DNA from: Candidatus Undinarchaeota archaeon
GTDB lineage: Archaea > Undinarchaeota > Undinarchaeia > Undinarchaeales > UBA543
DNA: 35,439 bases
Reading direction: 5' to 3'
Assembly: GCA_964636545.1 (NCBI GenBank)
Contig: CAZWSR010000007.1
Coordinates: 10,170 to 45,608, forward strand
This document shows positions 1 through 35,439 of this stretch, one piece after another. The position numbers and the translations under genes are program-made. Positions within the stretch are counted from its first letter, which is position 1, and every line of letters starts with the position of its first letter. The notes under the pieces were generated by a model, which saw only the letters and a program-made list of their open reading frames with translations, was not told the DNA's origin and did not search any database.

Positions 1-420
1 CCAGCTCCAGCTCCAGCAAAAGAAACAAAGAAAAAGGGGAGTTGGAGACATCATTTAGATGAAGGTCTTCATAATGAGCTTAACAGCCTTGTTCAGCGCA
101 CACATAGCCAACGACATGCATACAAACGCACCCTAAAAGTGCGGGATGCGCAGCTTTGGGTTGCTTTAGCGCAGATGAGCAAGAGATTGGCAGATATTGA
201 AGGCAAATTAGGGCTTGTTAGTGAGGTATCTGATGATGCGGCAGAAGGCACTGGGCAGGAGGCAGTAGGTGAGGAAGAATCTAAACTCCAAAATCTAAAT
301 TCTGAACTCCAAACTCCAGAACCAATTACACCAGAAATAAAACAACCAACTCACTTCATCACATCTGGCCAACCGGTCGCTTCAACTCAAAAACAAGTTC
401 CTCTTGTGCAAGCCGAATAG
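1..420 (+). CDS. Hypothetical protein, 5'-truncated by the window edge; C-terminal tail partly built from repeat elements
   Basis: Frame 1 is open from base 1 (PAPAPAKETKKKGSWRHHLDEGLHNELNSLV...) into the listed 139..420 ORF; helical core followed by a low-complexity tail. Confidence 0.6.
   Translation, partial: PAPAPAKETKKKGSWRHHLDEGLHNELNSLVQRTHSQRHAYKRTLKVRDAQLWVALAQMSKRLADIEGKLGLVSEVSDDAAEGTGQEAVGEEESKLQNLNSELQTPEPITPEIKQPTHFITSGQPVASTQKQVPLVQAE
240..269. repeat. Heptamer repeat family A half-element (AGGCAGT-like), in frame in CDS
   Basis: ggcaga aggcact gggcagg aggcagt agg; same units as the left arms at 4266 and 5561. Confidence 0.7.
278..320. repeat. Heptamer repeat family B half-element (AATCTAA/ACTCCAA), in frame in CDS
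   Basis: aatctaa actccaa aatctaa attctga actccaa actccag; matches the right arms at 4632 and 32748. Confidence 0.75.
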
Positions 421-1018
421 GCTCTGGAATCTTTGTCAATAAGACACGTTCTACTATTTTGGCTGCTGATTCTATACTAATTTTATGACCAGGACTTACA
501 AAAACCGCAGGTGAGCCAAGCTCTTTTTTAACAAGTTTTCCAACTTTCTCATCATTTTCATAAACATATTTCCCACTATCTTCCTCCTGCACATTTCCAC
601 ACATTAGCTGAAGTGAAGCACCAATTGTTGGAACATCAAGTGCAAGACCGACATGCGATGCTATTCCAAGCCGTCTTGGATGATTTATTCCATGCCCGTT
701 TATCAAATAAACATCTGCTTTATCAAAATCCTTAATTGCATCTACAACAACCTTACCTTCTCTAAATCCTTCACATCCAGGAAGTGCTGGAAAACTTACA
801 TGTTCGCTGAAAACTCTCTTAGTTATTGCGCTTCTTTTTTCAACATTATATAACGCAAGTCCAACCTTTACATTATTTCCACGAGAATAAATCGCAATCC
901 CACAAATTGTTTTTGGATCAGCAATTAAACTATCATCTAATTGTATGTCTTCAGCTAATTGCATTTGCAATTCAGCTGCCTCTGTTACTGCTATTGATGA
1001 TGGAAAATATTTGTTCAT
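359..1018 (-). CDS. nfi: Endonuclease V family protein, catalytic residues degenerate
   Basis: GFRE, GHGINHPRRLGIASHVG, PTIG, VFVSPGH and IPEPIRLA motifs of EndoV. Confidence 0.85.
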   Translation of the reverse strand: MNKYFPSSIAVTEAAELQMQLAEDIQLDDSLIADPKTICGIAIYSRGNNVKVGLALYNVEKRSAITKRVFSEHVSFPALPGCEGFREGKVVVDAIKDFDKADVYLINGHGINHPRRLGIASHVGLALDVPTIGASLQLMCGNVQEEDSGKYVYENDEKVGKLVKKELGSPAVFVSPGHKISIESAAKIVERVLLTKIPEPIRLAQEELVFELKRPVGQM

Positions 1019-1023
1019 TTTAT

Positions 1024-1647
1024 CTACTGACCAATACCTTTTGCTGGCGGCTTTGCGTATTTTACTGCAAGGTTCCGTATATTTAGCAACTCAAGTTTTG
1101 CATTATGACTTGCCCCCCTTATCTGTGAAACAACTACAGAAAGTGCATCAACAATTGCTCTTGCTTTTCTTGCTTTGTCAGATACATTTTTTGGAGAATA
1201 ATGTGAAAGCATACTTTTTATCCACAAATCTGCTTTTGTAATTCCTTTCTCAACTCGCGAATACGCAGTTATAACTGAATCAACTTGCTGTATGCACCCG
1301 TCACTGTAGCTGACAAGTTTAGAATATGCATCCTTTGGGTTCTTAGTGAAATCGCCAAGGAAACTTGCCATTGTAGTGTCTCTGCTGTAGCTGTTTTGTA
1401 CAACATAAAATTTCTGCAAAAGTGTCTGAAGTTCAGAATCAAGTGCCTCTACTTCTATTCCTATACTTGATACATTTGAAACATCTGCACCAAAAACAAG
1501 TTTTTTTACTTCTTCTAGCTTTCCTTTTGTCCCGCTCTGGAGTGGTTTTATTGCTTTCATGTTCTCCAAGAACTTATTCGACTGACTAACCAGTCTCATA
1601 ACTTTGTTTGCAAAATCTCCTTGTGTACTATACAATGGCTCGTTCAT
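1024..1647 (-). CDS. Hypothetical, predicted all-helical protein
   Basis: 207-aa ORF, tightly packed with the nfi-like gene, no recognised motif. Confidence 0.7.
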   Translation of the reverse strand: MNEPLYSTQGDFANKVMRLVSQSNKFLENMKAIKPLQSGTKGKLEEVKKLVFGADVSNVSSIGIEVEALDSELQTLLQKFYVVQNSYSRDTTMASFLGDFTKNPKDAYSKLVSYSDGCIQQVDSVITAYSRVEKGITKADLWIKSMLSHYSPKNVSDKARKARAIVDALSVVVSQIRGASHNAKLELLNIRNLAVKYAKPPAKGIGQ

Positions 1648-1697
1648 TGCAATACTCTAAGATTTGCTTGAATAAATACCTTGTTGTTGTTAAGAAT

Positions 1698-2456
1698 TCA
1701 GAAAACTATACTGCCAGTCCACGCATGCTCAAACATCTGTCCAAGTGAATTAGCAAGGTAATTTCCCTTCACCCAAACCCCAGCATTTGGGGATGTGAGT
1801 AAAAATGCCTCTTTTCCGTCCTTTACTAAAAACCGCCCATTCAAATTTTTGTTGTGTCGTGTGTCTGCAAAACTTTTGAAATTATCTGGAAGTTTTGCCT
1901 TGTGATTACTAGTGATTATTCTGGTTTTTACGCCTCGTTTTTTAGCTGAATTCAAGTGAACTCTGTGGTGCTTGTGCAATCTTTCAAGTCCTTTATTATC
2001 TGTAACTTTCAAAATACTTTTTCCTGCACTTGATATCATTTCTTTTATGTGATTTTGAATATTATCTTCTCCTCTGATAATGCTTATGCCGCCTTCTTCT
2101 TTTCCAGAAGTGTTTATTATTTTTCCAAGCTCTTTTTCAAGATCATTTCCGACATTATCAAGATGATCAAGCTGTTGCTTATATTCTGTTTCTGCAAAAC
2201 CCTTTAATTTGTCAACAATCATTTTTGGTTTAACTGCTGCATATTTTACAGGTCTGCCAAGCTGAGCAAGTGAGAAACCTTTCTTTTCCAAACTTCCTAG
2301 AACATCATAAACTCTTGATCTTGGTACTTTAGAACTCTCCGCAATTTCTCCAACAGTTGAAACTCCTCGTGATAATAATGATTTGTATACTGCCGACTCA
2401 TACTGGTTTAGGCCGACTCTTTTCAAAAGATTTTGAGTATTGTCCTCAACTTTCAT
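1698..2456 (-). CDS. trmB: TrmB family transcriptional regulator
   Basis: GLNQYESAVY...EIAESSKVPRSRVYDVLGSLEKKG...GRPVKY wHTH plus C-terminal effector-like domain. Confidence 0.9.
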   Translation of the reverse strand: MKVEDNTQNLLKRVGLNQYESAVYKSLLSRGVSTVGEIAESSKVPRSRVYDVLGSLEKKGFSLAQLGRPVKYAAVKPKMIVDKLKGFAETEYKQQLDHLDNVGNDLEKELGKIINTSGKEEGGISIIRGEDNIQNHIKEMISSAGKSILKVTDNKGLERLHKHHRVHLNSAKKRGVKTRIITSNHKAKLPDNFKSFADTRHNKNLNGRFLVKDGKEAFLLTSPNAGVWVKGNYLANSLGQMFEHAWTGSIVF

Positions 2457-2533
2457 TAATATTTCCCTCAGGTAATTTACAATGTCTGTGAAGTAGTATT
2501 TAATTATTATTGTTCAGTGGTAACTATCAAAAA

Positions 2534-4204
2534 TCACTTCTTTTGCATCTGATATAGCCTTTCAACCTTGTCAATTGTGTCAGTATCGCTTGGTCCTTTG
2601 TCATTTCTAATGGTTTTGACTCGCGGAAACCTCAAAGCAAATCCACTTTCATAAGTTGGGCTCCTCTGAATTTCCTCATATCCTACTTCAACAATGATTT
2701 TTGGAGTTATCTCAACTGTATTGATATTCTCCTCAGTGATATTTGGCTTAAGTAAATTGGTCAGCTCTTCTAAATCAGCATCAGACAAGCCAGTTGCAAC
2801 CTTTCCAACTTGAACAAATTCTCCTCTGTCTGTATCATTTGCACCTAGAATAAACGAGCCCATCCACTTTTTCCTGCGCCCCTCTCCCCAAAGTGCTCCA
2901 ATAATTGCAAGGTCCAGCGTTTCCATTTCTGGTTTGATCTTTTCCATGTGCTTAACTCTTGAGCCAGGTGTGTAAATTGATTTCAAATTCTTTGCCATAA
3001 CTCCTTCATGTCCCATTTTCAAAGCTTTCTCATACAATGCTTCTGCCTTTTTCTCATCACCAGTAACAATCTGGCCTGCAACTTGGAATTTTCCTTCAAC
3101 TCCCTTCACAATTGATTCAAGTTTTTTTCTGCGCTCATCAAATGGAGTCTCAACCATACTCTTGCCTTCAAGCATCATAATATCAAACAAGTAAACATCA
3201 ACTGGAATCTCTTTTTGCAATTCCTCAATATCATATTTCCTTTTTATTCTTCTAGATAATTTCTGGAACGGAAGAGGCCTCTTGGTTTTTGGGTCTGTTC
3301 CTACTGCTTCTCCTTCAACAATGCACTTGTCTGTTGTAATACATTTTCTTGCATATTCAGCAATTTCTGGAAATTGTTTTGTAACATTATCTAATCGTCT
3401 TGTGAAAACAGTAATTTCTTTTCCATTTTTGTGAATTTGCATTCTCATGCCATCAAATTTAATTTCAAAAGCAGCTGTTCCGCCCATGTATTCAATTGCT
3501 TCCTTAATTCCCTTAGCTTTTTGAGCAAGCATTGGCTTTAGTGGATGTCCCAATTCCATTTTCAATTTCTCAAGTCCAGTCTTTCCTGATTTCTTCGCAA
3601 CTTTAGCAACTTCTCCAAAATCATTTGTAACATTATTTGCTTTTTCAACAAGATCTTCCTCAACATTAAATGCCTTTGCAATAGCGTTTCTCACAATTCC
3701 TTCGCCAACACCAACACGCATCTCCTGCATAACGGTTCTAACAATATATTTTGCCTCAACTGGCCTAGCTGAGCTCAGTAATTCTGACAAAAGCGCAACT
3801 TTTAATGCAATTGCGCCACTTCCACTCTGCTCTGGAATCTTAATTAAATTCTCATAAACTTTATTGATTGTAAGTTTCTGTGAAGCTAGTGTGGCTTGTT
3901 TCTTTTTTTCCATTACTGCTTCAGCACCTTCACCAATATCTCCGAACTTCCTGATTTCTTTTTTTACTTCATCATCAGGCAATCCGGCTGTTTTTGAAAG
4001 TGTTTTAATCATTATATTTGCAGCAACACCTAATTCTACTTCAGACCATGCTGGAAAAATCCTTCCTTGAACTAGTAATGCAACTATTGGAAGCTGTTCA
4101 GGAGGGCAATTCTTGAAAAAATCAGCTACAATATCACGTTTTTCTAATTTCTTTGTGGTCTTTTCCAGATCCTGATAAACAGTAGCTAGTTTTGCATAAT
4201 CCAT
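2534..4204 (-). CDS. lig: ATP-dependent DNA ligase
   Basis: KPMLA, motif I EIKFDGMR, VEGE, YLFDI, EGVMAK, KIKP, ALRFPR. Confidence 0.97.
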   Translation of the reverse strand: MDYAKLATVYQDLEKTTKKLEKRDIVADFFKNCPPEQLPIVALLVQGRIFPAWSEVELGVAANIMIKTLSKTAGLPDDEVKKEIRKFGDIGEGAEAVMEKKKQATLASQKLTINKVYENLIKIPEQSGSGAIALKVALLSELLSSARPVEAKYIVRTVMQEMRVGVGEGIVRNAIAKAFNVEEDLVEKANNVTNDFGEVAKVAKKSGKTGLEKLKMELGHPLKPMLAQKAKGIKEAIEYMGGTAAFEIKFDGMRMQIHKNGKEITVFTRRLDNVTKQFPEIAEYARKCITTDKCIVEGEAVGTDPKTKRPLPFQKLSRRIKRKYDIEELQKEIPVDVYLFDIMMLEGKSMVETPFDERRKKLESIVKGVEGKFQVAGQIVTGDEKKAEALYEKALKMGHEGVMAKNLKSIYTPGSRVKHMEKIKPEMETLDLAIIGALWGEGRRKKWMGSFILGANDTDRGEFVQVGKVATGLSDADLEELTNLLKPNITEENINTVEITPKIIVEVGYEEIQRSPTYESGFALRFPRVKTIRNDKGPSDTDTIDKVERLYQMQKK

Positions 4205-4259
4205 TATCTTTGGTTTGTAGTGTTCTCCTTATAACTTTTGCCAGTAGTGTTGTTGAAAT

Positions 4260-4337
4260 TTTTTCAGGCAGTAGGTGGTAGGTACTAGGCAGTGGGTTAA
4301 CCTACTACCCACTACCTACTGCCCAATGCCTGGAAAA
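4260..4337. repeat. Family A palindromic heptamer element
   Basis: ttttc aggcagt aggtggt aggtact aggcagt ggg ttaa cct actaccc actacct actgccc aatgcct ggaaaa; imperfect inverted repeat centred on ggttaacc. Confidence 0.9.
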
Positions 4338-4393
4338 GATTTAACAAGAGTCAACGAAACATATTTAAAGGATAATATACGCGTTTTCAAACG

Positions 4394-4576
4394 GTGATAT
4401 ATGTGGAGACAGGTAACATTGACAACGAAAGCGAGCAAACAGGTGTTTGCTACAAGTGCAACGGACCAGGAGAGTATCAGTGCAGAATGGAGAATTGTAA
4501 AAATTCTTTCTGTGCAGAACATGGAAATGTGGAAGAACAGCGCTGTGGTAAATGTGATCAGGACTACAATTTCTGA
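4394..4576 (+). CDS. Small zinc-finger protein (CxxC-C-C-CxxH-CxxC); start possibly GTG at 4403
   Basis: CYKC...QC...NC...FCAEH...CGKC gives 8 potential Zn ligands; TATA-like tatttaaa near 4362 and SD-like ggtga at 4393. Confidence 0.7.
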   Translation: MIYVETGNIDNESEQTGVCYKCNGPGEYQCRMENCKNSFCAEHGNVEEQRCGKCDQDYNF

Positions 4577-4592
4577 TAGTTTGTGAGATTGG

Positions 4593-4658
4593 TTCAGAAT
4601 TTAGAGTTTTGATTTTGGAATTTAGAGTTGATTCCAAACTCTAAACTCCAAATTCTAA
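4593..4658. repeat. Family B palindromic heptamer element between convergent genes
   Basis: ttcagaa tttagag ttttgat tttggaa tttagag ttga ttccaaa ctctaaa ctccaaa ttctaa. Confidence 0.9.
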
Positions 4659-5525
4659 CTATCGTTTCGCCTTTCCGCCGTTAATAACAAACATCCTAGG
4701 GTAAGGGATTTCTATTCTGCGCTTTCTGAATTCTTTTTTAATTGCGTAGCGTAAATCAGACGGAGTTTTCTTTATAAAATGAGCATTTGGTATCCATGCA
4801 CGAAGTTCTAATTTTACTCCAGAATCACCAAAATCATCAATAACAATATCTGGAGCAGGATCTTTCATAACTTCTTTATTCTTTTTTGCAACATCAATCA
4901 GTGCTTTCTTTGCTTTGTCTAAATCAGTCTCATAACTAACACTTACATCAACTTTTACTCTGATTTTTGGATCTTTCTTTGAGTAATTGATTATCTGTGA
5001 CTCTGCAACCAGATTGTTTGGCAAAATTATTAAATTATTATCAAAAGTTTTCAAATGTGTGCTTCTAAGTCCAATATCGTATAATCTTCCTGTTAAGTCC
5101 CCGATTTTTACCATATCTCCAATCTTGAATGGCTCATCAAGGAATATTGAAATTCCTGCAAATACATTTGAAAGTGAATCTCTTAGTGCGAAACCAAGAA
5201 CAATACCAAGTATTCCAGCTGAAGTCAGCATTGGCATAAGAATTCCTTGTATTCCTAAACTTGGTAGAATTATCAAAAGCGCAGCAACATATACAACTCC
5301 CTTTACTATAATCTCAGAAAGCTCAAGAACAGTTGGTTCAATATGCCCTTTCATGTGTTTGCGCATTAATCCACTAATACCTTTTACTAGAAAATGCGCT
5401 GCAGCTAATATGAGAACAACAATTCCAATTTTGATTGACCATTGAAACCATACTTGAGTTGTTGCAGTTACAGTGCTTAGGAATGTTTCGAACATTATTA
5501 TCAATTTTGCATAATCATCTAGCAT
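4659..5525 (-). CDS. mscS: Small-conductance mechanosensitive channel
   Basis: Three TM helices, GFALRDSLSNVFAG, PFKIGD, IGLRST, IPYP. Confidence 0.92.
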   Translation of the reverse strand: MLDDYAKLIIMFETFLSTVTATTQVWFQWSIKIGIVVLILAAAHFLVKGISGLMRKHMKGHIEPTVLELSEIIVKGVVYVAALLIILPSLGIQGILMPMLTSAGILGIVLGFALRDSLSNVFAGISIFLDEPFKIGDMVKIGDLTGRLYDIGLRSTHLKTFDNNLIILPNNLVAESQIINYSKKDPKIRVKVDVSVSYETDLDKAKKALIDVAKKNKEVMKDPAPDIVIDDFGDSGVKLELRAWIPNAHFIKKTPSDLRYAIKKEFRKRRIEIPYPRMFVINGGKAKR

Positions 5526-5559
5526 TTATATAGTTAATCACCTAACATTTTACTGATAT

Positions 5560-5626
5560 TGGCAGGAGGCATTGGGCACTAGGCAGTAGCCCTCATCTAC
5601 TACCCACTGCCTACTACCTACTGCCT
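5560..5626. repeat. Family A palindromic heptamer element
   Basis: ggcagg aggcatt gggcact aggcagt ag ccctcat ct actaccc actgcct actacct actgcct. Confidence 0.9.
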
Positions 5627-5634
5627 TTAACCAA

Positions 5635-6471
5635 ATGAACCAACTACTATTCGGCACCGCTGGTGTCCCAATAAGCTCAACAAAGAGCGATAGTGCTTCA
5701 GCACTTGAAAAAGTCAAGGAGCTTGGGCTGGGCTGTATGGAATTGGAGTTTGTGCGCGGAGTACGAATGGGCGAAGCAACAGCTAAAACAGTTGCTGAAA
5801 ATCAAAAGAAAACTGGAATTGTCTTGTCAGCACATGCTCCGTATTACATTAATTTAAATTCTCAAACTCCTGAAAAGCAGAAAGCCTCAATCAATCGTAT
5901 ATTAAAAACAGCAAGAATCGCAAATATTTGTGGGGCCAAGACATTTACATTCCATGCTGGTTTTTTCATGGGACAAGAACCAGCAAAAGTTTATGAAAAA
6001 ATCAAAATAGAGTTGAAAAGCATTGTCAAAACTTTGCGAGATGAAGGAAATAAGATCCTTGTCAGGCCAGAAACAACTGGAAAACTAACTCAATTTTCTG
6101 GATTAGAAGACCTTTGCATGATTTCTCAAGAACTTTCTGGAGTGCTTCCTTGTGTTGATTTTGCTCATTTGCATGCAAGAACTGGTGGGAAAGATAATAC
6201 TACTACAGAATTCAGAACAATGCTTGAAGTATTAGAGAAAACACTTGGCCGCAAAGTATTGGACAACATGCACATCCACATGTCTGGAATAAATTATACT
6301 GCAAAAGGAGAGCGGAACCATCTGGTTTTGGAAGAATCAGATTTCAAATGGAGAGAACTTTTGAAAGTTTGGAAAGAGTTCAATATTAAAGGAATTGTTA
6401 TTTCAGAAAGTCCGAATATTGAAGAGGATGCGTTATTGATGCAAAACTTCTATAAATCATTAAAACCTTAA
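5635..6471 (+). CDS. nfo: Endonuclease IV (AP endonuclease family 2)
   Basis: SAHAPYYINL, FHAG, RPETTG, CVDFAH, HIHMSG, GERNH and ISESP metal-ligand motifs. Confidence 0.9.
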   Translation: MNQLLFGTAGVPISSTKSDSASALEKVKELGLGCMELEFVRGVRMGEATAKTVAENQKKTGIVLSAHAPYYINLNSQTPEKQKASINRILKTARIANICGAKTFTFHAGFFMGQEPAKVYEKIKIELKSIVKTLRDEGNKILVRPETTGKLTQFSGLEDLCMISQELSGVLPCVDFAHLHARTGGKDNTTTEFRTMLEVLEKTLGRKVLDNMHIHMSGINYTAKGERNHLVLEESDFKWRELLKVWKEFNIKGIVISESPNIEEDALLMQNFYKSLKP

Positions 6472-6479
6472 TATTTTCC

Positions 6480-7319
6480 ATGGGTCTTGGAAAGATTATT
6501 CACAAATTCATTCATTATGATGGCAAATCAGTTCTAATTGACGAGGAAACTGATCTTCATGGTACTTTCTACTCTCCTAAAAAACTAGAAGCAAATGATG
6601 TTGGAGTTATAATCTGTCACGGACTTACGCTTTTCCGCAAATTATTTGAGCCAATGGCAAAAGTAATTCGCAATCGCGGTTTTGACGTACTCACTATGAC
6701 TTTCCGCGGCCATGGTTTGAGTCGTTTTGGCAAAAACAAGCAGCTTCGTAAACTAACATTAGAAAATGCATTGGAAGATGTTAAGCACAGTATAAATTTC
6801 ATGCAAAATCCTGAAGAGAAGTATAAATTGCGTTCTCACAAGAAAGTTATACTGGTCGGCCACAGTTTAGGGGCATTAATGTCCCTAAAAGCATCCATTT
6901 GTGATAATGTTAAACAAGATATTGTTGGTGTTGTTCTTGTTGGCTGTCCAATAAAACTTGCAGATTATAAATTTCGGACAGCTGCAATATTTGGTGCTGC
7001 AAAGTTTCTTGCAAATGTTGATTTTTCAGAAGTTCGCAAGCAGCTTAAAAATTTTGATGCAATGGTTGACATCGAAAAAGTAGATCTTCCAACAATAATG
7101 ATTTATGGAAAACTTGATGAACTCTTGTTATTATATCAAAAAAAGCCAGAGTTACTAGAAAAAGCAATCAACGACGTTAATTCTGATGTTGACTTTGAAA
7201 CAATTGATGGTATGTTCCATAACTCAATTAATTTATTGCACAAATTAGGTGTGAAGACTTCTGTGGAAAAGTGTCATAAGCTTATTGCTGATTGGATTGA
7301 AAAACACGCTAAAAATTAA
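6480..7319 (+). CDS. Alpha/beta hydrolase
   Basis: ICHG, FRGHG, nucleophile elbow GHSLG, G-x-x-D and C-terminal His (MFH). Confidence 0.88.
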   Translation: MGLGKIIHKFIHYDGKSVLIDEETDLHGTFYSPKKLEANDVGVIICHGLTLFRKLFEPMAKVIRNRGFDVLTMTFRGHGLSRFGKNKQLRKLTLENALEDVKHSINFMQNPEEKYKLRSHKKVILVGHSLGALMSLKASICDNVKQDIVGVVLVGCPIKLADYKFRTAAIFGAAKFLANVDFSEVRKQLKNFDAMVDIEKVDLPTIMIYGKLDELLLLYQKKPELLEKAINDVNSDVDFETIDGMFHNSINLLHKLGVKTSVEKCHKLIADWIEKHAKN

Positions 7320-7381
7320 CCTTTAATAGAAATTAGTGGTTTAACTTTAACAACTTTCTTCGCAATACCAGCATTGTGCAC
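7316..7381 (-). pseudogene. Displaced duplicate of the rtcB 3' end (HNAGIAKKVVKVKPLISIKG*)
   Basis: 32-bp identity between 7338-7369 and 7521-7552, with mostly synonymous divergence on either side. Confidence 0.9.
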
Positions 7382-7434
7382 CCCATCGCCGCTGATATTT
7401 GAATTGGTGAAATTTGTTAATTGGTTCTTGAGTG

Positions 7435-7494
7435 GACGCCCGGCGAGTGCGTCACGTCGTGGGGTGTTCGCTCACTTTGTTCGCTCAACCCCAC
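7435..7494. repeat. GC-rich REP-like hairpin insert between the two rtcB tails
   Basis: gacgc/gcgtc stem (7435-7453); gtggggt/accccac stem (7459-7494) enclosing gttcgctca twice. Confidence 0.75.
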
Positions 7495-7498
7495 ATAG

Positions 7499-8941
7499 TT
7501 ATCCTTTTATGCTTATGAGAGGTTTAACTTTAACAACTTTCTTCGCAATACCCGACTCATGCATCACATTTACAACTTCAGTAACGTCCTTGTAAGCACC
7601 AGGTGCTTCCTCAGAAACTCCAGCTTTTGAATGTCCTTTAATTATAATTCCTTTTTGTTCAAGTTCCTTGATAATTGTCTCGCCCCAGAACTGTTTTTTG
7701 GCCTGCACTCTGCTCATCACCCTTCCAGCTCCATGACAAGCACTTCCAAAAGTGTCATCCATTCCTTTTTGCGTTCCATGCAAAATATAAGAACAAGTTC
7801 CCATTGTTCCGCCAACTAGAACTGGCTGACCTACTGAGCGGTATTTCTCTGGAACTTCATCTCGTCCAGGTCCAAAAGCTCTAGTTGCTCCTTTTCTGTG
7901 AACAAGCAATTCTTTTCCATCATGTTTCTCCAGCTTGCAAGTATTATGACCAATTTCATAGAAAGTTTCAACATCTTCATCAGCTGTTCCGAAAACAGTA
8001 TTGAATCCTTTTCTTGTTAAATGCGCTAATGCCTGTCTGTTTGCAAATGCACAATTAATTCCCGCATTAACTGCACTGAAATATTTCTGTCCTTCCTCAC
8101 TTTGGAAAGGTGCGCACACAAGTTCTTTTTCCTTAATTGGGATATTGTATTTTCTGCTAGCTTTTTCCAATTCTACAATATAATCAGTTCCAATTTGATG
8201 TCCAAGCGCTCTGCTTCCGCAGTGAATTGAAACCAAAATCTGGTCTTTCTCCAGCCCATAAACTTTTGCAGCTTCTTCATCAAAAATTTCATCAACATAT
8301 TGCACTTCAAGATAATGATTTCCAGAGCCAAGTGTTCCAATCTGCTTAAACTGTCTCTGCTTAGCTGTTTTAGAAACATTTTCTGGACTTGCACCTGCTA
8401 CTTTTCCATTTTCTTCAATAAATTCAAGATCAGATTTGATTCCATAACCTTGTTCCATTGCAAATTCTGCACCTTTTACAAGAACTTCATCAATTTGTTC
8501 CTCTGTTAGTTTAATATCGCCAGTTGAACCAAGTCCAGCTGGAACACTTTGGAATAATGCTTCTGCCAATAGTTTCTTTTTCTGATTAACATCTTTTTTA
8601 GCAACAGTTGTTTTTAGTGTTCGTACTCCACAATTAATATCATAACCCACACCAGCAACACTAATCACCCCTTCTTTAACATCAAAAGAGCCTACTCCAC
8701 CAATTGGAAAACCATATCCTGGATGAATATCAGGCATTGCTAAACTAGCTTTCTGAATCCCTGGCAAACAAGCAACATTGTAAACCTGCTTGAGAGCATG
8801 CCATTCTTTTCCAGCTTTAACATCATCTTCAAGATGCTTGATTATTTCAGCATCTCCATAAATCCTACCTGGCACTAGCATGTCGCCATTCTTTGACATT
8901 TCCCAAATATGTTCTTCTGTTTTGTTTAATGTTAAATCCAT
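7499..8941 (-). CDS. rtcB: RNA-splicing ligase RtcB
   Basis: MPDIHPGYGFPIG, GYDINCG, GSGNHYLE, HCGSR, HRKGAT, HGAGR, EEAPGAYKD; start set at the ATG overlapping the archease stop (TAATG). Confidence 0.97.
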   Translation of the reverse strand: MDLTLNKTEEHIWEMSKNGDMLVPGRIYGDAEIIKHLEDDVKAGKEWHALKQVYNVACLPGIQKASLAMPDIHPGYGFPIGGVGSFDVKEGVISVAGVGYDINCGVRTLKTTVAKKDVNQKKKLLAEALFQSVPAGLGSTGDIKLTEEQIDEVLVKGAEFAMEQGYGIKSDLEFIEENGKVAGASPENVSKTAKQRQFKQIGTLGSGNHYLEVQYVDEIFDEEAAKVYGLEKDQILVSIHCGSRALGHQIGTDYIVELEKASRKYNIPIKEKELVCAPFQSEEGQKYFSAVNAGINCAFANRQALAHLTRKGFNTVFGTADEDVETFYEIGHNTCKLEKHDGKELLVHRKGATRAFGPGRDEVPEKYRSVGQPVLVGGTMGTCSYILHGTQKGMDDTFGSACHGAGRVMSRVQAKKQFWGETIIKELEQKGIIIKGHSKAGVSEEAPGAYKDVTEVVNVMHESGIAKKVVKVKPLISIKG

Positions 8942-9393
8942 TACACATCCACCACACATTGAATCTGATGTTTTTCATCTTCAAATTCATACTTAAGTCC
9001 ATGAAGAGTAGCTCCCTTCGCCTCGGTTTTGGTCTGGTGCTTTTCTTGATTAATTGTTTCTCCAAAAGCTTTTCCAGTTAATGTATATTTTTCAATCGGC
9101 GCCCCGGTGCCCCCGAGCTCCTGAGTCCCCTTTGTTATTTTCACTTCAAACTTAGCAAAAACCATTTCACTAATACTCATATCAGCAAGCAAGCGATTCA
9201 AAAATTCCACAAATAACATTTCAATTGAATCTGCTTCACAATGAACATCAACACTTTCAGTTGTCCCAACTTTTTCTAAATCAACCATAACACTAAACAT
9301 TGCCATAGCACCTTCTTGAAAAGCTTCCTCTAGAGTTGCGCCAATTCCTTTCACGCCAATATCTGCTTCATGCTCTAAAAGTTCGTATGTCAT
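8941..9393 (-). CDS. Archease (RtcB cofactor)
   Basis: YELLEHEADIG, KGATLHGL and C-terminal VVDV; adjacent to rtcB; start moved to MTYELL. Confidence 0.93.
   Translation of the reverse strand: MTYELLEHEADIGVKGIGATLEEAFQEGAMAMFSVMVDLEKVGTTESVDVHCEADSIEMLFVEFLNRLLADMSISEMVFAKFEVKITKGTQELGGTGAPIEKYTLTGKAFGETINQEKHQTKTEAKGATLHGLKYEFEDEKHQIQCVVDV
9097..9130. repeat. Family F GC-rich ~8-bp-periodic repeat, in frame in archease
   Basis: cggcgccc cggtgccc c cgagctcc tgagtccc, encoding GTQELGGTGAP. Confidence 0.7.
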
Positions 9394-9445
9394 GGCATTT
9401 TCTAGCATCTCAACCTTTAAATAACCTTTTTCCCTACCCAAAATT

Positions 9446-10675
9446 ATGGCCTTTTCAAATACAAATTATGTTAAGCTGAATTACAAACCCAAGCCAAGCG
9501 ATGTTATTTGTGATTTCACTGTCTCTGCTTCAAATATGCGTGAGGCAGCTGGACATCTTGCTGCAGAATCTTCAACAGGAACTTGGACTCAGCTTCATTC
9601 TGATCAGAAATCAATGTACAATCTTGGTGCAAGAGTATTCAAAATTGGAAAAAATACAGTTAAAATCGCATATCCTATTGATATTTTTGAAGCTGGAAGC
9701 ATCCCACAATTCCTAAGCGATGCAGCTGGCAATATTTTCGGAATGAAAGCAATTCGTGCTCTCCGTCTTGAAGACATTCATATTCCAAAAGCATATGCAC
9801 AAACATTCAAAGGTCCTGCATTTGGAATGAACGGGGTCCGTAAAATTTTCAGAACAGACAAAACCAAAAGGCCGCATACTGGTACAATTGTAAAACCAAA
9901 AGTTGGTTTAAACCCAAAACAAACAGCTCAATCTGCTTATGAGGCTTGGTCAGGTGGTCTTGATTTTGTAAAAGATGATGAAAATCTAACAGATCAGAAA
10001 TTCTGCAGATTTAATGACCGAATTCCACTTGTTTTAGATGCTTGCGATCGTGCTCAATCAGAAACTGGCGAGAAAAAAGTCTATGCTCCAAATATAACAG
10101 CTGTTGACATGGAAGAACGAGCCCAATATGTGAAAGATCATGGTGGAAAATGCATTATGATTGATATTTTGACAGTCGGATACGGTGCTCTTCAAAGAAT
10201 TCGCAATCAAAACTGTGGAATGTTTATTCACGCACACCGAGCAATGCATGCTGCAATCACCCGTTATTCAAAACACGGAATTTCAATGCTAGCTCTTGCC
10301 AAATTAGCTCGCCTTTCAGGTGTTGACCAGCTCCATATTGGAACTGGAGTTGGAAAAATGCAAGGACCATCCCAAGAAATCCAACAAATTCACAAAGCAA
10401 TGAATGAGCCACTACACGGATTAAAACCTGTGTTCTCTGTGTGCTCAGGCGGTCTGCATCCTGGAATGGTTCCAGCACTTGTGCGATTATATGGCAAGGA
10501 CATTGTAATCCAGTGTGGTGGCGGAGTTCATGGACATCCTGGTGGCACTCAGGTCGGGGGTACAGCACTCAGACAAGCAGTTGATGCAATAATGAAAAAA
10601 CAAACCCTCAAACAATACTCAAAAAAACACATAGAACTTGACACAGCAATTGGAAAATGGGGAGTTGTAAAATAA
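9446..10675 (+). CDS. rbcL: RuBisCO large subunit, form III
   Basis: AAESSTGTW, GTIVKPKVG, GGLDFVKDDE, HAHRAMH, LHIGTGVGKM, SGGLHPG, GGGVHGHP; catalytic set appears complete. Confidence 0.95.
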   Translation: MAFSNTNYVKLNYKPKPSDVICDFTVSASNMREAAGHLAAESSTGTWTQLHSDQKSMYNLGARVFKIGKNTVKIAYPIDIFEAGSIPQFLSDAAGNIFGMKAIRALRLEDIHIPKAYAQTFKGPAFGMNGVRKIFRTDKTKRPHTGTIVKPKVGLNPKQTAQSAYEAWSGGLDFVKDDENLTDQKFCRFNDRIPLVLDACDRAQSETGEKKVYAPNITAVDMEERAQYVKDHGGKCIMIDILTVGYGALQRIRNQNCGMFIHAHRAMHAAITRYSKHGISMLALAKLARLSGVDQLHIGTGVGKMQGPSQEIQQIHKAMNEPLHGLKPVFSVCSGGLHPGMVPALVRLYGKDIVIQCGGGVHGHPGGTQVGGTALRQAVDAIMKKQTLKQYSKKHIELDTAIGKWGVVK

Positions 10676-10709
10676 ACATTTAAATACCCCAATCTCATAT
10701 CTCATTAAC

Positions 10710-11024
10710 ATGGCAACTAAAGGTTCAAGAAGAGCTCCAATTAAGATCGTTGTACTTGACGTTCTAAAACCTCACAATCCTAGTATTGTTGAATTCGGTA
10801 AACTCGTGTGCAGAAATTCCTCTGTTCTCAGTGTTAACAACAGCGTATATGCTGTTGACACTAAGACCGAATCTATAAAAATGACTCTAGAAGGAAATGA
10901 TATCAACTTTGACGCTGTTAAAAAGATTATAGCTAATGCGGGGGCCGCTATTCACAGTGTTGACCGCGTTGTGCTTGGAAAAGAGAATATCCTCTCACTT
11001 GGTGAAGGTATTTCTAACAAGTAG
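10710..11024 (+). CDS. DUF211 family protein
   Basis: VVLDVLKPH and GAAIHSVDRV motifs; usual partner of the following membrane gene. Confidence 0.85.
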   Translation: MATKGSRRAPIKIVVLDVLKPHNPSIVEFGKLVCRNSSVLSVNNSVYAVDTKTESIKMTLEGNDINFDAVKKIIANAGAAIHSVDRVVLGKENILSLGEGISNK

Positions 11025-11031
11025 GTAAAAA

Positions 11032-11604
11032 ATGAAATTTTTAAAACGCATTCTCGGGAATGAAATAGTACGCCGTTATGTTATAATGAATTCATTTGAC
11101 GGAGCCCTGACAATGCTTGGTATAATTCTTGCTAATTTCTTTGCCGGAACCACAAATGTACAGCTTGTTATTCTTCCAAGTGTCGGTGCTGCAATTGCCT
11201 TATGCATTTCAGGGGTGTGGGGTGCCTATACTGCTGAGCTTTCAGAAGTAAAGCGCTCAATAAAGAAGCTGGAACAACACATGCTACGTAAAATGCACAA
11301 TACTCATTATGCTCGTAAAGAGAAACTTATGGCGTACACTATAGCAGTTGTGAATGGTCTTGTACCTTTATTCGTTGCTTTTATCCTTATTACGCCATTC
11401 TTTATTGTAAAACTGGGTTTCCTCACAACAGCCCACGCATATTATTATTCTCTAGGTGCTGTAATGGTCGCTCTTTTCGGTTTTGGAATGTTCGCAGGCA
11501 GGACTGCAAAGGAGAATTTGTATCTACATGGTGTAAAAATGATGTTCGCTGGCATCGTTATTGGTATTATTTTCTACTTATTGACACTTGTAGGTTTCAT
11601 CTAG
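11032..11604 (+). CDS. VIT1/CCC1-like membrane protein (TIGR00267-like)
   Basis: RRYVIMNSFDG, SGVWGAYTAE, about five TM segments. Confidence 0.85.
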   Translation: MKFLKRILGNEIVRRYVIMNSFDGALTMLGIILANFFAGTTNVQLVILPSVGAAIALCISGVWGAYTAELSEVKRSIKKLEQHMLRKMHNTHYARKEKLMAYTIAVVNGLVPLFVAFILITPFFIVKLGFLTTAHAYYYSLGAVMVALFGFGMFAGRTAKENLYLHGVKMMFAGIVIGIIFYLLTLVGFI

Positions 11605-11667
11605 CAAATCATTAACCTTTAAATACTCGTGAGTACTATAGATAGGTCTAGGGGAGAATGGATAATA

Positions 11668-12516
11668 ATGAATCAGTTTATTAGGAGAATTAAGGGAGTA
11701 TTTAACAGGCTCTTTGGTAAAAAACGTGACATTCGTCTCGGAATTTACGGGGAGCCCAACACAGGAAAGACAACTTTGGCGAACAAGATCTCAATGGATT
11801 GGTTAGGCGAGCCTGTCGGTGTTGTATCTGAGATGCCTCACACAACTAGAATGATCCAGAAAAAGGAAAAAGTTGAGGTAAAATCAGGAAATAAAACACT
11901 TAGCATGAACTTGCTGGACATGCCAGGTCTTGCAACTCAGGTTGATTACAAACAATTCTTGAAATTCAAGCGTTTGCCGACAAGTCCTGTTTCTGGTGTG
12001 GCATTTTCTGATTTAACACTTGCACATCTTAAGAAAATTGCAAAAAACAAGGAACTTAAATTCACTAAAAGTACCAAGAAGCCAGCACTTATTAAGAAAG
12101 TCAAACTAGCAGTTAAAGAGTCTACTCTTACTGCTCTTACAAAGGAACTGAACATAAAAGTCAAGAAAAAGAAAATATCTGGAAAATACAGGAAACTCGA
12201 AGCCAAATCTCTAGCAGAAGAAGCCACAAAAGCAATTATTGAAGCAATAAAATGGCTAGATAATGTGGACAATGTTATTGTTATGATGGATTCAACAAAA
12301 GACCCGCTAACGCAGGTCAACATCATGTTGCTTGGCAATTTAGAAGCAAAAGGGATCCCTGTAGTGATATGCGCAAACAAGACAGACATGGCGACTGCAA
12401 AACCTTCAGCAATCAGTGATGCGTTCCCGCAACACCCTGTTGTTGAAATATCAGCTCTCAAGGGCACAAACCTTGACGAGCTTTACAGCACAATTGCTAA
12501 ACAGGTGGGGGTGTAA
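11668..12516 (+). CDS. oapA: Era-like small GTPase (OapA-type) with a Lys-rich insertion
   Basis: G1 GEPNTGKT, G2 PHTTR, G3 DMPG, G4 NKTD, G5 ISA; followed by DUF2073 and Zn-ribbon genes. Confidence 0.88.
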   Translation: MNQFIRRIKGVFNRLFGKKRDIRLGIYGEPNTGKTTLANKISMDWLGEPVGVVSEMPHTTRMIQKKEKVEVKSGNKTLSMNLLDMPGLATQVDYKQFLKFKRLPTSPVSGVAFSDLTLAHLKKIAKNKELKFTKSTKKPALIKKVKLAVKESTLTALTKELNIKVKKKKISGKYRKLEAKSLAEEATKAIIEAIKWLDNVDNVIVMMDSTKDPLTQVNIMLLGNLEAKGIPVVICANKTDMATAKPSAISDAFPQHPVVEISALKGTNLDELYSTIAKQVGV

Positions 12517-12517
12517 A

Positions 12518-13000
12518 ATGGTTAAAAAGAAAGCAAAACTCAAATCCAAACCAAAAGCAAAGTCAAAACCTAAATCACTGCCCAAAGCCAAATCAAAAAA
12601 GAAATCTACATCAAAACCACGCCGCTCTTCTGACTTGAACATGGATTTCATGTCAATGAAAAACCTGTCTGGGCTGTCTGTTGAAAAGCGTATTAATGCA
12701 ATTCTCGATAAAGTAAAAGAAGGTCACATTGTTGTTATTGACCAGGCATTGAATGCAGATGAGGAAGCAAAACTTGTTACTGCTACAATGCACGGCATAA
12801 AAGAAGAATTCACAGGCATTGAATTCTGCACACTTGAAAAATCAAATACTATGTGGTACAACATGGTTTTGCGTGTAATGTCCTCTGTTCTCAGAATGGA
12901 TATTTCTCGCCCTGGACTGACATTTGTTGGCCCATCATATCTAATTAAAAAAATAAAGCGCGATCCTGATGCGTTTTATGTATCAACAGGGGGTCAATAA
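12518..13000 (+). CDS. oapB: DUF2073 / OapB-type protein with a Lys-rich N-terminus
   Basis: ILDKVKEGHIVV, EEAKLVTATM, FTGIE, GLTFVGP, IKRDPD. Confidence 0.85.
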   Translation: MVKKKAKLKSKPKAKSKPKSLPKAKSKKKSTSKPRRSSDLNMDFMSMKNLSGLSVEKRINAILDKVKEGHIVVIDQALNADEEAKLVTATMHGIKEEFTGIEFCTLEKSNTMWYNMVLRVMSSVLRMDISRPGLTFVGPSYLIKKIKRDPDAFYVSTGGQ

Positions 13001-13006
13001 AGACTT

Positions 13007-13471
13007 ATGCACCAGTGTCTCAAGTGTAAGAAATATTACGAAGATGATGAGGTTCCTATACTTGATGGGTGTACTTGTGGAGCTCGTATATTTTTATTTG
13101 TGAAACAGCAGGCTGATGTTGAGCGTGCTGACAAAGTTTTCACGCAGATTGAAGCAAAAATAAAGGAAATTGAACAGGAACAAATAGAAGAAGAGAAACT
13201 TGAGGGACAGAAGGACTTGCTTACAAGTCCTGAAGATTATGAAACAGAAACTGTTCCAGGTAAATATGCTAAAGCTCGAAAATCCGTAAAAGATGAAAAA
13301 TCCAAATTCGGAATTGAAACAATAAAAGTCAAAGACATTGGTATTTATGAAATCAATCTAGATGCACTAATGAAAGGTCGTCCTGTCGTTGTTCTTTCAA
13401 AAGGTGGCTCATACATCATTAGTCTTCCTTCGGTTTTTGGAAAAGATAGTGAGGTTGTATTAAACAATTAA
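13007..13471 (+). CDS. oapC: Zn-ribbon protein, OapC-type (COG3364-like)
   Basis: HQCLKC...ILDGCTCG...FLF, and IETIKVKDIGIYEINL...GSYII. Confidence 0.85.
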   Translation: MHQCLKCKKYYEDDEVPILDGCTCGARIFLFVKQQADVERADKVFTQIEAKIKEIEQEQIEEEKLEGQKDLLTSPEDYETETVPGKYAKARKSVKDEKSKFGIETIKVKDIGIYEINLDALMKGRPVVVLSKGGSYIISLPSVFGKDSEVVLNN

Positions 13472-13864
13472 ATGGACTTAGTAATAAACAAAAAAGAGGA
13501 ATTTATCACTCTACTTGACAAATTTGACAAGAAAGCCAAGCACCTGCATACTGGTTTGTGGACTGAGAAGGTTGTTTTAATTGATGAGCACTCCACTTTC
13601 ATACGATTACAGCATTCTTCTTTTGCTGAAAGCATTCCGCTCTTGAACAAGAGCAAAATCAGTTATCCACTTATTCTAACTGCTGAAACTCCCAAGGATT
13701 TTTTAAATCTCGATATTAAAATTACAAAATCACGCGATGGTTCTTATGTTATTGATTTCCAACCAACTCCAATGCGTCCTGTGAAAGATTTCTTAATACG
13801 TGAATATGAAATGCATTTGGGTAAATTTCTTGATACATTGACAAAGGGTATTAAAAAGAAATAA
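13472..13864 (+). CDS. Hypothetical protein, last gene of the oap operon
   Basis: 130-aa ORF starting immediately after the oapC stop. Confidence 0.7.
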   Translation: MDLVINKKEEFITLLDKFDKKAKHLHTGLWTEKVVLIDEHSTFIRLQHSSFAESIPLLNKSKISYPLILTAETPKDFLNLDIKITKSRDGSYVIDFQPTPMRPVKDFLIREYEMHLGKFLDTLTKGIKKK

Positions 13865-14016
13865 GCGCCGGGAGCGGCAAAGGACACGCGATGCGCCCTG
13901 AGGGAGGTGGGAGAATGGCATTTTAGAACATAGAGTTCTTTATGCCGCTTCCAGGCAAATGTATGTTTTTAAGTAAGGACGATCACGGCTGGTGTTTAAG
14001 CAACCGCGTCGTTTTT
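13865..14016 (+). ncRNA. Candidate structured RNA / 3' UTR element with a terminator-like hairpin
   Basis: GC-rich intergenic stretch; 13867-13885 pairs with 13935-13956; second hairpin 13978-14010 followed by a T-tract. Confidence 0.4.
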
Positions 14017-14023
14017 GTTAATC

Positions 14024-14695
14024 TTACCGTTTTCTTCTTCGAGTTTCTGCTTTTGTAATCTCTTTATGTACGTCCAACAGGTACTTCTTCGCGATCGTTC
14101 CGATCGTTTCCTTAGCGCCTAGTCCAACTGCAATAGCTCCACCGAGGCAACCAGCGCCCACTAGCATCAGTAAAATACTGTTGACAAGTGTTGCGTTAAT
14201 CCCCACATTAGGCAGTGCCAATGCAATGGCCAGGTAAAGGATGAAGAAGAAGAATACCTTACTGGAAATACCAGAGTAAGCTACTTCCGAATCCCGAACC
14301 AGTCCCTCGACATATCTAGCAAGTGCGTAGCCAACTCCGACAATTATTATGGCCTCAATCACACCAGGCAAGAATGCTATAATCTCGCCCAAGAAGGTTG
14401 AGATTATCGGTATTGCCAACGTGTGTGCAGCTTGCTGGAGGAACACTAGATAAATAACCCACTTCAAAATCACTGCAAAGATGTGGCTTAGTTTTATCTC
14501 TGTTCGTTTGGATCGAACGTATTGGTCAACTCTGGCTTTCAGCAATATTTCCTCTATTGCAGCACCAATTAGTTTTCCGATAATGAAACCAACGATTACT
14601 ATAATAATCGCGGCCACTGCTTTCGGAACAAGTCCAATTGTTGCTTGCGCAAGCGGAGCCATTGCATAGTACAGAGACTGAGCAAATCCAGCCAT
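14024..14695 (-). CDS. Membrane protein with repeated conserved TM helices (CmpX/TM_helix-like)
   Basis: Two repeats of P..AAIII..G..I; C-terminal AIAVGLG. Confidence 0.8.
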   Translation of the reverse strand: MAGFAQSLYYAMAPLAQATIGLVPKAVAAIIIVIVGFIIGKLIGAAIEEILLKARVDQYVRSKRTEIKLSHIFAVILKWVIYLVFLQQAAHTLAIPIISTFLGEIIAFLPGVIEAIIIVGVGYALARYVEGLVRDSEVAYSGISSKVFFFFILYLAIALALPNVGINATLVNSILLMLVGAGCLGGAIAVGLGAKETIGTIAKKYLLDVHKEITKAETRRRKR

Positions 14696-14698
14696 TTT

Positions 14699-14902
14699 TT
14701 ATCTCCTCCAATAGTGAACCTTTACAGGTCCTATTTGTTTGACCCCAATTTTCCCCGCCCCAACCAACATACCTAGATAACCGTTAGTCCGGTATCTCGA
14801 TATATTGAACTGCTCTGCTACATCTTGTATTGACACTTGCTCTTGGGTGTGGATGAAATCCTCAACCCTTTTGACGAGGTCTGTTGTGGTCTCATTTGAC
14901 AT
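14699..14902 (-). CDS. Small winged-helix DNA-binding protein
   Basis: VSIQDVAEQFNISRYRTNGYLGMLVGAGKI...GPVKVHY wHTH pattern; start MSNETT has an SD-like ggagaagtga. Confidence 0.8.
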   Translation of the reverse strand: MSNETTTDLVKRVEDFIHTQEQVSIQDVAEQFNISRYRTNGYLGMLVGAGKIGVKQIGPVKVHYWRR

Positions 14903-14905
14903 TTC

Positions 14906-15057
14906 GTCACTTCTCCGTAACATCTCTGTCTTTATAAGTGTAACGGTCTTGTCACTTTGTCGTTATTGACCAGTTACAAATATAATAACACTAATGTTAC
15001 TAATTTGTAACATACTAATAACACATATATAAACCTTTCTGTAACACCTTTGTTAAC
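14906..15057. promoter_or_regulatory. ~11.2-bp-phased GTNAC array overlapping a minus-strand BRE/TATA (aaggtttatata, 15026-15037)
   Basis: Motifs start at 14906, 14917, 14940, 14951, 14962, 14973, 14985, 14996, 15007, 15018, 15041, 15052. Confidence 0.7.
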
Positions 15058-15100
15058 AGTGATGTAAAACTGATAGTAAGCGACTTACTTTTCAAAACCT

Positions 15101-15535
15101 TTAATTCACAAGCTCACTTTCTTCAAAAAATATTCCAATTTCACGAGTAGCACTTTCGGGTGAGTCAGAAGCATGGATCATATTTCTTGGCAATTCTTGT
15201 TCTTTAGCTAAATCGCCCCTAATAGTTCCTGCCTCAGCATTTGCTGGATTTGTTGCTCCAATAACTTCTCTTAGTTTCAAAATTGCATTATCACGTTTCA
15301 AAACCATCAAGAATGCTGGACCTTCCAAAGCAAAATCAACTAATCCTTGATAAAATTCTTTTTCTTTGTGCTCAATATAAAGTTCTTCTGCTTGTTCTCT
15401 TGCAACATTAACAAGTTTTCCAGCAGATAAAGTAAAACCAGCATCTGCAAGTCGTTTTAGAATCTCGCCAATCAAGTTCTTACTAACTGCATCTGGCTTT
15501 ATCATTGAAAAAGTTTTTTGAATAGTTTCTTCCAT
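15101..15535 (-). CDS. ndk: Nucleoside diphosphate kinase
   Basis: TFSMIKPDAV, GTIRGD, NMIHASDS. Confidence 0.97.
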   Translation of the reverse strand: MEETIQKTFSMIKPDAVSKNLIGEILKRLADAGFTLSAGKLVNVAREQAEELYIEHKEKEFYQGLVDFALEGPAFLMVLKRDNAILKLREVIGATNPANAEAGTIRGDLAKEQELPRNMIHASDSPESATREIGIFFEESELVN

Positions 15536-15901
15536 TTATTTTTTATCCTCTTTAGGCTTTTCTTCTTTTGCAGGCTTTTCTTCTTTCTTTTCTGGTTTTC
15601 CAGCTTTCTCGTCCTTTACTTCTTTATCTTCTTTGAATGTTGGTGTTTTTGGCTTTCCTGCTTCTGCTTCTTTCTTTTCAGCATCTGCTTGCACATCTTT
15701 GAGCTCTTCAGCTTTTGTTAATTTACCTTTGAACTTTTTGTATGCTTTTGTCCAAGGTGTTTTAATTGGACTGCGACCAAGTTTCTGATTCTTTTCACAT
15801 TTGCTTGAACAAAACCATAAAAGTGCACCGTCTTTTCTAACAAAAACCTTTCCAGTGCCTCTTTCAAGTGCTTCACCACAAAATGTGCATTTTTCCGCCA
15901 T
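15536..15901 (-). CDS. rpl24e: 50S ribosomal protein L24e
   Basis: CTFCG...GTG...FCSSKC...WT; K/E-rich tail. Confidence 0.95.
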
Positions 15902-15903
15902 TT

Positions 15904-16179
15904 TTATACCTGCCTTATTTCAGCTGCCTCAACAGCTGTTTGTTTAAGCATTAAGATGTCACCAAGTCTGATTGGGCCTTTTATGTTTCTTCGCATAACA
16001 CGACCAGTTTCTCGTCCTTCAAGAAGTTCACATCTTACCTGGGTGATTTCCCCAGTTGCACCAGTTCTCCTAATTATCTCTATAACTTTAGCTGGAGTGG
16101 ACTGTTGTGTAACATCTTGCTTAACTTCGCCCTTAGCTTCTTTCTTTACTTCTTTCAGATTTGGATTAGTCTTGGCCAT
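15904..16179 (-). CDS. rps28e: 30S ribosomal protein S28e
   Basis: [12 protein letters not shown]...QVRC...[13 protein letters not shown]; N-terminal extension. Confidence 0.95.
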
Positions 16180-16185
16180 TGGCCT

Positions 16186-16704
16186 TTACTCCTTTTTCTC
16201 TTCTGTTTTTTCAGCAGGTTTGTCTTCTTTCTCAGGCTTTTTGTCTTCTTTGTCAGGTTTCTTGTCTTCTTTTGGCTCTTCAGCTGCTTTTTCTTCTTTT
16301 GCAGGTTTGTCTTCTTTCTTTTCTTCTTTTTTGTCAGCTTCCTTTCCTTTTGCAACTGGTGCACTTCCGCTTTTTACAAGATCTTCAATAGCTTTCTTTG
16401 CATCGCCTGCTTCAACTATTGCAATTGCAGTTGTTGGCACGCTAAGGCCTGCAGCTTTTCCAAGTTCTTCTTTCTTAGGAACAGAAATGTATGGAATATT
16501 CTTTTCTTCGCACAATCCTGGGATGTGTGCTAGAATTTCGCCGGGGCTAGTGTCGCTTGCCATTACTACCAAAAGCGCTTGCTGACGCTCTATTGCTTTA
16601 GTTGTCTCGTTAGCACCTTTTCGGATGCGTCCTGAGTCTTTAGCGCGGCTGATTGCCTCGTACGCCTGGTTAGATTTCTCTGCTGGAATTTCGTTTTTTG
16701 TCAT
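16186..16704 (-). CDS. rpl7ae: 50S ribosomal protein L7Ae
   Basis: IRKGANETTKAIER, LCEEKNIPY, KEELGKAAGL; K/E-rich tail. Confidence 0.96.
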   Translation of the reverse strand: MTKNEIPAEKSNQAYEAISRAKDSGRIRKGANETTKAIERQQALLVVMASDTSPGEILAHIPGLCEEKNIPYISVPKKEELGKAAGLSVPTTAIAIVEAGDAKKAIEDLVKSGSAPVAKGKEADKKEEKKEDKPAKEEKAAEEPKEDKKPDKEDKKPEKEDKPAEKTEEKKE

Positions 16705-16875
16705 TTTAATTTACCTCTCAACTATCCCCTATTGGGGGTCATTGTCTCATTAAGATTCAAAATTAGAACCTTTGAGGCTTATAACACACTAATTAGGTGT
16801 ATATAAATGTTATGTGAGCATAGAAAGGTATTTATAAGCTATTCAATCATAAAACTGCTTGAGGTTTATGGGAAC

Positions 16876-17286
16876 ATGCGAAGATCAAGAGGATTTAGAT
16901 CAAGGACTAGAAATAAACTGAAAGGCGGACGCTTTTCAATAGCTGAAGCACTACAAATATTTAAAAAAGGAGATAAGGTCCGTTTAGCTATCAATCCTTC
17001 AGTACATTCCGGTATGCCGCACCCACGATACAAAGGTCGTCTTGGCGAAGTTCTTGCTTCACGAGGTCGCTCATTTATTGTTGGTGTAAAAGATGGTGGA
17101 TTAATTAAGAAATTCACTTGCAGGCCAGAACACTTGAAACCAGAGAAACAGGTGTCAGCAGTCAGCTCTCAGCCATCAGGTAAAAAGCCAACAGCTAAGA
17201 GCAAAGAGTCAAAAGTTGCATCAAAGGAACCAACCAAACCAAAAGCAACTAAGCCAAAAACTACTACTAAAGAGGAGAAAAAATGA
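16876..17286 (+). CDS. rpl21e: 50S ribosomal protein L21e
   Basis: RSRGFRSRTR, GMPHPRYKG, RPEHL; start moved to MRRSRG. Confidence 0.95.
   Translation: MRRSRGFRSRTRNKLKGGRFSIAEALQIFKKGDKVRLAINPSVHSGMPHPRYKGRLGEVLASRGRSFIVGVKDGGLIKKFTCRPEHLKPEKQVSAVSSQPSGKKPTAKSKESKVASKEPTKPKATKPKTTTKEEKK
17155..17205. repeat. Family E palindromic heptamer element, in frame in rpl21e
   Basis: tcagcag tcagctc tcagcca tcag gtaaa aagccaa cagctaa gagcaaa. Confidence 0.75.
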
Positions 17287-17624
17287 TTGGAAAACGTGCA
17301 CTATCACAAGAACCAGTATCACTCGCAAATGTAAAAGATATAATTACTGAAAGGAAGAAACAAGGCGAGCTCAGTTACGAGCAGAATCTCACTCTTGAGT
17401 ACTGCAAAAAATTCATCAAACTTTCAACTAAAGACACTGCCAAGCTTATTGAAGAGCTTGTACAGCTGGAGAAGCTCAACCAGTCACACGCAATTTCGTT
17501 GGCTGATGTAATGCCAAGTAATCCTGAAGAAGTTAAACTAGTTTTCGCAAAAGAGCACTTTGTCCTAGGTGATGAAGAACTCTCTCAAATACTTGAAATT
17601 CTAAATAAATACAGGAAAAAGTAA
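17283..17624 (+). CDS. rpoF: DNA-directed RNA polymerase subunit F (Rpo4)
   Basis: ELSYEQ, LADVMP; conserved rpl21e-rpoF-DUF655-rsmA order. Confidence 0.92.
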   Translation: MIGKRALSQEPVSLANVKDIITERKKQGELSYEQNLTLEYCKKFIKLSTKDTAKLIEELVQLEKLNQSHAISLADVMPSNPEEVKLVFAKEHFVLGDEELSQILEILNKYRKK

Positions 17625-17625
17625 G

Positions 17626-18345
17626 ATGCCTTCTGAAGAATATGCAATTGTTCTCGACTACTTATCAGAGGGACGTGTTGATAGCAACACTCCTGGATAT
17701 AAGCGCGAGAAACGAATTGCACAAGTTGTTGGTGAGGAATTCTTTTCCTTACTTGAGGTTTCGCTCAGAGAAGAGCAAGCAGTTTCAGCTGGAGACAAGA
17801 TTTACATTGGAAAAAGCACAAGAGAGAAGGTCCACCACATTATCCGAAAGCTCAATTACAAAGATTTAACTTCAACTGCACAAGTTGAGCTTGAATTCAC
17901 ATTAAAAAATCTTGTTGATACAAAAGAACCAGAATTCGTTACATGGTTTAATGAGTGCGGTTCACTTACAACTAGATTGCACAGGCTTGAGCTTTTGCCA
18001 AGTGTTGGCAAGAAACACATGTGGGAAATCACTGAAATCCGCAAAACACCTTTCAAGAACTATGCAGACATTGCTGCTCGTGTTAAACTGCTTCCAGATC
18101 CACAGAAACTCATAATCAAACGAATTATCTGGGAACTTCAGGGCGAAGATGACAAAAAGAAACAAATCAAGTATAAAATTTTCGTAGGCGTGCCATTATC
18201 TGCTGCTAGTGAACAGGCTGAAGGTGATGAAGATAATGTTAAAACAATAACTGTTGATCCAAAACCTGAGAAAAAGAAAAAGAAACCAACTGAAGAGCAG
18301 GTTAAGGCAGATGTTGATGCATACAAGGCATTGATGGAAGAGTAA
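17626..18345 (+). CDS. DUF655 putative RNA-binding protein
   Basis: EEYAIVLDYL, FFSLLE, RLHRLELLPSVGKK. Confidence 0.9.
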   Translation: MPSEEYAIVLDYLSEGRVDSNTPGYKREKRIAQVVGEEFFSLLEVSLREEQAVSAGDKIYIGKSTREKVHHIIRKLNYKDLTSTAQVELEFTLKNLVDTKEPEFVTWFNECGSLTTRLHRLELLPSVGKKHMWEITEIRKTPFKNYADIAARVKLLPDPQKLIIKRIIWELQGEDDKKKQIKYKIFVGVPLSAASEQAEGDEDNVKTITVDPKPEKKKKKPTEEQVKADVDAYKALMEE

Positions 18346-19178
18346 TGAAACTTTCCAAGCTTAAACAAATTCTTAGTGAAAACAATTTAACTACTCGGAA
18401 ATCTCTTGATCAGCATTTTCTTTATGACAAATCAATTCTACAAAGAGAAGTTGAGTATGCTGGAGTAACTGAACTTGATAATATTCTTGAAATTGGTCCA
18501 GGAATTGGAACTTTAACTGAGAAAATTCTTGAAAAATCTGAAAACGTTACTGTAATTGAGCTGGATTCTCGGTTCAGAAAAATTCTAGAGAAACTGAATA
18601 TCCAAATTGTAATTGCAAATGCATTAAAAGTTGATTGGGAAAAACTTTTTGTTGAATATGAAACTCCAAAATTCAATAAAATAATTTCAAATGTCCCATA
18701 TTCAATTTCATCTCCGCTGATTTTCAAAATACTAAAATATGGTCCAGAGTTAGCGGTTCTGTGCCTTCAAAAAGAATTTGCACAGAGAATGGTTGCTCAA
18801 GCAGGAACATCTGATTATTCTAGATTATCAGTTAATTGCGCTGTCAGGGCAGATGTTGAATTACTTGAAGAAATTCCAAAAGAAGAATATTATCCAATTC
18901 CTAGAGTGGATTCAGCAATAGTTAGAATAACTCCGAAGAAGCGGGGCGCCGGGGCGCCGGGGCGGCGTGGAGGAGTTGTTTTACCTGAAAAATTTGATTC
19001 AGTTGTTAGAGCAGCTTTCCAGCACAAAAGACAGAAGCTGAAGAAAGCAATTATGCATTCTTGGAAAGAATTAGGAACTAAGGAAGAAGCTCAGGCATTT
19101 GTTGATACTCTTGGCGTAATTGGTGAAAAGAAAGTTTTTGAAATTAGTGCGGATGAATTTATTCGGATTACTACTTGA
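18345..19178 (+). CDS. rsmA: 16S rRNA dimethyladenosine transferase KsgA/RsmA
   Basis: QHFL, LEIGPGIG, IELD, SNVPYSISS, QKEFAQR, PRVDSA. Confidence 0.95.
   Translation: MKLSKLKQILSENNLTTRKSLDQHFLYDKSILQREVEYAGVTELDNILEIGPGIGTLTEKILEKSENVTVIELDSRFRKILEKLNIQIVIANALKVDWEKLFVEYETPKFNKIISNVPYSISSPLIFKILKYGPELAVLCLQKEFAQRMVAQAGTSDYSRLSVNCAVRADVELLEEIPKEEYYPIPRVDSAIVRITPKKRGAGAPGRRGGVVLPEKFDSVVRAAFQHKRQKLKKAIMHSWKELGTKEEAQAFVDTLGVIGEKKVFEISADEFIRITT
18942..18970. repeat. Family F GC-rich octamer repeat, in frame in rsmA
   Basis: cggggcgc cggggcgc cggggcgg, encoding RGAGAPGRRG. Confidence 0.8.
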
Positions 19179-20562
19179 ATCTTACATACCAAGTATCTTT
19201 TCTGTCATCTTCAAAAAAATCATTAGGTATCTGTACTACTGGAGTTGCATATTCAAGAACTTTCTCTTTGAATTCATTTATGTTAACCTTATTCAGTAAT
19301 TGCTTTAGATATTGTAGCAAGGTTTCATAGTTTGTAATTACCATATATTTGTCTAGTTTTTCTATTTCATCTCCTTCTCCAACAAATACTGAGGCAATTA
19401 TTTCTCTTGCTTTTTTAAAAATTTCCAATATTGTTGCATAGTCTTTTTTCTTATAGTGTGTTTTTGCTAATTGAAACACATGATTATAGACATTTTGGGT
19501 TTTTTTCCATACATTTTGTCCTGGGTTTGCTATAAACTTTGAATAATGTGCATATCCAAATGGATTCGCCATATAAATTGTTATTTTTTCAGTTGCTTCT
19601 TTGGCATCCTGGCCCTTTGTAGCCATCGGTACCTCTATTGGAAAATATTTTGCAGTGGTTGCCTGTGTGTCTCTGTCATCAATTTCTTCTATATAATCAT
19701 ATTTTTTTGTAAATGCTGCAATTTGTTTTTTTGTTCCAAGAGCATGAATAATTTCTATTGGTTCTAAGGAAACCTTATTCATCAAAACAGAAAGTCCTCC
19801 TTTCATCCCTTTTGGCATAATAAAAAATGCTCTGTATGGTAGTTTTCTGTCAGGAATAAATTTTATGTTTCTCACACTACAGTGTACACTTCTAAAAGCA
19901 CACCCAATTGCGCTCTGTGTTGCTTGAAAACACCCCCCTGCTCCACTTTTTCTAAGAAATCCATATGTCATAAAATACTTGTCATGTACTTCCTCGCCAT
20001 TATTTGCCTTTGATATTATTTTCTTTATTTCAGCAAGCTGTATATCTGGCACCTGTCTGTGGCATGGAACTTGTGACCCACTACATTTAACATTAATTTC
20101 TTCACCAAGTGTATTCAAATCTATTGGAGGTTCAGGTGTTGCTTCAGCTACTTTAATTTCTTCTTCTATTTTTTCTTCAGTTTCTTCACTAATTTGATCT
20201 TTAAAATGAGCATTCAGCAAAGTAACATATTTTCCAAGCATATTTACAATATTTGTTGCAGCAACATCACTTGCCCCTGAGCTTGTCAATCCAATTGTTT
20301 CGTCCCAAAGCCCTCTAAGTATAAGTTTCAAATCTCCTTTAATTTTTATTTTTTCTTTTGTTTTTATTTCAAGTTCATCATCCATATCTTTGTATATCAC
20401 TTGAAAAGAGCCAACATTTACTATATTTTTCAATGTGATGATTGTTTTTTCTCTTTGTTTTATTCTTACAAAAGTCGCTGAATCATTACTTGCACTTACC
20501 TTTCCTGATGTGTAAATAGGCACAACAATTGGTGTCTGAATTTTAAAGTTTTCTTTGTGCAT
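19171..20562 (-). CDS. Hypothetical protein
   Basis: 463-aa ORF with no recognised motif. Confidence 0.75.
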   Translation of the reverse strand: MHKENFKIQTPIVVPIYTSGKVSASNDSATFVRIKQREKTIITLKNIVNVGSFQVIYKDMDDELEIKTKEKIKIKGDLKLILRGLWDETIGLTSSGASDVAATNIVNMLGKYVTLLNAHFKDQISEETEEKIEEEIKVAEATPEPPIDLNTLGEEINVKCSGSQVPCHRQVPDIQLAEIKKIISKANNGEEVHDKYFMTYGFLRKSGAGGCFQATQSAIGCAFRSVHCSVRNIKFIPDRKLPYRAFFIMPKGMKGGLSVLMNKVSLEPIEIIHALGTKKQIAAFTKKYDYIEEIDDRDTQATTAKYFPIEVPMATKGQDAKEATEKITIYMANPFGYAHYSKFIANPGQNVWKKTQNVYNHVFQLAKTHYKKKDYATILEIFKKAREIIASVFVGEGDEIEKLDKYMVITNYETLLQYLKQLLNKVNINEFKEKVLEYATPVVQIPNDFFEDDRKDTWYVRFK

Positions 20563-20636
20563 TCTAATTAAATTATATCTTTCTCCTCCTCTATAAACCT
20601 TTTTAAACCCCCACTTCCTATGGTTATCGGGGAGAA

Positions 20637-21350
20637 ATGACGGAGAAAAAAATTATATTTGAGACTAAAGGAGTATGGAAAACTTACGGTCACGGAGACA
20701 ATATTACACATGCTTTAAGTGGTGTTGACCTTAAAATTTATGATAATGAGTATGCAGCCCTTTTCGGACCATCTGGTTCAGGAAAAAGCACCCTCATGCA
20801 TATTCTCGGTTGTCTAGATACGCCAACTAAAGGTCAGGTCTTTCTTGAAGGACAAGATGTTTCCAATTTATCGAGTGACGAGCTCGCTTTAGTCAGAAGA
20901 AACAAGCTCGGATTCATTTTTCAGGCCTACAATCTCATTCCCGGCCTTAATGCAATTGAAAATGTGGCAATACCTCTGCGTTTTGCTGGTTTTTCAGTAG
21001 CTGATGCTGAAGCAAAAGCAAAAAAGATGCTTAAAATCGTTGATCTGGAAGATAGAATGGATCATAATCCAAATGAACTTTCAGGAGGTCAGCAGCAGCG
21101 TGTTGCAATCGCTCGTGCTCTTGTTAATGACCCTGAAATCATTCTTGCAGATGAGCCAACTGGAAACCTTGATACAAAAACAGGGGATGAAATCGTTGAT
21201 ATACTTCACGATCTTCAAAAAAATCACGGGAAAACAATCCTCGTGGTTACTCACGATCCTGGTCTTGCTAAAAAGGCCAAGAAACACGTCCTAATGAAGG
21301 ACGGTAAAATCGTTGATAGTAAACACATGAAAGAGTGGTATACTGTCTGA
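20637..21350 (+). CDS. ABC transporter ATP-binding protein (LolD/MacB-type)
   Basis: [32 protein letters not shown]. Confidence 0.95.
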
Positions 21351-21430
21351 TTGTTGTTCGTTTTTCGTAGTTCGTTCTTCGTAGTTCGTTCTTCGTAAAC
21401 GAATAACAAACAACTAATAACGAAAAACTA
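21351..21430. repeat. Family C palindromic heptamer element
   Basis: ttcgttt ttcgtag ttcgttc ttcgtag ttcgttc ttcgt a aacgaa taacaaa caactaa taacgaa aaacta. Confidence 0.88.
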
Positions 21431-21448
21431 GGATAAAGAGGGAAACAA

Positions 21449-22597
21449 ATGAAAAAAATATTAATAACAATGTTGCTTTTTGCAATACTACTCGCAGTAC
21501 CAGTTGCCGCGAGCGAAAACACTGAACTTTTAATTGAAGGTGGTGTTGTTGAAAAATCTGCTCAGCAGGGTGATACAATTAATTTACATTTCACTGTCAA
21601 AAGCATTGGAAAAATAAGTGCATCTAACCTGTATTATGAATTAATTGCTGATGCATCTGTTACTGGTTACTCCACTGGTCGAGTTAGTATGGGTGGTGTC
21701 GGTGTTGGTGAAACAAAGTCAATCAAAGTTCCACTTATTATTGCAAGTGATGCAACTGATGGGGCCAAGAGCATAACTATCAAAATCTGGTATTCTGGTG
21801 GAACACAATCTCCACTACAGAAAACATTTTCTTTCAATGTTGGAAGCGATGTTTCAATGCACCTTGACAATATTCTCTACAGCAAGGATCATATTGAACC
21901 TGGGAAGAATATCCAGCTCACTGCAGTTATAACAAATGTTGGAGACAATCCTGCATCAAGTTTGTTTGCCGAAATCGCTGCTACTTCTGAATACATCAAA
22001 CCAGTCCTATCTGGTGGGACAGATTATGTTAGTCAGGTTCCTGTTGGTGGTTTAGCTCAGTTCTATTTCACAATTAATGTAGACAGCGATGCTGAAACAG
22101 AAACTTATGATGCTACAATAACCTTGACTTATGATGATGATAGTGGTAATCAAAATATTGAAACATTTAATATTGGAATTCCAGTTTCTGGAACACCAAA
22201 ACTTGAGGTTTTGAATACTGAAATTGATGGTTCAGATTTCAAAGTTGAGATGGAAAATCTTGGAACAGCAAAGGCAAAAGCAATTCGCGTTGAGTTGGTT
22301 CAAGGTGGAAAAATCATGGGTGTCAAGATTGACAATGAACTAAAGCCAGACAAACACTCCACTTTAAGATTCAAGACATTCAGGCGAGGATCTGCTCAGC
22401 TTGTAATACATTATCTTGATGATGAGAACATGGACTATGATGAAACAATTGACATTGAAGTTCCTGGTTCAAGTGGAAAAACAAGCAAATGGTCAGTAAT
22501 CTTCTTCATAATTGTGGTTATTGAATCAATTTACATCTACCGCAGGAAGAAGGGTAAAACACCACTGAATATACCATTTCTCAAGAAGAAGAGATAG
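21449..22597 (+). CDS. COG1361 S-layer-domain / CARDB-like secreted protein
   Basis: Signal peptide, repeated Ig-like N-x-G...A units, C-terminal TM and basic tail. Confidence 0.82.
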   Translation: MKKILITMLLFAILLAVPVAASENTELLIEGGVVEKSAQQGDTINLHFTVKSIGKISASNLYYELIADASVTGYSTGRVSMGGVGVGETKSIKVPLIIASDATDGAKSITIKIWYSGGTQSPLQKTFSFNVGSDVSMHLDNILYSKDHIEPGKNIQLTAVITNVGDNPASSLFAEIAATSEYIKPVLSGGTDYVSQVPVGGLAQFYFTINVDSDAETETYDATITLTYDDDSGNQNIETFNIGIPVSGTPKLEVLNTEIDGSDFKVEMENLGTAKAKAIRVELVQGGKIMGVKIDNELKPDKHSTLRFKTFRRGSAQLVIHYLDDENMDYDETIDIEVPGSSGKTSKWSVIFFIIVVIESIYIYRRKKGKTPLNIPFLKKKR

Positions 22598-22610
22598 AGG
22601 AGTCCTCTGA

Positions 22611-23711
22611 ATGATAGACCTGGCGCTGAAGGACATTCGTAGCCATAAGCTGCGCAGCTTTCTCACAGCGTTAGGTATAATTATTGCAATAACAACTATT
22701 GTTTCTCTTGGGTCTATTTCTTCAGGAATAATTAATTTGGTTGAAGGACAGCTTGAAATGGTGTCTGGTCGGTTGATTTTGCAAGAATCTGGGCAATCTA
22801 ATATGGGTCCGCCCTCTGGAAAAGTTCTTCTTTCTGAATTAGAGGAAATAGAGCAGATTTCTGGTGTTGAAGCAACTACAGGAATACGATTTGCACAATC
22901 TGGGAGCCATTTCCTTGCCGGTATCCAGCTTGATAAAATGGATCTTGTTGCTTTTGATAATTTAGAAATGGAGGAAGGAGACTGGCCAGATGCTGGAGAG
23001 TACGCGGTTGTTGTTGGATTCAAAGCCAGGGAAGCGTTTGGGTATGATATGGGAGATTATATTCGTGTTGAAGATTATGATTTAGAAGTTGTTGGTCTTC
23101 TTGAAGAAGTTGGCGGAACAATGGATTATGGTTTTCAAACTTCTTGGGAAACTGTTGATGATTTGTTTCCTGAAGATGAAGAATACACTACAATAGCTTT
23201 TGTAAAAGCACAAGACATTTCTATGCTTGGTGAAATTGCTGATGCAATAAAAGAAGAATATCCTCATCTTGATGTTAGTACAGCTGAAGAGCAGGCCCAA
23301 CAAGTCAAAGAGTCAATTGGTACAATTCGCGCCGCAACTTTCGGAATTGGTTTTATAGCTACACTTGTTGCAATGTTTGGAATTGTAAACACTATGATAA
23401 TGTCTGTTTCTGAGAAAAAGAAGCAAATTGGAATTATGAAAGCTGTTGGCGCAACCAGACGGCAAATAATGATTCGCTTTTTTGAGGAAAGTATTATAAT
23501 GGGATTGTTTGGTAGTCTCTGCGGACTCGCACTTGGTACTCTTGGCACCAGGGCTCTTAACAATATTCTTGGAATGGCTGTTGCAAAAGTAACTATTGGT
23601 TTAGCTACTTTCAGTGTACTATTTGCAATTGGTGTAACAATTATCGCAACGCTTTATCCTGCTATAAAAGCTGCAAAAATTGATCCTATCAAAGCAATAA
23701 GAGGTAAATAA
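22611..23711 (+). CDS. ABC transporter permease (MacB/FtsX-type)
   Basis: RSFLTALGIII, IVNTMIMSVSEKKKQIGIMKAVGA, IDPIKAIR. Confidence 0.92.
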   Translation: MIDLALKDIRSHKLRSFLTALGIIIAITTIVSLGSISSGIINLVEGQLEMVSGRLILQESGQSNMGPPSGKVLLSELEEIEQISGVEATTGIRFAQSGSHFLAGIQLDKMDLVAFDNLEMEEGDWPDAGEYAVVVGFKAREAFGYDMGDYIRVEDYDLEVVGLLEEVGGTMDYGFQTSWETVDDLFPEDEEYTTIAFVKAQDISMLGEIADAIKEEYPHLDVSTAEEQAQQVKESIGTIRAATFGIGFIATLVAMFGIVNTMIMSVSEKKKQIGIMKAVGATRRQIMIRFFEESIIMGLFGSLCGLALGTLGTRALNNILGMAVAKVTIGLATFSVLFAIGVTIIATLYPAIKAAKIDPIKAIRGK

Positions 23712-24830
23712 ATGCAATTAGAAATGATTCGCTCACAACTTGGAAGGCACAAGCTTAGGACAGGCCTTACTATTTTGAGTATTTTCATTGGTGTTTTCCT
23801 TTTAGTGACTATGGTTTCATTTTCAGAGGGCATTCAACTTACAATGGATGAGAATATCGGCTCTTTTGCTGGTTTAATAACAATTACAGAAGGTGACGGC
23901 GACGGCAGATCTATGGATATGATGGCTATGATGTCTGGTGAGATTGATGATTCTCTTATTCCAGAAATAGAAGCTCTAAGCGATATTGAGTTTGCAGAGG
24001 GCATGGCATACGTAATTACAGACGCTGGACAGGTTGCTGGCATTAATCCTCGTGCATGGTCAATGTATGGTATGGATGTTGGTTTTCAAGATGGGGATAT
24101 GTTTGATAAAGATGCTGAAAATGAAATAATTGTTGGATCTTTATTAGCAAAAACAGGCAATTATGTTGTTGGAGATGAAATTGAAATAAAGAAAAAGAGA
24201 TACGAAATTGTTGGTGTTATGGAGACTATTGGCAGTGCAGGGGATGACGCCAGTATTTTCATGCCTCTTGAAGAAGCACAAAAAGTTAGTGGAAAAGAGG
24301 ACAAGGTTATGATGATAATGGCTAGGGCAACAAATCTAGAAGATACTGAAAACGTTGCCCGTCAAATAATGGAAGAGTTTGATGATGTTAATGCAATGTC
24401 TGACAAAGAGTTGTTGAGACAGGTTGATACAATGCTTGGTCAAATTAATGTTATGATTTACGCACTTGGTTTGATTTCTGCCATTATTTCAGGAATTGTT
24501 ATAATGAATGTGATGTTCATGTCAGTTAGTGAGCGCACAACTGAAATTGGTGCAATGAAAGCACTTGGGGCAACTAATAAACAGGTTCTCACAGAAATTG
24601 TTGCAGAATCTGTTACAATGAGCATGGTTGGTGGTATTCTTGCTATTGCTGTTAGTTTCCTTGCTGCAACTGCTCTTAATTCTGCAATGAGTTCTCGTGT
24701 TGCAGTTGTTACATTGCGGTTGGTTATTGGGGCTTCGTTATTCTCAGGAGCACTTGGTTCACTTGGTGGTTATATTCCTGCTAGAAGAGCTGCTAAAATT
24801 AATCCAATAGAAGCATTAAGGTATGAGTGA
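23712..24830 (+). CDS. ABC transporter permease (MacB/FtsX-type)
   Basis: RTGLTILSI, MSVSERTTEIGAMKALGA, INPIEALRYE. Confidence 0.92.
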   Translation: MQLEMIRSQLGRHKLRTGLTILSIFIGVFLLVTMVSFSEGIQLTMDENIGSFAGLITITEGDGDGRSMDMMAMMSGEIDDSLIPEIEALSDIEFAEGMAYVITDAGQVAGINPRAWSMYGMDVGFQDGDMFDKDAENEIIVGSLLAKTGNYVVGDEIEIKKKRYEIVGVMETIGSAGDDASIFMPLEEAQKVSGKEDKVMMIMARATNLEDTENVARQIMEEFDDVNAMSDKELLRQVDTMLGQINVMIYALGLISAIISGIVIMNVMFMSVSERTTEIGAMKALGATNKQVLTEIVAESVTMSMVGGILAIAVSFLAATALNSAMSSRVAVVTLRLVIGASLFSGALGSLGGYIPARRAAKINPIEALRYE

Positions 24831-25598
24831 TTATTCAAATATTCGTGATTTGTAATGTATTGTTGCCATTTCTTTGCACAATTCTGGATTATCTCCATAA
24901 AAGTTATTCAAAAAAGGTACCAATTCTCCAATAACCTCTTTACTTTTTTCTATTATTTCATTTAAATGGTTTGACCATAATTTTACTTGATCTGCATAAT
25001 ATAATGTGTGAAATAAACCATTGTGGATTTCTTCTTTTGAAGGCAACCATATTTCCATTATCCAATCATTTTTTGGTATAAAACATGGCGGAGCCATATC
25101 TTTTACTATTAGTTCTTTTTCTTTTAATTTCTTAATAAATTCTTGAATTCTTTCATTTTTATCTAATTTTAATGGATTTATTAATTCTATATATGGTTCT
25201 TTTCGTTTCGAGTATTCTTTTTGGCTTCCTTGTGATGTATGCAAATCAATAATAAATTTTACCTTTTCTTTACAAAAACTTTCTACTTCATTATTGAAAT
25301 TTTCATTTTTTCCTATTTCCTTCTGCTCATATTCTTTTTTATGCATTTTGTGTGCATATCCTCTTATAATTTTCTTTCTAGGTTTTTCCTTCATTAGTTC
25401 TTTTTCTGTGTTAAGTGTACCAGTCCACCAGTCTAGTCCAAACAGTTCTTTGCGATTATATCCGCTTTTCCATTTATGATATTTGACTCCTTGTTCTTCC
25501 AAAAACTTCTCTTTCTTTAATTCTTCCCCAATATGTGTTGCTAGAACTTCTTCTAAATGTGCTCCGTACGTTATGTAAATCGGTTTTTCTTTAGTCAT
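24831..25598 (-). CDS. Hypothetical protein, possible M14/AstE-like zinc hydrolase
   Basis: YGAHLEE and FIIDLHT resemble HxxE and DLH Zn motifs; very AT-rich. Confidence 0.5.
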   Translation of the reverse strand: MTKEKPIYITYGAHLEEVLATHIGEELKKEKFLEEQGVKYHKWKSGYNRKELFGLDWWTGTLNTEKELMKEKPRKKIIRGYAHKMHKKEYEQKEIGKNENFNNEVESFCKEKVKFIIDLHTSQGSQKEYSKRKEPYIELINPLKLDKNERIQEFIKKLKEKELIVKDMAPPCFIPKNDWIMEIWLPSKEEIHNGLFHTLYYADQVKLWSNHLNEIIEKSKEVIGELVPFLNNFYGDNPELCKEMATIHYKSRIFE

Positions 25599-26599
25599 TT
25601 CAATTTCTCCAATTCATCAGCTTTCAAAACACCTTTCTCAGTAATATAACCAGTTATAAATTCAGCTGGAGTAACATCAAAAGCAGGATTCCTAGCTTTT
25701 GAATTTGGATTAGCAATTCTAAATTTACCAGTATTGCTCCACATATGTGTCACTTCCTCTTCATCCCGCTCTTCAATTGGAATTACATCTCCGTTTTCGC
25801 AATTATGATTATAAGTATTTGATGGAATAGCAACATAAAACGGAATATTGTTAGCTTTTGCAACAACTGCTTTCTCATAAGTTCCAATCTTGTTAGCAAC
25901 ATCACCATTTCTAGCAACTCTATCTGCTCCTGTAATGCACAAATTCACTTCACCTTTTTTCATATAGTAACCGGCGGCATTATCAACAATAACAGCATGC
26001 TCAACACCTTCTTGTTCCATTTCCCAAGCAGTAAGCCGTGCACCCTGACATCGTGGCCTTGTTTCATCAATCCAAACAAAAACATTCTTTCCAGCTTGTT
26101 TTGCTTTGTAAATTGGTGCAGTTGCTGAACCCCACTCCACACAAGCTAGCCAACCAGCATTACAATGAGTTAAAATCTTGTCACCATCTTTAATTAATTC
26201 ATTTCCATAATCACCAAGTTTGCTACACTTGTCAATATATTCCTGAGAAACAATTTCAGCTTCTTCAACTGCATTGTCCTTTCCAACCTTCAAAATTCTG
26301 TCAACACCATGTTTCAAATCAATTGCAGTTGGTCTTGCAGCTTTGATGTACTCAGCAGCTTTTTGCATGTCTTCCTCAGCTTGAAAGGCCTGAGCAGTTG
26401 CAAAAGCAGCAGTTGCGCCAATTGCAGGTGCTCCTCGCACAATCATGTTTGTAATTGCATCAGCTGTTTCTTTGTAAGTAGAAAATTGTTTAATTGCAAA
26501 TTCAAATGGCAGTTTTGGCTGATCTATCATAGCAACTTTTTCATCTTCCCACCAGACAGTTCGCACATCTTTTTCTTCGCCATTAACTTTAACTTTCAT
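25595..26599 (-). CDS. mtnA: S-methyl-5-thioribose-1-phosphate isomerase (eIF2B-alpha family)
   Basis: MIVRGAPAIG, RPTA, THCNAGWLA, ETRPRCQGARLTAWE, ANKIGTY, NPAFDVTP. Confidence 0.9.
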   Translation of the reverse strand: MKVKVNGEEKDVRTVWWEDEKVAMIDQPKLPFEFAIKQFSTYKETADAITNMIVRGAPAIGATAAFATAQAFQAEEDMQKAAEYIKAARPTAIDLKHGVDRILKVGKDNAVEEAEIVSQEYIDKCSKLGDYGNELIKDGDKILTHCNAGWLACVEWGSATAPIYKAKQAGKNVFVWIDETRPRCQGARLTAWEMEQEGVEHAVIVDNAAGYYMKKGEVNLCITGADRVARNGDVANKIGTYEKAVVAKANNIPFYVAIPSNTYNHNCENGDVIPIEERDEEEVTHMWSNTGKFRIANPNSKARNPAFDVTPAEFITGYITEKGVLKADELEKLK

Positions 26600-26638
26600 A
26601 CCAAATTCTTTTATACTCAAGTATAAATTACTTTCTTA

Positions 26639-27559
26639 ATGGAAATTAAAGGAAAAGCATTTCTTGCTCCAATGGCTGGCTTTACAGATATTGCTTATCG
26701 TGTTCTCTGTAAAAAATATGGCGCAGCTATGGTGTTTTCAGAAATGGTGAATGCAACTGCTGTATGTAGGGATAACCAATCCACTTTACGTCTTGCTGCT
26801 ACTTGCAAGGAAGAAAAACCAGTTTCAGTTCAACTTTTCGGCTCAAGAACAGATCAAATTGCAAAAGCAGCAACGATTCTGGAGCCGCAAGTAGATGCAT
26901 TTGACTTTAATTTTGGCTGTCCTGACCAACAAATTGTTAATCAAGGTGCTGGAGCCGCACTTCTCAAGCGACCTTCTAAAATAAAAGAAATAATTTCAGC
27001 AATCACTGATGCAGTTTCAGTTCCTGTTTCAGGCAAAATCCGCATTGGAATCAATAACAAAATCCGCAATCCTGTAAAAACAGCGAAAATGATTGAAGCC
27101 GGAGGTGCCTGGGCAGTTGGCGTGCATGGAAGAACTCTTGGACAAGGATATGCTGGAGCTGCTGACTGGACTGCAATAAAGGATGTTAAGGATTCTGTTT
27201 CAATTTCAGTTATTGGCAATGGGGATGTTGTTAATGGTGAAACAGCTCAGAAAATGCTTACTGAAACTGGGTGCGATTATATAATGGTTGGACGTGCTGC
27301 AATGGGTGATCCAAGTATTTTCAAAAGAATTAATCATTATTTGAAAACAGGTGAAGAATTGCCAGTTCCTGAAAAGAAAGACAAAATCAGAATGCTGAAA
27401 GAGTATCTGAAACTTGCTAAAAAGTTTGAATTAGTCCGTTTTCAGGATATTAAACAACATTCGCACGCATTCCTGACAAATTTCGAAGGCGCAGTTAATA
27501 TTCGTAGAGAAATCAACCAATGTGCAGATATTGAGGGATTAATGGCTATTCTCAAATGA
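26639..27559 (+). CDS. dus: tRNA-dihydrouridine synthase (DusB-like)
   Basis: LAPMAG, VQLFG, NFGCP, GAALL, VHGRT, GNGDV, MVGRAAMG. Confidence 0.95.
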   Translation: MEIKGKAFLAPMAGFTDIAYRVLCKKYGAAMVFSEMVNATAVCRDNQSTLRLAATCKEEKPVSVQLFGSRTDQIAKAATILEPQVDAFDFNFGCPDQQIVNQGAGAALLKRPSKIKEIISAITDAVSVPVSGKIRIGINNKIRNPVKTAKMIEAGGAWAVGVHGRTLGQGYAGAADWTAIKDVKDSVSISVIGNGDVVNGETAQKMLTETGCDYIMVGRAAMGDPSIFKRINHYLKTGEELPVPEKKDKIRMLKEYLKLAKKFELVRFQDIKQHSHAFLTNFEGAVNIRREINQCADIEGLMAILK

Positions 27560-27560
27560 C

Positions 27561-27574
27561 CGCAAGTTTTATAT
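27561..27574 (+). promoter_or_regulatory. BRE/TATA promoter of the tRNA gene
   Basis: cgcaag TTTTATAT about 28 nt upstream of the tRNA 5' end. Confidence 0.6.
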
Positions 27575-27601
27575 TAACAAGTCTTAATCAAAACAAAGCA
27601 T

Positions 27602-27677
27602 GCCTTGATAGCTCAGTCGGTAGAGCGCTACCTTGGTAAGGTAGAGGTCGGGAGTTCAATTCTCCCTCAAGGCTCCA
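27602..27677 (+). tRNA. tRNA-Thr(GGU), intronless, genomically encoded CCA
   Basis: Acceptor GCCUUGA/UCAAGGC, D arm GCUC/GAGC, anticodon arm CUACC-UUGGUAA-GGUAG, T loop UUCAAUU, U73-CCA. Confidence 0.97.
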
Positions 27678-27711
27678 TTTACTTTTTATACTATTTTGTT
27701 CTATTTATTTT

Positions 27712-28971
27712 ATGGGTAATGCATATATCTCTGATGTTAAGAAAGCCTCCAGAAAGCACCTTAGTGATATGATTTTGAAATATTATAGAAAACCTAAGAC
27801 TCGCAGGAATTTATCTGTTCTTTTTCTTCCCAGTGTTGAAGCTTATGATTATTATGAAATTTTTGAACCTCTTGGAATTTCTCCAGATAATATAATTGGA
27901 TTTGAAATTGATAAAACAGCATATAAAAAAAATCAAGCTAAAAAGCATCCATTTAAAACTGTTTTAAGAAATGTTGCTGATTTTTTAGAAGAAGAAGATG
28001 AACGGTTTGATATTATTAGTTTAGATTTTAAAGGTATGTTAACTCGAGATATGGTTTATCTTATTAAAACCATTATTGGAAAACCGCGCCTTTATCCTCG
28101 TGGTATTCTTCATACAAATTTTTTTGGTAGACGTGAACCAAAAAGTGTCAAAGAGTGGTATGATGCACCATTCCAGACTTTCCAAGGCCGAAAAGAATGG
28201 TTAGCTAAGTTTGATTTAACTGCTAGTTCAAAAATAGAGTATAATGCATCTGATGCACTTTCCAAAAGAAGAGATTATGGAATAACTAATTTGATAAAAG
28301 ATATTGCAGAAGTTGGTATTAGTAATGTAGACTTGATTGAACCTTTTAAAGAATTTTGTAGACTATCTAATCGTCCAGATGCAATTGATGACAAATTACA
28401 ATGGGGCAAAATTGTTGAGATTATTCATTCTGAATTTAAGAAAATGAGCCCAACTCATGATTCGTTTCTTCAGAAAATAGCCATTCTTGGTTTTTTAATT
28501 GCTCGTCATCAAAAAGGTTACTATCCTGTAGAAATTGATTCCTTTTATTATCTTAATGAGACACGATCTGGAATGTATTCTGATATTTTTTATTTTAATC
28601 AATATCCTCAACTATTCAATAAACAAAACTTTCCTATGGATCTCGTTATGAAGAAATTATCAAACGGGGGTATCCATCTAATTGATAATGTTCATTCTCT
28701 TCCTGTTCTAGAATCGAATCGGCAATTTAACAAATGTCTTAGATATGCAAAAGTTGCATTAAACAAATTAAAGGTTCTTGATGAAATTGTTCCTCGTGAG
28801 TTTATTGGTTCTGCTGTTAAAAAAAGAATTAAAAAAGATCAAGCAATTGAGTTATTATTAGATGGTGTTACTATACCTGAAATTTTAGAGGAGTATACTG
28901 GCCTATCTGTTGGTCAGCTTAGTGCTTACAAAGCTCATGTTACTATGGGTACTTATAAAAAGAAAAAATAA
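27712..28971 (+). CDS. Hypothetical protein with a degenerate SAM-methyltransferase-like N-terminus and a C-terminal HTH-like segment
   Basis: VLFLPS...IIGFEID...FDIISLDF pattern; C-terminal IELLLDGVTIPEI...GQLSAYKAH; AT-rich. Confidence 0.55.
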   Translation: MGNAYISDVKKASRKHLSDMILKYYRKPKTRRNLSVLFLPSVEAYDYYEIFEPLGISPDNIIGFEIDKTAYKKNQAKKHPFKTVLRNVADFLEEEDERFDIISLDFKGMLTRDMVYLIKTIIGKPRLYPRGILHTNFFGRREPKSVKEWYDAPFQTFQGRKEWLAKFDLTASSKIEYNASDALSKRRDYGITNLIKDIAEVGISNVDLIEPFKEFCRLSNRPDAIDDKLQWGKIVEIIHSEFKKMSPTHDSFLQKIAILGFLIARHQKGYYPVEIDSFYYLNETRSGMYSDIFYFNQYPQLFNKQNFPMDLVMKKLSNGGIHLIDNVHSLPVLESNRQFNKCLRYAKVALNKLKVLDEIVPREFIGSAVKKRIKKDQAIELLLDGVTIPEILEEYTGLSVGQLSAYKAHVTMGTYKKKK

Positions 28972-29052
28972 AGTTGTCTAATTCTTCATCAAAGTTTAAC
29001 TCTCCATTAATTATTTATACCCAATTCACTCCTATTCTAATTAGGTGAGATA

Positions 29053-29598
29053 ATGAAAAAACTATTATTCATAGCAGTTCCGAACTTTCAAGATATTGAA
29101 TTGTTTAATACAAAAACAGCACTAGGTCCTGAATTCCATGTTGAAATAGCGAGCAGTGTAATGAGTCCAGTTCGTGGTGTTGGCGGATCTGAAATAATTC
29201 CAAATGTTTTAATTGAAAATGCAGTTCCTGCTGACTTTGATGGGATAGTAATTATTGGTGGTTCTGGAATGGGTGATATAGTTTATGATAACCCAACAGT
29301 TCTCCAGCACCTTATTGCGCAAATAAAGTCTTTTTATCAAGCTGGAAAACTTGTTTCAGCAATCTGCATTGGTCCAGTTTCACTTGCAAAAGCAAATATT
29401 CTTTCTGGAAAACAAGTGACTGGCTGGGTTGATGAGCAAGGAACTCAAAAAAATGAAATTGAATCAGCTGGAGCAACATTCACAGGAGAACCAGTTACTA
29501 TTGATGGAAACATAATTACTGCAAATGGTCCGTCAGCAGCTACTGCTTTTGGCGAAGCAATTAAAAATTATTTTTCAAAGGAGGATTCAAATGCCTAA
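29053..29598 (+). CDS. DJ-1/PfpI family protein
   Basis: FQDIEL, IIGG, AICIGP (catalytic Cys), DGNIITANGP. Confidence 0.93.
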   Translation: MKKLLFIAVPNFQDIELFNTKTALGPEFHVEIASSVMSPVRGVGGSEIIPNVLIENAVPADFDGIVIIGGSGMGDIVYDNPTVLQHLIAQIKSFYQAGKLVSAICIGPVSLAKANILSGKQVTGWVDEQGTQKNEIESAGATFTGEPVTIDGNIITANGPSAATAFGEAIKNYFSKEDSNA

Positions 29599-30229
29599 GA
29601 AAACAACGAAAACTAAAAAACCTGAAAAAAAGGACAAGAATTGGTGGAGAAAATACACTACAGAATATCAAGATGAGGATTTCTCAAAGAAAGAATCCAA
29701 ACCAAAACCCCCAACCTCAAACCCCCAACCTCAAACCCTCAAGAAATCCGTAGTCCGTTTTAATGATAGGGAAATGATGCCGGATATGAGTAATATGACA
29801 AAAGAAATAGAGAATATGATGCGAGGACTTTTAAAATCAAATTTTACTACTAATTCTTTCCGCAAACCAGCAATGCCTCGGTTAGTTCGCATGAAAGAAG
29901 GAACATTCCGCAAACCAATTTCTGGTGTAAAAGAAACTTCTGATAAAGTAATTGTTACAATTGAACTTCCTGGTGTTCAGAAAGACAATATCAATATTCA
30001 TGTTGAAGGAATGAATTTAATTATTGAAGCACAGTCGCAGTCAGGAAATGAAAATAAAAAGCGTGGCTTCTTTAGTTTCTCAAAAAGTTATACTGGTTTC
30101 CGACACATTGTTCGTTTGCCAACACCAGTTGATAAGGATAATTCGCAAGCACATTATGAATCAGGTGTACTAAGAATTGTTCTAAAAAAGCAAAAAAGTC
30201 GCGATTCTGGAGATATTTCAATAGAATAA
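29591..30229 (+). CDS. hsp20: Hsp20/alpha-crystallin small heat-shock protein
   Basis: IELPGVQKDNI, LPTPVD, AHYESGVLRI, C-terminal ISI. Confidence 0.92.
   Translation: MPKKTTKTKKPEKKDKNWWRKYTTEYQDEDFSKKESKPKPPTSNPQPQTLKKSVVRFNDREMMPDMSNMTKEIENMMRGLLKSNFTTNSFRKPAMPRLVRMKEGTFRKPISGVKETSDKVIVTIELPGVQKDNINIHVEGMNLIIEAQSQSGNENKKRGFFSFSKSYTGFRHIVRLPTPVDKDNSQAHYESGVLRIVLKKQKSRDSGDISIE
29705..29742. repeat. Family D heptamer repeat, in frame in hsp20
   Basis: aaacccc caacctc aaacccc caacctc aaaccct, encoding KPPTSNPQPQTL. Confidence 0.8.
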
Positions 30230-30231
30230 TT

Positions 30232-30666
30232 GTGGGGGTTATTGCATTGGTTAAAAATAAAAAGCAAAAAGGCACGTATGCTGAGCGCGAATTAGTGAAG
30301 ATGTTATGGGAGCGCGGCTTTGCTTGTGTTAGGGCTGCTGGTTCTGGTTCTGGACCTCTTCCAAGCCCTGATGTAATTGCAAGTAATGGAAAAACAACTC
30401 TAGCTTTTGAGTGCAAGTTCTTTTCAGCTGATTATATTCTTCTTAATTACAGTCAAATAGCGCAATTAGTTGAATTTTCGCAAAGATTTGGAGCTGATCC
30501 GTGGATTGCAGTCCGCTATGAAGGAAAAGAATGGAGATTTTTGGATATGGCGCGAATCCGCAGAACAACTGGAGAGAACTTCAAGGTTTCAAAGAATTTT
30601 GCATATGAAGATGGCCATACTTTTGATGCATTATTAGAACGATATCAAAAATTAGCTTTAGTTTAG
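30232..30666 (+). CDS. hjc: Holliday junction resolvase Hjc
   Basis: KGTYAEREL, RAAGSG, PDVIA, FECK. Confidence 0.95.
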   Translation: MGVIALVKNKKQKGTYAERELVKMLWERGFACVRAAGSGSGPLPSPDVIASNGKTTLAFECKFFSADYILLNYSQIAQLVEFSQRFGADPWIAVRYEGKEWRFLDMARIRRTTGENFKVSKNFAYEDGHTFDALLERYQKLALV

Positions 30667-30670
30667 TTAC

Positions 30671-32035
30671 TTACCATTCCCACGGCTTTTTTTTGCTCAA
30701 ATATCTTGTCAAGAATCGCGCAAAATCGCCACTATACTCATCCAAAATCTTTTTCCCTGAAAGCAATTCATTCTTTTTGTTTATACTCTTAACAACATAT
30801 TTTGCTAAACCATTATTTGTTGGCTCTTCTAAAATATTCTTGAGTAGTTTTTCAATAGTAGTGTATTTCCTTGGCAAATTCACATACCATCTCTTGTTTT
30901 TTATCCAAGGTTTCTTCTTTTTCCACTTATTTGAAAAAGCGTCCTGATATTTCTTGTCAACAGTAATTGGCGGACCTTCAATTGTTTCAATTTCAGGTAA
31001 TTCAGTATTTTCAACTTCAAATAGCAAATAAGCCTGACCATTTGAATGCATATCTGTTTGCATTACTTTAAAATTAAAATACTCAAGTTTCTTTCTAACA
31101 ACTTTCAAACTTTTTCTTAATTGCGAATACAAAATATCCTCTTGTACTTTTGGTGTTTTGAATTTAAGTATGAAAATTTCTCCATGTTTATCAAGTTCTT
31201 TTGTCAAAGTCTCTTCTTTGTATGGTTCAATAAAATTTGGGAAAAAGAATTGAATTGTTGGTTTTTTATTAAATTGTTTAAATGCTTCTATCAATATCTG
31301 GAAATTATTTTCATCAAGTGCAGCTGCAACATTCCGTTTTTCATCTGTTGGATCAATACAAACTATTGCATCATCAAATGATTTGTATGTTTTTTTCTTG
31401 TTCTTGAATAGTTTTGCAACATCAATTACAAGTCCGTGCTCTAGTTTTTCTGCTTCTCGTGCCAGTTTCTTGAAGTTTCCAAAATGCAGTATAAGTAATT
31501 CGCATAAATATCCTGAAAATCCTCGAACTTTTTCTTTTGCACTATAAACCCCAACGCCTTTTGTAAATTGCTTCAGTAATCGAACATCTGATTTCTGTCT
31601 TTCTGTTAAATTTTCCAAAATGTATTTAGTATGAAATGGTGTTCTGTCAACTGAGCTTGCTTTTTGTCTAATATCTTTAAGTTTGTAACATGGTACAATG
31701 TCGAGTGCAATATCTCCAATATTTGATCTTGTGTATGGGTGTTCAGAATAAGCTAGTTCAGGAACTCCACCAAGTTCTTTAATGACTTTTTCTCCAACTG
31801 CAACTCCTTTTTCCTCAAGTTCCTTTCTTGGTGTTCCTTTTTCAAAATAAATAAAAACATCTACATCATGATTTCCTGAAATCCAAGTATCTTTTGCAAG
31901 TGATCCTTCCACTGAAGCCCTAAATCCGTGATTGTTTAGATGTTTCACAACAAGTTTAGAAAATTGTCTTAGTTTGTCTCGTTCTTTTGTTTTTGGAGTA
32001 ATTGTCTGAATTGCCTCAGCTAGTAGTTTTTCCAT
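30671..32035 (-). CDS. cca: CCA-adding enzyme, archaeal class I
   Basis: GSLAKDTW...DVDVF, YSEHPY, DIVPCY, VDRTPFHT, GFSGYLCELL, DPTDEKRNVAAA. Confidence 0.96.
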   Translation of the reverse strand: MEKLLAEAIQTITPKTKERDKLRQFSKLVVKHLNNHGFRASVEGSLAKDTWISGNHDVDVFIYFEKGTPRKELEEKGVAVGEKVIKELGGVPELAYSEHPYTRSNIGDIALDIVPCYKLKDIRQKASSVDRTPFHTKYILENLTERQKSDVRLLKQFTKGVGVYSAKEKVRGFSGYLCELLILHFGNFKKLAREAEKLEHGLVIDVAKLFKNKKKTYKSFDDAIVCIDPTDEKRNVAAALDENNFQILIEAFKQFNKKPTIQFFFPNFIEPYKEETLTKELDKHGEIFILKFKTPKVQEDILYSQLRKSLKVVRKKLEYFNFKVMQTDMHSNGQAYLLFEVENTELPEIETIEGPPITVDKKYQDAFSNKWKKKKPWIKNKRWYVNLPRKYTTIEKLLKNILEEPTNNGLAKYVVKSINKKNELLSGKKILDEYSGDFARFLTRYLSKKKPWEW

Positions 32036-32111
32036 CAGCTAGTTTAGTTAAACATGGTATAAAACCATTACTAAAGCACTAAAAATTGAAAAAAAGATTT
32101 CTTCTTAATTA

Positions 32112-32642
32112 TTAAACTGTAAAATTTTCTAGATTTTTCTTCTTTTTTCGTTTTTTAGATTTCTTTGGTTTGTTATTGTTATTTTTCCCACTATTGTTTA
32201 GAATATTTGCAAAACCCATATATTTTTCTTTATCTGTTTTCCCTTCTAAGTTTTCAATTTCTTCTAGAAGTTCCGTAGCATCCTTTACTCTTGTACTTAC
32301 TCTATAATTGAATGCTGCACTTTCAAAATCAGCACAGTCTGATGATAAAATATATGCTATAACTGGTATCTTATTATCAAAAGCTTGCTTTATCTCCATT
32401 GCAGTTCCAAAAGTTGCTTTTTTCATTACAGCAACAAGAACATCGCACTTTTTTATAGCCAGCTCTTTTCTTTTTATTATATTTTTTATTAATTCTGCAT
32501 CATTTGAACCATAACCACGTATTTTATTCTTTTCCGGAGCCCACCACACATCATGATTTTTATCTTTTAGAATTTCATAAATTAATCTTAGTAATTCTTC
32601 ATTTTTTGGTTCTTGGAATGACCCTGCTAGGAATATTTTCAT
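32112..32642 (-). CDS. Nucleoside 2-deoxyribosyltransferase-like protein
   Basis: KIFLAG, CDVLVA, GTAMEI (conserved Glu), KIPV; very AT-rich. Confidence 0.75.
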   Translation of the reverse strand: MKIFLAGSFQEPKNEELLRLIYEILKDKNHDVWWAPEKNKIRGYGSNDAELIKNIIKRKELAIKKCDVLVAVMKKATFGTAMEIKQAFDNKIPVIAYILSSDCADFESAAFNYRVSTRVKDATELLEEIENLEGKTDKEKYMGFANILNNSGKNNNNKPKKSKKRKKKKNLENFTV

Positions 32643-32687
32643 TATACTTTCTATATACAAATTTATAGTTATATATTTAATGGATAA

Positions 32688-32706
32688 AAAAAATTGGCTC
32701 AGCAGC
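32688..32706 (-). repeat. Duplicate of the 3' end of the C/D sRNA
   Basis: aaaaaa(t)tggctcagcagc occurs at 32688-32706 and 32791-32808. Confidence 0.8.
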
Positions 32707-32709
32707 CAA

Positions 32710-32780
32710 TCAGAGTTTGGAATTTAGATTTTAGAATTCAGAATCTAATCCAAATTCCAAAATCTAAACTCTAAATTCCG
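32710..32780. repeat. Family B palindromic heptamer element
   Basis: tcagag tttggaa tttagat tttagaa ttcagaa tcta atccaaa ttccaaa atctaaa ctctaaa ttccg. Confidence 0.9.
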
Positions 32781-32796
32781 CATAAATATCAAAAAA

Positions 32797-32862
32797 TGGC
32801 TCAGCAGCTACCTATCTCATCATCTATTGGGGCTATCAGAGGGTGTTCACTACTTCATGGCC
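32797..32862 (-). ncRNA. Box C/D guide sRNA with two 12-nt guides
   Basis: ggcc AUGAAGU AGUGAACACCCU CUGA uagccccaauag AUGAUGA GAUAGGUAGCUG CUGA gcca; terminal ggc/gcc stem, upstream TATA-like cttattaa (32886-32893), downstream U-tract. Confidence 0.82.
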
Positions 32863-32895
32863 GATTAGATTACTAAAAAGAGTAGTTAATAAGTG

Positions 32896-33735
32896 TTACT
32901 CTTTCTTTTTCTCTACTGGTTTCTCTTCCTTTTCTTTTTTCTCAGGCTTCTCTTCTTTTTCAGTAGGTTTTTCTTCTTTCTCAGGTTTCTTTTCCTTTTC
33001 TTCTTTCTTTTCAGGTTTGGCAACTTCTTTCTCTACTTTCTCTTCTTTTTTCTCCTCTGTTGGTTTCTCCTCTACCTTACTTCGTTCCTGAACCCCGTAA
33101 TGTGTTCTATTTTCCCTTGATCCTCGGTTCCTTTCCCTAGCAACTGGCTCATCTGGAAGTTCAACCTTGTCTGAGATTTCAGTTTTTTCAACAATAATCT
33201 GCCTAACAGGATAAATCTTGTGCAATTCTTTCTTTGCTGTAATTGCAAAACTGTTTCCAAGAACATCTGAAATAAAAGTACTGAATTTTGCTTTTCCTGC
33301 TTCATGAAGTAGTACTTCTTCGTACTTCTTTGCAATTGCAGTTCTTATTGATCGTGCAGCGCTTCGGTCTGTTACAAGTATACTTTTTACAACAAATTCC
33401 TTATTGTCTCGTGTTTTGACTGTCTTGTTCACATAAGTCTTTGTGTTTTTCTTTCTTGCAGCATTTCTCATGTTAGTTTGTGGAATAACATGCCCAAGAA
33501 ATTTTGTTATTGCCTTGTCATCCTGCATTTTCTCAACTTTGAACTTTAGCATAATCTTCTGTCGTGGGTTGTGTCCGCCTGTAACTTCGTTCATGTTTAC
33601 ATTAAGTCGTCTTCCAACAATCTTTTTCATATCACTTGTTACAGTGTGTCCAATTGATCTTGAATTGAACATTTTTGGTGCAAGTACTTCTACCCATCTC
33701 TTGCTTTTCCACTTGTCTACTGTTCCTCTTGCCAT
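32896..33735 (-). CDS. rps3ae: 30S ribosomal protein S3Ae (eS1)
   Basis: DKWKSKRW...APKMF, GRRL, KIYPVR; long K/E tail. Confidence 0.93.
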   Translation of the reverse strand: MARGTVDKWKSKRWVEVLAPKMFNSRSIGHTVTSDMKKIVGRRLNVNMNEVTGGHNPRQKIMLKFKVEKMQDDKAITKFLGHVIPQTNMRNAARKKNTKTYVNKTVKTRDNKEFVVKSILVTDRSAARSIRTAIAKKYEEVLLHEAGKAKFSTFISDVLGNSFAITAKKELHKIYPVRQIIVEKTEISDKVELPDEPVARERNRGSRENRTHYGVQERSKVEEKPTEEKKEEKVEKEVAKPEKKEEKEKKPEKEEKPTEKEEKPEKKEKEEKPVEKKKE

Positions 33736-33737
33736 CG

Positions 33738-34190
33738 TTATAACCTCACAGTGGATTTCTTACCACCATATTTCCATTCTGCAGGTAGTTTTCCTACTCG
33801 CTTGTAGTATTTCGCTAATCTGCGAATTTTTGATTCTGTTAATTGTAGTCCGCGTTTTGCATCCATATCTTGTTTGTTTTCTTCAAAATGCAGTTTGATT
33901 TTTCTTGCGCGGTTGATAAGATCTTCTAGATCAACTGGGTGCTGTCCAAGAAGTTCGTTTTCTTCGAGAATTTGAGTGATACTCTTTTTTGCAGCTAGTT
34001 TAACATCTGGTACAGCGTGCTGATCACGTAGTAAAGTTCCTATTTGTGAAGGGCTGAGTCCTCGGTCTCCAAGTCTCATAACTAGTTTTTCAACTTCAGC
34101 TGGAACTAACGTAACCCACTCTGGGCTAGTTTTCCTGTCTGGTTTTGTACTTCCAGACTGTCCTTTCTTTCGTGAATACATTCTTGCCAT
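33738..34190 (-). CDS. rps15: 30S ribosomal protein S15 (S13e-type)
   Basis: MARMYSRKKGQSGS, IGTLLRDQH, ESKIRRLAKYYK. Confidence 0.97.
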   Translation of the reverse strand: MARMYSRKKGQSGSTKPDRKTSPEWVTLVPAEVEKLVMRLGDRGLSPSQIGTLLRDQHAVPDVKLAAKKSITQILEENELLGQHPVDLEDLINRARKIKLHFEENKQDMDAKRGLQLTESKIRRLAKYYKRVGKLPAEWKYGGKKSTVRL

Positions 34191-34214
34191 TTGTTTGTCC
34201 TATTGGTTAAGGTA

Positions 34215-34267
34215 TGAGCCCTCGGCCCTCAGCAGTCAGGCCCTGAGGGCTGAATGCTGACAGCTGA
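34215..34267. repeat. Family E palindromic heptamer element
   Basis: tgagccc tcggccc tcagcag tcag gcc ctga gggctga atgctga cagctga. Confidence 0.85.
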
Positions 34268-34270
34268 TGC

Positions 34271-34813
34271 CTATTTCAAATATTTAACCAACTGTTCTAA
34301 TGCCTGCGCCCGGTGAGACAGATTGGATTTAGCCACCACATCCTCTGCAAAGGTCTTTTCAGATCCTTTGGGTTGGAATATAGGGTCGTAGCCAAAGCCT
34401 TCCCTTCCTCGCGCCTGCGATGTAATATTGCCTGCGCATACGCCTTTAAATACCTTTTCATTGTCTCCGTCTTTGTATGCGACTACTGCTCTGAATTCAG
34501 CTGAACGATCTTCAATACCTTCTAGTAATTTTAAAATTCCTTCCCAGCCAATTGTCTGAAGTGTTTGTTTGCTGTAAACTCCTGGAAATCCCTTTAAAGA
34601 AGTAATAAACAGGCCAGTGTCCTCTACAAAAACTGGCTTTTGTAGTGCTTTGTATGCGTTTCTGACTGAGAAAAGTGCCAATTCCTCAACATTGTCGGTT
34701 TGTAGCTCAATTAAGTCCACTTTGTAATGGTCCAACTCAAGATTCTCCTTGTCAAAAAGCATTTTCGCTTCAGTAAACTTGTTTGTGTTTGATGTTGCGA
34801 AATTTGTTTTCAT
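34271..34813 (-). CDS. rdgB: Non-canonical purine NTP pyrophosphatase (RdgB/HAM1)
   Basis: FATSNTNK, VEDTGL, GFPGVYS, GFGYDPIF, SHRA. Confidence 0.96.
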   Translation of the reverse strand: MKTNFATSNTNKFTEAKMLFDKENLELDHYKVDLIELQTDNVEELALFSVRNAYKALQKPVFVEDTGLFITSLKGFPGVYSKQTLQTIGWEGILKLLEGIEDRSAEFRAVVAYKDGDNEKVFKGVCAGNITSQARGREGFGYDPIFQPKGSEKTFAEDVVAKSNLSHRAQALEQLVKYLK

Positions 34814-35388
34814 TGGTCTAATATTCTCAAGAGTATTTTATACTGGTTTGGTCTGAATGTAATCCCTTTTACACTTTGCTGGTTTTCTTTAAGATTTATA
34901 CTACTAATTCTGTCTAGCAGTTCATTGTCAAAAAAGTGCTTATCTTTTGATATTATTTTTAAGTTGGTTACTGTTGCAAATGCAAATAGTATCAAATCAA
35001 TATTGCTCACTTTTTTCGTTTTAATAATTTTATCCTCTACATATTTTACAGTCAGCAGGAATAGTGGAAATGTTGGATTTCTTTCTAATATTTTAGCAAT
35101 ATCTCCAGCGTGAGTATCTTCAGTATGGAGTATTATTATTTTATATTTATGGTTTATTGTGTTTATTATCAGAAAATTATTACCCTTCTTATCTTGTTTG
35201 TATGTGAAATTCTTTTCTTCTCTTTTCTCCATAATATTCATGAACTCCCATACATTCTTGTCCAAAGTACAGAAGTTAACTTTTCCAATAAGGTGCTTCA
35301 TTCTATCTCGTGTTTTTCTTGCTTGCTTTTGTCGTGTATCCAGATCTATCAGGATACATGTGTCCAGCAATACAAATTCTTTTGTCAT
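34810..35388 (-). CDS. PIN-domain protein
   Basis: LLDTCILI, VWEF, SNIDLIL and ISKDKHF acidic tetrad. Confidence 0.8.
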   Translation of the reverse strand: MTKEFVLLDTCILIDLDTRQKQARKTRDRMKHLIGKVNFCTLDKNVWEFMNIMEKREEKNFTYKQDKKGNNFLIINTINHKYKIIILHTEDTHAGDIAKILERNPTFPLFLLTVKYVEDKIIKTKKVSNIDLILFAFATVTNLKIISKDKHFFDNELLDRISSINLKENQQSVKGITFRPNQYKILLRILDQ

Positions 35389-35439
35389 GGCTCCAATAAA
35401 CTTAATCCAGTTCCCTCATCCAATTTCCTTTCAATTGGC
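35385..35439 (-). CDS. 3' end of an upstream gene (partial)
   Basis: PIERKLDEGTGLSLLEP* with its TGA overlapping the PIN gene ATG (ATGA). Confidence 0.4.
   Translation of the reverse strand, partial: PIERKLDEGTGLSLLEP

Follow-up and report, generated by a model that had tools for sequence, protein, structure and literature searches.

Described systems of gene-end replacement and small mobile repeats

The closest described counterpart of the locus studied here is e14, which inserts into the 3' end of icd. In its published description, the gene stays functional because the insert brings a new gene end, and the original one persists as an untranslated fragment beyond the insert; differences between the two ends are mostly conservative or synonymous, and a hybrid gene is restored when they recombine (PMC13626634). 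The rtcB locus that we analysed in a Candidatus Undinarchaeota archaeon may likewise have a replacement end and a displaced native end, comparable to the displaced icdC left by e14 (and phage 21) in Escherichia coli, and its insert lies between direct repeats that share an identical core, the attL/attR-type feature of e14 in icd. However, e14 is ~15 kb long and has its own site-specific recombination system, whereas the rtcB insert is 112 nt long, gene-less and a truncated member of a dispersed repeat family. Elements of the e14/icd type also use one conserved target per family, whereas this repeat family occupies 18 different sites.

ERIC/IRU and Correia-type elements are MITEs or small non-autonomous intergenic repeats. 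The rtcB repeat family resembles MITEs in being multi-copy, non-coding, ~140 nt long, intergenic and folded, in differing among close relatives in copy number and location, and in having target duplications. Unlike MITEs, it has no terminal inverted repeats, only a subterminal match of 11-13 nt that forms helix P1; its flanking duplications span 5-71 nt instead of a short fixed length, and none of three transposase families tested was detected in three genomes of the genus. The conserved 3' end, the 5' truncation of the copy at rtcB, the variable and sometimes long target duplications and the missing terminal inverted repeats recall SINE/LINE target-primed insertion. Unlike SINEs and LINEs, the repeat has no A-rich or simple-repeat tail and RVT_1 was detected in none of the three genomes; to our knowledge, elements of this type are not known in archaea.

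In homology-facilitated illegitimate recombination, foreign DNA is anchored by homology at one end and joined illegitimately at the other (PMC3240628). Such a process could add a foreign tail and an element beside the native rtcB tail. It is described for transformable bacteria, and would not by itself predict an identical core between diverged segments in both copies.

The two rtcB tails and their junctions

The window is the whole 35,439-nt stretch of DNA analysed from this genome (here G000), and all coordinates refer to it. The features around the end of rtcB are as follows.

6480-7319, plus strand: convergent alpha/beta-hydrolase gene (Pfam Hydrolase_4 and Abhydrolase_1)
7316-7386, minus strand: orphan tail copy, reading DGVHNAGIAKKVVKVKPLISIKG and a stop, untranslated, with its core at 7338-7369; probably the original gene end
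7385-7434, minus strand: conserved 3' arm of the repeat family, from alignment to model R1
7435-7453, minus strand: hairpin GACGC-loop-GCGTC, counterpart of the family's covarying helix P3
7461-7492, minus strand: GC-rich hairpin, a GGGGT...ACCCC stem enclosing tandem TGAGCGAAC, at the place of the family's variable helix P2
7493-7498, minus strand: CTATGT linker, read from the sequence
7499-7569, minus strand: live tail copy (final 23 codons and stop), the other half of repeat pair D7, with synonymous sites unusually distant from those of congeners
7521-7552, minus strand: 32-nt identical core of the live copy, the proposed crossover or conversion segment
7499-8959, minus strand: rtcB, an ORF of 486 aa, complete through the final RtcB-domain residue

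The rtcB product matches the Pfam RtcB profile over positions 1-426 of 426 and up to its last residue (E 2.2e-166), and its C-terminus reads HESGIAKKVVKVKPLISIKG before the stop. An earlier note on this DNA had claimed that the tail of the gene is duplicated, with the second copy 183 nt downstream, and a direct-repeat search recovered the two tails as pair D7 (71 nt, 79% identity, spacing 183). When the two flanks of the insert were locally aligned, none of 300 shuffles matched the observed score. The 32-nt core is identical in both tails (7338-7369 and 7521-7552), and the codons for PLISIKG differ exactly as that note described, being CCT CTC ATA AGC ATA AAA GGA in the live tail and CCA CTA ATT TCT ATT AAA GGT in the orphan; all eight differences within them are synonymous, TCT versus AGC included. 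The likeness of the orphan to rtcB ends after 23 codons, and within them it keeps the conserved residues except for two adjoining the junction. Within TTAA, its minus-strand stop (7316-7318) overlaps that of the hydrolase gene on the plus strand (7317-7319).

In the congener G001, the rtcB stop overlaps the stop of a convergent hydrolase-fold gene, without an insert. Third positions of the orphan tail are identical to those of G001 at 13 of 24 codons and to those of the second congener, G002, at 18 of 24, an identity typical for rtcB; by hand count, all six third positions in the part before the core match G002. Because it shares the TTAA overlap with G001 and has typical third-position identity to the congeners, the orphan looks ancestral, as the earlier note had suggested, and is probably the original end of rtcB. 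The unusual copy is the live tail, with third positions identical to G001 at 8 of 24 codons, against 0.676 gene-wide (P = 0.0006), and to G002 at 11 of 24. Identity of rtcB to G001 stays at ~85% along the gene and falls only in the last ~45 nt, and no breakpoint of a mosaic could be placed upstream of the tail from this profile. A run of 32 identical nt within a 71-nt window of at most 80% identity occurs in none of 1172 rtcB orthologue windows between G000 and G001 and none of 1391 between G000 and G002.

The differences between live and orphan copies at rtcB and at an aaRS gene with a comparable duplication fall on codon positions 1:2:3 as 7:3:15 (chi-square P = 0.011), and all tail statistics rest on 24 and 11 codons; for rtcB alone the skew does not reach significance (P = 0.10).

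As the window is part of a metagenome-assembled genome, two strains fused through the 32-nt repeat could in principle produce such an arrangement. Unitigs of the Logan collection (k = 31) all break in the core, so that unitigs alone do not separate the integrated form from a combination of empty site and 183-nt circle, and only two longer assemblies, the window contig and a metagenome contig, span both cores. This independent contig (L042, 1811 nt) covers both tails and equals window positions 9052-7242 with two mismatches, both distant (8689 and 8699). Unitigs from four runs in four studies cover 6900-7367, 7340-7502, 7406-7552 and 7521-8000 without differences, and those of three of the runs, from three studies, join the orphan to the element (7340-7423, 7340-7502 and 7338-7435). 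The sequencing depth of the spacer in the unitigs is similar to that of its flanks, similarity between the tails ends after 23 codons, and no full second rtcB allele exists. Because the independent contig and the unitigs of four runs reproduce the junctions, we dismiss an assembly artefact, and a chimera is extremely unlikely.

A structured repeat family in the spacer

The DNA between the tails is 112 nt long (7387-7498), contains no gene and has 47-51% GC, compared with ~30-40% nearby. It had been described as a spacer of about 118 bp of GC-rich hairpin DNA; the GC content and a 7-bp hairpin of the GGGGT/ACCCC type were borne out, and the spacer proved to be somewhat shorter and to belong to a repeat family instead of being anonymous DNA. 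Its folding energy is unremarkable (z -0.34 and -0.89). Model R1 of the family matches the window at 7385-7523 (44.3 bits, E 1.5e-9), and positions 7391-7435 are 100% identical to copies on contigs C6 (45 nt) and C5 (43 nt). In the alignment to R1 the 5' arm is missing from the window copy, and the linker and hairpin stretch (7461-7498) has no other copy in the genome. The spacer is thus a 5'-truncated, divergent member of a structured repeat family of ~140 nt, in agreement with the earlier proposal of an inserted element between the tails. This copy is atypical of its genome, scoring 44 bits against 143-167 bits. A likeness between the native tail and the 5' arm of the element (AACCA..ATTTCTA) has an E value of 0.6 and was taken as chance.

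A model search found six copies of the family in G000, 11 in G001 and one in G002, and none in 38 other relatives; the family is restricted to this genus. The 18 copies occupy 18 different sites, in intergenic positions exactly between stop and start codons. Ten of the 11 copies in G001 have flanks that can be placed in G000, and none coincides with a G000 copy. The 3' end is conserved across the family. Double changes occur in 13 of the 27 pairs of the family fold, a covariation score that none of 500 shuffles reached. Concerning the strand of a possible RNA, there are 12 G.U cells and 25 A.C cells in the gene-sense strand. None of the 20 sequencing runs listed as carriers is an RNA data set, which speaks neither for nor against expression. 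The inverted match that forms helix P1 lies 14-22 nt from the ends and reaches P <=0.05 in six of the 13 copies tested (of 18); terminal inverted repeats were found in none of these 13.

Significant direct repeats abut the element at five of the 18 copies, the targets being the rtcB tail, an aaRS tail, the 3' end of a tRNA-Gln gene and two non-coding sites. No significant flanking repeat was found at 12 of 18 copies, among them the C2 copy, for which a 5-nt repeat (AATGA) was seen in a separate comparison only. The flanking duplications measure 5, 27, 30, 31, 66 and 71 nt, and the corresponding empty sites in congeners have a single copy of the flanking repeat. The family differs between congeners in site and copy number, with long flanking target duplications. 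By hand count, the two non-coding flanking repeats resemble each other more than they resemble the G000 orthologue. The tRNA-Gln site of G001 has a decayed orphan copy and a live copy identical to the orthologue in G000.

Searches for a donor and for other carriers gave the following results. The core 32-mer had no match in viral contigs or in the genome contig collection, and a 24-mer of the live tail had none in the latter. The pattern of the 3' arm was absent from viral contigs, and its sole match among genome contigs was the record of G001. These searches gave no lineage that carries the live tail or the unique hairpin, and a second rtcB tail, which had been expected in related genomes, was present in none of eight related rtcB loci besides that of the window. 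Phage_integrase (PF00589), RVT_1 (PF00078) and three transposase families (TnpB zinc ribbon, Y1_Tnp and DDE_Tnp_1) were each detected in none of the three genus genomes, which are 78-83% complete; as a positive control, PF00078 was detected in three of 14 known genomes. The 10 proteins scanned next to the five full copies in G000 are housekeeping or uncharacterised and include no integrase or transposase family.

Possible origins of the second tail

We propose a miniature of the gene-end replacement known from e14 in icd, lacking an integrase and with recombination in the 32-nt core, and we give this reading about an even chance. A non-coding cassette, consisting of a replacement rtcB tail and a 5'-truncated member of the repeat family, would have recombined into the very end of rtcB. 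The gene would now end in an imported, synonymously re-spelled tail, and its original 23 codons would have moved 183 nt downstream, untranslated and still overlapping the hydrolase stop. The exchange would most likely have used the stretch identical in both tails, by one crossover with a small circle or, alternatively, by two crossovers with DNA from a lineage already carrying the insertion. Either route would lead to the anatomy B-O-P' ... P-O-B' of e14 in icd, though with no integrase or other gene in the insert, and the acting enzyme may have been host homologous recombination or an unknown recombinase. The duplication, its recurrence in independent assemblies, the family membership of the spacer and the unusual state of the live tail are shown, while its foreign origin, the crossover inside the core and the choice of enzyme are inferred.

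Gene-end replacement is favoured because the spacer belongs to a genus-restricted family that varies in site between congeners, with abutting direct repeats at five of 18 copies and single-copy empty sites in congeners, because the tail differences track codon position, and because the live tail is atypically diverged while the orphan is closer to the congeners. It is also favoured because 32 nt of identity within a 71-mer of 79% identity is unseen between orthologues, because the adjoining element copy is atypical of its genome, and because the G001 rtcB end overlaps a hydrolase-fold gene without an insert. Other observations weigh against it: no donor lineage was found for the live tail or the hairpin in the viral and genome contigs, searches of the incomplete genus genomes gave no recombinase, reverse transcriptase or transposase family, and the codon skew for rtcB alone is not significant, with few codons behind the statistics. 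The complete match of the pre-core part of the orphan to G002 is not predicted by a simple single-donor P-O-P' patch. The earlier note had held that the tail was brought from another lineage; the live tail is atypically diverged, as would be expected, and the donor did not turn up.

The main rival is a plain long target-site duplication that diverged in place, which we consider possible, though rather doubtful. A family member would have transposed into the rtcB-hydrolase junction with staggered breaks ~70 nt apart, no foreign tail would be involved, and rtcB would have survived because the duplicated stretch happened to cover its last 23 codons and stop. Five of 18 copies are bordered by direct repeats of 27-71 nt, and a sixth by AATGA, with non-coding targets and a tRNA end among them; a replacement end would have no purpose at non-coding sites, so that the long repeats there fit this explanation. 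It also accounts for the single-copy empty sites of congeners, the conserved 3' end with the 5' truncation in the window, and the mutual closeness of the two non-coding repeats. The decayed tRNA-Gln orphan, beside a live copy that equals the orthologue, is in its favour and weighs against gene-end replacement. However, a neutral orphan would be expected to change at all codon positions, whereas the differences are skewed to third positions, and the orphan retains its conserved residues save the two beside the junction. It is the selected copy that has diverged more (8/24 versus 13/24 third positions identical to G001), 32 identical bases lie amid ~38% divergence, without a match in the orthologue comparisons, and a change from TCT to AGC requires three changes via non-serine codons.

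A larger element with its own integrase (a provirus, plasmid or island that carried attP within an rtcB 3' end), integrated site-specifically and later reduced to 112 nt, is an improbable source. Archaeal integrative elements reportedly do use protein-coding genes. The anatomy is that of attL/attR: as described for e14 in icd, the core is identical and the gene end would be a replacement (PMC13626634). However, the DNA now between the tails belongs to a dispersed repeat family and is no island remnant, and the family's duplications at unrelated targets are inexplicable by one att specificity. Phage_integrase was missing from the three genomes and the core 32-mer from viral contigs, and no longer allele with cargo at rtcB was present in the single metagenome contig found (L042) or in the four runs. 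The earlier note's reading therefore holds in part. The duplication, the native-looking orphan and the insert stand, and an integrative-element origin drew no support from the enzyme searches; nothing points to a larger element that targets rtcB or to lost cargo. The insert is a truncated copy of a ~140-nt non-coding repeat that also occupies unrelated sites, some of them with long duplications. An RNA-level element, in which the insert and one tail would form an intron-like segment cut from the rtcB mRNA at a bulge-helix-bulge with the ends rejoined, is very improbable. The covariation-supported fold of the family speaks for it. Against it, no bulge-helix-bulge motif has cuts 183 nt apart (relaxed motifs number 77, versus ~52 in shuffles), and splicing is unneeded, as the live tail has its own stop. 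Rfam also gave no family match: the five full copies matched nothing, and the window gave only a tRNA elsewhere and chance-level matches in 7250-7650, permissive thresholds included.

We tentatively suggest that the repeat is one of an undescribed class of integrase-less mini-cassettes in DPANN, in which a folded element of ~100-150 nt would be joined to a short, re-spelled conserved gene end and spread between lineages by recombining at that end, or else insert with very long target duplications. Mini-cassettes carrying gene ends could colonise extremely compact genomes without breaking essential genes, and some copies would even provide the RBS and start codon of the next gene. A narrow literature search found no published account of such elements in DPANN. 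If the gene-end replacement proposed above is correct, the end of an essential RNA ligase gene in a small symbiotic archaeon was exchanged by a 183-nt cassette without genes, the prophage strategy of bringing one's own gene end in minimal form. It would then serve as a concrete sign that DPANN lineages exchange DNA. The same reading would point to a mobile element that inserts either with very long target duplications or guided by homology, by means of an enzyme not known from these genomes. The genus-restricted, covariation-supported family is new to Rfam.

The hydrolase product next to the orphan tail has 70% amino acid identity to its neighbour counterpart in G002 and 32% to that in G001. 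ARAGORN predicted one tRNA in the window, a tRNA-Thr at 27602.

Two tails of rtcB in the window

The gene rtcB of the window ends in a segment that recurs, in altered form, 183 nt further downstream on the same strand. We call its present last 23 codons plus stop the live tail and the untranslated second copy the orphan tail.

8944-9441, archease gene, directly upstream of rtcB
7499..8959, minus strand, rtcB, ORF of 486 aa that matches the Pfam RtcB profile from 1 to 426 of 426, up to the final profile residue
7499-7569, minus strand, live tail
7387-7498, spacer between the tails
7316-7386, minus strand, orphan tail
6480-7319, alpha/beta-hydrolase gene, downstream of and convergent with rtcB

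The C-terminal end of rtcB reads NVMHESGIAKKVVKVKPLISIKG and the orphan reads DGVHNAGIAKKVVKVKPLISIKG. The pair forms a direct repeat (D7) of 71 nt with 79% identity that includes an identical core of 32 nt (7338-7369 and 7521-7552); when the two flanks were aligned locally, the observed score was reached by none of 300 shuffles. The stops of the orphan and of the hydrolase gene share a TTAA. Every element of this arrangement had been described in the earlier note and holds, with two details of the spacer adjusted: hairpins are present, but the spacer measures 112 nt instead of 118, is only moderately GC-rich (0.47-0.51) and has an unexceptional overall fold.

The tail duplication is real DNA and did not arise in assembly. 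L042, a metagenome contig 1811 nt long that includes both tails and the spacer, equals window positions 9052-7242 with mismatches only at 8689 and 8699. The stretch is present in 20 public runs from 15 studies, and the contigs from four of these runs, each of a different study, contain the exact pieces 6900-7367, 7340-7502, 7338-7435, 7406-7552 and 7521-8000, with zero variant letters. In these contigs, which are unitigs of k = 31, spacer depth approximates flank depth; as every one of them ends within the core, they establish every junction, whereas the two longer assemblies are needed for the order of the pieces. A chimera of the tails is excluded for practical purposes, and the duplication is confirmed and appears to be fixed in its marine or hydrothermal species, which has been widely sampled. 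One 60-nt unitig of depth 2 (run X3, record 21) matches 7473-7502 and carries 30 other letters left of 7473; it could represent a variant lineage with another spacer, or an error.

A structured repeat family with long flanking duplications

Five other contigs of the window's own genome (G000) also carry segment 7391-7435 of the spacer, two of them with 100% identity, over 45 and 43 nt. Alignment of these places revealed a repeat of ~140-190 nt with the following parts, in the direction of the upstream gene.

5' arm, CGAACCAATTTCTACAGAATTG...
helix P2, AAGCCCC/GGGGCTT around a variable hairpin
hairpin P3, between P2 and the 3' arm
3' arm, conserved, ...AAGAACCAATTAACAAATTTCACCAATTCAAATATCAGCRGAG

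RNAalifold predicted three helices. In 18 copies aligned to the covariance model, 86.5% of cells pair and both-side changes occur in 13 of 27 pairs; none of 500 shuffles reached any of five pairing measures, and slid controls were far lower. No matching Rfam family was found. On the gene-sense strand of the 18-copy alignment A5 the mismatched cells include 25 A.C versus 12 G.U. If used as RNA, the fold may belong to the strand opposite that of the flanking genes; alternatively, the constraint may be on the DNA. The window copy scores 44 bits with model R1, versus 143-167 bits for the other five G000 copies. Its 3' arm is retained, P2 and P3 have counterparts of different sequence, and CTATGT and the live tail stand in place of the 5' arm, which is absent. 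The insert that the earlier note had placed between the tails is a member of this family.

Model R1 detected six copies in G000, 11 in its congener G001 and one in a further congener, G002, and none in 38 other relatives. For 10 of the 11 G001 copies the flanking sequence was located in G000, in no case at a G000 copy; the family is confined to one genus and variable within it. Most genes beside the five full G000 copies have housekeeping roles (GatD, a class-I aaRS, ArgRS with a tRNA, FtsZ, and an aminotransferase with a 2-hydroxyacid dehydrogenase), with no integrase among them. None of the three genus genomes (78-83% complete) yielded RVT_1, Phage_integrase, TnpB zinc ribbon, Y1_Tnp or DDE_Tnp_1.

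Flank-versus-flank alignment of all 18 copies identified significant direct repeats at five.

Copies with significant flanking direct repeats (copy; target; repeat)
G000 C7 (window); rtcB tail; 71 nt
G000 C5; class-I aaRS tail; 31 nt, 24 identical
G001 C8a; tRNA-Gln(CTG) 3' end; 27 nt, to ~45 by eye
G001 C5; non-coding; 66 nt
G001 C8c; non-coding; 30 nt

In all five, the downstream repeat copy begins at the 3' end of the element. The orthologous G000 sites of the two non-coding cases hold a single repeat copy and no element, and the G000 copies on contigs C2 and C5 have empty sites in G001. On C2 the element lies between 5-nt AATGA repeats where G001 has a single AATGA overlapping a stop and a start, so that in G000 the repeat restores the aminotransferase stop and the start of the next gene. 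Long flanking repeats at unrelated family sites, together with empty congener sites, tie the duplication to arrival of the element rather than to a system specific for rtcB; such long duplications are a trait of the family.

The C2 element occupies exactly the gap between the stop and start that overlap (ATGA) in G001. In four copies (L050 ~1640-1650 on G000 C2; L059 and L058 in G001; L045 in G002) the next gene's ATG either follows the element's 3' end (...CAGCGGAGA/T) after 0-1 nt or overlaps it, which positions GGAG like a ribosome-binding site; the genes that follow encode a 2-hydroxyacid dehydrogenase, a zinc-ribbon TFS-like protein, a ~500-aa ORF and a 267-aa ORF. On G000 C5 (L046 ~1470-1500 and 1643-1673), the last 10 codons of the aaRS, DAEKPGILVE*, recur after a full repeat copy as GPEKPGVLVE*, with 6 of 9 differences at third codon positions. 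In G001, element 1501-1638 (minus strand) of locus L044 sits 20 nt after tRNA-Gln(CTG), and behind it lies a decayed duplicate of the tRNA 3' end.

Origin of the two tails

The rtcB of G001 has no insert, and its stop and that of a convergent hydrolase-fold gene overlap in exactly the same way as at the orphan. Over rtcB as a whole, third-position identity of G000 is 0.676 to G001 and 0.616 to G002. The orphan is ordinary in this respect (13/24 third positions equal to G001, 18/24 to G002), and it keeps all relative-invariant residues except for two junction-adjacent changes, V to G and M to V. The live tail is unusually diverged (8/24 to G001, P = 0.0006; 11/24 to G002): its 8 equals the lowest count among all 23-codon rtcB windows (mean 15.5), and its serine codon is AGC versus TCN in all six compared relatives. 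The orphan is probably the old rtcB end, as the earlier note had suggested, and by these codon comparisons the live tail is probably foreign. The targeting of rtcB that the note also envisaged did not stand: no integrase island, cargo or targeting of rtcB was found. Nor did any of eight related rtcB loci besides the window's carry a second tail, which the note had proposed to look for.

Differences between live and orphan tails at codon positions 1, 2 and 3 number 5, 2 and 9 in rtcB (P = 0.10 alone) and 2, 1 and 6 in the aaRS, or 7:3:15 pooled (P = 0.011 versus an even spread), all tail statistics resting on 24 and 11 codons. As read from these positions, the pattern is that of two alleles each evolved as coding sequence, and not of a duplicate decaying in place. 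No 71-mer of <=80% identity contained a 32-nt identical run among 1172 G000-G001 or 1391 G000-G002 rtcB windows, which marks the core as special, either a crossover point or a converted patch.

It is very probable that the tail was displaced when a member of the repeat family inserted, a claim common to the readings of import and of duplication in place. The codon-position pattern, the diverged live tail and the special core together favour import, to which we give about an even chance: a replacement tail with the element would have entered by recombination through the 32-nt core, leaving the native tail behind as the orphan. Database searches found no donor of the live tail. The part of the orphan before the core equals G002 at 6/6 third positions, so that an entirely native orphan fits better than a single-donor patch (P-O-P', the incoming segment around the shared core O, in an att-like B-O-P'...P-O-B' anatomy); a native orphan in turn needs a donor already carrying the duplication, or a core that was converted afterwards.

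A plain, long target-site duplication made in place, which we consider rather unlikely, would give the flanking repeats seen at non-coding sites, where by hand count the two copies resemble each other more than they do the G000 orthologue. It also fits the tRNA-Gln site, where the orphan is a decayed copy differing from the live one at 7 of 27 positions, and the live 3' end equals that of the G000 tRNA (C1:121688-121761), which has no element. Against it stands the pattern of the tail differences in the coding cases. A degraded integrase island fits the anatomy and has no support beyond it. Nor is a bulge-helix-bulge intron supported, with zero motifs at the 183-nt spacing.

At the protein level the G000 hydrolase is 70% identical to its G002 neighbour counterpart and 32% to that of G001 (window 6480-7319 against L010 and L039), versus rtcB nucleotide identities of 80% and 85%; these values indicate that the downstream neighbour was replaced or strongly diverged in one lineage. 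The G001 rtcB is split over the ends of contigs C12 and C17 (L012, L039) with a 24-nt overlap near codon 409-416, an assembly break that falls within the gene, ~70 codons short of its end.

Related systems and other repeats

Prophage e14 in Escherichia coli icd lets the gene run into the insert and leaves a displaced icdC fragment at the far end (PMC13626634), an anatomy shared by rtcB. Elements of this type encode a recombinase and use one target per family; we looked for both and found neither in the repeat family. In its copy number and variability it is similar to MITEs and other small intergenic repeats; unlike MITEs, it has neither terminal inverted repeats nor a fixed short duplication. 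Its variable long duplications, conserved 3' end and 5' truncation resemble target-primed retroposition, although no reverse transcriptase was found in the three genus genomes. Import may have taken place by homology-facilitated illegitimate recombination (PMC3240628). Literature searches on elements of this kind in DPANN, and on long duplications of non-autonomous prokaryotic elements, returned nothing relevant.

Two further repeats occur in the window. At 4266-4331 and 5583-5640 a 14-nt periodic motif (CTACTACCCACTGCCT-like; repeats D6, I8, I11 and I24) occurs in runs that flank, in inverted orientation, a 288-aa ORF (4659-5525). A dispersed AATCTAAACTCCAAAATCTAAATTCTGAACTCC-like repeat lies at 276-310, 4580-4663 and 32713-32795 (I1, I3, I6 and D11), and includes a 79-nt inverted pair with 80% complementarity, 28 kb apart.
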